NCBI GenBank assembly: GCA_965208125.1
Contig: OZ242320.1
Coordinates: 2,656,001-2,720,000 of the forward strand
Origin: Candidatus Latescibacterota bacterium
GTDB taxonomy: Bacteria; Latescibacterota; UBA2968
Length of the DNA stretch: 64,000 nt
Reading direction: 5' to 3'
Shown: positions 1 through 64,000 of the stretch, one piece after another
Numbering within the stretch: position 1 is the first letter of the stretch
How the letters are laid out: each line of letters opens with the position of its first letter
The notes under the pieces: generated by a model
What the model saw: the letters and a program-made list of their open reading frames with translations, nothing else
Database searches by the model: none
Told to the model about the DNA's origin: nothing
Made by a program: the position numbers and the translations under genes

Positions 1-584
1 TTGCGTGGGGTTGCGCAGGGCAATGCCCATAGCACCGTTTTTGCCCAATAGAGCGAGGGAAAGCACGGGACCGATGTCAACTGCCAGCGGCTGTTCTGGC
101 AGGGTGTCTGGGAAGCCGGGAGTTTGGGATTCAAAATAGCGCCCCAGCCAACCGTGGTTCAAAAATTCTTTGGAATCCGATGCGGTCATCCAGATGTCGG
201 TCGAGCGGAAGTGCGACCGGTTGGGATTGGGATATCCCACTCCTGCATGACCATCAACTGACCTTCATCGTAGAGTTCTTTGAACCCTGTGAGTTGGGGA
301 TGCAGACCCTGTGTCGGGGTGAGTCTGAGGGCTTCTTGTTTTGTGATGTGGATTTTGGGACGCGCCTGATAATAGGCGTCGTTTTCAAAATTGACCAGGG
401 TGTTGAGGCCGTCATTACCGCCATTGAGGCGAATGATAACGAGCACGCGGTCGGTCTCGCTGAGGGCTGTTGCAGCCAGAGGCCCAATAGCTTCGGCGCG
501 CCCATAAGCCCGCGTCATAAAACCGCCCAGCGCAAACCCGGCACCACCGCGGGTCGCATTTTTGATAAAGTCGCGTCTGTTCAT
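1..584 (-). CDS. DUF1501 family protein with Tat-like leader; frameshifted near 243 and running off the window edge
   Basis: MNRRDF leader and [10 protein letters not shown] motif. The family motif [16 protein letters not shown] continues in another frame after CAG GA GTG. Lies downstream of a DUF1800 gene, the usual partner. Confidence 0.8.
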
Positions 585-623
585 AACGAGCTCCTTCTGG
601 AGGCTAACAGGCAGGCCTCAAGT

Positions 624-2096
624 CTAATTCAGTTGATAGTCGGGCAATTCAAAGATGAGTTTGAGAATATTCTTGATGCGCCGGGGTGCTGCAACAGCAT
701 CGGGATTCCAGTCATAGACATCGGCACCTTCGAGTAGCGTTTCCAAAAACATTTCGAGGCGATATTCGTCAACTGGAAAGGCCATCAGACATTCTCCCAT
801 GGCGCGAACGAGTTTTTCCGCGTCGTAGGGGTCGGGAAATGCCTTGACGAATCCCACGGCATCTGTGTTGAGGATGGTGTAACGGTTGGGATTGCGCGGT
901 CTGGCATCGACAATCTCGTCGGTCATTTTGTGGCGTTCGGGCAATGTTGATGTGCTGATCCACAGCCGATATCCCGGCCACCCGGCTACATTGGGCGGAT
1001 CAAGTAGTCTCTGGCCGAGCACCTGGGCGATGTAAACGAGGTATTGGGAACTTATGCTCCTGCCTGTGCCGGCTTTGAAACCGAGACTGCGCGCTGTGCC
1101 AGCGACGAGTTCGACGGGGCTTTTGATTTTAGCACCGATGGTGGCTGGATCGAAGAAGTGCTGGCTTAAGAGCAATGTCTTCAAAACCGGTTTGATTTCG
1201 TAATCGTTGTCGCGCATGATTTGCGCGAGTTCCGAGACGATGTTTTTGTCTGGATGCTCATAGACAAATTCGCGATAGAGTTTGCCGCATATAAATTCAG
1301 CTGTGACTTCTTGCTGGAAGATGATGTCGATAATGTCCCGATAATCAAAGTTACCAGTTTGTCCCAGGAAGGTCTTCTGGCCTTTGTCGAACCGGTTTTC
1401 TCTAAAAGTGGGTTGCCTGCCCACGACAATCCAACCTGTGAGCGCGCGTGACGCTTCTCCGATGTCTTGTTCTGTGTAGCCGCCACCTTCGCCCATTGTG
1501 AACAATTCCATGAGTTCTCGAGCGTAGTTCTCATTGGGTCTTCCCACTCTGTTGGAGTTGCTGTCGAGGTAGTAGATCATGGCCGGATCTATTGTGACTT
1601 CCTTGACAAGTGTTTTGAAATTGCCGACAGCACGCTTGCGAAACAGGAAATTCTGGAGATACATCCACTGCGGGCGTCTGACATCTTTGGCCTGGGTGGC
1701 AAAGTGATCGTGCCAGAAGAGCACCATGCGCTCTTGAATTGAGAACCCCTGGTTGACGATGAGTTCCATCCACCAGGCGCGGGTCTCGTCAACGCGCGCG
1801 CGCTCAATTTTGCGCTGGTCTGAATCGGGTTTTTGAAATGGATCCTGATAAACCCACTGAGCGGGTGGATTTGGTGGCAAAAAAGGCATTTCCAGAAGGC
1901 GATCTACAACGGCTTCTGGCGTGCTTTGCGCGGCTTCTGCTATTTCTCTTGGCGTTGGGCCAATGAGGGTGCGCCGCAAGAGGTGTGCCGCCCGGTGCTC
2001 ATTCCACGGCTGTTCTGCCGAGGGGATATACGGTTCGAGTCCCGTGGATGCATACGCAAGTTTGGGCGCAACAGGAAAATGTTCGCGATTGGACAC
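624..2096 (-). CDS. DUF1800 family protein
   Basis: Motifs AAHLLRR, ERMVLFWHDHFAT, PNENYARELMELFTMG and PPNVAGW. Confidence 0.9.
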   Translation of the reverse strand: MSNREHFPVAPKLAYASTGLEPYIPSAEQPWNEHRAAHLLRRTLIGPTPREIAEAAQSTPEAVVDRLLEMPFLPPNPPAQWVYQDPFQKPDSDQRKIERARVDETRAWWMELIVNQGFSIQERMVLFWHDHFATQAKDVRRPQWMYLQNFLFRKRAVGNFKTLVKEVTIDPAMIYYLDSNSNRVGRPNENYARELMELFTMGEGGGYTEQDIGEASRALTGWIVVGRQPTFRENRFDKGQKTFLGQTGNFDYRDIIDIIFQQEVTAEFICGKLYREFVYEHPDKNIVSELAQIMRDNDYEIKPVLKTLLLSQHFFDPATIGAKIKSPVELVAGTARSLGFKAGTGRSISSQYLVYIAQVLGQRLLDPPNVAGWPGYRLWISTSTLPERHKMTDEIVDARPRNPNRYTILNTDAVGFVKAFPDPYDAEKLVRAMGECLMAFPVDEYRLEMFLETLLEGADVYDWNPDAVAAPRRIKNILKLIFELPDYQLN

Positions 2097-2212
2097 GGAT
2101 ACTCCTCCTCTTGATGTAAATTTTCGGGATGCTGGTGGTTAAACGCCTGTATTATTTCAATATGATAAATTTGCGCTATTAGTGCAAGTTAAAATTTGTA
2201 AATACTAAAGCT

Positions 2213-2530
2213 TCAGGGAGAATATTTTGTGAGAGAGTCGAGTAGAGCTTGTTGCGCCGCTAAATTTCTTTCCGATGCCACGACAATGGTTTCCTGAATT
2301 TTGATACGGGCGTGTTCTATTTGTTCTGATTGTTCTTTTGGAATGCCCAGGGCGATATTGCGGCGAATTTCGATTTGCAGGCTGTCGCGCAGGGTTTTCA
2401 GGCGAATGCGTTCTTCACTCAGCGTCTTTTCAGCTTGTGAGACCTTCATTTTCTGACTTTCGAGTACGGGATTGGTTCCCGAACATGCGAAAATCAGAAT
2501 AAAAAAAAGAAATAAAGGAAAACGAGGCAT
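2213..2530 (-). CDS. Hypothetical lipoprotein, coiled-coil
   Basis: Hydrophobic N-terminus with IFAC lipobox; starts 1 nt after the stop of the upstream gene. Confidence 0.65.
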   Translation of the reverse strand: MPRFPLFLFFILIFACSGTNPVLESQKMKVSQAEKTLSEERIRLKTLRDSLQIEIRRNIALGIPKEQSEQIEHARIKIQETIVVASERNLAAQQALLDSLTKYSP

Positions 2531-2531
2531 A

Positions 2532-3953
2532 TTATTTTTGACTATTGAGGTAGTGCTGGATGTGGCGGCGAGCGCGGTAGGTTTTTACGCGGCTGACCCA
2601 GCTCTTTTTTGGATGTTGATTTGGATCGGTGTCAATTTCAACGGTGTCGCCCCAGGCGAGTTTGGAGAACGGATAAGCCCGCGCGCCGTTGATACGACCT
2701 CCTTTGCATTGCAAGCCGAGGTCGGTATGCACGGCAAAGGCAAAATCGGCAAGGGTCGCATCTTCGGGCAAAATAAAGGGATCGCCTCTGGGGGTGAGTG
2801 CGACAATTTCTCGGGTAAAGAGAATGCGTTTGAGTTCAGATATCAGGTGATGGGAGGCATCGGCGCGGTCGTACCAATCGACAAAATCGTGCAACCAGCG
2901 CGTGCGCCGCTCTTCGTGCTCTGCATCTCCGCGCAACGCGGCAATGCCAAATTCGCCCAGGCGATGCATTGCGGGGGTTTGAATGTGAAGTTCGTAGCGT
3001 TGATCCCTGTGGTGGACACAGGTATGGAGAGCCTGATAACCATTGCGTTTGGGCAGGGCTATAAAGTCTTTGAAACGCTCCATTACGGGCAGGAAGTGCT
3101 CGTGCAAAATGCCCAAAGCCAAATAACATAATCGGCGACGCGAGACAATGACTTCGACTGCGTAGCGATCCTGTATTTGATTGAGGGGACGATGTTGCAT
3201 TTTGCGGTAAATGCTGCCCAAACTTTTCTGTTGTACGCGCACACTTGTCCGCACGCCGTTGGCATTGAGCAAGTTGCGAATTGTGTCCTGGAATTTCGCG
3301 AGGTGCTCGGTCTGTTCTGTTCTAAGTGTGGTCTGTATCTGATTCGCGATTCGCGGTTCGAGGCAGGTAAGGCTGCGGTCTTCGAGTTCGCGGCGGATAC
3401 GGGCCATGCCCAACAAGTGCGATAGGGGTGCGTATATATCAATGGTTTCTCGCGCAATGCGTTGCCGTCTGTCGATTTCTGAAATGCCGTCGAGGCTGCG
3501 CATGTTATACATGCGGTCAGCTAATTTGAGAATGAGTACGCGCGGGTCTCTTCTGGCATGGGTGAACAGGTGTTGCAAGGTGGCAATGCGCCGCGCAGTG
3601 CGACCGGCTTTTGATCCTTCTACTTTTGTAACGCCGCTGACGAGGGTGGCAATGTTTTTGCCAAAGGTGGGTTCAATGTCGTTAAGGGTCAGGGCAGAGT
3701 CTTCAACGGCGTCGTGCAATAGTGCCGCTGCCATCATTTCCGCGTCGCGCGCAAATCCCAATTCAGAAGCCAGGATGAGTGCCACGCCAATGGGGTGGGT
3801 AATATACGGTTGCCCGGCGTCACGGTCCTGGCCTTCGTGGCTGGCATTGGCGAAGTGATAGGCATGCCCGACGAGCGGATGATTGCGCTGGGGAATTTGT
3901 ACCAGCAATTTCCGCAGAGGCTCGCGTATGGAAGTTAGATGTTTGGTATTCAC
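2532..3953 (-). CDS. RelA/SpoT homolog (HD + synthetase-like + TGS), lacking C-terminal ZFD/ACT domains
   Basis: HxxQxRxxGxPYITHP, LLHDAVED, KLADR, PKRNGYQALH, and TGS motif DFAFAVHTDLG. Confidence 0.9.
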   Translation of the reverse strand: MNTKHLTSIREPLRKLLVQIPQRNHPLVGHAYHFANASHEGQDRDAGQPYITHPIGVALILASELGFARDAEMMAAALLHDAVEDSALTLNDIEPTFGKNIATLVSGVTKVEGSKAGRTARRIATLQHLFTHARRDPRVLILKLADRMYNMRSLDGISEIDRRQRIARETIDIYAPLSHLLGMARIRRELEDRSLTCLEPRIANQIQTTLRTEQTEHLAKFQDTIRNLLNANGVRTSVRVQQKSLGSIYRKMQHRPLNQIQDRYAVEVIVSRRRLCYLALGILHEHFLPVMERFKDFIALPKRNGYQALHTCVHHRDQRYELHIQTPAMHRLGEFGIAALRGDAEHEERRTRWLHDFVDWYDRADASHHLISELKRILFTREIVALTPRGDPFILPEDATLADFAFAVHTDLGLQCKGGRINGARAYPFSKLAWGDTVEIDTDPNQHPKKSWVSRVKTYRARRHIQHYLNSQK

Positions 3954-6799
3954 GCCGCGCTCACTTTGTCGAACCAGCTTTTGATGGTTTGTAGTAAATG
4001 GTCTGGTGCTCGAAACGCCCGATGTTGAACCGGGAGTGCTTCGAGAAAGGCCCGCCCGTAAAAGGTGGATAAAACCCGACTGTCGAAGACAATGACAATA
4101 CCTCTGTCGGATTTGTTGCGAATCAGGCGGCCAAAACCCTGGCGAAATTTGAGAATAGCTTCGGGGACAGAATAGTGTAAAAATGGATTTTTACCCTGTT
4201 TTTCGAGTTCTTCCATGTGTGCTGCAACAAGGGGGTCAGATGGCACGGCAAAAGGCAGGCGAATGATGCCCAGTATTTCGAGAGCTTCGCCGGGGATATC
4301 TACTCCCTCCCAGAAACTGTCCGTACCCAGGAGCATTGCGCGGCGGTGGGTTTTAAAGCGTTCGGTAATACTGCCGCGCGCACCGTCTATCCCCTGTCCC
4401 AGAAGCAAGATGCCATCGGATGACAGATCGTTTTTGAGTGCGTCATAAGACTGGTTGAGCATGCTATAGGAGGTAAATAATGCCAGCGTGCCCCGTCCGA
4501 CTTTACATGCCAGATGGCGCAGCAAATCGTCAACAGCTTGTTGAAAATGAGGGGATTTAGGTGATGGCATAAATTGTGGCACGCAGACAAGGGCTTGTAA
4601 GTCGTAGTTAAAGGGCGAACCCAGACAACTCGTTTGCACGCGCTCTTCGGGCATGGTGTCGAGCCCCATGCGCTGAAGAAAGTAGATGAGTTTGCCGCGA
4701 ATGCCCAAAGTGGCTGATGTGAAGACGATGGTGCGCATTTTGTCGTAGAGTGCGTCGCGCAATACTTCGGCGACGTGCAGGGGCGCGGAAAATAGGCGCG
4801 TGTCACTGCTGTTTTCTCGGGTTGGCAATTCAAACCAGTAAACATATTGTTCGTCTTCGGGATGGGTCAAGTGATTGAGGGTCGTGAGCAGATCGTTGCA
4901 TTCCTGTGTGCGCCCGTCGAGTTCGTTGACGAGTTCGTCCTGGTTGGGAAACGTGTCGTCGGGCAAGTCTTTGAGCCAATCACACAGATTTTTTAAGCTA
5001 TTATTGAGTTCTTTGACCGCTTCGGCAAAGTCCTCAAGGCTTTCACTGACTGCCTCAAACGTATTTTCACCCGGGCGATAGCGCACTTTGGGCGTGTAGT
5101 AAAATTTGCGATTGCCCTGTTTGCCGTACAAAAATTTCGTGAGGTCTTGAAAAAAGGTCTGCGCTTTGAGATAGATGTCTTCGGCGGCGTTCACAGCCCG
5201 CCCAATGCCTTTGTCAAAGGTGGCGAAGATATTGTCTTTGAGGTCGGCTACACCGATCCAGTGGCGCAATGCGGGCAGGGTACCGGTGCTTTGAAAGCCC
5301 GGACTGCGCAGTTGATCGGAAAAATTTTTGATGTGCCATATATTGAGTTCGCGGCCCAGATATTGTGCGGCAATTTTTTCAATGTTGTGGGCTTCGTCCA
5401 GGATGAGGTCTTCGTATTCGCCCAGCACGGCATTTTCCGAGACGATATCGGAAAAGAGCAGGGAGTGATTGACGACCACGATATGTGCTTTTTGGGCAGA
5501 GCGGCGCACGGTGTTGGCAAAACACTGTCCGTTGGTGCGGCACTTTTGCGAGCGGCAATACCCCGAGTCGGAACACACTTTTGCCCACAGGCCAGCATAG
5601 CGACGCATGTCAAAGCCATTGTTTTCCGAAATGTCGCCTGTTTGCGTTTGTTCTGCCCATATAACGAGAGATAAAGCTCCTTCGCGCTCGTCTTCGGTAA
5701 AGAAGGTTTCGGTATTGGCGAGTGCTGCATGCCACCGATTGAGGCATATATAGTTGCTGCGGCCTTTGAGCAGGACATAGCTGAAGGGTACATTCAGGAT
5801 GCGTTCGAGGTGGGGCAGGTCTTTGAAGAACAATTGTTCCTGAAGATTTTTGGTATTGGTGGAAACGATGATGCGGCGACCATTTTGTGCGGCGTGGTGA
5901 ATGGCCGGGGTGAGATAGGCCATGGATTTGCCCACGCCTGTGCCTGCTTCAGCGACGAGGAGATGGTTGTTGTTGAAGGCATCGGCAATGGCGCGTACCA
6001 TTTCGATCTGTTCGGTACGCACTTCATATCCTTCGGTTTGTTGGTCAAATGTGCCGCCGGATTCAAACAGGGTGCAGAGCAGGTCGATGTCGAGAGGCGC
6101 GTGGTCCTCTGTGTCCGTTCGTGGTTCTTCGCCGCCCACATTGGATAGGGGGAGGCCATCTGCACCACCACCGCGAATGCGGTTCATAAATTCGCTTTTG
6201 GCCGCTTCGTTGCCCAGATCGACAAAGATGTTGAGCAAGGGGCTATTTGTGCCTTGCAAAAGCTGGAGTATTTGTTGTTTGGTGCGGAATGAGGTTTCGC
6301 GCAAGACCTCGACGATACCCGGGTATATGCCTGCGAGTTGCTCGGCATCGCAAAGTGCTTTGTGCGCTGATTGGGATTCGACTTCAAAATAGTCCGCAAG
6401 CGTATTCGCCCGATGATCGGATAAACTGGGCAAGGCAATCCGGGCGAGGTCGCGCACGCTGTGTATGTTGTTGCCAAAAGGCAGGCCAGAGGCTTCAGAT
6501 AAAAAGCGAGTTTCAAATCGACCCTGATGTACGATGAGGGGCTGGTCGCTGGCAAAGGTCATAAAGTTTTCGATTGCCGCATTGATGCGGGGTGCGTTTC
6601 TCACGTCTTTGAATGCTATGCCAGTCAGGCGCGTTGTTTCTTCGGGCACCCCCATTTTGGGCCGCACATAAGTCTGAAAGCGCTCGACGATTTCGCCATC
6701 TTTTACTTTGACAGCACCGATTTCGATTATTTCGGCTTCTTTTGGGTTCAGACCCGTGGTTTCGAGGTCGAGGGTTATGTAGGTGTGGAGAATGGACAT
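3950..6799 (-). CDS. dinG: DnaQ-like exonuclease / DinG-family helicase fusion
   Basis: N-terminal LDLETTG; helicase motifs EAGTGVGKS, DEAH, SATL, FWEGVDIPG, QGFGRLIR. Confidence 0.9.
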   Translation of the reverse strand: MSILHTYITLDLETTGLNPKEAEIIEIGAVKVKDGEIVERFQTYVRPKMGVPEETTRLTGIAFKDVRNAPRINAAIENFMTFASDQPLIVHQGRFETRFLSEASGLPFGNNIHSVRDLARIALPSLSDHRANTLADYFEVESQSAHKALCDAEQLAGIYPGIVEVLRETSFRTKQQILQLLQGTNSPLLNIFVDLGNEAAKSEFMNRIRGGGADGLPLSNVGGEEPRTDTEDHAPLDIDLLCTLFESGGTFDQQTEGYEVRTEQIEMVRAIADAFNNNHLLVAEAGTGVGKSMAYLTPAIHHAAQNGRRIIVSTNTKNLQEQLFFKDLPHLERILNVPFSYVLLKGRSNYICLNRWHAALANTETFFTEDEREGALSLVIWAEQTQTGDISENNGFDMRRYAGLWAKVCSDSGYCRSQKCRTNGQCFANTVRRSAQKAHIVVVNHSLLFSDIVSENAVLGEYEDLILDEAHNIEKIAAQYLGRELNIWHIKNFSDQLRSPGFQSTGTLPALRHWIGVADLKDNIFATFDKGIGRAVNAAEDIYLKAQTFFQDLTKFLYGKQGNRKFYYTPKVRYRPGENTFEAVSESLEDFAEAVKELNNSLKNLCDWLKDLPDDTFPNQDELVNELDGRTQECNDLLTTLNHLTHPEDEQYVYWFELPTRENSSDTRLFSAPLHVAEVLRDALYDKMRTIVFTSATLGIRGKLIYFLQRMGLDTMPEERVQTSCLGSPFNYDLQALVCVPQFMPSPKSPHFQQAVDDLLRHLACKVGRGTLALFTSYSMLNQSYDALKNDLSSDGILLLGQGIDGARGSITERFKTHRRAMLLGTDSFWEGVDIPGEALEILGIIRLPFAVPSDPLVAAHMEELEKQGKNPFLHYSVPEAILKFRQGFGRLIRNKSDRGIVIVFDSRVLSTFYGRAFLEALPVQHRAFRAPDHLLQTIKSWFDKVSAA

Positions 6800-6962
6800 G
6801 GAGAAAATTGAAAAACCTTATAGGTTGACTCTTTGATTTCTGTTCGGTATCATAAATGCCGACCAGTTTTGATTTTCCGATCGGCTCTTGCATGGCAGCA
6901 ATTTGATATGGTGTAACATACATTACAAAGCCCTGAATTTCAAGGTTTATTGCGGAGGTGAT

Positions 6963-7979
6963 ATGAAAGCGTCTGTTTATCTGGGTCCCGAGCGGGTTGA
7001 ATTGCGCGATATTGAGGAACCCAAACCGGGTGATGATGAGGTGCTCATCAAGGTGGCGCGGGCGGGTTTATGCGGTACGGATTTGCATGTTTATCAGGGG
7101 CACATGGATCAGCGGGTGCAAATTCCTCTGGTGATGGGACACGAGATGTGCGGCGAGATTGTCTATGTTCCGAAAGATGCCGGGTTCAAAGTAGGGGAGC
7201 GCGTGGTGGTTGAACCCACGGTGGCATGTGGCGTGTGTGCGGCTTGTCGTCGGGGGCATCGGCATATTTGTCAGAATTTGAATTTTTTGGGTATTGACTC
7301 TGCGGGTGCATTTCAGGCTGTTTGGAATGCACCACTCAATCGCTTGCACCGCGTGCCCAATGCACTGGACGACGATGCTGGCGCGCTTATTGAACCGCTT
7401 GCAGTCGCTGTCCACGATGTTCGGCGTGCCAAAGTGGAATTGGGTGACCGCGCGGTTGTGATTGGCGGCGGTCCAATTGGGATACTAATTGCAATGGCGG
7501 CGCGATTGGATGGGGCCGAGGTGGTGATTTCCGAAGTGAATCCCTTTCGTTTGGCAAAGGCGAGGGCATTGGGCTTTGAGGTTGTGAATCCATTGGAAAC
7601 TGATCTTCTCGCATATACAGAAGATTGGACCGAGGGTGCAGGTGCGGACCTCGTGTTTGAAGTTAGCGGCAGTGCACCCGGTGCAAAGGTTATGACTGAG
7701 TTGGCTCGGGTCCGCGGAACCATTGTGCTGGTTGGGGTACACGCTGAACCGCCGCCTGTGGATTTGCAGCGGTTTTTTTGGCGGGAATTGCATCTGGTGG
7801 GGTGTCGCGTGTACGAACCCATAGATTTTGAGCGGGCAATTCGATTGGCGGCATCTGGCGCGGTTGATGTAAAAGCTCTGATTACGGATACGCTGCCACT
7901 GGAGGATGCGGCAAAGGGATTTGAACAGATGGTGGCGGGTGGAGAGGTGATGAAGGTGCTTTTGGACTGTCAGGTGTAA
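6963..7979 (+). CDS. Zn-dependent (MDR) sugar/alcohol dehydrogenase
   Basis: GLCGTD, GHE, CGVCAAC..C and GGGPIG motifs; GGAGG RBS before ATG 6963. Confidence 0.9.
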   Translation: MKASVYLGPERVELRDIEEPKPGDDEVLIKVARAGLCGTDLHVYQGHMDQRVQIPLVMGHEMCGEIVYVPKDAGFKVGERVVVEPTVACGVCAACRRGHRHICQNLNFLGIDSAGAFQAVWNAPLNRLHRVPNALDDDAGALIEPLAVAVHDVRRAKVELGDRAVVIGGGPIGILIAMAARLDGAEVVISEVNPFRLAKARALGFEVVNPLETDLLAYTEDWTEGAGADLVFEVSGSAPGAKVMTELARVRGTIVLVGVHAEPPPVDLQRFFWRELHLVGCRVYEPIDFERAIRLAASGAVDVKALITDTLPLEDAAKGFEQMVAGGEVMKVLLDCQV

Positions 7980-7987
7980 AGGGAGTC

Positions 7988-8758
7988 ATGATGGGAATTT
8001 TGGATAAGTTTGATTTGAGCGGTAAGACTGCGCTGGTGACGGGGTGTCGGCGCGGTATTGGCCGCGCTTTTGCCCAGGGGTTGGCCGAGGCTGGTGCCGA
8101 TATTGTGGGGGTGAGTGCATCGCTGGCGTTGGGTAGTGAAGTAGAAGGGGATGTCGCTGCATTGGGCCGTAGTTTCCGCCCTTATGCATGTGATTTTTCC
8201 GATCGGGATGCTTTGCGTACTTTTATAGCACAGGTAAAAGCAGATGTCGCTCAGGTCGATATATTGGTGAATAACGCGGGTACGATTTTGCGGGAACCCG
8301 CGGCGGATCATCCCGATGAATACTGGGATAGGGTGATTGAAGTAAATTTGAACGCGCAATTTGTTCTCGCGCGCGAGTTTGGCAAAGAAATGGTGGCGCG
8401 TAGGCGTGGCAAAATTGTTTTTACAGCGTCTTTGCTGAGTTTTCAGGGGGGTATTACAGTTCCGGGTTACGCTGCGGCCAAAGGGGGTATTGCGACTTTG
8501 ACGATGGCACTGTCAAATGAGTGGGCGAGCAAGGGGGTGAATGTCAATGCTATTGCGCCGGGTTATATTGCAACAGATAATACCGAAGCCCTGCGCAATG
8601 ATTCTGTCCGCTCCGAGCAAATTTTGACGCGGATTCCCCAGGGACGATGGGGACAGCCGGATGATCTGAAAGGCGCGTGTGTGTTTTTGTGTTCGGATGC
8701 GGCCAATTATGTCAATGGTGCGATTTTGACTGTGGATGGTGGATGGATGGGGCGGTGA
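7988..8758 (+). CDS. kduD: SDR oxidoreductase, 2-dehydro-3-deoxy-D-gluconate 5-dehydrogenase-like
   Basis: TGxxxGIG, NNAG, ASLLSFQGGITVPGYAAAK, C-terminal VDGGWMGR. Confidence 0.8.
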   Translation: MMGILDKFDLSGKTALVTGCRRGIGRAFAQGLAEAGADIVGVSASLALGSEVEGDVAALGRSFRPYACDFSDRDALRTFIAQVKADVAQVDILVNNAGTILREPAADHPDEYWDRVIEVNLNAQFVLAREFGKEMVARRRGKIVFTASLLSFQGGITVPGYAAAKGGIATLTMALSNEWASKGVNVNAIAPGYIATDNTEALRNDSVRSEQILTRIPQGRWGQPDDLKGACVFLCSDAANYVNGAILTVDGGWMGR

Positions 8759-8787
8759 AGAAAAAACATTTTACTTGGAGGTTTGAT

Positions 8788-9771
8788 ATGGAATACAGGC
8801 CGTTTGGAAAGACCGGATTGGATGTTTCAGCGATTGGGTTTGGGTGCTGGGAACTCGGCGGGAATTATGGTTATTTTGATGAAGGCGAAGTGATTGCGGG
8901 CATTCACAAGGCACTGGATTTGGGGATTAATTGCTTTGATACGGCCGAAGGCTATGGAAAGGGAAAATCAGAGGCTTTGCTCGCGCGCGGGCTGGGGAAT
9001 CGACGCAAGGATGTGATTGTGGTGACAAAGGTCGGTATTGGATATACGGATTCGGGGCGGGAAAAGGGGCGCGACAGTCGCAGAGAGCGGATTATGACGT
9101 CGGTAGAGAATAGTTTGCGGTTTTTGAATACGGATTATATCGATGTTTATTTGATTCACTGGCCCGATCGGCATACGCCTTTTGAAGAGCCTATGCAGGT
9201 GCTGGAAGATTTGATTCAGCAGGGGAAGGTGCGTTTTGGAGGGGTATCGAATTTCAAGGCCGAGGAGGTCGATGCGTGTATGAAGACGCGGCGGGTAGAT
9301 GTGGGGCAATACGGCTATCACATGTTTGATCGGCGTATGGAGAGAGATGTTTTTCCATATTGCGAGGCGCACGGCATTGGGATGATGGGATATGGCTCTC
9401 TGGCACATGGACTGCTCGCCGGGGCATTTGATGAGCATACGACATTCGACACAGAAGATTGGCGCTCTAAGGGCGGGTTGTTTAATATGCCTTTGTTTGC
9501 AGAGGAGAATTTTCCGCGCAATCTGAAGGTGGTGGAAGCGTTAAAACAGATGGCAGCGGACCGCGGCACAGCGGTATATCACCTCGCGCTGGCGTGGGTG
9601 TTGTCCAATCCCGTGATTAGCACAGCACTGGTTGGCGTGCGTAAACCTGAGGAGGCGGTGTCAAATATGGGGGCATTAGAGTTGACGCTGTCCGAAGACG
9701 ATAAGTGTGCTATTGATGCGATATTTGAGAATTACGGGGTGGATACGCGCCCGGATATTTGGGTGGAATAA
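8788..9771 (+). CDS. Aldo/keto reductase
   Basis: FDTAEGYG, IHWPD and GVSNF motifs; GGAGG RBS before ATG 8788. Confidence 0.9.
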   Translation: MEYRPFGKTGLDVSAIGFGCWELGGNYGYFDEGEVIAGIHKALDLGINCFDTAEGYGKGKSEALLARGLGNRRKDVIVVTKVGIGYTDSGREKGRDSRRERIMTSVENSLRFLNTDYIDVYLIHWPDRHTPFEEPMQVLEDLIQQGKVRFGGVSNFKAEEVDACMKTRRVDVGQYGYHMFDRRMERDVFPYCEAHGIGMMGYGSLAHGLLAGAFDEHTTFDTEDWRSKGGLFNMPLFAEENFPRNLKVVEALKQMAADRGTAVYHLALAWVLSNPVISTALVGVRKPEEAVSNMGALELTLSEDDKCAIDAIFENYGVDTRPDIWVE

Positions 9772-9810
9772 GCCAAAGAGAGGGAAAAAAGGGGAATGGG
9801 CAATCTATAC

Positions 9811-9840
9811 TTGACAAATCAAAGCATGCTGGACTATAAT
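9811..9840 (+). promoter_or_regulatory. Sigma70-type promoter of the HU gene
   Basis: TTGACA-18 nt-TATAAT. Confidence 0.75.
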
Positions 9841-9921
9841 TAGAGTATAGCCTTCGACCTATCTGCCTTCGTGGGGGCATTAGGTTTGAGATTATAACCA
9901 TTTTCACAAAGGGAGAGAATT

Positions 9922-10239
9922 ATGTCGCAAGCTGTAACAAAACGATGGAGTAAAGCCCAGATTGTAAGCGCGATCGCAGAAAGCACTGGTCTGAGCAAAA
10001 AGGATGTGGGTAGCGTTCTCGATGGGTTGGACAGTGCCATTGAAAGCCATGTCACAGCAGGTTCTGTCGGTGAATTTGTGTTGCCCGGTCTGCTCAAAAT
10101 CAAAAGGGTCGAAAAACCGGCTCGCGCAGAACGAGAGGGCGTCAATCCTTTCACTGGCGAAAAAATAACAATTGCAGCCAAACCCGCTTCGCAGGGTATA
10201 AGAATTTCAGCCCTGAAAAAACTGAAAGACATGGTTTAG
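9922..10239 (+). CDS. HU family DNA-binding protein
   Basis: SKAQIVSAIAE...LPGLLK...REGVNPFTGEKITIAAKPAS. Confidence 0.9.
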   Translation: MSQAVTKRWSKAQIVSAIAESTGLSKKDVGSVLDGLDSAIESHVTAGSVGEFVLPGLLKIKRVEKPARAEREGVNPFTGEKITIAAKPASQGIRISALKKLKDMV

Positions 10240-10267
10240 CAATTGCCGCATTATAGGGAACTATCGT

Positions 10268-10303
10268 AAAGCCCAGCCTTTTAAGGTTGGGCTTTTTATT
10301 TTT
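10268..10303 (+). terminator. Intrinsic terminator
   Basis: AAAGCCCAGCCTT/AAGGTTGGGCTTT hairpin followed by a T-run. Confidence 0.8.
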
Positions 10304-10408
10304 ATAACGCTCTGGGGGTATATTTTGTAGGACTGGACAAAATACCGCGAAATGATTACTTTCAAAGTCGCAACCAAAAAGCGATAATCCAATCGCCAAG
10401 GAGGCAAA

Positions 10409-11350
10409 ATGCGGCAGTATATTATGGGAGTATGCGTGATCGTATTTGGGGTCTTATCTTGCATGGTCGATACAACTGAGGCCGTTGAGGTCGTTCTCAA
10501 ATCGGGTCGCGTTGTGCGAGGCGAACTGATTCGGGAGACTGCGACTTCTATTACGCTTCAGCTATCTTCCAGCCGGATCGAAATTTCCAAGTTGAGTATC
10601 AAAACAATTGATGGACGTTCTCCTTTTGAACGGCGCAGATCCCGCGCGGCAGTATCTTCCGATAGTACAAGTAAGATGGAGGTGCAAATTTCCGCAGGCC
10701 ATTTTCTCATGGGAGATACCCGAGATAAAAATGCGCCTGTACACAAGGTGTATCTCGATTCATACTGGGTTGACACACGCGAAGTTACCAATGCTCAGTA
10801 CCGCGAATTTGTGACGAGTACAGGGCATGCGGCCCCACGGTATTGGGGCGAGGCCAAATACAATGACCCCAACCAACCCGTTGTGGGTGTTTCCTGGGAT
10901 GACGCCAATGCCTATTGTTCTTGGAAGGGTAAACGACTGCCGACTGAAGCAGAATGGGAGCGGGCAGCGCGGGGGGTACAAAGCCGTCTTTACCCCTGGG
11001 GCGACCGTTTTGACGTCACGCGAACAAATACCAGAGAAACCCGAAACCGGCGTCCGATGCCTGTGGGAACTTTCCCCGAAGGTGCTACCAGTGAGGGCTT
11101 GCTCGATATGTCGGGCAATGTGTGGGAGTGGTGTTGGGATTGGTATGATGAGGGATATTATCGCGTCTCTCCTCTCAATAATCCCACGGGTCCAGAAGCC
11201 GGGAAAAAGCGTGTCATAAGGGGTGGGGGCTGGAGTGCTCCTCATATCCACATGGCTCGGCGGCGAGGTGAAAAGCCCGATAAGACCTACCCTTCTCTGG
11301 GTTTTCGATGCGCCAGATCGGATACTCAGGCACGGGCGAAACAAGAATAA
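10409..11350 (+). CDS. Secreted FGE-sulfatase (SUMF1) domain protein
   Basis: Signal peptide; RLPTEAEWERAARG, DMSGNVWEW, RGGGW, GFRCA. Confidence 0.85.
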   Translation: MRQYIMGVCVIVFGVLSCMVDTTEAVEVVLKSGRVVRGELIRETATSITLQLSSSRIEISKLSIKTIDGRSPFERRRSRAAVSSDSTSKMEVQISAGHFLMGDTRDKNAPVHKVYLDSYWVDTREVTNAQYREFVTSTGHAAPRYWGEAKYNDPNQPVVGVSWDDANAYCSWKGKRLPTEAEWERAARGVQSRLYPWGDRFDVTRTNTRETRNRRPMPVGTFPEGATSEGLLDMSGNVWEWCWDWYDEGYYRVSPLNNPTGPEAGKKRVIRGGGWSAPHIHMARRRGEKPDKTYPSLGFRCARSDTQARAKQE

Positions 11351-11357
11351 TAAGATG

Positions 11358-11389
11358 AAAAAAAAGCCGCTGATAAGCGGCTTTTTTTT
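11358..11389. terminator. Bidirectional intrinsic terminator
   Basis: A8-GCCGCT-GATA-AGCGGC-T8 between convergent genes. Confidence 0.85.
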
Positions 11390-11408
11390 ATGAACTTTCA
11401 CAAAATCA

Positions 11409-11828
11409 TTACAGGTCGAGATCGTCCAAACCCTCCAGTTCATCCAATACCTCGTCTTCGCCTACTATGGTATCCGACTCTCGAATCACTACCAGAATGG
11501 ACGCCTGGGGTACAATGAGATATTTCTCCCCTTCAAAAGAGATCTCCATCGCGGCTTTTTGCAAAAATAAGGCAAAATCGCCTTCCTCAACTTGCAGGGG
11601 CAAATACCGCGGTTCTTTTGGAGAATTGCGCCAGGGTTCATCGTCTTCCGGCGTTTCTGGCAGCGGGAGCCCAGGCCCTGTGGCCATAATGCGACCGCTC
11701 TGTACTTCCTCTTTTTCGACCACAGTTTGAGGCAAATAAAGCCCTACTTTGGTTCGTTCTTCCAAATCTTCCTGCTTGACCAAAACGCGGTCGCCAATAA
11801 CGACGAGTTCTTTGTTTCCTATTTGCAT
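11409..11828 (-). CDS. GroES/Cpn10-family co-chaperone (stand-alone)
   Basis: IGDRVLV, GLYLP, G.IMATGPG, V.EGD..LF, GEKYLIV; acidic C-terminal tail. Confidence 0.8.
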   Translation of the reverse strand: MQIGNKELVVIGDRVLVKQEDLEERTKVGLYLPQTVVEKEEVQSGRIMATGPGLPLPETPEDDEPWRNSPKEPRYLPLQVEEGDFALFLQKAAMEISFEGEKYLIVPQASILVVIRESDTIVGEDEVLDELEGLDDLDL

Positions 11829-11943
11829 TGCATCTTCTCGCTCAATGAGTCCGTTATACATCTGAACAATTGTTTGTGAAACTTAAAAAATTGTACCGCA
11901 AGTGTCAACAGTTTAGGGGTAAAACTATTTGAATAATAAAATC

Positions 11944-11972
11944 TTGACAAATGGATGGATAAGGTATATTAT
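11944..11972 (+). promoter_or_regulatory. Sigma70-type promoter of the holB-metG leader
   Basis: TTGACA-17 nt-TATTAT. Confidence 0.75.
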
Positions 11973-12015
11973 TTTTCACCGCGTTGTGATATACTTTTGA
12001 TTATGGAGCCGTTCC

Positions 12016-12111
12016 ATGTTGTTTTTTGTGCCAACAATGCAAATGCCGATGCCCGTCACTGTACGGGCTACACGTGTTGTACATTCCCACTGTGAGCAGG
12101 GGCATGGATAG
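12016..12111 (+). CDS. Putative Met-rich leader peptide (31 aa)
   Basis: GGAG at 12005-12008; translates MLFFVPTMQMPMPVTVRATRVVHSHCEQGHG*; followed by a terminator hairpin. Confidence 0.45.
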   Translation: MLFFVPTMQMPMPVTVRATRVVHSHCEQGHG

Positions 12112-12137
12112 CGGATCATTTTAGTCGTTTGCAAAAT

Positions 12138-12175
12138 AAAAAAAGCCGTTGGAATGTTCCGTTCCAGCGGCTTTT
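12138..12175 (+). terminator. Leader terminator/attenuator hairpin upstream of holB
   Basis: AAAAGCCGTTGGAA-7 nt-TTCCAGCGGCTTTT. Confidence 0.6.
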
Positions 12176-12192
12176 CATCATGAGAGGCGATA

Positions 12193-13236
12193 TTGAAACG
12201 GGTGATTGGACAGAAACGAGCAATTCAGTTTTTGACCGAATTGGTTGAGAGAGATCGAGTCCCGCACGCGCTGTTGTTTTTGGGGACTTCTGGCACAGGT
12301 GCAATGGCGGCGGCATTGGATTTTGTACAGGCATTGCATTGTCGGGCAGATGGTGCTGTGGCCTGTGGACATTGTGCCGCATGCCACAAGGTGACAAATC
12401 TCAATCATCCAGATAGTACGCTGCTCTTTCCCTTTTCTTCTCGCGTGAAAGAGGAAGATAGACAAGGCGTATTGCTTCAGGTGTGGCAATCGCCTTATCA
12501 CTATCCATTGCCCGACGACAATGCAGCGATTGCCATTGATCGGGTTCGGGAGATGCAGCGGCAGTTTACGCACAGTGCTTTTGCGGGGGGCTGGCGCACG
12601 ACTCTTATTTTACACGCGGATCAAATGCGCGCGGAGGCGGCCAACGCCATGTTGAAAACTTTGGAGGAACCGCCTGTTCGGTCGTTGATGATCTTGATTG
12701 CTCCCCATGGCGATGCGTTGTTGCCCACCATTGTGTCTCGGTGTCAGTTTGTGAAATTTTCCGCGCTTTCGCCGTATGATATCAGTACTGAATTGGCGGC
12801 AAAGGGCGTTGATAAAACAACGGCAGATTTTATTGGACGCACGTGTGGCGGCGACTTTCGCAGGGCATTGGATATGACCGATGGCCATATCGCAGACAAG
12901 CAAGATCGTTCATTTCGGTTTTTGGAAGCCTTGCTGTGGGAGCAGGAGGAGCGCACGTTTGAAGCACTGGCAAAACTCGACCGACAAGAGGCATTGGATA
13001 TTTTGGCAGGTGCAGAAATCTGGCTCAGGGACGCGCTGTTGTTGCAATGTGGTCGGGAAGATAATATAGCCAATGCCGATCATGTGGACAATGTCGGGCG
13101 ATTGGCTGAGGTTTTTGATCTGGACCAACTCGCCGCAATTGTAAAAAAGATTGAATCACTGCGGGAGATGAATCACCGCAATGTAAATATGAATCTGGGC
13201 TTGATTTCGCTCTGGCGACAGATCAGGTCCTTTTGA
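12193..13236 (+). CDS. holB: DNA polymerase III delta-prime subunit
   Basis: HALLFLG, Zn motif CGHCAAC, HPD, AANAMLKTLEEPP, LLPTIVSRCQ; TTG start. Confidence 0.9.
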   Translation: MKRVIGQKRAIQFLTELVERDRVPHALLFLGTSGTGAMAAALDFVQALHCRADGAVACGHCAACHKVTNLNHPDSTLLFPFSSRVKEEDRQGVLLQVWQSPYHYPLPDDNAAIAIDRVREMQRQFTHSAFAGGWRTTLILHADQMRAEAANAMLKTLEEPPVRSLMILIAPHGDALLPTIVSRCQFVKFSALSPYDISTELAAKGVDKTTADFIGRTCGGDFRRALDMTDGHIADKQDRSFRFLEALLWEQEERTFEALAKLDRQEALDILAGAEIWLRDALLLQCGREDNIANADHVDNVGRLAEVFDLDQLAAIVKKIESLREMNHRNVNMNLGLISLWRQIRSF

Positions 13237-13250
13237 GTGGGTGTAGAAAA

Positions 13251-15137
13251 ATGGGCACATTTTATATTACGACACCGATTTATTACGTCAATGATGAACC
13301 CCATATCGGGCATGCGTACACGACGATTATGGCCGATGTGCTGTCGCGTTTTCATCGCCTGGCCGGCGATGATGTGTTGTTTTTGACGGGTACGGATGAG
13401 CACGGGCAGAAAGTGGATGAGGCGGCGAAAGAACGCAATTTGTCGCCGCAGGCACACGCCGATGAGATGGTGGTGCGATTTCAGGCGTTGTGGGAGGTTT
13501 TAAATATTTCAAACGATGATTTTATTCGCACAACCGAAACGAGGCACAAGCGCGTTGTCTCCGAGATTTTGCAACGCATTTACGATGCAGGCGAGGTTTA
13601 TTCCGACAATTATGAGGGCTGGTATTGTATTCCAGATGAGCGGTTCTGGACGGAGAAGGATCTGGTGGATGGGAATTGTCCGGATTGCGGGCGGCCGACT
13701 GAGAAGATTTCGGAGAAGAATTATTTTTTTAAAATGAGCAAATACCAGGACTGGCTCATTGAGTATATTGAGACACATCCCGATTTTATTCGTCCAGAAA
13801 AGCGGCGCAACGAGATTCTCGGATTTTTGCGTCAGCCGCTGGGCGATTTGTGTATTTCTCGCCCTAAAGCGCGTTTGGAATGGGGGATTCCGCTTCCTTT
13901 TGATGAGGATTATGTCTGTTATGTGTGGTTCGATGCGCTGATCAATTATATCACGGCACCGGGTTATATCGCAGATGATGCGCGTTTTGAGCACTGGTGG
14001 CAGGCGTCTTGTCATTTGATTGGTAAGGATATTTTGACCACGCACTGCGTGTATTGGCCCACGATGCTCAAGGCGATAGGTGTGCCATTGCCCAAAACGA
14101 TTATGGGGCATGGTTTTTGGCTCGTGGATGAGACAAAGATGGGGAAGTCGCTGGGCAATGCGATCCGGCCTCTGGATCTGGCGGATAAATACGGGGTGGA
14201 TGCGTTCCGGTATTTTCTGGTGCGCGATATGACGCTGGGGCAGGATAGCAATTTTAGCGAGGAGGCTTTTGTTCAGCGCTATAATACCGAGTTGGCCAAT
14301 GAGTTGGGCAATTTGCTGAATCGTTCGGTGGTTATGGCTGCGCGATATTTGGATGGGGTTGTGCCTGCTGTGGATGTCAACCACGCGGCGCTCAACGCTT
14401 TGAAAGCGCAGACAGACGAGACGCTCAATGCGGTGGGCAAAGCTATTGATGCGATGAATCCCAATGCGGTGCTGGATGCGGTTTGGCGGTTGGTGCGAGA
14501 AGCCAATCGGTTTGTCGAGGTGCAGGCGCCGTGGCATTTGGTGAAGGATGCGAGCAAGAGGGCCGAGCTTGAGGTGACGATTTACGCGTTGCTGGAGACG
14601 ATGCGGCAATTGGCCGTGTTGCTGTTTCCGGTGATTCCCTCAAAGGCGTGTGAGATTTGGCGGCAACTCGGTGTAAAGGGTTCGCCGGAAGGTGTTCATT
14701 TGGATGGTTTAAAAACATGGGGGGGGCTGGATGCCAATTTGAAGGTTGCACCTGGCGATCCGGTGTTCCCGCGTATTGAGGAGGTCAATGTGGCAGAGGA
14801 AAAAACAGAAGAAGATTTGATTTCTTTTGCAGAATTTCAGAAGCTCAAGTTGCGCGTTGCTAAAATTGACGCAGCCGAGCGCGTGAAGGGGGCAGATCGC
14901 CTGTTGCAGTTGCAGATCAGTTTGGGCGATGAGCAACGCCAGATTGTCGCCGGGATTGCCGAGTTTTACGAACCAGAGGCACTCGTTGGACAGCAGATTG
15001 TGGTGGTTGCCAATCTGGAGCCAGCGACTATTCGCGGTGTCGAGTCCCAGGGTATGCTGCTGGCTGCTTCCGATGATAACGGCCTCGCACTCGTGACACC
15101 GGATAGTGAGATTAGTGATGGGGCAGAAGTTAATTGA
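13251..15137 (+). CDS. metG: Methionine--tRNA ligase with C-terminal tRNA-binding domain
   Basis: YITTPIYYVN, HIGH, YVWFDAL, KMGKS, C-terminal OB fold. Confidence 0.97.
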   Translation: MGTFYITTPIYYVNDEPHIGHAYTTIMADVLSRFHRLAGDDVLFLTGTDEHGQKVDEAAKERNLSPQAHADEMVVRFQALWEVLNISNDDFIRTTETRHKRVVSEILQRIYDAGEVYSDNYEGWYCIPDERFWTEKDLVDGNCPDCGRPTEKISEKNYFFKMSKYQDWLIEYIETHPDFIRPEKRRNEILGFLRQPLGDLCISRPKARLEWGIPLPFDEDYVCYVWFDALINYITAPGYIADDARFEHWWQASCHLIGKDILTTHCVYWPTMLKAIGVPLPKTIMGHGFWLVDETKMGKSLGNAIRPLDLADKYGVDAFRYFLVRDMTLGQDSNFSEEAFVQRYNTELANELGNLLNRSVVMAARYLDGVVPAVDVNHAALNALKAQTDETLNAVGKAIDAMNPNAVLDAVWRLVREANRFVEVQAPWHLVKDASKRAELEVTIYALLETMRQLAVLLFPVIPSKACEIWRQLGVKGSPEGVHLDGLKTWGGLDANLKVAPGDPVFPRIEEVNVAEEKTEEDLISFAEFQKLKLRVAKIDAAERVKGADRLLQLQISLGDEQRQIVAGIAEFYEPEALVGQQIVVVANLEPATIRGVESQGMLLAASDDNGLALVTPDSEISDGAEVN

Positions 15138-15681
15138 GAAGCAAATAGAGGTTAAAATTCGTCCATTGTGGCTCAGCGATGCAGCAGCAGTACAGCGATA
15201 TGCCTCTGATGAACGCGTTGCGCGTACTACTACCATACCCCAACCATATCCGGAGAATGGTGGAGAAACTTTCGTCAAGAAAGGCGTTAGAGCACACAAA
15301 AATCGAGAGGCGTTCTTTTTTGCTATTGTTGCAGATGGCGATATGGTTGGGGTGGTAGAACTCGGGGCGGTTGACTACGAAAAATGCAGTGCCCGATGTG
15401 ATTACGGAATCGCATCGTCGCATTGGGGCAAGGGAATTGCGACCAGGGCTGTTGCTCTCGCGCTACACTACGCGTTCTGTGAACTCGGCATGGAGATCGT
15501 CCATTCGGCTTGCCTGAAGTGCAATCCGGCGTCTGCTCGCGTTCTGGAAAAGAATGGATTTCAGGAGATGGATGGGTTTCTATACAACAGTTCCAAGTTC
15601 GAGAACGAACCCGCACGGCGGTTTCAACTGACCCGACAGACGTGGGTAGCGGTGCATCAAAAAATGGCGGTAAAACAATGA
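15118..15681 (+). CDS. GNAT (RimJ/RimL-type) acetyltransferase
   Basis: HWGKGIAT and NPASARVLEKNGF motifs; start uncertain. Confidence 0.8.
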   Translation: MGQKLIEKQIEVKIRPLWLSDAAAVQRYASDERVARTTTIPQPYPENGGETFVKKGVRAHKNREAFFFAIVADGDMVGVVELGAVDYEKCSARCDYGIASSHWGKGIATRAVALALHYAFCELGMEIVHSACLKCNPASARVLEKNGFQEMDGFLYNSSKFENEPARRFQLTRQTWVAVHQKMAVKQ

Positions 15682-15854
15682 GACAAGTGATTATTTATCC
15701 GAGCGAAGATGGCTATTGGGTCGCTGAATGCCCCAGCTTGCCAGGTTGTATCAGTCAGGGAAAAACAAAACAGGAAGCTGTCGCCAATATCAAAGAGGCC
15801 ATTGAGGGATATGTTCTCTCTCTTGAAGAAGATGGATTGCCAGTTCCCGATTAA
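15678..15854 (+). CDS. HicB-family antitoxin (short form, possibly prematurely stopped)
   Basis: DGYWVAECPSLPGCISQGKTKQEAVANIKEAI; no hicA follows. Confidence 0.85.
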   Translation: MRQVIIYPSEDGYWVAECPSLPGCISQGKTKQEAVANIKEAIEGYVLSLEEDGLPVPD

Positions 15855-15935
15855 CACTTTGAGGCATTGGTCATAGTCGTGTGAGCGGATTATGGTGCTG
15901 TTTTATTAAAGTAAAGAGGAAGTGGAGAGATTACT

Positions 15936-16691
15936 ATGAATAACGGGCAGTGTCTGAATGAGCTACAAAAGGCCCTTGAGAATGATCTGCAACTCAGTGA
16001 AGTCTGGCAACGTACCAAAGAAGGCAAGTCTCCTACCAAAATAAAAGATGAATTGAAATTAGATAGAATTGGAGCTATTAGTAGGTTAATAAAGGCCATT
16101 GAGAAGGGTGACCTGCCCCAAAGTCCTTCGACAGCTAAACAGTGTAGAGGGGGATTACGAAGTTTCCTAAAACGACATCATGAGGACTTCTCAAAGGAGA
16201 CCATCCAGAAACTTGAGAAGCGGATTAAAGAATGCGATCGTCGGGCAAATAATCCCCAAGCCATAGAAGATGAAGACACCAAGGTGGAAAAAGAAACGAG
16301 CCAGGCGGTGGAATCCGGCGTCGCAGGGATCTACGTGTACACTTATCCTCACTACTACCGCCACTCGGTCGTTCAGGGAAAGGATGACGAGACTGATGAC
16401 CGGACATATCTGAAAATTGGGATGTCTGAAAAAGACGCTTTTAAGCGCGTTATGCAGCAGACGACAGGAATGCCTGAACGCCCAAGACTTCTACAAATCT
16501 GGGTGGTCGAAAACGATAGTGACCTGCGGGAAATTGAAAAGAAGATACATGACCATTTGCGTACGATTGGTCACAGTGGCCCCCACCAACGTAAAGAATG
16601 GTTCCTGACAAATGAACAGTCCGTAGCGTCAACCGCCAACCTTCTTGGCCTCAAGCTTCACTTTGAACTCAACCTGGAAACGGATGATTAG
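15936..16691 (+). CDS. GIY-YIG superfamily (T5orf172-like) domain protein
   Basis: GIYVY...YLKIGMS...R...QTTGMPE...EKKIH...EWF in the C-terminal half; helical N-terminus. Confidence 0.75.
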   Translation: MNNGQCLNELQKALENDLQLSEVWQRTKEGKSPTKIKDELKLDRIGAISRLIKAIEKGDLPQSPSTAKQCRGGLRSFLKRHHEDFSKETIQKLEKRIKECDRRANNPQAIEDEDTKVEKETSQAVESGVAGIYVYTYPHYYRHSVVQGKDDETDDRTYLKIGMSEKDAFKRVMQQTTGMPERPRLLQIWVVENDSDLREIEKKIHDHLRTIGHSGPHQRKEWFLTNEQSVASTANLLGLKLHFELNLETDD

Positions 16692-16771
16692 CAGGCTCTC
16701 GCATTGTGCCCTGAAGATTGTGATCAGGAGTCCTCAAATGGCTATCACCGACGGTGGGTCTCTTGTAAGAT

Positions 16772-17083
16772 ATGAATATTCTTGAAGGAATTTGTGAAAA
16801 GATACGAAGCGGTCAGTTTGAGTTCTCACAGCATGCTACTGATCAGAGTATTATTCGCCATATTAGCGTACAAGAACTGCGTGAAGCAATTGAAGGTAGT
16901 GAAGTGATTGAAGATTATCCCGACGACAAATACGGGCCGAGTTGCTTGATTCTCGGCTTCACAAAATCCAAGAGAACTTTGCATATTCAGTGTAGTTATC
17001 CATCAAGACCTTTGGTTAAAATCATTACACTTTATGAACCCGATCCTTCGCGATGGATTAATTTCAAAACAAGGAGAAAATAA
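16772..17083 (+). CDS. DUF4258 family putative toxin
   Basis: FSQHA...EVIEDYPDDKYGPSCLILG...LHI...IITLYEPD...W. Confidence 0.85.
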   Translation: MNILEGICEKIRSGQFEFSQHATDQSIIRHISVQELREAIEGSEVIEDYPDDKYGPSCLILGFTKSKRTLHIQCSYPSRPLVKIITLYEPDPSRWINFKTRRK

Positions 17084-17084
17084 A

Positions 17085-17321
17085 ATGTCTGATAATAAAG
17101 CGGTGCGTGAAACATTGGTTGAGATGAGCGTTACGTATAGTATTGAAGTCAATGGGCGGTTTGTTATCATTGAAGATGTTCCTGCTCGGGTCAATGTTGA
17201 GACGGGAGAAAGGTTCTTTTCTCCAGAGACTGTGGAATGTTTGCAACAGGCGGTTTGGGAACGATGTCAACCCGTTCGCACTATTGAAACACCTGTGTAT
17301 GATTATGCCGCATTGACATGA
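17085..17321 (+). CDS. YgiT-type (MqsA-like) putative antitoxin, Cys-less variant
   Basis: VIIEDVPARV..TGE.FFSPET and C-terminal PVYDY; directly follows the DUF4258 gene; AGGAG RBS. Confidence 0.8.
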   Translation: MSDNKAVRETLVEMSVTYSIEVNGRFVIIEDVPARVNVETGERFFSPETVECLQQAVWERCQPVRTIETPVYDYAALT

Positions 17322-17379
17322 CTATAGACTATTGATCTTTCCAAAAATTGCTAACATTTTTTGTTCTTAGTTTCATAGA

Positions 17380-17411
17380 CTGGATTGCGGCTAAAACCAT
17401 GCCGCAATGAC
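17380..17411. repeat. Short palindromic element (GTCATT...ATCCAG type)
   Basis: CTGGATTGCGGC-9 nt-GCCGCAATGAC; single copy in this window. Confidence 0.45.
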
Positions 17412-17487
17412 AATCAAAATTTTCTGAATTAAGCTAATAAAAAACTTTTTTACAGACCAATATTGTTTCAGTTTTCAGGATTTCAAC

Positions 17488-18258
17488 ATGCTTGTCGATT
17501 CACACGCACATTTGATGTTTCCACAGTTTCAGCAGGATCTGGACGATTTGCTCGCTCGGGCGCGTGCCGCGGGGGTGGGGCAGATTGTGAATGTGGGTAC
17601 AAATCTGGAGACGAGTCGGGCTGCTATTGATCTTGCCGAGGCACGGGCTGATGTGTTTGCTTCGGCGGGGTTTCATCCGTCGGATTCTGCAAAGGCGGAT
17701 GAAGCGGCTTTGAAAAAGTTGCCCGCGCTTTTGAAGCATCACAGGATTGTTGCGGTTGGCGAGACGGGGCTGGATTTTTATCGCGATTACGCGCCGCGCG
17801 AGGTTCAGGAACAGGCGTTTCGGGCACATATTCGCCTGGCGAGAGAGATGGGTTTGCCGCTGATTATTCACAGTCGGGGTGCTGAGACGCGCGTGTTAGA
17901 TGTATTGGAGGAAGAAGGCGGATCGGAAGTGGGCGGTGTGATGCACTGTTTTGGGGGGGATGTCGAAGGAGCCAAGCGTGCGGTTGATCTCAATTTTTAT
18001 CTGGGTTTTGGCGGTATTGTTACTTTCAAAAATTCGGGTGCGTTGAAGGTCGCATTGGATGTGCCCGCTGAGCGGTTGCTGTTGGAGACGGATTGTCCGT
18101 TTTTGGCACCGGCACCAAAGCGCGGCAAGCGCAATGAGCCGGCTTATGTGCGCTATGTTGCCGAGTTTCTGGCCGATGCTGGATGGGGGGATACTGGAGA
18201 TGTGTGTCGGCAGACGACGCAAAATGCTCAGGCTTTGTTTGGATTGGGATCAACGTGA
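17488..18258 (+). CDS. tatD: TatD family hydrolase
   Basis: DSHAH, GETGLD, IIHSR, LLLETDCPFLAP, RNEPA. Confidence 0.93.
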   Translation: MLVDSHAHLMFPQFQQDLDDLLARARAAGVGQIVNVGTNLETSRAAIDLAEARADVFASAGFHPSDSAKADEAALKKLPALLKHHRIVAVGETGLDFYRDYAPREVQEQAFRAHIRLAREMGLPLIIHSRGAETRVLDVLEEEGGSEVGGVMHCFGGDVEGAKRAVDLNFYLGFGGIVTFKNSGALKVALDVPAERLLLETDCPFLAPAPKRGKRNEPAYVRYVAEFLADAGWGDTGDVCRQTTQNAQALFGLGST

Positions 18259-19031
18259 AAACGAAGACGCGGCTGGGTCAGCATTTTCTCACAAATGGCG
18301 CAGCTATCGAGCGAATCGTAGAGGCTGCACAGATTGAAAGAGAGGATCTGGTCGTAGAAATTGGTCCTGGACGAGGTGCATTGACGGGCCTCTTGGTTGA
18401 GCGGGCAGATCAGGTGGTCGCTATTGAGATTGATGAGGCTTTGTGTGATCTGCTTTCTGATCGATTCGGTCCGCGGTTAAAAATTGTATCAGATGATGTG
18501 CGGCAGGTCAATTTGCCCGCGCTTGTTGAAACGTCAAAAAGAGAAAAGGCGGTTCTGGTGGGCAATTTGCCCTATCATATTACGGGTGCGCTCATCAGGC
18601 AAATTACGGATGCTCGAAGGGTTTGGAAACGCGCTGTGATTACAGTGCAGCGCGAGGTGGGGCAACGCATGATCGCTCCGCCGGGCAGTAAAATATATGG
18701 CGTGCTGTCGGTTGTTACACAGGTGCGATGTGTCGCAAAACGGTTGTTTGACCTGCCTCCCGCGCATTTTTATCCGCGACCCAAAGTGCACTCTTCTGTG
18801 TTGATGCTGGATTTTGAAGCGAATTCTGCTTATGATATTGTAGATGAAAGGCGTTTGTTTGGCGTGGTGCGCGCCGCATTTCAGCAGCGAAGAAAGATGG
18901 TGCGCAACGCACTATCTGGTGTGGTAGATGATGAGATTTTGATGGAGGCGAATATCGATGGCCGAGCGCGTCCCGAAACCATATCAATAGATGGGTTTGA
19001 ACGGATTTGCCGCGCATTGGCTATGCGATAG
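18255..19031 (+). CDS. rsmA: 16S rRNA m6,2A dimethyltransferase
   Basis: LGQHFL, EIGPGRG, GNLPYHI, F.PRPKVHS, FQQRRK; GTG start overlaps the tatD stop. Confidence 0.93.
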   Translation: MKTKTRLGQHFLTNGAAIERIVEAAQIEREDLVVEIGPGRGALTGLLVERADQVVAIEIDEALCDLLSDRFGPRLKIVSDDVRQVNLPALVETSKREKAVLVGNLPYHITGALIRQITDARRVWKRAVITVQREVGQRMIAPPGSKIYGVLSVVTQVRCVAKRLFDLPPAHFYPRPKVHSSVLMLDFEANSAYDIVDERRLFGVVRAAFQQRRKMVRNALSGVVDDEILMEANIDGRARPETISIDGFERICRALAMR

Positions 19032-19052
19032 TTTTATAGAAAGGGATTTGTT

Positions 19053-19973
19053 ATGCCCATTCCAAAGTCAGATAAGATCTGGTTTAATGGGAATTTTGTG
19101 GGTTGGGACGATGCCAAAATTCACGTGCTGTCCCATGTGGTGCATTACGGTTCGAGTGTTTTTGAAGGGATACGGTGTTATCATACCGAAAGAGGACCGG
19201 CCTGTTTCAGGCTTCGAGATCATGTGAAGAGGCTCTACGATTCGGCCAAAATTTATCGTATGGAAATTCCCTATACGCAGGATGAAGTGGAAGCGGCCAT
19301 TTTGGAGACGATTCGCATTAATAAATTGCAAGCGTGCTATATTAGACCTGTGGTTTTTCGGGGTTTTGGCGAATTGGCTGTCAATCCAATGCCATGCCCA
19401 GTTGAGGTGGTGATCGCGGTGTGGGAATGGGGAAAGTACCTGGGGCCAGAAGCTCTGGAGAAAGGCGTGTCGGTTCGGTTTGCGTCGTGGAATCGTCTGG
19501 CGCCCAATACCATGCCTTCGCTTGCTAAGGTGGCGGCAAATTACATGAACGCGCAACTGATCAAGATGGAGGCGATGGCCGATGGCTATGCCGAGGGTAT
19601 TGCCCTGGATACACAGGGTTATGTGAGCGAAGGTAGCGGTGAGAATATTTTTATGGCGAAGAATGGACAGATTTACACGCCTTCTACCGAGTCGTCTATT
19701 TTGCCCGGTATTACGCGACATTCGGTTATTACACTGGCCCGAGATCTGGGACATACGGTGACGACGCGGCCGATTCCAAGAGAGTCCCTGTATATTGCCG
19801 ACGAGGTATTTTTTACGGGTAGTGCGGCAGAGATCACGCCGATTACGGCTATTGACCACATCAAAATTGGCTGTGGTTCTCGGGGCGGGATCACAAAGAA
19901 GTTGCAGGACGCCTTTTTTGCTGTTGTGGAAGGGCGTGCGGAAGATGAGCGCGGCTGGTTGACGTATGTTTGA
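19053..19973 (+). CDS. ilvE: Branched-chain amino acid aminotransferase
   Basis: [36 protein letters not shown]. Confidence 0.95.
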
Positions 19974-19999
19974 TGAAGGCCCTTTAACTGCTGATTGCT

Positions 20000-20809
20000 A
20001 TGATGATAAATAAAAAAATTGCTGTTATTGGCGCAGGCAATATGGGAGGCGCGCTCATGGCCGGTTGGATTCGGTCGGGAGAGATCGCGCCTGAAAATAT
20101 CACGGCGGTGGATTTGATTGCTGAAGTATTGGATCAGAGAAAGCGCGAGTTGGGTGTCCAGATTGCAGCGGATGCGCGCGAAGTGGTGGGCGATCAGGAT
20201 ATTGTGGTGCTGGGTGTGAAGCCCCAGTTCTGGAAGCAAACTGTTGAGGGATTTCGGGATTTGTTACGCAGTGATCAGGTGATTATTTCCTTCATGGCGG
20301 GTGTGCGAATTGCGGCATTGGAAGCGGAATTAGGTTCTCTGCCCGTTATTCGCGTGATGCCCAATGTGCTGGCGCAGGTCGGTGCGGCGGGTTCGGGGAT
20401 TTGTGCTGGAGCACATGTGGGTGAAGATCACATGAGTCTGGTAATGTCTCTGTTCAACGCGGTTGGTGCGGCGGTCGTTGTTTCAGAATCACAGATGGAC
20501 GCGGTGACTGGTCTTGCGGGCAGTGGGCCTGCATATGTGTACGCGGTAATTGACGCGCTGGCAGATGGTGGGGTGCGGTCTGGTTTGCCAAAAGATATGG
20601 CGTTGACGCTGGCGACTCAGACTGTGCTGGGGGCTGCGCGTATGGTTGCCGAGAGCGGCGAACATCCGTCGATTTTGAAAGATCAGGTGACCTCGGCGGG
20701 CGGAACTACTATTGCGGGTTTGCACGCGCTGGAACAGGGCGGTTTGCGCGCGGCTTTGATGGATGCTGTTTTGGCTGCGACAGAGCGGTCGGGTGCATTG
20801 GGGGAATGA
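20000..20809 (+). CDS. proC: Pyrroline-5-carboxylate reductase
   Basis: IGAGNMG, VKPQ, RVMPN, GSGPAY, VTSAGGTT. Confidence 0.95.
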   Translation: MMINKKIAVIGAGNMGGALMAGWIRSGEIAPENITAVDLIAEVLDQRKRELGVQIAADAREVVGDQDIVVLGVKPQFWKQTVEGFRDLLRSDQVIISFMAGVRIAALEAELGSLPVIRVMPNVLAQVGAAGSGICAGAHVGEDHMSLVMSLFNAVGAAVVVSESQMDAVTGLAGSGPAYVYAVIDALADGGVRSGLPKDMALTLATQTVLGAARMVAESGEHPSILKDQVTSAGGTTIAGLHALEQGGLRAALMDAVLAATERSGALGE

Positions 20810-20810
20810 G

Positions 20811-21413
20811 ATGATTGCGGTTGTCGATTATGGGATGGGAAATTTGCGGAGTGTTCAAAAGGCGTTTGAACACGTTGGGGCAAAGGCTGTTATTGTCGAT
20901 AGACCAGAGGATATCGATGCCGCCGAGCGCGTTGTGCTTCCCGGCGTGGGGGCATTTGGCGATGCGATGAACAATCTGAAAACCGCGGGGTTGATTGCGC
21001 CCATTGTAAGAGCTATTTCAGAAGGCCGACCCTTTTTGGGTATTTGTTTGGGGTTGCAATTGATGTTTGCCGAGAGTGAAGAAATGGGGCAGCACAGGGG
21101 GTTAGACATTTTGCCGGGAAAGGTGAAGCGTTTTCCCGAAGGGCAGCGCGTTCCGCAAATTGGGTGGAATGAAGTGCGAATTCAGCGCGAGACAGCACTT
21201 CTGCATGGCGTGCCCAACAGGTCTTATTTTTATTTTGTCCATTCTTTTTTTGTAGCGCCTGAGCGCGATGAAGATGTGGTAGGGGTGACGGATTACGGGA
21301 TTGATTATGCGTCAATTGCCGGAAATGATCGGGCTTTTGGCGTGCAGTTTCACCCCGAGAAAAGTCAGGATGCTGGCTTAAAAATTTTGAAGAATTTTGC
21401 GGAGAAGGTGTAG
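20811..21413 (+). CDS. hisH: Imidazole glycerol phosphate synthase, glutaminase subunit
   Basis: DYGMGNLRSV, LPGVGAF, GICLG, QFHPEKS. Confidence 0.95.
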   Translation: MIAVVDYGMGNLRSVQKAFEHVGAKAVIVDRPEDIDAAERVVLPGVGAFGDAMNNLKTAGLIAPIVRAISEGRPFLGICLGLQLMFAESEEMGQHRGLDILPGKVKRFPEGQRVPQIGWNEVRIQRETALLHGVPNRSYFYFVHSFFVAPERDEDVVGVTDYGIDYASIAGNDRAFGVQFHPEKSQDAGLKILKNFAEKV

Positions 21414-21414
21414 G

Positions 21415-22212
21415 ATGCTGGCCAGGCGAATTATTCCGTGTTTAGATGTGAAAAACGGTCGCAATGTGCGCGGGGTCAAGTTTTCAGCAGATAAAGATGC
21501 TGGCGATCCCATTGAACTCGCGAAACGCTATGATGCAGAAGGTGCCGATGAACTGGTGTTTTACGATATTACGGCATCGGCTGAGAAGCGCGATATTGTT
21601 GCCGAACTCGTGCAGCGTGTGTCCGAAGAGGTGTTTATTCCCTTTACGGTTGGCGGGGGCGTTCGCACGTATTATGACATTCGCACAATTATCGAAGGGG
21701 GCGCGGAAAAAGCGTCGATCAATTCGGCTGCCATACACACGCCTGAAATTATTACTCAGGGGTCTGAGAGTTTTGGATCGCAGGCAATTGTGGGGTCAAT
21801 TGATGCAATTCGACGTCCGAATCTCGATCAAACAGAAGATGTGTACTGGGAAGTGGTTATCAATGGCGGGCGCACATATACTGGAAGAGATGCCCTCGAA
21901 TGGGCTGAGGAATTGGTGGATCTCGGCGCGGGCGAACTGGTTTTGAACAGCATTGATGCAGACGGTACAAAAGATGGATACGATATTGAATTGAATCGCA
22001 TGGTTGCCGAGCGCGTGGATGTACCGATTGTAGCGTCTGGTGGTGCTGGTGGGCCAGAGGATATGTACGCGGTGTTGTCCGAAGGCAAGGCGAGCGCGGC
22101 ACTGGCTGCGTCGATTTTTCACTACAATCAATACAGTATTGCGGAAGTCAAAACGTATCTCGCAGAACGCGGGGTCCCGGTGCGTCCCAAGATCGAGATT
22201 GATTTGACATGA
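21415..22212 (+). CDS. hisF: Imidazole glycerol phosphate synthase, cyclase subunit
   Basis: [38 protein letters not shown]. Confidence 0.95.
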
Positions 22213-23366
22213 GTGGGACAAAAGAACACGAAATTGATCGCAGAGCTTTGTTTGCCGATGTGCGGCGGGTGGTGGTAAAATTGGGTACGCGGGTTGTGAC
22301 GGCACATGGCAACACATTGAATCTTGAGGTGATTGAACGCCTGGCCGCCGATGTGGCGTGTTTGAAAGATCGCGGGTTACAGGTGGCAATTGTGACATCT
22401 GGAGCCGTTGGTGCCGGCATGGGGCAATTGGGGTTGAGTAATCGGCCGAGGCGTTTGGCCGATTTGCAAGCTACGGCTGCGGTAGGGCAGGGTTTGGTGA
22501 TGGATGCTTACAAACGGGCATTTGAAGCACACGGTATTCTGGTGGGGCAGGTGCTGTTGACATCGGACGATCTGGACAATCGCACGCGGTATGTGAATGC
22601 GCGCAATACACTATATCAATTGTTTCGATATGGTGTTGTGCCTGTTGTCAATGAGAACGATAGCGTGGCGGTGGAAGAATTGCAATTGTCCGTGGGCGAA
22701 AATGACCGCCTATCCGCGATGGTGTCACATCTGGTGGATGCGGACATGCTGGTGTTGTTGACCGATGTCGATGGGTTGTTTTCAAGTGATCCCGCAAAAG
22801 ACCCAAACGCGCAATTAGTTCGGTTTGTGCGCGGGATGCCCAAAGAACTCTACGCAAATGTGGGGTCTTCGGGGAGTGCGTTGGGGCGCGGGGGAATGCG
22901 CACAAAACTCAGGGCAGCCGAAGCTGTGATACAAGGTGGGCAGATGGCAGTGATTGCAAATGGATGTACAAACGGTTTGCGCGAAATTTTGGATGGAGCA
23001 GATTGCGGCACGTTATTTGGGGCGGATAATCGCAGTTTGAACAGCAGGGATTTGTGGTTGGCGCATTCCCGAAAGCAAGGAGGTGTGGTTGTAGATGATG
23101 GTGCAGTGGTTGCTTTGAGCGATAGAGGCAAAAGTTTGTTGCCTTCGGGTATTATCCGCGTTATTGGCGATTTTGAAGTTGGTGAACTCATTGGCGTTGA
23201 ATCGGAACAACGCGTTGAGATCGCGCGCGGTTTAACGCGATTTGACGCCGATGATGTGCGACGTATTCGCGGAAAAAAAACGCCAGAAGTTGCAGAAATT
23301 CTCGGGATCAACAATGGCGCGGTAGTTATCCATCGGGATGATATGGTGGTGTTAAATCGGAAGTAG
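22209..23366 (+). CDS. proB: Glutamate 5-kinase with PUA domain
   Basis: VVKLGT, SGAVGAG, AAVGQ, NENDSV, GGMRTKL, SLLPSG. Confidence 0.95.
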   Translation: MSGTKEHEIDRRALFADVRRVVVKLGTRVVTAHGNTLNLEVIERLAADVACLKDRGLQVAIVTSGAVGAGMGQLGLSNRPRRLADLQATAAVGQGLVMDAYKRAFEAHGILVGQVLLTSDDLDNRTRYVNARNTLYQLFRYGVVPVVNENDSVAVEELQLSVGENDRLSAMVSHLVDADMLVLLTDVDGLFSSDPAKDPNAQLVRFVRGMPKELYANVGSSGSALGRGGMRTKLRAAEAVIQGGQMAVIANGCTNGLREILDGADCGTLFGADNRSLNSRDLWLAHSRKQGGVVVDDGAVVALSDRGKSLLPSGIIRVIGDFEVGELIGVESEQRVEIARGLTRFDADDVRRIRGKKTPEVAEILGINNGAVVIHRDDMVVLNRK

Positions 23367-23398
23367 AACAACCGACAACTGACTTTGGAGATTGTGTT

Positions 23399-23767
23399 AT
23401 GCGCTCATTTTATCGGGGACAAAGTACGGTGTTGCCGGAAAATAGTCCGAGGTTACCGGGAAGTGCAAGGCGACGTCTGAATAGATTTTTGATATTTGCA
23501 CCCGTGGTGCTTTCCCTTTATTTGTTTTTTGCAGGAGATAGTGGGATTTTCCAACTCGTAATGCGCGAGCAGCAAATTGCCGCATTAGAACGGGAAATCG
23601 AAACTATTCGCCAACAGAATGCGATGCTGGAACGCGAGACAAAACTGCTGGAAAACAATTTGGGTGAAATTGAACGCATTGCTCGCGAGCGCTATGGCAT
23701 GGTGTATCCCAATGAATCGATTTATATGGTCTATCCCAATCCACCAACAACATTGGAGTCGCCGTGA
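23399..23767 (+). CDS. Septum formation initiator (FtsB/DivIC family)
   Basis: Single TM segment, coiled coil, IERIARERYGMVYPNE. Confidence 0.85.
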   Translation: MRSFYRGQSTVLPENSPRLPGSARRRLNRFLIFAPVVLSLYLFFAGDSGIFQLVMREQQIAALEREIETIRQQNAMLERETKLLENNLGEIERIARERYGMVYPNESIYMVYPNPPTTLESP

Positions 23768-24558
23768 TTTGCCATACCGATGGGTTGGTGTTGCGCGGTT
23801 TTCGCATGAGTGAAAGCAGCAAGGTTGTGGTACTGTTTTCTCGCGATTACGGCAAATTGCGTCTGGTCGCCAAAGGGGCGCGACGGCCCAAAAGTAAATT
23901 TGGTGCGAGCCTTGAACCCATGACCTGGGGGCGTTATGTTTTTTATCGGCAGGATAATCGAGAGTTACAAATATTGAGCGAAGGCGATATTGCACACGCT
24001 TTTGAACCGGTAAAACAACACTACGGTCGAATGGCAGCCGGAAGCGCGATATGCGAATTTCTGGATCATATTACCGAAGATGAAGACCGCAATCCACTTT
24101 TGTTTAGTATTGCACTTGAAGCGATGCAATGGGTAGGGAGCATTGCTGAAATAGCGCTGGATGTACCGGTGTGGTATTTCCAGATTCGCGCTGCGGGCGC
24201 GGTGGGGTATCGCCCCCATGTGAGTGGGTGTATTCAATGTGGTGCGCGGCTCCAGGGGCACCGCCTGGGGTTTAGCCCCGGTCTGGGCGGTACTCTGTGT
24301 GACAAGCACGCAGGAGCGGGCATGCGTGTGCAGTTCGAGACGGTAAATTTTATGGCTCATCTACAGGTGGGACGTTCCGACCGCATTGATCTTTCACTCT
24401 TGCGGGGTGTAAATCGCGCAGAGGTGACGCGAATATTGCGCGCATTTTTTGATCAACACATCGAATCGCGCTATCGCCCAAAGGCACTGGATTTTTTTGA
24501 ACGCTTAAGGGCAGCAGAATCTGCGGCGCCTTATCGCTCAGGGATACAGGATTTGTGA
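23764..24558 (+). CDS. recO: DNA repair protein RecO
   Basis: ESSKVVVLFSRDYGK...AKGARRPKS, C-terminal CxxC..C. Confidence 0.92.
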   Translation: MICHTDGLVLRGFRMSESSKVVVLFSRDYGKLRLVAKGARRPKSKFGASLEPMTWGRYVFYRQDNRELQILSEGDIAHAFEPVKQHYGRMAAGSAICEFLDHITEDEDRNPLLFSIALEAMQWVGSIAEIALDVPVWYFQIRAAGAVGYRPHVSGCIQCGARLQGHRLGFSPGLGGTLCDKHAGAGMRVQFETVNFMAHLQVGRSDRIDLSLLRGVNRAEVTRILRAFFDQHIESRYRPKALDFFERLRAAESAAPYRSGIQDL

Positions 24559-25088
24559 TGAATCGATTTTTACAGCGATGGTTGGAGCGCGAAAAGCCAC
24601 TATTTCCCAAATTGCGCGCTATTCCACTATTTCGGGAACTGAACCGCCGGGAGTTGCAGACAGTGGTGCAACTTATAGAAATTCGCAAGTATTCAACAGG
24701 TGATGTTGTTTTTGAACAGAGTGCTCCGGGAGATGGGGTTTACGTGGTGTTAAAAGGATGTGTAGAAGTGGTTCAGAAGGATGGTGAAGACGGCGAGAAA
24801 GTGCTGCTTGCCCAATCTAAATCCGGTTCCTTTTTTGGTGAAACCGCACTTTTGGAAGATACGCCGAGAACGGCAGCAGCAGTGGCGGTAGAAGATACCA
24901 AATTGGCACTTTTCCCGCGAGACGCATTGTACCAGTTGGCGGAACAACGGCCGCATTTGGGGGTAAAAATTGCCATTCAACTTTCGCGGATTGTTGCGGA
25001 GCGATTGCGGCAAACCAATCACAGTTTGCAGGTTGCCCAAGATGAACTGGCGGAAAAACAAAAAGAGGACGGAGAAGACAAATTATGA
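24558..25088 (+). CDS. Cyclic nucleotide-binding domain protein
   Basis: GSFFGETALL...PRTAAA cNMP signature; no HTH. Confidence 0.85.
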   Translation: MNRFLQRWLEREKPLFPKLRAIPLFRELNRRELQTVVQLIEIRKYSTGDVVFEQSAPGDGVYVVLKGCVEVVQKDGEDGEKVLLAQSKSGSFFGETALLEDTPRTAAAVAVEDTKLALFPRDALYQLAEQRPHLGVKIAIQLSRIVAERLRQTNHSLQVAQDELAEKQKEDGEDKL

Positions 25089-26623
25089 ATGAACCCTCTT
25101 CTGGTGGCCTGGGCACTGCTCAGATTTTGCGTATTGTGATTTTTTTGGGTCTCATCGTTGTGATGATCTGGTTGCTATATACTATTCGAAGTACGCTGGT
25201 CCCTTTTTTTATTGCGTTTGTGCTGTCGTATTTTCTCATGCCCGTGGTTGATTTTCTCGAATCGCACCGCTTAAATCGTTTTATCGCCGTGGTTGTCGTC
25301 TTGCTGGCTGTTTTTGCAATTGTGGTCATTCCGCTTATTGTAGTCGCGCCTATGATTGTGCGCGGTACGGAGGATATGGTCAAGAGCATTATTGGTGAGC
25401 AGGGCACCTGGTACTGTGTGGTGGAAAATACGGGCGATGATGTGGTGAAGATTGATCGGTTTGAGAGCGAACTCGAAGATTTTAAGGTTGATGGCTTGCC
25501 CCTGGAATTGACACCCGGTGGGGGAGACGCGGAATCCGCTGCCCCACAGGCCAATCCAAAAGTGGTCGGTGGGCGAGATACACTGCGCGTGGTATTTTCT
25601 CCACAAGCGGATGAACCGCGCCAGGCGTCTTTGAGGTTGTACGGTTCGTCTGGCAGCCGGGAAGATTCTATTGTGTTGACGCTTAGAGGGAATATGGAGG
25701 ATGTGTCATCGGTTTCGGATACAATGGCTTCGGTTCAATTTGGCACATCTAAAATTTTAATCTCGGCGACAAAACATGCGTTTGGCAAATACAAGCCCAG
25801 TTCTTTGATGGCACTCAAGTCAGTTTATGAAACTTCATTCCTGCCGTGGCTGAAATCAGCTCAGACTTATCTCGAAGAAATTTTGCCAATGCTCAAGGGC
25901 CGCGATTGGGAGGAAGAAATTTTGCCAATGCTCAAGGGCCGCGATTGGATACAGGCCGCAAATCAGTACCTGCAAAACGTTGTGACAATTTTGCTTAAGG
26001 AAACTCCCGGATTGGTCGGGCAATTGCTATCGGGACTTACCTTGTTCATCATTGTGCCTTTTGCTTTATTCTTTTTTTTAGCAGAGGGCAGAACGATCAA
26101 GCGTGCGATTATCGAGCAGGTGCCAAATCGATATTTTGAACTGATATTAAATCTGTTGTATCGCATTGACAGGCAATTGGGGAGCTATATGCGCGGTATG
26201 GTGTTATCTGTAATAATTGTTTCGCTTCTGTCAAGTACCGGACTTTATATCATCGGTCTGGAACATTTTTTGGTGATTGGTCTTCTCGCTGGTTTGGCCA
26301 ATGTAATTCCCTATATGGGACCTGCGATTGGGATTATTGCCGGTGTTGTTGCCGCTGTATTGCAATATTCTGCGCTGAGTTTTGGTGTGGTTATTCCAGT
26401 GATTATAGTGTTTGCGATCGTTCAGCTCGTAGATAATGTTTTTGTCGCTCCTATGGTGGTTGGGCGCAGTGTTAATTTGCATCCTCTGCTCGTTATTTTT
26501 GCGGTGTTCGTTGGCAGCGAGTTGTTTGGCGCAGTTGGCATGTTATTGGCCGTGCCCACAACAGCGGTGATTAAAGTATCTGTGCGGACGATTTATGAGG
26601 GGTGGCGAAGTTATTCGGTTTAG
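25085..26623 (+). CDS. AI-2E family transporter with a large soluble insertion
   Basis: PFFIA..LSY.LMPVVD, IPYMGP, DNVFVAPMVVGRSVNLHPL, GMLLAVP. Confidence 0.88.
   Translation: MNEPSSGGLGTAQILRIVIFLGLIVVMIWLLYTIRSTLVPFFIAFVLSYFLMPVVDFLESHRLNRFIAVVVVLLAVFAIVVIPLIVVAPMIVRGTEDMVKSIIGEQGTWYCVVENTGDDVVKIDRFESELEDFKVDGLPLELTPGGGDAESAAPQANPKVVGGRDTLRVVFSPQADEPRQASLRLYGSSGSREDSIVLTLRGNMEDVSSVSDTMASVQFGTSKILISATKHAFGKYKPSSLMALKSVYETSFLPWLKSAQTYLEEILPMLKGRDWEEEILPMLKGRDWIQAANQYLQNVVTILLKETPGLVGQLLSGLTLFIIVPFALFFFLAEGRTIKRAIIEQVPNRYFELILNLLYRIDRQLGSYMRGMVLSVIIVSLLSSTGLYIIGLEHFLVIGLLAGLANVIPYMGPAIGIIAGVVAAVLQYSALSFGVVIPVIIVFAIVQLVDNVFVAPMVVGRSVNLHPLLVIFAVFVGSELFGAVGMLLAVPTTAVIKVSVRTIYEGWRSYSV
25874..25948 (+). 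repeat. In-frame tandem duplication (36-bp identical copies, period 39)
   Basis: GAAGAAATTTTGCCAATGCTCAAGGGCCGCGATTGG at 25874 and 25913. Confidence 0.95.
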
Positions 26624-26636
26624 GAGAGAAGGAGTA

Positions 26637-29357
26637 ATGGAGACGATGAAAGATAAAGCTTTGGAGCGTGCCTACGATCCAAAAGATATTGAAAAGACGT
26701 GGTATGATTTTTGGCACAGGAAGGGATATTTTCGCCCGGAGTTTCGCGCGACAGGCACCGCCTATACGGTGACGATTCCGCCGCCCAATGTGACGGGGGA
26801 GTTGCACATGGGCCATGCGCTGCAGCACGCGATTCACGACGCGGTGATTCGGTATAAGCGGATGCGGGGATTTCGCACGCTGTGTTTGCCCGGTACAGAT
26901 CACGCGGGTATTGGCACGCAGATGAAGGTAGAGCAAGAGATCTGGGAGAACGAAAAAAAGACGCGCCGCGATATTGGGCGTAGAGACTTGTTGAAACGGA
27001 TATGGGCCTGGCGGGAAAAATACGGTAGCACAATTTTGCGACAGTTGCGCGAGTTGGGCTGTAGTTATGACTGGTCGCGCGAGCGATTTACAATGGATGA
27101 GGAGTACGTGCGGGCGGTGTTGGAAACATTTGTGCGTTTTTACGAGAAGGGCTGGATTTATCGGGGCAAACGCATGGTGAACTGGTGCCCGCAGTGTGGC
27201 ACTGTGATTTCCGATCTCGAGGTGGAAGAAAGAGAGGTCGATAGCCATCTGTGGCATATTCGGTACAAAGGGATAGATGACGCGCCCGATGTGGTTGTGG
27301 CGACAACGCGCCCGGAAACTATGCTGGGCGATACCGGGGTGGCGGTACATCCATCCGATGTGCGATGGCGAGATGCCGTGGGTAAAATGGTGATGTTGCC
27401 ACTTATGGATCGCCCCATTCCCATTGTGGCAGATGACTATGCCGATCCAGAGATGGGGAGCGGTGCGGTGAAGGTGACTCCGGCACACGATCCCAACGAT
27501 TACGAGATAGGGCAGCGTCACGATTTATCCGAAATCGCGGTTATTGGTCTGAATGGCGAAATGACAGAAGAGGCAGGTGCTTATGTCGGGCAGGACCGGT
27601 ATGTGTGTCGCAAGGCGGTGATCGAGGCACTCGACAATTTGGGTTTGATGGAAAAAATTGAGGGTTATACCCACGCGGTGCCTCATCACGATCGCTGTGG
27701 CACGGTGATTGAACCGATGCCTATGGAGCAGTGGTTTGTGGCAATGCGCGATTTGGCCGATTTGATTTTGCCCCTGATGCGCGAGAAGAAGATTGATTAT
27801 GTGCCGGATCGGTTTCGGGAATATTCGATTGAATGGCTGGAGAATATCCGCGACTGGTGTATTTCGAGGCAACTGTGGTGGGGACACCGCATTCCGGTGT
27901 GGACGTGTGAAAATTGTAGTGAGGTGATTGTAAATGCAGAGCCACCCGAGGTGTGTACAACGTGTGGCAGTCAGCAGTTGACGCAAGACCCCGATGTGCT
28001 CGATACGTGGTTTTCCTCGGCGCTGTGGCCTTTTGCAACGCTGGGTTGGCCCGAAGATACAGAGGATTTGAAGCTGTTTCACCCGACGGATTTGATGATT
28101 ACGGGACGGGATATTTTGTATTTGTGGGTGATTCGGATGATTATGACGGCTGTTGAATTTGTGGATGAGATTCCGTTCCGGACGGTGCTGGTTCATCCCA
28201 CTGTGCAAACGCGCGATGGCAAGCGCATGAGCAAGTCGCTGGGTACGGGAATTGATCCACGCGAATTGATTGACCGCTATGGTGCCGATGCCACGCGCCT
28301 GTCGCTTTTGTATCAATGCGGCAGTTCGCAGGATATTCGGTTTGATGCCGATGTGAAGGATAATAAGTTGCAAGATTCGCCCATCGCAGAAATGTGCCGC
28401 AATTTTTGCAACAAAATTTGGAATGCCGCGCGGTTTGTACAAATGAATCTGGACGATCGCGACATCCGCGATGTGGCGTTGCAGACGGTACCCGAGCCGA
28501 TTACAGACCTTTCTGATCGGTGGATTTTGAGTTTGTACAATCGCACGGTGTTACAGGTTACAGAGGCTTTGGAGGCGTATCGCTTTGACGAGGCGGCGCG
28601 CGCGTTGTACGATTTTGTGTGGAGCGCGTATTGCGATTGGTATGTGGAGATGGCAAAAGTGCGCCTGTATGGCGATGATCAAACCGCCCGTCAAACCGCG
28701 CAGTCGATTTTGTGTGTCGTGTTTGAGGGCACGTTGCGCCTGTTGCATCCCGTTGCACCTTTTATTTCTGAGGCGTTGTGGCAGACCTTTCCACGCGAGG
28801 GCGAGGCACTTATTGCCGCGCCCTGGCCCAAATGCGACAAAATGCAATTTGATAAAGCAGCGGAGCGAGAAATGGCTTTGATGCAGGATGTGGTGGGTGC
28901 TGTGCGCCATATTCGAGGTACGATGCGTATTCCGCCGGGCAAGCGCGTGGATGTGGTGTGTAAGACGGGTTCAGAGGAGGCGCACGCGATTTTGACGTCT
29001 GTCCAGGGCTATATGAAGGCGTTGGGGCGCATTGAAAATTTGACTCTTGGCGCGGCTTTAGAACGCCCGGTAGCGTCCGCGAGTGCTGTGGTTGGCGATG
29101 TGGAAATTTTTGTGCCTTTGGCTGGCGTGATTGATTTCACTGTGGAACGTCAGAGATTGGAGAAGGAGATTGGGGGATTGGAAAAGGCACTGGGGGGATT
29201 GGAGAAGAAGTTGAGCAATGCGGGTTTTTTGAACAATGCCCCCGCAGAGATCGTGGCAAAAGAGCGCGAACGCGAACGCGAGTATCGGGAGACGCTGTCG
29301 AAGTTTCGGGAAAATCTGGCTGTACTTTCAGAGGGAGATTCAAATGTCGAGCGTTAG
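26637..29357 (+). CDS. valS: Valine--tRNA ligase
   Basis: PPPNVTGELHMGHA, DWCISRQLWWGH, DTWFSS, RMSKS, C-terminal coiled coil. Confidence 0.97.
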   Translation: METMKDKALERAYDPKDIEKTWYDFWHRKGYFRPEFRATGTAYTVTIPPPNVTGELHMGHALQHAIHDAVIRYKRMRGFRTLCLPGTDHAGIGTQMKVEQEIWENEKKTRRDIGRRDLLKRIWAWREKYGSTILRQLRELGCSYDWSRERFTMDEEYVRAVLETFVRFYEKGWIYRGKRMVNWCPQCGTVISDLEVEEREVDSHLWHIRYKGIDDAPDVVVATTRPETMLGDTGVAVHPSDVRWRDAVGKMVMLPLMDRPIPIVADDYADPEMGSGAVKVTPAHDPNDYEIGQRHDLSEIAVIGLNGEMTEEAGAYVGQDRYVCRKAVIEALDNLGLMEKIEGYTHAVPHHDRCGTVIEPMPMEQWFVAMRDLADLILPLMREKKIDYVPDRFREYSIEWLENIRDWCISRQLWWGHRIPVWTCENCSEVIVNAEPPEVCTTCGSQQLTQDPDVLDTWFSSALWPFATLGWPEDTEDLKLFHPTDLMITGRDILYLWVIRMIMTAVEFVDEIPFRTVLVHPTVQTRDGKRMSKSLGTGIDPRELIDRYGADATRLSLLYQCGSSQDIRFDADVKDNKLQDSPIAEMCRNFCNKIWNAARFVQMNLDDRDIRDVALQTVPEPITDLSDRWILSLYNRTVLQVTEALEAYRFDEAARALYDFVWSAYCDWYVEMAKVRLYGDDQTARQTAQSILCVVFEGTLRLLHPVAPFISEALWQTFPREGEALIAAPWPKCDKMQFDKAAEREMALMQDVVGAVRHIRGTMRIPPGKRVDVVCKTGSEEAHAILTSVQGYMKALGRIENLTLGAALERPVASASAVVGDVEIFVPLAGVIDFTVERQRLEKEIGGLEKALGGLEKKLSNAGFLNNAPAEIVAKEREREREYRETLSKFRENLAVLSEGDSNVER

Positions 29358-30342
29358 ATTTGGTATTATGGGATTGGGGCGCGGCCGCGGAGCAGCAAAA
29401 CAGGTGGCAGCAGCAGAGGGTAGCGCGTTGGTTTGCGTGTGTGATTTACAGGAAGACAAGGCCGTGGAGCAGGCCGAAATGTATGGATGCGACTGGTCGA
29501 CGAATTACAAGGCGATGTTTGCGCGCGATGATATCGATGCGATCGGTATCTATACGTCCAGTGGCACGCATTGCGATTACGCCATTGAAGCGATAGAAGC
29601 AGGCAAACATGCATTTGTCACCAAGCCGATGGATATTCTCGTGGAAAAGTGCGATGCGGCGATTCAGGCTGCAAAAGATGCGGGGAAGGTTCTGGCAGTG
29701 GATTTTGGAAATCGCTATTCTAAGGCAAACCAGCAATTGAAGGCAGCCATTGAACAGGGGATCATTGGACAGATTTTTTTGGGTGATGTGAAGATGAAGT
29801 GGTGGCGCGAGCAGAGCTATTACAATGGGGGCTTTCCCATGGGATGGCGCAGCCGCAAAGAGACAGAGGGCGGCTCGATAGCCAATCAGGGTGTGCATTT
29901 TGTCGATCTCATCTGCTGGTTGCTCGGCCCGGTAAAGGAAGTTTATGGGCGCAGTGCAACCATGACACACGATATTGAAACGGAAGATATTACAATTGCA
30001 CAGTTGACATTTCAAAGCGGCGCATGGGGGCTGATTACGACCACGACATCGAGTTACCCAAATTTGGGGACACAAGTGGAGATCAGCGGCACGGAAGGCA
30101 CTGTACGGTGGGATCAACGCGGCGGTATAGAAGTGATGACAAAGGATGAGGAATTGGTAGATTTGAGCCGTTTTGAAGTGCCCGATGCGCCTGCCGATAT
30201 TGCAGAGGATATGGTTTCTGCTATCACCAAAGGCACGGCCCCTGTGGTGTCGGGTGAAGAGGGCCGAAAGTCTGTTGAGCTCTTTTGCGCAGCTTATGCG
30301 TCTTCAAAATCGGGTTCTCCTGTGGTTATTGATCAGCAGTGA
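29344..30342 (+). CDS. Gfo/Idh/MocA oxidoreductase
   Basis: GIMGLG, KHAFVTKPM, GGSIANQGVHFVD. Confidence 0.88.
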   Translation: MSSVRFGIMGLGRGRGAAKQVAAAEGSALVCVCDLQEDKAVEQAEMYGCDWSTNYKAMFARDDIDAIGIYTSSGTHCDYAIEAIEAGKHAFVTKPMDILVEKCDAAIQAAKDAGKVLAVDFGNRYSKANQQLKAAIEQGIIGQIFLGDVKMKWWREQSYYNGGFPMGWRSRKETEGGSIANQGVHFVDLICWLLGPVKEVYGRSATMTHDIETEDITIAQLTFQSGAWGLITTTTSSYPNLGTQVEISGTEGTVRWDQRGGIEVMTKDEELVDLSRFEVPDAPADIAEDMVSAITKGTAPVVSGEEGRKSVELFCAAYASSKSGSPVVIDQQ

Positions 30343-30357
30343 TACGCGGTTCGAAAT

Positions 30358-30846
30358 ATGTCTGAACAGTTGGAAGTAAAACTCGGAATATTGCTTCGAG
30401 AACGGGGCTGGACCATTGCTGTTGCAGAAACCACAACAGGAGGGTTGATCAGCGCCCGCATTGTTTCGGTTCCGGGCAGTTCGGCTTATTATGAGCGCGG
30501 GGTTATTGCGTATAGCGCGTTGTCTAAACGCGAGATGCTGGGGACAGATGTGCAGGTGATGGATACGTATGGTGCTGTGAGTGCAGAAGCCGCGTGCGCA
30601 ATGGCTAAAGGCGTGCGAAAGGTGAGTGGTGCAGATTTGGGTCTGGCCGAGACCGGGATCGCAGGCCCCATTCGCGGTCGGTCGGCCAAGCCCATCGGTA
30701 CGGCGTATATCGCGCTTGCCTATGCAGAGGGCGTGACGTGTAGAGATTTTCGGTTTGATGGGGGGCGCGATGCGATCCGCAATGCGATATCAGATGCTGC
30801 CCTGCAGATGGTGATTGAGACGATACAAAAAGCAATTGATAACTGA
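30358..30846 (+). CDS. CinA C-terminal / PncC-like protein
   Basis: AVAETTTGGL, PGSSAYY, GAVS, TGIAGP. Confidence 0.88.
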   Translation: MSEQLEVKLGILLRERGWTIAVAETTTGGLISARIVSVPGSSAYYERGVIAYSALSKREMLGTDVQVMDTYGAVSAEAACAMAKGVRKVSGADLGLAETGIAGPIRGRSAKPIGTAYIALAYAEGVTCRDFRFDGGRDAIRNAISDAALQMVIETIQKAIDN

Positions 30847-30947
30847 TGTTAAGCAGTTTATCAAAGGAAGCTTCATTTTACCACCATATCTTGTATATCT
30901 CATTTCAAATAAATCACAAGATATAGAGTCGCTGCATAATATCAACT
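30841..30947 (-). repeat. ~105-bp dispersed MITE-like repeat, copy 1, with two NrdR-box-like palindromes
   Basis: Reverse complement closely matches 63772-63877. Confidence 0.8.
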
Positions 30948-31029
30948 GATAACTTGCTTTTTTGCGCGTTCAGCCGTATTTTCAGTGCCCTGTGCGATGT
31001 TCAATAAGTTCTGGGGTTTGGAGGCTTGT

Positions 31030-31380
31030 ATGAGAATTTCGGAAAAGATCCGCGGGGATGTCGCTGTCTTGACCCTGTCGGGTGAATTGATGAGTGGTCC
31101 CGAGGTTGCCCCGTTCCAAGATCATATCAAAAAACTTGTAAATGAGGGTATAAAAAAAGTGGTGGTTGATTTTTCCAGGGTGAGATGGTTTGGCAGTGCC
31201 ATGTTAGGCGTGCTAACGGCGAGTTTGACGACGTTGCGGGGTGAAGGCGGCGATTTGAGATTGACGGGCGTTACCAGAAAGATTGAAAGTATTTTAATGG
31301 TTACGCAGTTGGCAAATATTTTTACGACCCTGGATACAGTAGATCGGGCTGTGGAAAGTTTTGTAGATCAGGATGCATAG
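31030..31380 (+). CDS. STAS domain anti-anti-sigma factor
   Basis: VVVDFSRVRWFGSAMLGVL...GGDLRL. Confidence 0.88.
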   Translation: MRISEKIRGDVAVLTLSGELMSGPEVAPFQDHIKKLVNEGIKKVVVDFSRVRWFGSAMLGVLTASLTTLRGEGGDLRLTGVTRKIESILMVTQLANIFTTLDTVDRAVESFVDQDA

Positions 31381-31392
31381 AGATTTTTTTAG

Positions 31393-31758
31393 ATGAGAGT
31401 GAAAGTTGACATTCGCGACCAGGTTGCGGTTATGACTGTATCGGGTACCCTTATGAGTGGTCCTACGGTCGTTCCTTTTCAACACTATGTCGAAGAGGTC
31501 ATGGCCGATGGCATTACAAATGTCGTGGTCGATTTTTCCAAGGTGAAGTGGTTTGGCAGTACGATGTTGGGAGTATTAGCGGTCAGCCTGGAGATGTTGA
31601 GAAATGCTGGAGGCGATCTCAGGTTGGCTGGCATTGCAAACCGGATGGAGAGTTTGATGATGGTCGGAAAGTTGTCGTCGCATTTTCGCACGTTGGAATC
31701 GGTTGACGCGGCTATCGAAAGCTTTGTATCCGACCCGCCGGGGAGACGGGAAACATAA
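31393..31758 (+). CDS. STAS domain anti-anti-sigma factor (tandem paralog)
   Basis: VVVDFSKVKWFGSTMLGVL...GGDLRL. Confidence 0.88.
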   Translation: MRVKVDIRDQVAVMTVSGTLMSGPTVVPFQHYVEEVMADGITNVVVDFSKVKWFGSTMLGVLAVSLEMLRNAGGDLRLAGIANRMESLMMVGKLSSHFRTLESVDAAIESFVSDPPGRRET

Positions 31759-31904
31759 ATCGCCCCAAACTATCATCTGTATTTCGTTCATAAAAAAGGG
31801 GTGCGATTATATCGCAATCCCTTCTTCTTTTGGAAGAAAGTACGCAAAATATTTAGCCCCATCGACTCGGTGATGAGGCGATATATTGAAAGGAGACACA
31901 TCTT

Positions 31905-34028
31905 ATGTTGCATCGTATGATTCCCCCAGCACTGATGTTCTTATGTGCTTTTGTACAGTGCAGCGAAAAACAACCCGTGCCAAAATACACTGGCGATCTT
32001 CCGCAATTGCAGGATCGCGGCGTATTGCGAGTTATCGTTAGTGAGGAGCCGATTACCTATATTCCCCGGCAGGCGGAGCCGGTGACCTTGGACTACGATA
32101 TTGCCCGTAGTCTGGCCGATGCACTCAAGCTGAAGTTGGAGCTTGTAAAGGCCGATAATTACGTTCAGATGTTGGAAAAACTACTCGCAGGCGAGGGCGA
32201 TATTATCGCCTCCAGCTTGACGGTTACGCCAGATCGAGAAAAGATAGCAGCGTTTTCAGTTCCGTATTTATACGTCGATGAATATTTGATTACAGCGCGG
32301 GCAGATAGTCTGCCTGAGACAGTGACTGATCTGGCGGGTATGGAGATCAGCGTGCGGCAGTCCAGTTCGTATTATCAGACCTTGATCGATGTTCAGAAGG
32401 AGGTGCCGTCTTTACGCATCCACACTGTGTCAGATACGCTCGGTACTGAGGATCTGATTAAAGGCATTGCTCAAGGCGAATACAAAGCGACCTTGTGCGA
32501 CGCGCATTTATGGCATGCCATTGCCAATTATTACAACAATCTCGTTGCGCCGCTCGTTGTGGCCGAAAAGCGTCCGCTCGCTCTGATGATGCGCCCAAAT
32601 GATACACAGCTCAAGGTCGTGGTGGATGAGTATTTGCTGGCGCATCAATTTACGCGGCATCGTCAACAAACGTTTACCGACGATTTGTCCGGTCTGAAAG
32701 AACGTCGCCGGTTGCGGATGATTACGCGCAATAATGCGATGACTTATTTTATTTACCGGGGGCAGCAGATAGGGTTTGAATACGAGCTTATAAAGCGATT
32801 TGCCTCGCAGCACGACCTGCGTCTCGAAATTGTCATTCCGGACAGTCATGCCGAACTGTTGCCGTATTTGAATGAAGGCAAGGGCGATGTCGTGGCTTCG
32901 GCGATGACTATTACTGAGAAACGACAAGAGCAGGCCGCGTTTACGCAACCCTATAAGGAAGTGAGTGAACTGGTGGTGGTGCATGCGGATGACGATTCGA
33001 TTGGCAGTCTTCGGGATCTGGCCGGGCGGACGATACATGTGCGCGCCAGTTCTTCGTTTTATACGACGCTGATGGCGTTGCAGGATTCCGTCAAAGGGCT
33101 CGAGATTGCCATAGTGCCCGATGACGTAGAGACTGAAGATATCTTAGCAGGGGTTGAAGAGGGTATTTATGATCTCACGATGTGCGACTCCCATTTGCTC
33201 GATATAGAACTTGCGTATGGCCGCCGTCTCAAAGCCGCTTTGAGTATCAAGCCCACGGCATTGGGCTGGGCGGTTCGCAAGGACAATCCGGAGTTGCTGG
33301 CAGCACTTGATGAATATATAAAGAAAGAAAAAGGCGGCTTGTTTTTTAATATGATGAAAAATAGGTATTTTAAGAGCACGCGCGCTGTCGCCAGAGCCAA
33401 AGATTCAATGCGGGTCGGTTTGAGCGGTCAGTTGTCGCCTTATGATGATCTAACAAAAAAATACGCCGCTCAATACGGGCAGGACTGGCGGTTGATTACC
33501 GCACAGATGTACCAGGAATCCAGATTTGATCCAGAAGCCGTTAGCTGGGTCGGCGCTCAGGGGCTGATGCAAGTGATGCCGAGCACCGGGCAGGATTTGG
33601 GTTTTACCAATCTTCATGATCCCCAAGAGAGCATTCACGCAGGGGTCAAGTATATGCGTCAACTAATCAACCGGTTCGATCACAATCTGCCGATGGAAGA
33701 GCGGATTCGCTTTGCGCTGGCTTCCTATAATGCGGGGTACGGGCATGTGCTTGACGCCCGCCGCCTGGCGCGAGAAATGGGATGGGATTCCAACCGCTGG
33801 TTTGGCAACGTGGAAAAGGCGATGCGATTGCTGTCCCAACCTTACTACTACGAGCGGGCGCGATACGGTTTTTGCCGTGGCGGCCAGCCCGTGCATTATG
33901 TTGAAAATATTCAGCGTTTCTATGATGCTTATGTCGAAGTACTGAATACGGCGATACCCGTGAAGGTGACACAACCACTTAGTTCGGGCTTCGTCGGACC
34001 TCCGCTTGCTGCAGAAGACCGTCGCTGA
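31905..34028 (+). CDS. mltF: MltF-like lytic transglycosylase with two substrate-binding domains
   Basis: Two SBP family 3 repeats, then SLT motifs QESRFDP, GAQGLMQVMP, ASYNAG. Confidence 0.85.
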   Translation: MLHRMIPPALMFLCAFVQCSEKQPVPKYTGDLPQLQDRGVLRVIVSEEPITYIPRQAEPVTLDYDIARSLADALKLKLELVKADNYVQMLEKLLAGEGDIIASSLTVTPDREKIAAFSVPYLYVDEYLITARADSLPETVTDLAGMEISVRQSSSYYQTLIDVQKEVPSLRIHTVSDTLGTEDLIKGIAQGEYKATLCDAHLWHAIANYYNNLVAPLVVAEKRPLALMMRPNDTQLKVVVDEYLLAHQFTRHRQQTFTDDLSGLKERRRLRMITRNNAMTYFIYRGQQIGFEYELIKRFASQHDLRLEIVIPDSHAELLPYLNEGKGDVVASAMTITEKRQEQAAFTQPYKEVSELVVVHADDDSIGSLRDLAGRTIHVRASSSFYTTLMALQDSVKGLEIAIVPDDVETEDILAGVEEGIYDLTMCDSHLLDIELAYGRRLKAALSIKPTALGWAVRKDNPELLAALDEYIKKEKGGLFFNMMKNRYFKSTRAVARAKDSMRVGLSGQLSPYDDLTKKYAAQYGQDWRLITAQMYQESRFDPEAVSWVGAQGLMQVMPSTGQDLGFTNLHDPQESIHAGVKYMRQLINRFDHNLPMEERIRFALASYNAGYGHVLDARRLAREMGWDSNRWFGNVEKAMRLLSQPYYYERARYGFCRGGQPVHYVENIQRFYDAYVEVLNTAIPVKVTQPLSSGFVGPPLAAEDRR

Positions 34029-34044
34029 GTCTGCATTCCTTATT

Positions 34045-34080
34045 AAAACAGGTATTGCTCAAAAAATAGAGCAATACCTG
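34045..34080 (-). terminator. Hairpin/terminator between convergent mltF and thiC
   Basis: Perfect 12-bp stem CAGGTATTGCTC/GAGCAATACCTG. Confidence 0.7.
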
Positions 34081-34109
34081 ATTCCCTTCCTCGGTTTTAT
34101 CTTTCTGCC

Positions 34110-35938
<1,829 letters not shown>

Positions 35939-35953
35939 CAGCGTTGTTTTGAA

Positions 35954-35982
35954 AATGTAATGAATATATTGGCGTCTGTCAA
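35954..35982 (-). promoter_or_regulatory. Putative thiC promoter
   Basis: TTGACA-17 nt-TACATT just upstream of the riboswitch. Confidence 0.65.
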
Positions 35983-35985
35983 GTC

Positions 35986-36166
35986 GTGACGACTCCCAAC
36001 CGTGAACGTGTTGGGCTTCTTGGCGATTAACCCCGCCTGGGTACATCATCCTGGACCCATGGGCAAAGCAATGTATCTTGTTCACTGGGTAAAAGCAGAG
36101 CAAATAGGCTCTGACCTTCAGGTTTTACCTACACAGGAGGTATGTTTCGTGTAGAACGCCATACCT
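35986..36166 (-). ncRNA. Putative omega/reRNA-like guide scaffold
   Basis: TTGACA(36201-36196)-17 nt-TATACT(36178-36173) promoter; multiple helices and two pseudoknot pairings; ends at the IS right end. Confidence 0.55.
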
Positions 36167-36279
36167 GACAGCAGTATATTCACACTTTGGAGGTCTGTCA
36201 ATGTTCATTTACGCTAAAGCTATGAAAGGAAGCCCTTATTATCCCACGCCTGAAGGCTGTGGGTTTTACGGGCTATTTG
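35986..36279 (-). mobile_element. Non-autonomous IS200/IS605-family element (no tnpA/tnpB) with internal structured RNA
   Basis: Left-end hairpin GTAAAACCCACAGCCTTCAGGCGTGGGAT preceded by TTAT; right end GAAGCCCAACACGTTCACGGTTGGGAGTCGTCAC. Confidence 0.75.
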
Positions 36280-36293
36280 ATAAGGGGAATATC

Positions 36294-36322
36294 TTGACCT
36301 GAAGATGTGAAAATGGTATCTT
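36294..36322 (+). promoter_or_regulatory. Putative thiO operon promoter
   Basis: TTGACC-17 nt-TATCTT upstream of the riboswitch. Confidence 0.55.
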
Positions 36323-36337
36323 TGCAGATTGAAAGAA

Positions 36338-36416
36338 GACAGGGGTGCTTGCTGTTGCAAGCTGAGATTATACCCTTTGTACCTGATCCGGATCGTGCCG
36401 GCGTAGGGAGTTTGTT
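36338..36416 (+). ncRNA. TPP riboswitch (thiO operon)
   Basis: AGGGGTGCTTGC...GCAAGCTGAGA.TATACCC...ACCTGATCCGGATCGTGCCGGCGTAGGGA. Confidence 0.93.
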
Positions 36417-36430
36417 AGACGGATGGTGAG

Positions 36431-36467
36431 ACCACTTTTCGACTCTATGCGAAGGGTGGTTTTTTTT
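36431..36467 (+). terminator. Riboswitch expression-platform terminator
   Basis: ACCACTTTTCG...CGAAGGGTGGT followed by T7. Confidence 0.75.
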
Positions 36468-36481
36468 ACCTTGAGGTTGTG

Positions 36482-37618
36482 ATGGCACAAAAGCGCGTGC
36501 TCATTGTGGGCGGTGGGGCAATTGGACTGGCGGTTGGCTGGCGGTTGGCGCGTGCGGGGCTTGCTGTGGCTCTGTTTGATCGGGGCCGCGTTGGGCACTC
36601 GGCGAGTTGGGCTTCAGCGGGTATGTTATCGCCGCTGTCAGAGGTGCAATTCGAAGAGGAAGATCTGTTGCATCTCGGCCTGAAGGGGCTGGCGGTTTAT
36701 CCCGAATTTGTCAGTGAATTGGAGGCTGACACCGGGAGTTGTGTGGGCTATCGCCGCGATGGGGTGCTGCTGGTGGGCATTACGCAAGACGATCTGGAGT
36801 ACTTAAAATTTCGGTATCGCTATCAGCTCGATTTGGGATTGTCTGTTACTTATCTCTCGGGCGATGAGGCGCGGGAACGGGAGCCGCATTTGTCGGCTCA
36901 GGTGAGTGCGGCTGTGTGGTGTCCGGGCGATCATCAAGTGGATAATCGACGTCTGGTGATGGCGTTGAAGAAGGGGCTTGTGGCAGCGGGTGGCGAGGTG
37001 TTTGAAGAGATGGGGGTAGATGAACTTTTGATAGATGGGAAGCGAGTGCGCGGGGTGCGAGTTGGCGAGGAAGTTTGCGAGGGCGATACAGTGGTGTTGG
37101 CTTCGGGATGCTGGTCGCGATTGATACCGGGTTTGCCCGATTGTGCCAGGCCTCCGGTGCGACCTGTGCGCGGGCAGATTATGCGCCTGACGATGACGGA
37201 GGATTTCGCGCTCAATACAATGGTCTGGTATTCGCGGGTGGCGACTTCCACAGTGGCGTATCTCGTGCCCAAGGATAATGGCCATCTCGTTTTGGGTGCT
37301 ACTTCAGAAGAGATGGGGTTTGATGAAGATGTGACCGCGGGGGGGATGTTTGAACTGTTGCGCGCCGCATGGGAAGTGGTGCCGGGGGTTTACGATTTGT
37401 CTGTGGTTGAGTCCGTGGCGGGATTGCGTCCTGGTAGCCGGGATGACGCGCCTATTTTGGGCGAGACGCCTATTGAGGGTTTGATTATGGCAACAGGCCA
37501 TTATCGGAAAGGTATTTTGCTGGCGCCGCTGACGGCACTATCTATTGCCGAAGTGATTTTGGAGCGGCGCACCCCGGCACTTATTCGGCCTTTTGGGATT
37601 GACCGATTTGGATTATAA
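36482..37618 (+). CDS. thiO: Glycine oxidase
   Basis: GGGAIG, ASWASAGML, PVRGQ, GLRP, ATGHYRKGILLAP; thi context. Confidence 0.92.
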   Translation: MAQKRVLIVGGGAIGLAVGWRLARAGLAVALFDRGRVGHSASWASAGMLSPLSEVQFEEEDLLHLGLKGLAVYPEFVSELEADTGSCVGYRRDGVLLVGITQDDLEYLKFRYRYQLDLGLSVTYLSGDEAREREPHLSAQVSAAVWCPGDHQVDNRRLVMALKKGLVAAGGEVFEEMGVDELLIDGKRVRGVRVGEEVCEGDTVVLASGCWSRLIPGLPDCARPPVRPVRGQIMRLTMTEDFALNTMVWYSRVATSTVAYLVPKDNGHLVLGATSEEMGFDEDVTAGGMFELLRAAWEVVPGVYDLSVVESVAGLRPGSRDDAPILGETPIEGLIMATGHYRKGILLAPLTALSIAEVILERRTPALIRPFGIDRFGL

Positions 37619-37622
37619 ACCG

Positions 37623-37829
37623 ATGCAACTTACAGTAAATGGTCAAGATCAATCAGTGGATGATGCGTCAACGCTGCTCGATTTGCTGATTGAGATGAAT
37701 TTTAACGCCGAACAAAAAGGTATTGCCGTGGCTGTAAATGCCGAGGTCGTAGCGCGGGCGATGTGGGCAGATACGCGGTTGTGCAATGGCGACCGGGTGG
37801 ATATTATTCATGCGGTTCAGGGGGGATAG
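37623..37829 (+). CDS. thiS: Sulfur carrier protein
   Basis: 68 aa, AVAVN.EVV, C-terminal VQGG. Confidence 0.93.
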
Positions 37830-37852
37830 CGGGGAATAACAGTGAGGGTATT

Positions 37853-38629
37853 ATGACAGGCGATTTTAAGATAGCAGGCGTAAAATATCGTTCACGGCTG
37901 TTGATAGGCACTGCGCGTTATCCCAATATGCAGGTGATGCTGAAGTCCGTGGAAACCAGTGGCGCAGAGATTGTAACGGTGGGCATTCGGCGGCTCAATA
38001 TGAATGATGAATCTGGCGAGGGTGTTCTCAATTTGCTCGACCGGTCGCGATACACCATTTTGCCAAATACTGCCGGATGTTTTACGGCTCAAGACGCGGT
38101 GCTTACTGCGCGGTTGGCCCGCGAAGCGCTGGAAACCGATCTGATTAAGTTAGAGGTGATTGGGGATGAACGCACGTTGTTTCCAGATGTGGTGGGGTTA
38201 CTCCAGGCGGCGGAGACCCTGGTGAACGATGGGTTTACGGTGCTGCCCTATTGCAATGACGATCCGATTACCTGTAAGAAGCTGGAAGATTTGGGGTGTG
38301 CCGCTGTGATGCCTCTGGGTGCGCCTATTGGTTCGGGGATGGGGATTCGCAATCCGTACAATATTCAGATTATTCTGGATTCGGTGAAGGTGCCGGTCAT
38401 TGTCGATGCGGGGGTGGGAACCGCATCGGATGCTGCTCTGGCGATGGAATTGGGTTGCGATGGCGTGTTGTTGAATACGGCGGTGGCAGGTGCCCGGCAT
38501 CCGGTGAAGATGGCGATGGCAATGAAGAAGGGAGTTGAAGCGGGGCGGTATGCTTTTGAAGCCGGACGGATTCCCAGAAAGCTGTACGCGACAGCTTCGA
38601 CGGCGATGGAAGGGCGGGTGGAAATTTGA
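37853..38629 (+). CDS. thiG: Thiazole synthase
   Basis: [42 protein letters not shown]. Confidence 0.96.
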
Positions 38630-39240
38630 ATTCATTACCACCTCTCTATCTGATTGCCGATCGGGCAACGTGCGGTGATCGACCAATGCTGGATGTGCTC
38701 GCGTGTGCGCTGGATGCGGGGGTGCGGCTGGTGCAGTTGCGGGAAAAAAATCTGGATAGAGATGTATTAGAGGCTCTGGCTGAGCAGGTGTTGTCGTTGG
38801 TGGCGCGTTATGATGCGATGCTGTTGATTAACTCAGTAGCAGATATTGCCGTGAAGATCGGTGCTCAGGGTGTGCATTTGCCAGGTGATGCATTGCCGCG
38901 GGCGGTCCGAGGTCGGGTGGGGCCGTCATTTTTAATCGGCTATTCCACACATACCTGTGTGGAATTAGATTGCGCTGACGGGGCAGATTTTGTGACTTAT
39001 AGCCCCATTTTTACACCGGGGTCTAAACCCGGGTGTGATGGCGTGGAAGTAGGGCTTGCGGGATTGGCAAATGCGGTGGCGCATTCTCGCTTACCCGTTT
39101 ATGCGCTGGGTGGAATTACACCTGATCGCGCAGCCAAATGCCATGCAACGGGATGTGCGGGTGTCGCGGTGATGTCGGGTATTTTGGCGGCGAGAGATCC
39201 GGCCAGGGCGGTACGTGAATTTTTGAAGGTATGGGAATGA
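38626..39240 (+). CDS. Thiamine phosphate synthase family protein (ThiE/TenI-like)
   Basis: VQLREK, GVHLP, STH, SPIF...[12 protein letters not shown]. Confidence 0.8.
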
Positions 39241-40031
39241 AACAAGCCCTGACAATTGCGGGTTCGGATTCCGGCGGTGGTGCGGGCATTCAGGCGGATT
39301 TGAAAACATTTCACGCCCATGGCGTGTTTGGTCTGTCTGCGATTACATCGGTTACTGCTCAAAATACGCAAGAGGTGCGTGCGGCTTGTGATTTGCCCGA
39401 AGAGATTGTCCGCGCTCAGATAAGTGCCGTGTTTGACGATTTTGAGATTGCTGCGGTGAAGACGGGGATGTTGTCTTCGCGTGAGATTGTAGAGGCTGTG
39501 GCCGATGAGTTGACAGTTCGCAATGAGCAACCGCTCGTGGTTGATCCGGTGATGATTTCGACGAGTGGGTTTCCGTTGCTTAAGGGCGATGCGATACAAT
39601 GTATCACAGATCGTTTGTTGCCGCTCGCTACATTGGCGACGCCGAATTGCCCTGAAGCAGAATTGTTGATGCATAAAAAGATAAAAACGCGAGGGGATGC
39701 CGGATTTGCTGCGCGCAAAATTGCCGATTTGGGCGCGTGTGCCGTGTTGGTGAAGGGGGGACATTTGGAGGGTACAGCGGTGGATGTGTTGTGGGATGGG
39801 GCGTGTGAAACGATTTTTGAGAGTGAACGCATAGATACCGGGAATACACACGGGACAGGTTGTACACTGGCATCGGCGATAGCTGCCAATTTTGCGCTGG
39901 GATACGGGTTGTGCGATGCGATAGATCGGGCAAAAAATTATGTTACAGAAGCTATCCGGCATGGTCTGGATATTGGCGAAGGTAACGGTCCTACGAATCA
40001 TTTTTATTTTTTAAATTATACTGACCGCTAA
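39237..40031 (+). CDS. thiD: Hydroxymethylpyrimidine/phosphomethylpyrimidine kinase
   Basis: LTIAGSDSGGGAGIQADLKT, VDPVM, THGTGCTL. Confidence 0.95.
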   Translation: MKQALTIAGSDSGGGAGIQADLKTFHAHGVFGLSAITSVTAQNTQEVRAACDLPEEIVRAQISAVFDDFEIAAVKTGMLSSREIVEAVADELTVRNEQPLVVDPVMISTSGFPLLKGDAIQCITDRLLPLATLATPNCPEAELLMHKKIKTRGDAGFAARKIADLGACAVLVKGGHLEGTAVDVLWDGACETIFESERIDTGNTHGTGCTLASAIAANFALGYGLCDAIDRAKNYVTEAIRHGLDIGEGNGPTNHFYFLNYTDR

Positions 40032-40039
40032 CGTCTAAT

Positions 40040-40651
40040 ATGAAAAAAATTGGCAGACTTCACGTCATAACCGATGTTGTTTTGCAAGATCGCTTTTCAC
40101 ACAGTGCGCTGGCGCAAATGGCTGTTGCCGGCGGAGCGGATACCATTCAGTTTCGACAAAAAGAGGGTTCGACGCGCGCGTTGATTGAGACCGCTATTGC
40201 CGTGAAGCATGCGTGTGGTGATGTGCCTTTGATTGTGAATGATCGGGTTGATGTGGCGATTGCCGCAGAGGCCGATGGGGTGCATTTGGGACAAGATGAT
40301 TTTCCCATTGAAAAGGCACGCGATTTGCTTGGGGAAGATGCTGTGATTGGCGGGACGGCAAAGACGCTTTCACAGGCGCATCAGTGTGTTGCCGAAGGTG
40401 CGGATTACATCGGTTTTGGACCGATTTATGCAACTGGTTCAAAGGCAGATGCGGGTATGGTGAAAGGTCTGGAGGGGTTGCGCGAGATGGTCAATGGAGT
40501 ACGTATGCCAATTATTGCTATTGGGGGCATTGGAATAGAAAATGCTGGCGAGGTAATGCGCGCAGGGGCGCACGGTATTGCGGTGATTTCAGCCGTGTGT
40601 TGTCAACCCGATTCCACTGAGGCGACCCAAAGGTTGATGGATCAAATATAG
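40040..40651 (+). CDS. thiE: Thiamine phosphate synthase
   Basis: QFRQK, IVNDRVD, GVHLGQDD, T.SK, AIGGI, AVISA. Confidence 0.9.
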   Translation: MKKIGRLHVITDVVLQDRFSHSALAQMAVAGGADTIQFRQKEGSTRALIETAIAVKHACGDVPLIVNDRVDVAIAAEADGVHLGQDDFPIEKARDLLGEDAVIGGTAKTLSQAHQCVAEGADYIGFGPIYATGSKADAGMVKGLEGLREMVNGVRMPIIAIGGIGIENAGEVMRAGAHGIAVISAVCCQPDSTEATQRLMDQI

Positions 40652-40659
40652 GTACGATT

Positions 40660-42597
40660 TTGTCTAAAAGCCATTTGATTATTCGCACGCTGGTTCTGAT
40701 CCCGATTTTTGCGGGGTGTCAGCCAGGTGAACAGGTGACAGTTTCGGGTGCGGTTGCAAAGCCGGGTACTTATGTATATCAGTCCGATAAATCGGCGAAC
40801 AGTTATCTCGAAGATGCCGGTGGCATGACGGAAGAAGCACTTCTCGATAGTGCATATCTGGTTCGCGGTTTGGTTGACTCTTCTGGCAAAGAGATAATCA
40901 AAAGTGTGACGATTTCCCTGTTGGAGCATCCAGAAGTTTTGCCCGATGATGTGATTAAAGTGCCAGTTCGCGTTTATGACGTGCGATTGGATACGGTTCG
41001 CGTTTTGCGCGATGTCCGATTGGTTCAAGAGAATCGGATTTTCAAAATTCCCGCGGGTGCCCTGGTGTCTGGGTGGACAGAGCGCGGCGTGCTGGTCGCG
41101 TTGTTACTTGGCCGTGGAAAAGTTTACGAGATGGCTGATACCGCAAAGGCAGTATGGGCTTTTCACTACTTATACGTTCATTTGCATCCCGATGAATACG
41201 ATCGCCTGAGGAGTTTTGCGGGAGATGTGATTGACAGTTTGGAGGCTCTGGAAGATGCACACGCCATCCATACACGCACCAGAACGCAGTTGGATTATGT
41301 GCATTACGCAGGGTTGCAACTTCCGCCTGCGGGTTATTGGCGCGTGTTGCTCGGGATTTTGCTAACGCCCAGGAGTGCATCCTTCCCGGGTAGTGGATTG
41401 CGCCGGCGTCGCTTTGAGGATGGGCGTGTGTGGACGACTTTTCCCAATGGGCGACAACGCTGGCAGTATCCCGATGGGCGGGTGGAGGTGATATTTCCCG
41501 GGGGCGTGAAGAAAGAAACCCGATTTCCCGATGGGCGGGTTGTGTCTGCCGCTGAACTGCAGGTGTCTCGCTTGAAAGATGAGTCGGCGGTTCGCAATGG
41601 TGTAGCCGGCGGCGCAATGGAGGAACGCGCTTCGGAAAGGGTGACGGAGATTTCGGCAGGGATAATACCCGATGGCTCTATAGTAACCCGCAAAAAAGAG
41701 GGAAATGAGCCTGCTATTCAGCCCGATGGATATATGATTGTGAAAGGGGTGGATGGTTCAACTCGAGAAACATTTCCCGATGGGCGAGAGATCGAGAGTA
41801 ATCGCTTTGGACAAAAGATCACCTCGTGGCCCGATGGTCGAAAAGAAGTGCGAATGCCGGTGGCATACAGTTATCCCGGTCCGTTGCGAACAGATCTCGC
41901 GGAGGTCAATCCGCTTCCAGATTCGATTGCTGTAGGTGAAGAACTGACGGTTACAGGGCAGTTACACAGCGAGGTGGAAGATATATCTGTCGCTGCTTTT
42001 ATCGCGCCCGATGGCAATGTGATCAAAGGGGCTGTGCGAAGGCGGGGGCGGCGGTTTCAGGCTCGGTTTCGGTTTGGGGAGGTGGGACATTGTCGCGTAC
42101 AGGTTCAGGTTGTCCTGCCCAGGGCACGCACCTTTACGGTTTCGCACCAGGCTGTGGTTGTTGGCAATCCCGAGAAGTTAGAAGATGAAGTTTTGACAAT
42201 AGCCCCTTATCCAGGCGATGAGGCGGCTGAACAATTTTTGATTGATCAAATTAATGCGGCGCGAAGGCGGATTGGATGTCAGGCTGTACTTCCACATCCC
42301 AATTTGATGCATGTGGCGCGCATCCGCCTCGAGGAAATGTTGGCTTTGGGTGAGGTATCCCACTTTTCTTTTGGAGGATTGGATGTGATGTGGCATGTAA
42401 CCGCCCGACGCTTGCCATTTTCCCAGGTGGGTGAAAATGTGGCAAACGGACATTTTGTCGAAACGATGCAGGCAGGTTGGATGTTAAGTGCGGGCCATCG
42501 TTCAAATATATTGGCGAGACACTGGACACATGTGGGGGTAGCTGTGGCAAAAGATAGGGACCTGGTGTGGGGCGTTCAGGTGTTTGCACGGCAATAA
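40660..42597 (+). CDS. Multidomain putative lipoprotein: SLBB-like N-terminus, (F/Y)PDG beta-hairpin repeats, C-terminal CAP domain
   Basis: FAGC lipobox; VTVSGAVAKPGTY...AGG; FPNG/YPDG/FPDG repeats; INAAR...GENVA...WMLSAGHRSNIL...VGVAV. Confidence 0.7.
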   Translation: MSKSHLIIRTLVLIPIFAGCQPGEQVTVSGAVAKPGTYVYQSDKSANSYLEDAGGMTEEALLDSAYLVRGLVDSSGKEIIKSVTISLLEHPEVLPDDVIKVPVRVYDVRLDTVRVLRDVRLVQENRIFKIPAGALVSGWTERGVLVALLLGRGKVYEMADTAKAVWAFHYLYVHLHPDEYDRLRSFAGDVIDSLEALEDAHAIHTRTRTQLDYVHYAGLQLPPAGYWRVLLGILLTPRSASFPGSGLRRRRFEDGRVWTTFPNGRQRWQYPDGRVEVIFPGGVKKETRFPDGRVVSAAELQVSRLKDESAVRNGVAGGAMEERASERVTEISAGIIPDGSIVTRKKEGNEPAIQPDGYMIVKGVDGSTRETFPDGREIESNRFGQKITSWPDGRKEVRMPVAYSYPGPLRTDLAEVNPLPDSIAVGEELTVTGQLHSEVEDISVAAFIAPDGNVIKGAVRRRGRRFQARFRFGEVGHCRVQVQVVLPRARTFTVSHQAVVVGNPEKLEDEVLTIAPYPGDEAAEQFLIDQINAARRRIGCQAVLPHPNLMHVARIRLEEMLALGEVSHFSFGGLDVMWHVTARRLPFSQVGENVANGHFVETMQAGWMLSAGHRSNILARHWTHVGVAVAKDRDLVWGVQVFARQ

Positions 42598-42611
42598 AAG
42601 CGAGGTTTGGT

Positions 42612-44207
42612 GTGAATAAAAAACAGGCCGATGTGCCCGATTTGCTTCAGATTGAAGGCGGGTTAAATTCAGGTACATCGCGGGAGGTGTCGCAACAAAC
42701 CGGTGTTCCCGAAGCACATGTCTATGGCGTGGGTAGTTTTTTTGATTTGTTGACGGATACGGACAAAAAAGTGCGGGTCTGCACGGGTTTGTCGTGTCGC
42801 ATGGCGGGTGCAGATCAGGTGCTGCAGGCGATGGAAGATGCGGGTCTGCCCGCGATGGGGTGTTCGTGTCTGGCAGCTTGTGATCGTCCGCCTGCGGTGT
42901 TGCGAGACCGCGATGTATTGCCCGCTGTATCGGTCGAAGATGTGGTGCGGGCAGATGGCGATTGGACAAGGCTTTTGCCTGAAATTGTGTCCAGTGACAA
43001 AAGCTGGTTGGGGCATGTGGGGCCAGAGGTGGATGATCCAGATACTATGGCGATTAATTTGTTGGGTCAGGCCGATTGGTCGGGCAAAGCGTTTGCTAAA
43101 GCCGCGAAGATGCGTCCCGAAGAAATTATCGAAGAAATAGAGACGTCAGGGCTGCAGGGTCGCGGTGGTGCGGGTTTTTCTGCTTCTTTTAAGTGGAATG
43201 CCGTGTGTTCAGAAAAAGAGACCACGCGTTATGTGGTCTTAAATGGCGATGAGAGCGAGCCAGGTACATTTAAGGATAGAGAGATTTTGATGCGTCGTCC
43301 CGATCTGGTTATTGAGGGATTGGCGATTGCGGCTTATACAATTGGGGCGAGAGATGTTTATTTGTACTTGCGGGGCGAGTTCGCTTTTCCAAAGGCTGTG
43401 ATGGCAAAAGCTATTGCGGAGTTTGAATCACATAATATATTTCCCGATATCCGTTTTCACATGCACTCGGGGCAGGGGGCGTATATTTGCGGCGAGGAGA
43501 CGGCACTTTTAGAGGCTTTGGAGGGCAAGCGCGGGATGCCGCGTTTGCGACCACCGTATCCCACAGAATACGGTCTGTGGGGAAAACCCACTCTTATTCA
43601 CAATGTGGAGACTGTTGCGTGCGTGCCTTCGATTATTTCTAACGGCGGTGATTGGTTTCGCGATTTGGGGCGCACAGAGGCGGGGTCAAAAGTGTATTGT
43701 ATTAGCGGGCATGTCAAACGCCCCGGTGTCTATGAGTTGCCATTGGGCATGACTTTGGATGAATTGGTTGAAGAGGCGGGCGGATATATTGGCACTCCGA
43801 AGGCGTTTAGCCCTGGGGGTGCGAGTTCGGGATTTTTGCCAGCTAAATACAGAGATCAGCCATTGGATTTTAAGACAATGGATGGATTGGGTTCGCTGCT
43901 CGGCTCGGCTGGTGTTGTCGTGTTGAACGATACGGTGGATATGAAATGGTCGGTCAGTCAACAGTTGAGATTTTTTCACGATGAAAGCTGCGGCCAATGC
44001 GCCCCCTGTCGCATTGGCACGCGGTATTTACACGAGGCACTGGAAAATCGCATTTGCAATCGGGAACAGGACCACAAACCTCATTTGCAACACGCAGAAG
44101 ATGTGGCGTGGCAAATGAGTGAGGGTTCGATATGTGGTCTTGGGCAAATTGCTGCTCTCCCCCTGACGAGTGCCCAAAAATTCTTCCCCGAGGAGTTTGA
44201 TGAATAA
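42612..44207 (+). CDS. NuoE/NuoF-like diaphorase subunit (FdsG/FdsB-like fusion)
   Basis: N-terminal CTGLSC...CLAAC; GLQGRGGAGF, NGDESEPG, YICGEETAL, ESCGQCAPCRIG. Confidence 0.88.
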   Translation: MNKKQADVPDLLQIEGGLNSGTSREVSQQTGVPEAHVYGVGSFFDLLTDTDKKVRVCTGLSCRMAGADQVLQAMEDAGLPAMGCSCLAACDRPPAVLRDRDVLPAVSVEDVVRADGDWTRLLPEIVSSDKSWLGHVGPEVDDPDTMAINLLGQADWSGKAFAKAAKMRPEEIIEEIETSGLQGRGGAGFSASFKWNAVCSEKETTRYVVLNGDESEPGTFKDREILMRRPDLVIEGLAIAAYTIGARDVYLYLRGEFAFPKAVMAKAIAEFESHNIFPDIRFHMHSGQGAYICGEETALLEALEGKRGMPRLRPPYPTEYGLWGKPTLIHNVETVACVPSIISNGGDWFRDLGRTEAGSKVYCISGHVKRPGVYELPLGMTLDELVEEAGGYIGTPKAFSPGGASSGFLPAKYRDQPLDFKTMDGLGSLLGSAGVVVLNDTVDMKWSVSQQLRFFHDESCGQCAPCRIGTRYLHEALENRICNREQDHKPHLQHAEDVAWQMSEGSICGLGQIAALPLTSAQKFFPEEFDE

Positions 44208-47016
44208 ATTGACATTGAACGGACAGACGGTGTGCTTTGCCGAAGGGGAAACCCTGCTGGATATTGCATCCCGTTATGGATTGGAGATTCCAACCCTGTG
44301 TCACGATCCGCGTTTAGAGCCCGCGGGTGCGTGTCGCTCTTGTCTTGTGGAAGTTGCAGGAGAACGATTGATGACGCCGGCCTGTGCGCGCATGGCACGA
44401 GACGGGATGGTGGTGACGACCGAGAATGAGCGCATTGATCGGCACCGCCAAACCCTGATGGCTCTGTACATGACTGATCATCCGCACGAGCGCGAAGTAT
44501 CGGAAGTCGGTTCGCCGGATTTATTGCTGGATATGGCTGCCGAGTTTGACGCACCGATGGATTGGGGCTGGATGGAGCCGATGCGGGGAGATCGAGAAGA
44601 TCACAATCCCTATGTGGATTTTAATCCCGAGACCTGTATTGCGTGTGCGCGGTGCGTGCGCTATTGCGAGGAAGTAGAAGGCGTTTCGGCTATTACTCTT
44701 GCAGGTAGAGGGTCGCATACGACGATTTCTACGGTGGAAGAAAAATCACTGCTGGATACGACGTGCGAGTTGTGCGGTGGATGTATTGATGTGTGTCCAA
44801 CTGGTGCCATGAATGAAAAATTGCCACTTATGCGCGGGCAAAAACCCGAGCGCGAACTGGTAAAGGTGCGGTCAACCTGCAACTTCTGTGGGGTGGGCTG
44901 TCAACTCGATCTCAATGTGGATTTAGAAGGACGAGATGGCAAGGGTCAAATCGTCAAGGTGACGAGTCCTCCGCCGGGCACGACGACTAATGACGGCAAT
45001 TTGTGTGTCAAGGGACGCTTTGCCTATGACTTTGTCCATCACAAGGACCGGTTGACGCAGCCGCTTGTGCGGGGTGAGGATGGCGTATTACATCCGACTA
45101 CCTGGGACGATGCGCTCCAAAAAGCGGCGGATGGGTTGTTGGGCGTTGCGGAGCGACACGGCGCAGATGCCCTGGGTTTTGTGAGTTCGTCGCGGTGTAC
45201 GATGGAGGAAAATTTTCTCGTTCAGAAGATGGCGCGCGCACTGTTTCGGGCAAATCACGTCCATCAGTGCGCGGCCACGTGACACGCGCCAACCGTGGCC
45301 GGTCTGGTCGAAACATTTGGTGCGGGTGCTATGACGAATTCAATTGGCGAGATACGCGATGTTGATTTTCTGTTTGTGATTGGCAGCAATACGAGCGAGG
45401 CGCATCCGATTATTGCTATGGAAATGAAGCGCGCGATTCGCAAAGGCGCGACCTTGGTTGTCGCCGATCCCCGGGCGATATGGATGACGTCTATTGCGGA
45501 AAAGCATTTGCAACTCAATCCCGGTACAGATGTGTGGTTGCTCAATGCCATGGCGCATGTCATTGTGGCAGAGGATTTGATCGACCGCGAATTTATCGAA
45601 AATCAGACTGAAAATTTTGAGCAGGTCAAAGAGACTGTCGCGTCTTATACACCCGAAAAGGCGGAAGAGATAACGGGTATTTCAGCAGATGATATTCGCT
45701 GGACTGCGCGGCAGTACGCTACGACGGAAAAAGCGGGTATATACTATACGCTGGGCATTACGGAACACGCACACGGGACGGATAATGTGTATGCGCTTGC
45801 AAATCTGGTTTTGATGACGGGGCATCTGGGCAAGCCATCAACCGGGATGAATCCCCTGCGCGGACAGAATAATGTGCAGGGTGCAAATGACGCGGGTGCC
45901 ACGCCGATGTTTTATCCGGGTTATCAGCGCGTGGATAATCCAGAGGTGCGGGAAAAGTACGAAAAGTCATGGGGTGTTCCACTGTCCCCTGTGCCGGGTT
46001 TGAATCTCAATGAGATGATGAAGACGGTGGGGGAACAGATGCGCGGCTTTTTTGTGATGGGTGAAGATATTGTGTTGTCCGAGCCAAATGTTCTCGAGTT
46101 GGAAAAGGGGTTGAATAATGTCGATTTTATCGTGATGCAAGATGCGTTTATGAATGAGACGGCGCGTTTTGCCGATGTGATTTTGCCCGCAGCCGTGTTT
46201 GCCGAGAAGGAGGGGACGTTCACCAATTCAGAGCGTCGCATTCAGAGGGTTCGCAAAGCGGTTGAACCCCCTGGGGAAGCGCTTCCAGATTGGGAAATTC
46301 TGGTTATGCTGGCGAATAAGATGGGCGCGAATTGGTCGTACAAAGATCCGGCAGAGGTGTATGCCGAGATGGTTAAAGACGTTCCTCAATTTGCCGGTAT
46401 CAGTCACGAGAAATTGGAAAAGATAGATCGCACAGCAGGAGAAGAGAGCATAGCGGGCTTGCAGTGGCCGTGTCCCGATGCGGATCATCCGGGTACAAAA
46501 TTTTTACACGAAGATGGGATTTTGCGGGGTAAGGGGTTGTTTATGCCCGTGCATTATATCCCGCCGGCAGAATTGCCAGATGAAGATTACGGTCTTTTTC
46601 TTTCTACGGGACGCACGCTGTATCACTACAATGCCGCAACGCAGACGCGCCGAGAGTCCGGGCTTGATGCAAAACAGTCCGAGGCTTTTGTGGAGTTGCA
46701 TCCGCGCGATGCGCGGAAACGGGGTGTTCATCACGGGGATATGGTGGAGGTGACGACGCGGCGCGGGCGTGTGCAGTTGCGGGCTATTTTGTCGCGGCAA
46801 GTGCGCCCGGGGTGTATCTGGATGCCGTTGCATTTTGCCGAGGCGCGCGCCAATGTGCTGACCAATGATGTGGGCGATGCAGTGACGGGGACAGCTGAGT
46901 ACAAGGTGTGTGCGGCGGAGGTGCGATTGGTCGAGTCGATGCCCGATAATGAAAAGTTCTTTCCGGGGAGCTATTACTACGAGAAGGGACCGGGGTTGCA
47001 GCGCGTGGGTGATTGA
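44200..47016 (+). CDS. fdhF: Formate dehydrogenase alpha subunit, selenocysteine-containing (TGA 45280-45282 = Sec)
   Basis: The two ORFs are in one frame joined by TGA in CAAT*HAPTVAGL; N-terminal Fe-S clusters, CNFCGVGC, PLRGQNNVQG, C-terminal molybdopterin-binding domain; SECIS-like hairpin follows. Confidence 0.9.
45283..45328 (+). promoter_or_regulatory. Bacterial SECIS-like element
   Basis: Directly 3' of UGA: GCGCCAA/TTGGTGC lower stem and GGCC-GGTCT-GGTC upper hairpin, resembling the fdhF SECIS. Confidence 0.7.
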
Positions 47017-47028
47017 GTCGGGGGATTT

Positions 47029-47062
47029 AAAAAAGCCGCGAGTATAATTCGCGGTTTTTTTT
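47029..47062. terminator. Bidirectional terminator
   Basis: A6-GCCGCGAGT...ATTCGCGGT-T7 between convergent genes. Confidence 0.8.
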
Positions 47063-48533
47063 AATAGGCTAACGCCTCTCGACCGAATCGCTCGGCAGCC
47101 TCAAGGGTCTCGCGCACATCGTCCCAGTTCGTGGTGTGGTTGGCGATGCACAGCCGGAGTGAAAACTTTCCATGCAGAAGCGTTGAGGATATAAAGGCTT
47201 TGTCTTCCCAAAAGATGCGGGCGAGTATTGTCTTGTTGATCTCTGCGAGTTCTTCTTCGTCAACAGCGGTATCGGTGGATTTGACGCGGAAGCATACGAT
47301 CCCCAGTGACGCGGGGTTTAACATCTCCAGTATTTGGCTTTCGCAGACGTACTCTTCCGCACGGGCGGCCAATTCCATTCCCTTTGCTACAGCCCCCCGA
47401 AATGCGGCCATCCCAAAGGTCTGGATCGACATCCAGATCTTAAGAGCGCGTACCGAACGGCTCAGTTGCAGGCCGCGATCCGAGAAGTTCGGGTGGTTCG
47501 CGCCCCATATTGTGTCCTGGAGAATGTCGTGGTGAACGCCGAAGGCGTTTTCAAGTGTACTAAGGTCTTTGACCAGCAGACAGCCGGCCTCATAAGGCTG
47601 GAAGAACCATTTGTGCGCGTCCAGGCCGATGGAATCAGCCCGCTCGATCCCGCGCAAGAGTTCTTTGCCCTGTTCGGTTACGACAGCGAAGCCGCCGTAA
47701 GCAGCATCAACGTGTAGCCATATACCTTCTGCCTCGCAGTAGTCTGACATGGTTACGAGTGGATCAATAGTCCCGGTACTGCTCGTTCCTGCGTTGGCGC
47801 ATACCGCAATGGGGGTGAATCCCGCTGCGCGGTCATCGGCTACAGTCTGTGCGAGTGCTTCCATGTCCAGGCGGAAGAGGTCGTCGCTTGGGATCAGGCG
47901 TATGCATTCCGGGCGAATGCCGATGATCCTGGCTGCGCGGATGTGCGCGCTATGGCTCTGGTCGCTCATATAAACAGTGGCGCGTTCAGGGTGGCCCGCT
48001 GCTTCTCGCGCTGCGACGAGGGCATCGAGGCTGGCCGCCGAGCCGCCGCTCGTCAAAAGCCCACCCGCGCTTTCTGGATATCCGAGCCATTGCCGCAACC
48101 AATCAATGACGACCAGTTCGAGTTGACTCGGACCGCTTCCGACCAGCCAGGTGCATGCGTTGACGTTGTATCCGGCGGCCATGAAATCGGCCAGCACGCT
48201 GGGCCATGTGGGCGACGATGGGATAAACGCGAAGCAACGGGGGTGGTCCAGTCGCATCGCAATTGGTAGGATTCCGTGTGCGGCCTGTTCAATAACTTCC
48301 ACTGGGGGCCGTCCATCTTCGGGCGGATCTTTCAGGAGTTGTTTCTCCAGTCCCTGCCGGAACTCTCCGTCCCAGGCATTTTCCCCTGGCAAGGTCTCGG
48401 TTCGCGCTACCAAAAGCTCCGCGGCTTTGTGCGCGAGTTCAAGCATGAGTTCGGGGGCCATCTGGAGGCTGTTACCCGTCTCGTCTGAAAGTTCTTGTTT
48501 TGTGTCTGATCTTCTTTCCATACCCCTTCTCAT
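47061..48533 (-). CDS. PLP-dependent group II (aromatic amino acid-type) decarboxylase
   Basis: HPRCFAFIP, LTSGGS, GTIDPL, WLHVDAAYGG, DAHKW, RALKIW. Confidence 0.9.
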   Translation of the reverse strand: MRRGMERRSDTKQELSDETGNSLQMAPELMLELAHKAAELLVARTETLPGENAWDGEFRQGLEKQLLKDPPEDGRPPVEVIEQAAHGILPIAMRLDHPRCFAFIPSSPTWPSVLADFMAAGYNVNACTWLVGSGPSQLELVVIDWLRQWLGYPESAGGLLTSGGSAASLDALVAAREAAGHPERATVYMSDQSHSAHIRAARIIGIRPECIRLIPSDDLFRLDMEALAQTVADDRAAGFTPIAVCANAGTSSTGTIDPLVTMSDYCEAEGIWLHVDAAYGGFAVVTEQGKELLRGIERADSIGLDAHKWFFQPYEAGCLLVKDLSTLENAFGVHHDILQDTIWGANHPNFSDRGLQLSRSVRALKIWMSIQTFGMAAFRGAVAKGMELAARAEEYVCESQILEMLNPASLGIVCFRVKSTDTAVDEEELAEINKTILARIFWEDKAFISSTLLHGKFSLRLCIANHTTNWDDVRETLEAAERFGREALAY

Positions 48534-49456
48534 TTTTTCACCTGCGGATAAAAGCCCGAGAGGAAGGTTAATTCCATGCCGGTTTGTGAGTCAGTGATTG
48601 GGATGGCATAACTGATCTTGGGCGAGCCAATGGGATCGCCTACTAATTCGCCATCACCATTCTCATCTACCGCCGGATTATCGAAGTAATACTCGACAAA
48701 ACCGCCACCTGCTGCGGCTGCAGCGATGAGTTCCTGGACGTATTTGACGCCATTGGGATCTTCAAAGTTAATCAGGTTTTGTCCCTCGAGATCTGCATTG
48801 GCTGCGTGAAATAATATGACGCCCTCGCTGTTTAAAACTGCGAGGTAGATGGCTTCGTGTTTCCACCTGCCATCTTCTTGTCTGAATTCTTCTGCGATGT
48901 CTTCGGAAAAGGGGAAGCTTTTCGCGTATTCTTTTGCGGCTTCTACAAAGGCTTTCAGGGTTTTCTTATCTACTACATCTCTGGCTGTGATCTGCTTTGT
49001 TGGCTCTTCCAGGGAGTATGAACCTTTCACCTGTACTTTTCCGCCAATGGGTAAATAGAGTATGACCTTATAGCCTGCGTTAATTGGTATGCTGGACCAG
49101 GAGCCGATCTCGACTCCGTCCTGCGAAGCACGCGCCTGGTAATAACCATTGCCCGATGAGATTTCCACCAGTGTTTGACCTTTTTCATCTGTTGTGCCAG
49201 ACCACTCATAGGCTGGCGTCTGTCCGGCAATGGAGCGCGAAAATTCTACGGTTGCACCGCTTACTGATGCGCCATCACGATGCAAAGTGACCATGACAAC
49301 AGCCTGTGCTTTGTGATGGGCTACTGCTAATTTGCTCAGGGGATGTCCAATCTGTTCCTCTGTGCCGACTTCTGGCTGCGTCACGCGCTCTCCGCCGCAG
49401 TTCCACATCAGTCCTGCAGCGAGAGCTATGATAGCTATACTGCGAATGTGGTTCAT
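48530..49456 (-). CDS. Putative lipoprotein: Ig-like module + single Cache domain
   Basis: LMWNC-GG lipobox-like; shared VEFSRSIAG...WSSIPINAG module; Cache motifs YL...FH...G.N...D.NG...GGGFVEYYF...K.SYA. Confidence 0.8.
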   Translation of the reverse strand: MNHIRSIAIIALAAGLMWNCGGERVTQPEVGTEEQIGHPLSKLAVAHHKAQAVVMVTLHRDGASVSGATVEFSRSIAGQTPAYEWSGTTDEKGQTLVEISSGNGYYQARASQDGVEIGSWSSIPINAGYKVILYLPIGGKVQVKGSYSLEEPTKQITARDVVDKKTLKAFVEAAKEYAKSFPFSEDIAEEFRQEDGRWKHEAIYLAVLNSEGVILFHAANADLEGQNLINFEDPNGVKYVQELIAAAAAGGGFVEYYFDNPAVDENGDGELVGDPIGSPKISYAIPITDSQTGMELTFLSGFYPQVKK

Positions 49457-49694
49457 CACCGGTCCTCCGTTTGTTGAATTTATTTTTTTGTGGTTCAAGG
49501 GTTATCAGTTACCTGTCTTCAAAGGGTCAATGTGGTTATATGCTTCAAGGTGATTACCTCCTTTTTTAAGTTTGATACTGTGAACTATGCCTTTCTATGA
49601 CTAAAGCAGGCACATTTTAGGGTTAAGAGATCAATTTGTCAAACTATATTAGAAGCAAAGCCCCAGGGATCTATGCTCCAAAAGGCGGTCAAAT

Positions 49695-49740
49695 AAAAAC
49701 AAACCGCTCTCTTTTTTCGCCGTGCAAGAGAGCGGTTTGA
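49695..49740 (-). terminator. Intrinsic terminator (duplicated at 53340-53383)
   Basis: AAACCGCTCTCTT/AAGAGAGCGGTTT stem. Confidence 0.75.
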
Positions 49741-49777
49741 GTGTAGTAAAAATGGATTGTTGATCGATTTCAGGACC

Positions 49778-51382
49778 TCACGGCGTGAACCGATAGACCA
49801 CGGGCAATTGCGCGGGGTCTGTGATGTTCAAATCTGTGTGGTGGTAGATGTTTATGCGCCCGGTGCCGCAGTCTCCAAATTCGTCGCAGGTGAGCGTGCC
49901 CAGGAGGCCCTGAAAGCCGGATGTCGCGTGGAGTTCTCTGCGCAGTGCGGCGCGATCTACATACAATTTCCCGCCAGCTTCGCCTGCAACAATCTCGATG
50001 GCGTTGAGCAGTAGCGTTGTGGCGTCGTAAGCGTGCGCCCAGTAAGGCGTGTTCGGAGACCCGCCGTACGTGGCTGCAAATGCGGCGAGGACTTCATCTA
50101 CGCTCTTGCCGGTGGCAGCATTGACGTTTGAGCCAATCACTGGCTCCGGGCCGGCAAAGTAGATGCCCTCCGATTGCGGCAGGGCGAGGAATTCTGTCAG
50201 GAGGAGGGCCGAACTCGTGATGAGTGTCGCGTCTTTCAGGCTGTCGTGTTCCCGCACCTGCTCGGCGAAGGGCGCGCCTTCCAGATCGAAGAGTGGAAAA
50301 TAGATGCCGTCCGGCTCGGCTGCTGCAAATTCCGTGAGGACAGATGCCATGTCCGTCTGCCCTTTCTCGATCCTGGCGGTGGCCGCAACTTCACCGCCCA
50401 GGGCGCTAAACGCATTGCCAAACGCGACGGTGAGGCCCATGGTGTACGGGTCGCCATCGTCTATGGCCACCAGGCGCCGCAGGCCCAATTCACTATATGC
50501 GAAATCGGCTACTGCGTTTGCCTCATAGAGGTCGTTGTTAGAGGTGCGGAAATAGCCGGAGTGGTAATTGGGACTCGCGTTACCGGCGAGGTCAGAGGTG
50601 AGCGCAGGCGAGGTGTTGGACGGCGAGATCATTACCAGCCCTGCCTCGCTGATCACCGGTGAGGCCGCCACTGCCGCACCCGAGCAGTTCGTGCCGATGA
50701 CGCCGACTACCTGCGGGTCGGCGATGATCTGCTCTGCGCCCATGCGTCCGCCTTCCGGTCCGCATCCGGTGTCCAGTGATTCGCCAAGTTCAACCGCGTG
50801 ACCGTGGATCAGGCCGAAGTCTCGCACGGCCAATTCAATAGCGTACCGCGACCACTCAGCAAGCCCCGGCACGACGGTGTGCGAGAGCAACGAACGGATT
50901 TGAACGGCTTCGCCCTCGTCAATCGTGACTAAAGAGCGCATGGATGAACCAGTCACCTGTGCTTGTCCACCGATGGGCAAATCGAGCATGACCTCGTAGC
51001 CCGCGTTGATTGGAATGCTCGACCAGGAACCGATTTCGATCCCGTCCTGTGAGACTCGCGCTTGATAATAACCATTGCTCGATGTGATTTCCACCCAGGC
51101 CTGACCATTGTCGTCGGTTGTGCCCGACCACTGATAGTCCGGGGCCTGTCCTGCAATGGAGCGCGAAAATTCTACAGTTGCACCGCTTACTGGTGCGCCA
51201 TCCTGGTGTACAGTGACCCCTATCGTAGCCTGTACGGCATCTTCGTGCGCCACCAATTTGCTCAGGGGACGGCCAACCTGCTCTTCTGTTCCGGTTTCTG
51301 ACTGTGTAACGCGCTCGCCGCCGCAGTTCCACATCAGTCCTGCAGCGAGAGCTATGATAGCTATACTGCGAATGTGTCTCAT
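49778..51382 (-). CDS. Putative lipoprotein: Ig-like module + LivJ-type periplasmic binding domain
   Basis: Same leader and module; GTNCSGA, MISPSNTSP.LT, YFRT..ND, HAYDAT. Confidence 0.85.
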   Translation of the reverse strand: MRHIRSIAIIALAAGLMWNCGGERVTQSETGTEEQVGRPLSKLVAHEDAVQATIGVTVHQDGAPVSGATVEFSRSIAGQAPDYQWSGTTDDNGQAWVEITSSNGYYQARVSQDGIEIGSWSSIPINAGYEVMLDLPIGGQAQVTGSSMRSLVTIDEGEAVQIRSLLSHTVVPGLAEWSRYAIELAVRDFGLIHGHAVELGESLDTGCGPEGGRMGAEQIIADPQVVGVIGTNCSGAAVAASPVISEAGLVMISPSNTSPALTSDLAGNASPNYHSGYFRTSNNDLYEANAVADFAYSELGLRRLVAIDDGDPYTMGLTVAFGNAFSALGGEVAATARIEKGQTDMASVLTEFAAAEPDGIYFPLFDLEGAPFAEQVREHDSLKDATLITSSALLLTEFLALPQSEGIYFAGPEPVIGSNVNAATGKSVDEVLAAFAATYGGSPNTPYWAHAYDATTLLLNAIEIVAGEAGGKLYVDRAALRRELHATSGFQGLLGTLTCDEFGDCGTGRINIYHHTDLNITDPAQLPVVYRFTP

Positions 51383-51503
51383 CACCGGTCCTCCCTTTGT
51401 TGAGTTTTTTCAGGTTTTGCGAAAGTCTGCTATATGGTGTAAATGCAGTTTATGCTTAGAAACTCTATTTGTCAAATATGTTTGTGAAGTCCTTGAGTAA
51501 AAT

Positions 51504-51535
51504 AAAAAAGCCGCGAATTATGCTCACGGCTTTTT
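51504..51535 (-). terminator. Intrinsic terminator, homologous to 47029-47062
   Basis: AAAAAAGCCGCGAATTATGCTCACGGCTTTTT. Confidence 0.75.
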
Positions 51536-51560
51536 AGCCTCCGTTTGTTGAATCTCATAT

Positions 51561-53159
51561 TTATTTTACCAGAAGCAGCCGTCGAATGATGACGCTACTT
51601 GAATGTGCCAACCGATAAATGTAAACGCCGCTGGAAACTTCTCGGCCAAACTCGTCCTTGCCATCCCAGGTGACACGATAATGACCAGATGCCTGACTGT
51701 CCTGTACAAGGACGCGAACCTGCTGTCCCAATGTGTTGTATATCGCCAGGCTCACATGCCCTGTTTCGGGTATCTGATAGGCGATTTGCGTAGAGGGGTT
51801 GAAAGGGTTGGGGACGTTGGGATGTAGGACGAGGCCCTGCATAGCCATCTGGGCGCGATCGCCTATGGGAAGGGAGAGCGTTGTGGGTTCCCCACTGTTG
51901 ATGGGAATGCTGTTCCAGGTGGCGAGTGTGTTGCCATCTGCGTCCTTCGCACGGGCGAGGTAGTAGCCCGAAGCGTCGCTATCAGATTGAATTTCGATGG
52001 TGGTGCGTCCTTCGGCATCAGTGGTGCCTTGCCACAGGTATTCGGATGCGCGACCCGCAATGGATCGGGAGAATTCGACTGTGGCGTCTGCTACAGGCTG
52101 ATCGTTCTGGGTGAGGGTGATATTCACCATAGCGCGCTTGAGGTCTTTATAGAACCCGGCGCCGACGATATACTCCCCGCCACGGAACACAACGAGTTCG
52201 GCGTAGCTCACTTTAGGCGAACCGATGTCTTCATCGCCTTCTACCGCAGGGTCGTCGAAGTAATATTCGACATATCCACCGCCCGCCTTTGCCACGTTAA
52301 TGAGTTCTCGGATGAACTTAACCCCGTTTATATCCACCCGATCGAGACTGCTCACAAACCTGTGCTCTACCGATCGGTCGGCACCGTGAAAGTACACATA
52401 ACCGTCCGTGGTGAAGACAAAAAAGTAAACGGAGCCTTGTCTATAGGGGCCACCTTCTTCTCTGAAGAGATCCTGATTTTGCTGAAGTATGTCAAGCCCG
52501 ACTTGCTCTATGGCTTTTAGATAGCGGTTTCCCGTCCCCTGTACGAATGCCTTGAGGGTTTCCCGATCAACCACGTCGGCGGCTGTGACGTCGGGAGGAG
52601 GGATGAGGGACGGATCGAACGGCGTTGCACTGGCATGCGAAACATCCTGGTAATAGCCGCCGATCAGGACCACCGTGGTTCCGGCTATTCCGGAGGTATA
52701 ATTGACGGCGTAGGCGACCTTGGGGGTGTCCTCGTCTCCTTCCACTGCCGGGTCATCCCAGTAATACTCGACGTGGCCTCCGCCCATGTTGGCTGCTGCA
52801 AGGAGGTTTTGCACGACCTTATTGCCGCGGGCGTCTTCGATGTCGTACAGGTGCTTGCCGTTCACGCTGATGTCACCGGCATGATGAAATACCGTGCCAT
52901 CTGGTAACATGATGATGAGGTACGTGTTCCCGTGTTTCCAATCCCCCTCGATGCTAATGCTGTGGAGATACGGCGCGAGGTTGTTGGGGTCGGTAAAAGC
53001 TTCCGCATGTGATTTTGCATATAATACGAATGCCTCCAATGTCTCCGCATCTACCACTTCGCTGGCGGTTATCTTCTGAGGTGATTGAGCTATGGCAGGT
53101 TGCACTGCTGCAAAGAGACTTGCCATTCCCCAAAGGATTACTGCTGTTAGACGTCTCAA
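51561..53159 (-). CDS. Secreted protein: two Cache domains + Ig-like module + FlgD-Ig/T9SS-like C-terminal domain
   Basis: Sec signal; two GGG.VEYY.DDPAVEGDED..K..YA repeats; VEFSRSIAG module; PNPFNPST.I.Y...IYNTLGQ.V...WDG...SSGVY.Y. Confidence 0.85.
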   Translation of the reverse strand: MRRLTAVILWGMASLFAAVQPAIAQSPQKITASEVVDAETLEAFVLYAKSHAEAFTDPNNLAPYLHSISIEGDWKHGNTYLIIMLPDGTVFHHAGDISVNGKHLYDIEDARGNKVVQNLLAAANMGGGHVEYYWDDPAVEGDEDTPKVAYAVNYTSGIAGTTVVLIGGYYQDVSHASATPFDPSLIPPPDVTAADVVDRETLKAFVQGTGNRYLKAIEQVGLDILQQNQDLFREEGGPYRQGSVYFFVFTTDGYVYFHGADRSVEHRFVSSLDRVDINGVKFIRELINVAKAGGGYVEYYFDDPAVEGDEDIGSPKVSYAELVVFRGGEYIVGAGFYKDLKRAMVNITLTQNDQPVADATVEFSRSIAGRASEYLWQGTTDAEGRTTIEIQSDSDASGYYLARAKDADGNTLATWNSIPINSGEPTTLSLPIGDRAQMAMQGLVLHPNVPNPFNPSTQIAYQIPETGHVSLAIYNTLGQQVRVLVQDSQASGHYRVTWDGKDEFGREVSSGVYIYRLAHSSSVIIRRLLLVK

Positions 53160-53339
53160 AACAATTCCTCCCTTTTTGAGTTGTGATACTGTGAACTATA
53201 CTTTTCTTATGGATAATAAAGATACGACTCCTCCCCCAAAAAAAGTAGTTTTATTTATACAAACGTTTTCTTTTATTAATTCTATTTACGATACAAGCAG
53301 AAGCTCAGATCCAGGATGCTCTGCTTTGAAAGGAGGGCT

Positions 53340-53383
53340 AAAAAACAACCGCTCTCTTGTTGGAACTTGTAAGAGAGCGGTTG
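53340..53383 (-). terminator. Intrinsic terminator
   Basis: AACCGCTCTCTT/AAGAGAGCGGTT stem with T-run on the minus strand. Confidence 0.75.
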
Positions 53384-53423
53384 AGTGTCGTAAAGAAATG
53401 GATTGTTGATTGATTTCAGGACA

Positions 53424-55028
53424 TCACGGTGAGAAGCGATAGACCACGGGCAATTGCGCGGGGTCTGTGATGTTCAAATCTGTGTGGTGATAGATGTTTA
53501 TGCGCCCGGTGCCGCAGTCTCCAAATTCGTCGCAGGTGAGCGTGCCGAGGAGGCCCTGGAAGCCGGATGTATGATGGAGTTCCCTGCGCAGTGCGGCGCG
53601 ATCGACATACAATTTCCCGTCATCTTCGCCCGCGACAATCTCGATGGCATTGAGCAGTAGCGTTGTGGCGTCGTAAGCGTGCGCCCAGTAAGGCGTGCCT
53701 GGAAATCCGCCATACGCGGCTTCATACGCGACGAGCACGTCATCTACGCTTTTACCCGTTGTAGAATTGACATTTGTGCCGAGGTCCGTCTCAGGTCCCG
53801 CAGCGTAAATGCCCTCTGACTGCGGTTTGGCGAGGAACTCCGAATCGAGGAGAGCCGCACCCGCGATAAGTGTCGCGTCTTTCAGGCTGTCGTGTTCCCG
53901 CACTTGCTTGGCGAAAGGTATGCCTTCTTCGTCGAAGAGCGGGAAGAAGATGCCGTCTGGTGTGGCTGCCGCGAATTCCGTGAGGACAGATGTCATGTCC
54001 GTCTGTCCTTTCGCGATCCTGGCGGTGGCTGCAACTTCGCCGCCGATAGCGCTAAACGCATTGTCAAATGCGACGGTGAGGCCCATGGTGTAAGGGTCAC
54101 CATCGTTGATGGCCGCCATGCGCCGCAGGCCCAATTCATTATACGCGAAATCGGCGACTGCCCGCGCCTGATAGAGATCGTTGACCGATACGCGGAAATA
54201 GCCGGGGTGATAGTCGGAACTCGCGTTGCCCGCGAGGTCCGATGTGAGTGCTGGCGAGGTGTTGGACGGCGAGATCATTACCAGTCCCGCCGCGCTGATT
54301 ACTGGCGAGGCCGCCACTGCTGCGCCGGAGCAGGATGTGCCGATGACGCCCAGTACCTGCGGGTCGGCGATGATCTGCTCTGCACCCATGTGTCCGCCTT
54401 CCGGTCCACACCCGGTGTCTATTGACTCGCCGAGTTCGACCGCGTGACCGTGGATCAGACCGAAGTCTTGCACGGCCAACTCAATAGCGTGCCGCGATGG
54501 GACACCGAGCGACGCCGCGATGGTATGTGTGAGCAACGAGCGGATCTGCACGGCTTCGCCTTCCTCAATCTCGACCTGAGATCGCACGGATGAACCAGTT
54601 ACATGCGCCCTTCCACCAATGGGCAAATCGAGCATGACCTCGTAGCCCGCGTTGATCGGAATGCTCGACCAGGAACCGATCACGACCTCGTCCTGAGAGG
54701 CACGCGCCTGGTAATAACCATTGCCAGATTTGATTTCCACCCATGCATGACCGTGGTCGTCGGTCGTGCCCGACCAATGGTAGTCTGGTGCCTGTCCTGC
54801 AATGGAACGCGAAAATTCTAAAGTTGCACCGCTTACTGGTGCGCCATCACGGTGCACAGTGGCTCTTACTATAGCCTGTACGGCATCTCCGTGCGCTACC
54901 AATTTGCTCAGGGGACGTCCAATCTGTTCGTCTGTCCCGGTCTCTGACTGCGTGACGCGCTCACCGCCGCAGTTCCACATCAGTCCTGCGGCAAGAGCTA
55001 TGACAACTATAATGCGGATGTGTTTCAT
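53424..55028 (-). CDS. Putative lipoprotein: Ig-like module + LivJ-type periplasmic binding domain (paralog of 49778-51382)
   Basis: Full-length similarity to the paralog; GGAGGA RBS before ATG 55028. Confidence 0.85.
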   Translation of the reverse strand: MKHIRIIVVIALAAGLMWNCGGERVTQSETGTDEQIGRPLSKLVAHGDAVQAIVRATVHRDGAPVSGATLEFSRSIAGQAPDYHWSGTTDDHGHAWVEIKSGNGYYQARASQDEVVIGSWSSIPINAGYEVMLDLPIGGRAHVTGSSVRSQVEIEEGEAVQIRSLLTHTIAASLGVPSRHAIELAVQDFGLIHGHAVELGESIDTGCGPEGGHMGAEQIIADPQVLGVIGTSCSGAAVAASPVISAAGLVMISPSNTSPALTSDLAGNASSDYHPGYFRVSVNDLYQARAVADFAYNELGLRRMAAINDGDPYTMGLTVAFDNAFSAIGGEVAATARIAKGQTDMTSVLTEFAAATPDGIFFPLFDEEGIPFAKQVREHDSLKDATLIAGAALLDSEFLAKPQSEGIYAAGPETDLGTNVNSTTGKSVDDVLVAYEAAYGGFPGTPYWAHAYDATTLLLNAIEIVAGEDDGKLYVDRAALRRELHHTSGFQGLLGTLTCDEFGDCGTGRINIYHHTDLNITDPAQLPVVYRFSP

Positions 55029-55134
55029 CACCGGTCCTCCTGAAAAACGTTGTGTGAAAATACTGTCTCGATAAAAGCCATGCCTAAAAATAGAAACCTC
55101 CCTGGAGAAAAAGCGTTGTGTGGAATACTGTCGA

Positions 55135-56157
55135 TTACGCAAATGCCAGAGCTTTTCTGGCAGCTTGAGCCTGAGGTGAGTTGGGATCGCGTCGTATGGC
55201 GCGATTCATAGCAAGATGTGCGCGTTTATCTCCGGTTTTAGCCAGTTCGAGGGCTTCTGCAAAACCTTTCTCCGAATAGCTGTGGTCGCGGGGTATGATG
55301 CGATTGTCCTGGTTTTGCCAGTAATATTTGAGGTCTTCGGTTTCCCAGTCTTTGTACACGTCTTCCCAGGTGAGATTGTTAAAGATGTTCAGATGGGGTT
55401 CGAGCATGTGTTCAGATAGGGTATCGCCGAGTTTTTGATAGCGGTTGTCGAGGGATACGCGAAGGCGGTCTTCGGTGAGATTTGGTAGAGCCTGGTGTAC
55501 TGTGAGTGCGGGAAAGATGAGGGTATCGCCGATTTCGTAGTTGGTGCTGTGCCATTGGCCTTTCAATTCGTCGGTGTGGATGCACAGGCCGCCCGCGCCG
55601 AGGGAGAAGTGGTGGTTCATCACGGCATTGATTTTGTGAGAGCCGGGCAGTACGGCGAGGCCACCGAGTTCAATGGGGCAGTCGCCTACAGGTGCCCAGC
55701 AGGTGTAGGTGTCGAAGTTGCCCTGAAAGTGGACAAAGTCCTGGTGAATCGGTGTGGTGTGCGCCGTGTATTTGGGAAACCACAGGCGAGCGACTTTGTG
55801 CGGATGCGGGAAAACAGAGCCGTCCATTACTTTTTCGAGCAGGTCGAGTACTTCTGGTTCATGGGCAATGCGGTGAAAGGCTTCGAGTTTGTACACTTCG
55901 TGATATACGTCGGTGTATTCGGGGTCGCCTTCGGTACATTGCCTGGAAATATCGGCAATGCCATCTATGGGGTCGATTCCCTCGACGAGCCAGGGTGTCA
56001 TTTTGTTGAGCATTTGTCGCCGCAAATCCCAGAGTTTGTCCGGGTTTTGCAATTTGCGGAAGAAGATATATCCCTCTTCTCGGATGCGCCGTCGCAACTC
56101 TTCCGAATCGTTGATCGCGTCGTTGGATACGCGCAATTCTGCAATCTGGTCAGGCAT
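55135..56157 (-). CDS. Phytanoyl-CoA dioxygenase (PhyH) family Fe(II)/2OG enzyme
   Basis: TPIHQD, T.W.PVGD, GGLAVLPGSH, H.ALPN...R.SLD.R. Confidence 0.88.
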   Translation of the reverse strand: MPDQIAELRVSNDAINDSEELRRRIREEGYIFFRKLQNPDKLWDLRRQMLNKMTPWLVEGIDPIDGIADISRQCTEGDPEYTDVYHEVYKLEAFHRIAHEPEVLDLLEKVMDGSVFPHPHKVARLWFPKYTAHTTPIHQDFVHFQGNFDTYTCWAPVGDCPIELGGLAVLPGSHKINAVMNHHFSLGAGGLCIHTDELKGQWHSTNYEIGDTLIFPALTVHQALPNLTEDRLRVSLDNRYQKLGDTLSEHMLEPHLNIFNNLTWEDVYKDWETEDLKYYWQNQDNRIIPRDHSYSEKGFAEALELAKTGDKRAHLAMNRAIRRDPNSPQAQAARKALAFA

Positions 56158-56363
56158 GGCATGCTCCTGGGTTAATGAGGAGATTTAGGCGTTTTCTCTT
56201 CGGAGGGGATAGCCAAATTCCCTATAATGTATGTATTCCGTATATTAGAATGCAACTTAAATTAGCAGAGATAAGTTTAATTTATATGATAGGGCATCGC
56301 AAACTTTGTTTGCCAAATCTGTGCAAATCTTCGATAATTAAGGGTTATTTGTTTCGCATTACA

Positions 56364-56388
56364 GGCGGGTTGGGAAACCCGCCCCTAC
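56364..56388 (-). repeat. GTAG-type REP-like palindrome
   Basis: Minus strand GTAGGGGCGGGTTTCCCAACCCGCC. Confidence 0.6.
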
Positions 56389-56396
56389 GTCTAATC

Positions 56397-56422
56397 ACTG
56401 ACAACTGACAACTGACAACTGA
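56397..56422 (+). repeat. Heptamer tandem repeat (ACTGACA) x3 plus partial
   Basis: Direct reading; ends 7 nt before the RND start codon. Confidence 0.9.
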
Positions 56423-56429
56423 ATTTGCC

Positions 56430-59400
56430 ATGAATCCCAAATCTTCTCTTTTGCCGCGTATTTCGGTGTTGCGACCCGTGTCCGTTACCATGTGCCTTGT
56501 TGCACTACTGGTACTGGGGGCGGTGGCGTATGTGCGTATGCCCGTCGAGATGATGCCCGATGGTTTGACGCCGCCATTTTTGGCTGTGTCTGTTGGGTTT
56601 CGCAATGCCTCTCCGCAGGAGACCGAGCAACAGATTACCCTGCCGCTGGAAGAGACGCTGCGTACTGTAAAGGGTATTAAGACCCTGCGTAGCTACAGTT
56701 CTCGGGGCGTGCGCGTGCATATGGAATTTCGCCAATATACAGATATGGTGGTTGCGTACAATCAGGTTTCGGATCGGCTCGAGCGCCTCAAGCCCTTGTT
56801 GCCAGAAGAGGCGCGAGACGAGGTGCGTATTCACAAATACGATCAGGATTCGAAGTCTGTTATGTATGTGGCTGTGTCGATTGACTCGGACATTACAGAA
56901 CCCTTTCAGTTTATCGAGACCTTTGTGCAGTATCCTCTGGAGCGCGTGGATGGGGTTGGGCGTGTGGATATATTTGGCGCAGATCGCAAGGAAGTGATGG
57001 TGGAGGTGGATCAAGAGCGCATGAGGGCGCGCGGTGTGCGCATTGGCGAGATTGTTTCGACCTTGAGGAGCGACAATTTCGCGCTTGCCGGGGGCTATGT
57101 GCGCGAAGGCACAAAGAAATTTTACGTGCGGTCGCTGGCGCAGTATGTCACGTTGCGGGAAATTGAAAATATCCAGATTCAATCGCGGGCAGGCAAGGTG
57201 CGCCTGGGCGATGTGGCTTCGGTGGTTTTCGAGGTGCCCGAAAAGTCGTGGACGCAGCGCATTGATGGCAAAAGAGGTATGAGTTTTGGCATCAGACAGG
57301 AATCGGGTGCAAATGTCGCGGATGTGACCGATCGGGTTGTGGCAAAATTGAAAGCTATCGAAGAAGATCCGCACATGGCCGGGCAGGTGTCGTTTCAAGT
57401 GATGTTCAATCAGGGATTTTTTGTCAAGGAATCGATTCGCAATCTTCGGGAAACCGGGCTTTGGGGCGGGCTGTTTGCCGCGCTGGTGTTGTTGTTCTTT
57501 TTGCGTACCGTGCGGATGACGGCCATTATTACTTTGGCTATTCCGCTGTGTGTGATGATTGCGATGACCGCGTTGTATTTTGTCGGCTGGTCGCTCAATG
57601 TGGTGACTATGATGGGACTTATGGTTGGGATTGGGCTGGTTGTGGATAATGCCATTGTGATTTTGGAGAATATTTATCGCCGGCGGGGAAATGGCGAGGC
57701 GCCTGAAGATGCCGCTATCTTTGGCGCGAGTGAGGTGGGGCAGGCCATTACTATGGCGACGTTTACGACGGTGGTGGTGTTTTTGCCTATGATGTTGTTT
57801 AGCGGCAATATGTTTATGACTTTTTACATGACGCGTCTGGGCGTTCCGGTTGGGGTGGCTCTGGTGGGGTCGCTATTTGTGGCGCTGTTATTTATTCCCC
57901 TGGCATCTGTGCGATTGGGCAAAGGTCGGGTGCGTCCCAATCCCAAAATTATTGTGAAGGCGCGAGGAATTTATGAGCGCATGTTGAACTGGACATTGAG
58001 ACACCGGAGGGACGCGGTATTGATCGCGCTGGCACTTGCGGCAACGACGATGTATCCCCTGGATAATCTGAAGCGCGCAGACCGCCACCGCGGTGGCGCA
58101 TTTAACGATTTGGATGTGCGGTTGAGGTTGCCGCGTCACTTTTCGCCAGAAGAAACCGAGGATATTGTGGGGGAGGTTGAGGAATTTCTGGAGGCGCGGC
58201 GTGAAAAATACGGCTATGAAACCCTGCGCGTTTACTACCGACCTGGCTACGGTAATCTGAGCTTGTATATGCCGGCCAGGAGCGATGATCCGTGGTGGTA
58301 CGTGGCGTACAAAAATACGCGCAGTGCTCTGGGGATACCCGTTGCTGGACCCATGGAACGGGCTGAAGTCGCGGAAGATATTAGCAAAAATATGCCCAGA
58401 TATGTGGGTGTGCGGCATTCCGTGGAAGGGGCTCGCAATGAGGGCGGTGGTAGTGATCCGGGCGTGTCGATTTATCTGGAAGGCGATGATACCGAGGTCC
58501 TGGTCAGTCTCGTCGATGAGGTGGAGCGACGCTTGCGACAGATCCCGTCTCTCGTCGGTGTTGATACAGATTTGGAACTTGCCGATGACGAGGTGCGGGT
58601 CGTGATTGATCGGGAGCGGGCGAAACGACTTGGGATTTCTGTACGGGATGTTGCGCGCTATATCTCTTATGGTCTGCAAGGGGTGTCGTTGCCCCGTTTT
58701 AAGTCCGATGACGGCGAGGTGCGGGTGCGGCTTTTTCTGGATAGGACAGACCGACAAAATTTGAATCAGTTGCGCAATTTTCCGTTTGAGACCGACGATG
58801 GTACAGAAGTGGCTTTGAGCGAAGTCGCCTTCTTCCAGGTCTCGCGGGGGATGGGGCGCATTGCGCGGTACGATGGCAAGGTCAAGTTGCGTGTCAGGGC
58901 TTATACGACGCGTGCAGATATTAAGGGTCTGGCCGAGGAGATTGACAAAGTGATGGATGGTCTCGAGTTGCCCCGCGGGTATTCGTGGGACAAGGGAGAG
59001 AGTTTCAAGCAACTTAGAGAGGACGAAGCCTCTGAGCGGCTGGGAATTGTGATGGCGGTGATATGTGTGTTTTTGTTGATGGGCGTTTTGTTCGAGTCGT
59101 TTATTTTGCCGTTTTCAGTGCTTTTTTCAATTCCATTTTCTTTTTTGGGTGTTTACTGGACGCTGTATTTGACAGGCACGCCCATGGATAGGATGGCGTC
59201 TGTGGGGGTGATTGTGTTGATCGGTGTGGTGGTGAATAACGCGATTGTGCTGGTGGATATGGTCAATCGCTTGCGTGCCGATGGCATGAATCGCTTTGAT
59301 GCCATTATGGAAGCGGGGCACAATCGCTTTCGCCCCATTTTGATGACGACGTTTACAACGGTCTTTGGCTTGTTGCCCATGGCTGTGGGCGATAGCAATG

Positions 59401-59597
59401 CAATGGGTACGTCTTATGCGCCTTTGGGACGCACGATGATGGGCGGGCTGTTGGCCTCGACATTCCTGACGTTGCTGGTTGTGCCTCTGTTTTATACCTT
59501 GCTCGACGATTTGCGTCTGGCGATTCGGCGTTTGAGCGCGAGTGTATTTGCCGCTCGCGCGAGGGATGAGGCTTATGATACGGCTGACGATGATTGA
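56430..59597 (+). CDS. RND (AcrB/AcrD/AcrF family) transporter
   Basis: 1055 aa; GLVVDNAIVILENI, GVVVNNAIVLVD, RFRPILMT. Confidence 0.93.
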   Translation: MNPKSSLLPRISVLRPVSVTMCLVALLVLGAVAYVRMPVEMMPDGLTPPFLAVSVGFRNASPQETEQQITLPLEETLRTVKGIKTLRSYSSRGVRVHMEFRQYTDMVVAYNQVSDRLERLKPLLPEEARDEVRIHKYDQDSKSVMYVAVSIDSDITEPFQFIETFVQYPLERVDGVGRVDIFGADRKEVMVEVDQERMRARGVRIGEIVSTLRSDNFALAGGYVREGTKKFYVRSLAQYVTLREIENIQIQSRAGKVRLGDVASVVFEVPEKSWTQRIDGKRGMSFGIRQESGANVADVTDRVVAKLKAIEEDPHMAGQVSFQVMFNQGFFVKESIRNLRETGLWGGLFAALVLLFFLRTVRMTAIITLAIPLCVMIAMTALYFVGWSLNVVTMMGLMVGIGLVVDNAIVILENIYRRRGNGEAPEDAAIFGASEVGQAITMATFTTVVVFLPMMLFSGNMFMTFYMTRLGVPVGVALVGSLFVALLFIPLASVRLGKGRVRPNPKIIVKARGIYERMLNWTLRHRRDAVLIALALAATTMYPLDNLKRADRHRGGAFNDLDVRLRLPRHFSPEETEDIVGEVEEFLEARREKYGYETLRVYYRPGYGNLSLYMPARSDDPWWYVAYKNTRSALGIPVAGPMERAEVAEDISKNMPRYVGVRHSVEGARNEGGGSDPGVSIYLEGDDTEVLVSLVDEVERRLRQIPSLVGVDTDLELADDEVRVVIDRERAKRLGISVRDVARYISYGLQGVSLPRFKSDDGEVRVRLFLDRTDRQNLNQLRNFPFETDDGTEVALSEVAFFQVSRGMGRIARYDGKVKLRVRAYTTRADIKGLAEEIDKVMDGLELPRGYSWDKGESFKQLREDEASERLGIVMAVICVFLLMGVLFESFILPFSVLFSIPFSFLGVYWTLYLTGTPMDRMASVGVIVLIGVVVNNAIVLVDMVNRLRADGMNRFDAIMEAGHNRFRPILMTTFTTVFGLLPMAVGDSNAMGTSYAPLGRTMMGGLLASTFLTLLVVPLFYTLLDDLRLAIRRLSASVFAARARDEAYDTADDD

Positions 59598-59615
59598 TGA
59601 TTGAGAGGATGAGTA

Positions 59616-59705
59616 ATGGAAACAGTCATTGGCATGATCGTAGTAACGGGCCTGTGTGGGCTTACCGCCTTGCTGGTAAGGTGGCAAGCAAAAAAGAAGA
59701 AGTAA
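59616..59705 (+). CDS. Putative 29-aa single-pass membrane protein
   Basis: METVIGMIVVTGLCGLTALLVRWQAKKKK*; GAGGA RBS; lies between the RND stop and the terminator. Confidence 0.6.
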   Translation: METVIGMIVVTGLCGLTALLVRWQAKKKK

Positions 59706-59710
59706 CGATT

Positions 59711-59738
59711 GTGGCGGTTTTGAGACCGCCACTTTTTT
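59711..59738 (+). terminator. Intrinsic terminator
   Basis: GTGGCGGT...ACCGCCAC followed by T6. Confidence 0.8.
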
Positions 59739-59750
59739 GTTGGATTTATT

Positions 59751-60782
59751 ATGCTTGAGAAAGACGATTTAGACAAACGCCCGCTGATGGGTATTACGAT
59801 GGGCGATCCGTGTGGTATAGGACCGGAAGTGATTTTGAAGGCTCTGGCACATGAGGAAAGCTATCGCGTGTGCAGACCACTGGTTATTGGGCATCCCGCC
59901 ATTTTGAAGCGCGATATGGCTATGGCCGGTGTGCGACTGGATGTGCGGGTTGTGGCGCGACCCGAAGATGGTGCGTTTGAATTTGGGTGTGTTGATGTCT
60001 GGTGTCCGGTGGATGTGGATGTGGATCAGATTGCTATGGGCGAGGTGTGTTGCGAGGCGGGAAGAGTAGCGGCTGAGTGGGTGATTCGCGCGGTTGATCT
60101 GGCGATGGCGGATCGCATTGACGGTATTGTGACGGCGCCTTTGAATAAGGAGGCAATGAATCTGGCGGGTTATTCCTTTGCGGGTCATACGGAGTTGCTG
60201 GCTGAGAAATCAGGTGCAGGACGCGCACATCTTATGCTGGCATCTGACCGCCTGACTGTGTCGCATGTGACGGGGCATATTGCGTTGCACGAGGTTCCAG
60301 ACAGGCTTACGGTCGATTTGATTTACGATACTGTTCGGTTGACCCGCGATGTGCTTATCGGCATGGGAAAGTTAGATCCCAGGGTTGCAATATGCGGGTT
60401 AAATCCACACGCGGGCGAAAATGGCTTGTTTGGTAGCGAGGACGCGGAGATCGTGCGTCCGGCTGTTGAAAAGGCTCTGGATAAGGGCTGGTGCGTTGAA
60501 GGTCCGCTGCCTGCGGATACGACTTTTTTGAAGGCCTACAATGGGCTGTACGACGGGGTGGTGGCGATGTATCACGATCAAGGCCATGTGCCCGCAAAGC
60601 TGGTGGCGTTTGACGAGGCTGTCAATGTGACCCTGGGCTTGCCGATTGTGCGGGCGTCTGTGGATCACGGTACGGCTTATGATATCGCGGGCAAAGGTAT
60701 CGCTAAAGCCGTGAATATGTTGCAGGCAATTCGCGTGGGGAGTAAGTTGGCGATTTATAGAAGTGTGAAGGATGAAGTGTGA
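59751..60782 (+). CDS. pdxA: 4-hydroxythreonine-4-phosphate dehydrogenase family
   Basis: TMGDPCGIGPE, TAPLNKE, GHTE, GLNPHAGE, MYHDQG, SVDHGTAYDIAG. Confidence 0.92.
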   Translation: MLEKDDLDKRPLMGITMGDPCGIGPEVILKALAHEESYRVCRPLVIGHPAILKRDMAMAGVRLDVRVVARPEDGAFEFGCVDVWCPVDVDVDQIAMGEVCCEAGRVAAEWVIRAVDLAMADRIDGIVTAPLNKEAMNLAGYSFAGHTELLAEKSGAGRAHLMLASDRLTVSHVTGHIALHEVPDRLTVDLIYDTVRLTRDVLIGMGKLDPRVAICGLNPHAGENGLFGSEDAEIVRPAVEKALDKGWCVEGPLPADTTFLKAYNGLYDGVVAMYHDQGHVPAKLVAFDEAVNVTLGLPIVRASVDHGTAYDIAGKGIAKAVNMLQAIRVGSKLAIYRSVKDEV

Positions 60783-60839
60783 AGGGGATGATGCACCTGC
60801 CTTTGGGTGGTTGGGCGGGGCCTTCTTCCTTCTCACTTC

Positions 60840-61217
60840 TCACTTCATTCCTGCAATGACATCGAGGAGTATGAGGTGTGCGCCGGTATCGCCGAAGATG
60901 GGGGTGCGCGTGGGGGCGTTTTCGGGGAAAAATTCGGCGTAGGCGTCGTTGAAGTCCGAAAAAAGAGAGCGATCTTTGAGGATGGCGGTTACTTTCAGGA
61001 CGTTGTCGAGCGATGTTCCCGCGTCTTCGAGTATGCCCGATATGTTGGTGAGAATGCATCGGGTTTGCGTTTTGATATCGTCTCCGACAATTTCATCGGT
61101 TTCCGGATCGACCGGGGGTTGGGCAGAGATGAAGATGAGGTCGCCGTAGATTATGGCCTGGGAGTAGGGGAATTTGGGGATGTTGCCGCGTTTGCTGGTG
61201 AAGGGTTGTTTTTTCAT
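60840..61217 (-). CDS. RidA/YjgF family protein
   Basis: PYSQA, QT...L.NI..IL..AG, FN..YAEFF....PTR; AAGGAG RBS. Confidence 0.88.
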   Translation of the reverse strand: MKKQPFTSKRGNIPKFPYSQAIIYGDLIFISAQPPVDPETDEIVGDDIKTQTRCILTNISGILEDAGTSLDNVLKVTAILKDRSLFSDFNDAYAEFFPENAPTRTPIFGDTGAHLILLDVIAGMK

Positions 61218-61366
61218 TGTGGTCTCCTTGTGAAATGAATATTGAGGATGCGTAAATATAATTCCCAAGAAAAAAAATCAAAACGTTTAGATGGGAGATG
61301 ATAGGTGGGAACGTTCTGGTGTATTGGGTGGTCTAAGGATTAGTGATTAAAAAATAGGAATGCGTT

Positions 61367-61846
61367 TTGGATATATCAACTCAACGGTCTTGGCGGGGAG
61401 ACGCCGATACGCTTCGGCGTTTTGTTCTCGCTATTTTGATAATGGGAATCGTCGGCACGGGAGCCGAGCTTGTTCTTCTCGAGCATATGGAGGATTTCTG
61501 GCAGTGGGTGCCCCTCGTGCTCTTTGTGGCGGCACTTCCGTGCGCCGGCTGGCTCTTTGTCGCGCCTGGCGTGGCGAGTGTCCGCGTTTTTCAGATTGTG
61601 ATGGTGCTGTTCGTTGTTTCGGGCTTTGTCGGTCAGTGGCTTCACTACAAGGGAAATGTCGAGTTCGAGTTGGAGATGTATCCATCCCGCGGCGGGCTTG
61701 AACTCATTTGGGAAGCTTTGGGCGGTGCCACCCCGTCGCTGGCACCAGGGACGATGACACTTCTCGGGTTGCTCGGTTTAGCGGTTTGTTTTCGCCACCC
61801 CGGCTTGCGGGCTGGTGAAGTGAGAAATTCTCAGGAGGGAACATGA
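61367..61846 (+). CDS. Hypothetical 4-TM membrane protein
   Basis: Four hydrophobic segments; stop overlaps the next start. Confidence 0.7.
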   Translation: MDISTQRSWRGDADTLRRFVLAILIMGIVGTGAELVLLEHMEDFWQWVPLVLFVAALPCAGWLFVAPGVASVRVFQIVMVLFVVSGFVGQWLHYKGNVEFELEMYPSRGGLELIWEALGGATPSLAPGTMTLLGLLGLAVCFRHPGLRAGEVRNSQEGT

Positions 61847-62532
61847 ATATTTGCGGTAGAAGCGTGAAGTTTATCAACACGGCGGTGCTGCTCGTGTGTT
61901 TTGCGATGCTCTGGGGTTGTGGTGGGTCGAACGTGGATGAGACACCTGTCTCCGACGCTCCCACGGAAGAAGCCGCGAGTAGCGCGGTGGTCGTCAATCC
62001 AAATCTCGCAGGATCCGATGAACTCGGCGCCCTTATGAGTAAAGAACTCGCTGACGCGATTGTAGCGCAGCGCCCGTTCCTCGGTATGGTAGCATTGCAC
62101 CCGGTCGTGTCACAGCATCTCGGTCAGGAGGAGGTCGAGAAGCTCTACGTTCAGATGTTCATTCCGCTTAATCTGAATACTGCCAGCGAGGAGGAGATTC
62201 TTCTGGTGCCTGGCGTGGGAAAGCGGATGGCGCACGAGTTTGAGGAGTACCGTCCTTATACGGCTATTGCCCAATGGCGCCGTGAGATGGGTAAGTATGT
62301 AGATGATACCGAGGTTGCGCGGATGGAGCAGTATGTTTTTGTGCCTATCGACTTGAATACGGCTACTGAGGAGGAGATCCTCGCCATTCCCGGTGTGGGA
62401 AAGCGGATGGCACACGAGTTTGAGGAGTACCGTCCGTATTCGAGTATGGAACGGTTCCGGCGCGAGATTGGCAAGTATGTCGATGATGGCGAAGTCGCAC
62501 GCCTGGAGCGGTACGTGGAGATTCGACCTTAG
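61843..62532 (+). CDS. Helix-hairpin-helix repeat lipoprotein (ComEA-like)
   Basis: LWGC lipobox; two 60-aa repeats LNTA.EEEIL..PGVGKRMA plus a degenerate first repeat. Confidence 0.8.
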   Translation: MNICGRSVKFINTAVLLVCFAMLWGCGGSNVDETPVSDAPTEEAASSAVVVNPNLAGSDELGALMSKELADAIVAQRPFLGMVALHPVVSQHLGQEEVEKLYVQMFIPLNLNTASEEEILLVPGVGKRMAHEFEEYRPYTAIAQWRREMGKYVDDTEVARMEQYVFVPIDLNTATEEEILAIPGVGKRMAHEFEEYRPYSSMERFRREIGKYVDDGEVARLERYVEIRP

Positions 62533-62605
62533 TGTTTTTTTATTCAGATTGCCTATATTGAGCTTGATTATCTAACGTAGAAAATTTTATGCAATGGAGG
62601 TTGTG

Positions 62606-63301
62606 ATGTCTGTTAATCGCCGACGTTTTCTGTATCAGTCCGCTGCATTGGGTGCGGCGGTTTTTGTGACACCAGGGGTTTTTGCCGAGCAACTGACGCT
62701 TACACCCCGGCAAACCGAGGGGCCATATTATCCGAATAAGATGCCGCTGGATGTCGATAATGATCTCGTGATAATCAACGATGCGATTACGCCCGCAGTG
62801 GGAGAGATTACGCATTTGACCGGGCGCGTTCTGGATGTGAATGCCAATCCCGTAAAGAATGCCATAGTGGAGATCTGGCAGGTCGATAGCAATGGGGTTT
62901 ATATTCATACCGGGGCTCCGCGGCAGAATAGGCGAGACACGAATTTTCAGGGTTTTGGGCGTTTTGAGACGGGATCTACGGGTGAATACCGCTTTCGGAC
63001 GATTAAGCCCGTGCGGTACGGGGGGTCGCGAACCGCTCATATTCATTTTGCGATTAATAAAAATGGGCACCGGCTTTTGACGTCGCAGATGTACGTGAAA
63101 GACAATCCGGACAATAAGTGGGATTCTATTTTCAGGAATACTGGTCGCGCATCTCACGATTTGTTGTCCGTGCCGTTTAAGCCTTTGCCCGGGTCTGAGG
63201 TTGGCGAATTGACGGCAAATTTTGATATTGTGATTGGCGAGACGCCCGAAGACCGGGAAAATGACCGCGGGCGACGAGGCCGACGTCGCGGGTGGTGGTA
63301 A
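62606..63301 (+). CDS. Tat-exported intradiol ring-cleavage dioxygenase family protein
   Basis: NRRRFL leader; EGPYYP, EIWQ.D.NG.Y, FRTIKP..Y...RTAHIH. Confidence 0.88.
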   Translation: MSVNRRRFLYQSAALGAAVFVTPGVFAEQLTLTPRQTEGPYYPNKMPLDVDNDLVIINDAITPAVGEITHLTGRVLDVNANPVKNAIVEIWQVDSNGVYIHTGAPRQNRRDTNFQGFGRFETGSTGEYRFRTIKPVRYGGSRTAHIHFAINKNGHRLLTSQMYVKDNPDNKWDSIFRNTGRASHDLLSVPFKPLPGSEVGELTANFDIVIGETPEDRENDRGRRGRRRGWW

Positions 63302-63395
63302 AAAAGATATGTGTCTCTTGACGAAATAAGCGCTTTTGGCTATTTTTTTGAAAGGACGTTTCCATCCTGCGCTTATCTAAAGGAACACTCGAATT

Positions 63396-63770
63396 ATGTC
63401 AGATGAAGACTATAAAGATGGTCTTTCTGGAAGACCCCACGGTCGTTGGTCTCCCACCACAAAGCAAACTCGAGACTTCGTACAGGGAATCCGAGATCGC
63501 CAAACCATAGATGCAGATAATAAAACGAGAAACAAGGATTCATCTACGACTGAGGGCCTTGGTGATTTCTTGGAATTTATTTTTTCGCCAGCAGGTTTGA
63601 TATACCTGATACTTACAGTTTTGGTTGTGTTTATATTTGATGCGATTAATCCTGATATGTCTTTATTGTGGGGCCTAGTCATATTGATATTTTCTCCCGA
63701 TATTTTTAGCACTATGTCTTTTGGCTTTATTGGTGATCGTGTTGATCTTGGTAGCACTTTTTTAATTTAG
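63396..63770 (+). CDS. Hypothetical membrane protein (AT-rich)
   Basis: AAGGA RBS; hydrophilic N-terminus and two hydrophobic segments. Confidence 0.55.
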   Translation: MSDEDYKDGLSGRPHGRWSPTTKQTRDFVQGIRDRQTIDADNKTRNKDSSTTEGLGDFLEFIFSPAGLIYLILTVLVVFIFDAINPDMSLLWGLVILIFSPDIFSTMSFGFIGDRVDLGSTFLI

Positions 63771-63771
63771 G

Positions 63772-63877
63772 GTTTGATGTTACTTAGCGACTCTATATCT
63801 TGTGATTTATTTTTAAGAGATATACAAGATATTGTGGTAAAATGAAATATTTTTTGATAAACTGCGTAACATCAGTT
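63772..63877 (+). repeat. ~105-bp dispersed MITE-like repeat, copy 2, with two NrdR-box-like palindromes
   Basis: Inverted ends TGATGTTAC...GTAACATCA; matches the reverse complement of 30841-30947. Confidence 0.8.
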
Positions 63878-63887
63878 AGGATATTGA

Positions 63888-64000
63888 ATGCAGAGAATCC
63901 CTGAGATTGTTTTCCGGGCAATGAAAGAGGATTCTGATGGTAAACCTCTCGTGGAAAGGTCGGCAAGGGCATTAGGAGTTCGCATTGGGGAAAGACACCC
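63888..64000 (+). CDS. Partial ORF running off the window edge
   Basis: AGGA RBS; MQRIPEIVFRAMKEDSDGKPLVERSARALGVRIGERH... Confidence 0.5.
   Translation, partial: MQRIPEIVFRAMKEDSDGKPLVERSARALGVRIGERH

Follow-up and report, generated by a model that had tools for sequence, protein, structure and literature searches.

A 294 bp protein-less IS200/IS605-family element with a predicted promoter-driven omega-RNA-like scaffold between the thiC and thiO promoters of a Candidatus Latescibacterota bacterium

The intergenic region between the divergent thiC and thiO promoters of a Candidatus Latescibacterota genome (G000) contains a 294 bp insertion. It belongs to the IS200/IS605 family, encodes no protein and is non-autonomous, like the palindrome-associated transposable elements (PATEs). 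This mini element occupies positions 35986–36279 on the minus strand of the window (the whole 64 000-nucleotide stretch of DNA that was analysed, to which all coordinates refer unless a contig is named). Its PATE-like character is apparent from subterminal hairpins at both ends that are related to those of tnpB-carrying elements, from insertion 3′ of a conserved tetranucleotide with no target-site duplication and with a scarless empty site, from the lack of any protein-coding gene in the ORF listing of the 294 bp and from copies at several unrelated loci, which indicate movement. From comparison of the sequences, the element may be a cassette in which an internal promoter drives an omega-RNA that uses TnpB and TnpA in trans, a reading to which we assign a probability of about 0.6. 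An initial annotation had placed a gene-less element at 35966–36283; an element is indeed present there, but that span also takes in the TTAT motif on one side and 20 nt of flanking DNA on the other.

The boundaries were determined from an alignment of copies of the element, from empty sites in relatives and from a joint in assembled contigs. A search for the thiC leader gave a match in 19 of 20 other same-genus genomes, and the junction was examined in 15. In 14 of these 15 the two flanks abut, with only the 4 nt motif at the TTAT position between them. Eight of the 14 read exactly TTAT|GACTTGACAG (with CC before TTAT in the full junction; TTATGACTTGACAG) and the remaining six have one or two base changes in or near the motif. 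A 47 nt left-end stub is present at the same thi TTAT in genome G015. Among four more distant genomes of the genus, a short spacer without the insert is present in two, and the spacer of the other two is unrelated and rich in repeats; overall, 16 of the same-genus genomes examined are without an insertion at the thi site and one has the 47 nt stub. Contigs from two public runs (X8 and X16) join position 35985 to position 36280 and skip exactly 294 nt, while the filled thi allele was seen only in G000 and in two public-run contigs (X1 record 2 and X8 record 26). Because of the empty junctions and the 294 nt contig joint, the element is taken to be 35986–36279, inserted 3′ of TTAT without duplication. 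The empty-site alleles reading TTAT-GACTTGACAG that the initial annotation had anticipated therefore exist, exactly in eight genomes and as the contig joint in the two runs. TTAT is kept at the empty sites. A second empty site is provided by the G015 copy at locus L010, for which the corresponding site in G000 is empty and reads ...GGCTATACTTAT|GTGTGTTC (...ACTTAT|GTGTGTTC), again with no duplication.

Read along the minus strand, the TTAT target or transposon-adjacent motif (TAM; 36280–36283) lies directly 5′ of the left end. The TnpA-type subterminal hairpin of the left end, CCCAC-loop-GTGGG (36243–36263), lies inside a conserved left-end pattern, AGCCCGTAAAACCCA...TGGG...AAGGGCTT...GCTTTAGC; the hairpin is common to five resident elements that carry tnpB only and to many left ends in the genus, and the pattern is also found in elements that carry both tnpA and tnpB. 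It is followed by an internal σ70-like promoter, TTGACA-17-TATACT (36173–36201, minus strand; 11 of 12 consensus positions), and by the structured part, a predicted omega-RNA-like scaffold of ∼181 nt (35986–36166, minus strand) that is supported by covariation and for which the 5′ end at 36166 is a prediction only. The RNA part terminates in GAGTCGTCAC. Near its end is the right-end hairpin CCCAAC-ACGTTCACG-GTTGGG (35995–36015), which also occurs in tnpB right ends and the loop of which (36007–36002) forms the 3′ strand of a proposed pseudoknot. The adjoining 20 nt of flank, GACTTGACAGACGCCAATAT (35966–35985, minus strand), would serve as the guide and hold the thiC −35 box. The motif, left-end hairpin, promoter, structured part and 20 nt flank had all been described in the initial annotation, and all are present in the sequence. 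Its further statement that tnpA and tnpB are missing is borne out by the ORF listing, in which only short ORFs overlap 35986–36279; the longest of these (36103–35789; 104 aa) exits the element through the thiC riboswitch. The copies differ from one another by indels and, in an alignment judged by eye, the reading frame that opens at ATGGCG in the RNA part is shifted by indels among the copies.

The insertion sits between the −35 boxes of the two divergent promoters, 3 nt from that of thiC and about 10 nt from that of thiO, and each promoter is followed by a TPP riboswitch. Both promoters retain their hexamers. The thiC promoter, TTGACA-17-TACATT (35954–35982, minus strand; 10 of 12 consensus positions), starts 3 nt past the insertion point and is conserved in relatives. 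The thiO-operon promoter, TTGACC-17-TATCTT (36294–36322, plus strand; 9 of 12), has TG before the second hexamer. A weaker promoter-like site, TCGTCA-18-TATATT (35963–35992, minus strand; 9 of 12), overlaps the right end and the thiC promoter. A consensus scan of 35800–36500 gave four promoter-like sites, compared with 0.8 ± 0.9 in shuffled sequences, and in a scan of the same region nothing terminator-like was listed from the right end up to the thiC riboswitch. The element is flanked by thiC on one side; on the other lies a thiO-thiS-...-thiE operon, in which one further ORF separates thiS from thiE. An Rfam search of 30000–42000 (E ≤ 1) returned the two TPP riboswitches that the initial annotation had described on either side of the element and no other match. 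Both exceed the gathering score of 54.3: that of thiC (RF00059; 35852–35941, minus strand) scores 58.7 bits and that of the thiO-thiS-...-thiE operon (RF00059; 36331–36426, plus strand) scores 70.6 bits. An Rfam family for the RNA of the element itself, proposed as a check in that annotation, did not emerge, with no match at E ≤ 5 in the mini element or in a full tnpB element. The position of the element between two riboswitch-controlled promoters appears to be incidental.

The mini element belongs to a mobile family. In a search of 61 genomes (G000 and 60 relatives), matches were confined to the genus, where they occur in 17 of the 20 other genomes. Full-length copies with 82–88% identity are present in G015, G011, G005, G017, G006 and G020, and the copy in G014 is 73% identical. 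A second copy in G015 has lost most of its left end, of which the first 24 nt are left, and 3′ fragments are found in G019 and G004. The full or near-full copies lie in seven other genomes at five other sites, four of the genomes sharing one orthologous site, so that with the thi site there are six genomic sites in the genus; G000 itself has one full copy. In each of the nine copies with a left end, that end is preceded by TTAT. At the other terminus, the copies end in ...GGGA(G/A)T(C/A)GTCA(C/T) and are followed by unrelated DNA, with a flank that differs at every copy. At none of ten other loci is a TPP riboswitch present within 1.5 kb. In public run X2, a copy with three differences (99% identity) is followed past its right end by sequence unrelated to thiC, which points to recent movement. 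Other copies with the same scaffold, the same TTAT and a variable 3′ flank, as foreseen in the initial annotation, are thus available. When one genome per species was scanned for exact matches to the right-end core, eight loci were found, all of them genus copies that had already been found, in records titled Candidatus Latescibacterota MAGs; the same kind of scan gave no match in JGI metagenome contigs. Three loci (L017, L018 and L085) are truncated or decayed relatives in which neither a match to the left end of the mini element nor an upstream tnpB is present. Solitary 42 nt left-end hairpins were considered as a separate REP-like family; this was rejected, since most are the left ends of other, longer members of the family.

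The pairings proposed for the RNA part in the initial annotation all exist in the window copy, and they were assessed against an alignment of 11 copies (ten distinct rows; mean column identity 81%). The pairings were written as a structure with two pseudoknots, and its 48 pairs were counted over the rows. Of the 467 cells, 91.0% pair, compared with 27.6–40.2% when the 3′ partners are slid; the structure was drawn from one of the aligned sequences, which inflates this percentage but not the compensatory counts. In 17 of the 48 pairs both sides change, compared with two to five when slid, and none of 500 shuffles reaches the observed values. This covariation is strong, and fits a folded RNA or a top-strand single-stranded DNA alike. 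The better-supported helices, with their numbers of compensatory pairs, are the CTACAC/GTGTAG helix (four), the CAGAGC/GCTCTG helix (three), the TGGGT/ACCCA helix (two), the GGCG/CGCC helix (one) and the right-end hairpin (two). The AGGTATG/CATACCT helix is weaker, with 82.5% of cells paired, and GGTAAAA/TTTTACC is the weakest, with 78.6% of cells paired and one pair broken in eight of the ten rows. The single-sequence fold is modestly better than those of shuffled sequences (z = −2.04; three of 200 shuffles fold as well).

The pseudoknot between the loop of the right-end hairpin (GTTCAC, 36007–36002) and the upstream GTGAAC (36080–36085, minus strand) is supported by two pairs that change on both sides, and all 60 of its cells pair. 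The two strands become CTGAAG and CTTCAG in G004, and CTGGAG and CTTCAG, with one G–U pair, in G019. A covariance model (R1) built from the nested part of the structure scores the 11 copies at 132–220 bits and more than 100 other sites at 29–50 bits, the range of most matches at tnpB-type right ends; the five tnpB ends of G000 score 34–43 bits. Between 132 and 50 bits there is one match, at 72.5 bits, a 130 nt right-end fragment with no tnpB ORF upstream. In the alignments inspected, the mini element and the tnpB 3′ ends have the last three stems in common, and compensatory changes are seen in them, for example TGACGTT/AACGTCA in place of TGGGT/ACCCA. The preceding 105 nt form a covarying 5′ domain, an interleaved two-helix pseudoknot and a branched stem, with no counterpart at the tnpB 3′ ends searched.

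Candidate partners for such an RNA are encoded in the same genome. G000 contains five close copies of a gene for a 374-residue TnpB (88–100% identity). Four of the five are open, with the three RuvC motifs GIDVG, IAVEKL and DRDHNAAINI, and one is frameshifted. The protein has the Pfam domains OrfB_IS605, Cas12f1-like_TNB and HTH, and it matches ISDra2 TnpB structures over its whole length (PDB entries 8bf8, 8exa and 8h1j; E = 9e-51). The five genes lie in tnpB-only elements of ∼1.3 kb each on contig C1 of G000 (166218–167593, 216645–217993, 1381662–∼1380300, 1663336–1664624 and 1764731–∼1766100). The left ends of these elements consist of TTAT or TTAC, then C..A.AGCCCGTAAAACCCA-loop-TGGG and GCTTTAGC, and align with that of the mini element. 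Just before the tnpB start codon there is a TTGACA-17-TATA(TA) site that aligns with the promoter of the mini element, which is therefore positionally the site ahead of tnpB. The right ends share GGCGG..CCGCCAAGAAGCCCAAC-loop-GTTGGGAGT.GTCAC with the mini element. Two Y1 tnpA genes (PF01797) are also present in G000, inside tnpA + tnpB elements with the same end pattern, and their products are candidate mobilizers of the mini element.

The resemblance stops short of the full RNA. The 3′ ∼76 nt of the mini element are identical to the tnpB 3′ ends at 52–55 of 77 positions (53 of 83 for one copy), whereas the 5′ 105 nt cannot be meaningfully aligned with them. Upstream of about −76, the RNA region of the tnpB elements consists of tnpB coding sequence that does not resemble the interior of the mini element. 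A parent, in the form of a tnpB with a 3′ end that matches this interior, was found neither in the 21 genomes of the genus nor in the exact-pattern scans. The expectation in the initial annotation of tnpB elements with the same ends held for the left end, the promoter position and the last ∼76 nt, and at the sequence level the interpretation given there is supported.

In its anatomy the right end resembles that of a guide RNA: the structure ends at GTCAC, the flank is variable and TTAT together with the flank reproduces the empty site. The promoter hexamers and the spacer of 16–17 nt are kept in all nine of the copies that have the region. Public RNA runs were compared as assembled contigs, which cannot give the starts or ends of transcripts. 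In an RNA library of run X8, a 450 nt contig (record 26) spans 35910–36326, including both promoters, and may reflect carry-over of DNA; it is no proof of a transcript because it also covers untranscribed promoter DNA. The contigs of RNA run X16 give no cover over 35990–36221, from which neither the absence nor the presence of a transcript follows. We infer transcription of the mini element, binding of its RNA by TnpB, cleavage and mobilization, and consider a trans-acting guide function to be probable.

By analogy with Meers et al. (2023), the element would most likely pass through a cycle of excision, cutting and restoration. The internal promoter would give rise to an omega-RNA that carries the flanking DNA (GACTTGACAG...) as its 3′ guide, and TnpB from one of the four intact tnpB elements would bind this RNA in trans. 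Excision of the element from one strand by TnpA would leave the scarless joint TTAT|GACTTGACAG; this restored joint could then be cut by TnpB loaded with the mini RNA, and recombination with a filled sister copy would restore the element. The original insertion would have followed a peel-and-paste route, 3′ of TTAT and with no duplication. TTAT followed by the guide GACTTGACAGACGCCAATAT has no other occurrence in G000, so that the genome offers no self-target as long as the element stays inserted. The lack of a terminator-like site after the right end makes read-through of the transcript into the thiC leader likely; there the TPP riboswitch would still gate expression.

Other explanations of the same observations must be weighed against this reading. 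The element could be the same mini-transposon with an RNA that TnpB does not use as a guide. It would then be an ordinary PATE or MITE, dependent on TnpA only, with an interior that either drifts as what is left of a tnpB 3′ end or serves as a single-stranded DNA structure in transposition. The lack of similarity between the 5′ 105 nt and the tnpB 3′ ends found, the ∼70% identity of the 3′ 76 nt, the existence of the decayed relatives L017, L018 and L085, the lack of an Rfam match, the z value of only −2.04 for the single-sequence fold and the RNA-library cover (one X8 contig that includes promoter DNA, with no interior cover in X16) are consistent with this reading. Drift alone does not sit easily with interior helices that undergo two-sided changes (four in helix 2, three in helix 5 and two in helix 7) among copies of 73–88% identity, and TnpA is not known to require interior helices of this type. 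The conservation of the promoter hexamers and their spacing in nine of nine copies and the identity of the three guide-proximal stems with those common to the tnpB elements also argue for a guide RNA, and we regard a non-guide interior, the main rival, as rather unlikely.

The setting of the insertion raises the question of whether it serves thiamine genes instead. Its promoter faces thiC with no terminator-like site listed before the thiC riboswitch, and it lies 3 nt from one −35 box and about 10 nt from the other, so that an outward promoter feeding the thiC leader, or the separation of two divergent promoters, might have led to its co-option and retention. Such a role is improbable given that the element is at the thi site only in G000 and the contigs of two public runs, with 16 examined genomes of the genus lacking it, that the same element is found at unrelated loci elsewhere and that both thi promoters retain their hexamers. 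A further interpretation, an ancestral and fixed part of the thi intergenic region such as an extended riboswitch leader or a regulatory RNA, would account for a highly structured segment between two TPP riboswitches. This outcome, which the initial annotation had named as contrary to its own proposal, is excluded for practical purposes: relatives precisely lack the segment, copies elsewhere have no TPP riboswitch nearby and the ends are common with tnpB transposons. A PATE-like element with a promoter-driven omega-RNA that acts in trans is thus the reading that we prefer.

The preprint of Meers et al. (2023; PMC10055086) describes PATE-like elements of G. stearothermophilus and remarks that omega-RNAs, for which TnpB would have to be supplied in trans, are often encoded by PATEs; Zedaveinyte et al. 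(2023; 10.1101/2023.11.20.567912) show a PATE that has IStron ends, and a paper on Haloquadratum (PMC3119063) is a further reference for such elements. The mini element resembles PATEs in its IS200/IS605-type ends, its subterminal hairpins, the absence of an ORF, the short conserved adjoining motif and its copies at several loci, and in a presumed dependence on a transposase encoded elsewhere. It differs in that the promoter-like site that aligns with that of tnpB directly abuts the RNA and in that its 105 nt covarying 5′ domain is absent from the tnpB 3′ ends searched. The host differs too, being an uncultured lineage of Candidatus Latescibacterota MAGs. The closest resident relatives, the tnpB-only elements, have the left-end pattern, TTAT or TTAC, TTGACA-17-TATA, the right end and the three 3′ stems in common with the mini element, but are ∼1.3 kb in length, carry tnpB and have an unlike interior.

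The omega-RNA of ISDra2, as described by Nakagawa et al. (2023; PMC10097598), has a 116 nt functional scaffold that is contacted by TnpB and comprises four stems and a pseudoknot; in that description the pseudoknot joins nucleotides −5 to −3 to nucleotides −103 to −105, and sequence 5′ of −117 is not needed. The mini RNA similarly ends at the right-end boundary and continues into the flank, has its TAM beside the left end and a hairpin just before the guide, and the upstream strand of its pseudoknot is found near −100 to −95. It differs in its TAM (TTAT rather than TTGAT), in not being embedded in a tnpB gene and in the partner of its covarying pseudoknot, which is the loop of the last hairpin and not, as described for ISDra2, nucleotides −5 to −3. 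If GUGA is instead paired with the terminal UCAC, in the manner of ISDra2, 95% of cells fit; this alternative has no compensatory pairs and is broken in the two rows with a changed strand; both the loop pseudoknot and the ISDra2-like terminal pseudoknot may possibly form in the mini RNA. Because ISDra2 TnpB contacts 116 nt by that account and only the 3′ 76 nt are shared, part of the mini scaffold is unlike that of the resident elements. A further comparison is with TldR proteins, reported to be TnpB-like, nuclease-dead repressors that are guided to promoters (PMC10705468). The target of the mini guide would likewise be a promoter (the thiC −35 box), but the resident TnpBs keep all three RuvC motifs, target and TAM adjoin each other only if the element is missing, and the mini element is mobile and not a fixed regulator.

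More speculatively, the mini elements could be a self-standing 'guide-only' lineage of hyperparasites, an idea that we put forward as tentative and somewhat doubtful. The kept promoter-like site and the 105 nt 5′ domain would allow the guide to be made and stabilized without processing of a TnpB mRNA, and the element would be a natural promoter-driven single-guide cassette that exploits the TnpA and TnpB of others. The guide of this copy includes the thiC −35 box; on this proposal, an empty allele of the thi promoter would therefore become a target for cutting wherever it meets a filled one.

The idea of an omega-RNA-only PATE is already in print, as given in the preprint of Meers et al. (PMC10055086), and such elements have rarely been dissected; among the papers searched, no study devoted to promoter-driven, omega-RNA-only elements was found. 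The specialist interest of the present element lies in a retained promoter joined directly to the RNA and in the covarying 5′ domain. It may provide a natural example of an omega-RNA gene that stands apart from its nuclease, with base-exact boundaries, filled and empty alleles, and a candidate TnpB and TnpA in the same genome. The boundaries, the two alleles and the candidate partners therefore make three ideas testable: the modularity of TnpB systems, guide-only free-riding on TnpB-driven retention and the length of scaffold that TnpB needs.

At the thi site itself, a relative (G015) has only the left-end part of an element, a 47-nt stub in its thi intergenic region (L047:1459-1512) located at the same TTAT as the insertion in the window. 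The stub reads TTAT followed by CAAATAGTCCGTAAAACCCA...GTGGGAAGCAGACGC and then GACTTGACAG. Because it terminates within a left-end variant that is also found elsewhere, the stub appears to be what an internal deletion left of an earlier insertion here. This form is also present in two public sequencing runs (X1 and X2), where contigs skip 255, with 8 letters in the gap. The thi intergenic spacer of two species that are more distant (G018 and G010) is enlarged by C/T-rich tandem-like repeats (L057:~1000-1465 and L058:~1340-1463, respectively) that are unrelated to the IS605 element.

A left-end variant carrying an extra ~28-nt palindromic block (AAGCAGACGCGAGTTGGCGAGCGTTG...), placed behind the hairpin, was identified in four loci (L016, L023, L033 and L037). 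This variant also occurs in a filled thi allele of another public run (X8, record 26), at window positions 36238-36241.

On the minus strand, a 104-residue open reading frame with a TTG start (window 35789-36103) begins within the mini element, leaves it across its right end and continues over both the thiC promoter and the TPP riboswitch; it is most likely to be spurious.

Elsewhere in the genome holding the window (G000), an orphan left end at C1:4616073-4616118 (loci L002 and L006) matches the first ~45 nt of the mini element with 96-100% identity and is preceded by TTAT; it is not followed by any recognisable remainder of an element. Two IS605 elements with both tnpA and TnpB (C1:552558-554002, L008, and C1:1106315-1107780, L007) are apparently autonomous. 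Their ends follow the pattern of the mini element but have a terminal ...GGGAGTATGTCAAT, and the identity between their TnpB proteins and the five close copies is only ~27%. One of the two seems to adjoin TTGAC instead of TTAT. Among the five close tnpB copies, that at C1:1380496-1381618 is frameshifted, with many stops past residue ~150 in the original frame. In the relative G020, a DUF3800-VI RNA motif (RF02915, 40.3 bits; L015:639-691) lies ~0.8 kb away from the mini copy.

The end hairpins of some copies contain a 7-nt insertion, CTCGCAG, which is located at the left end in the G000 copies at C1:1380496 and C1:1765896, and at the right end in G000 C1:216645-216775 and in the mini copies of two relatives, G006 (L014) and G014 (L016). 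The occurrence of the same block in both left-end and right-end hairpins suggests that the end hairpins exchange sequence with each other.
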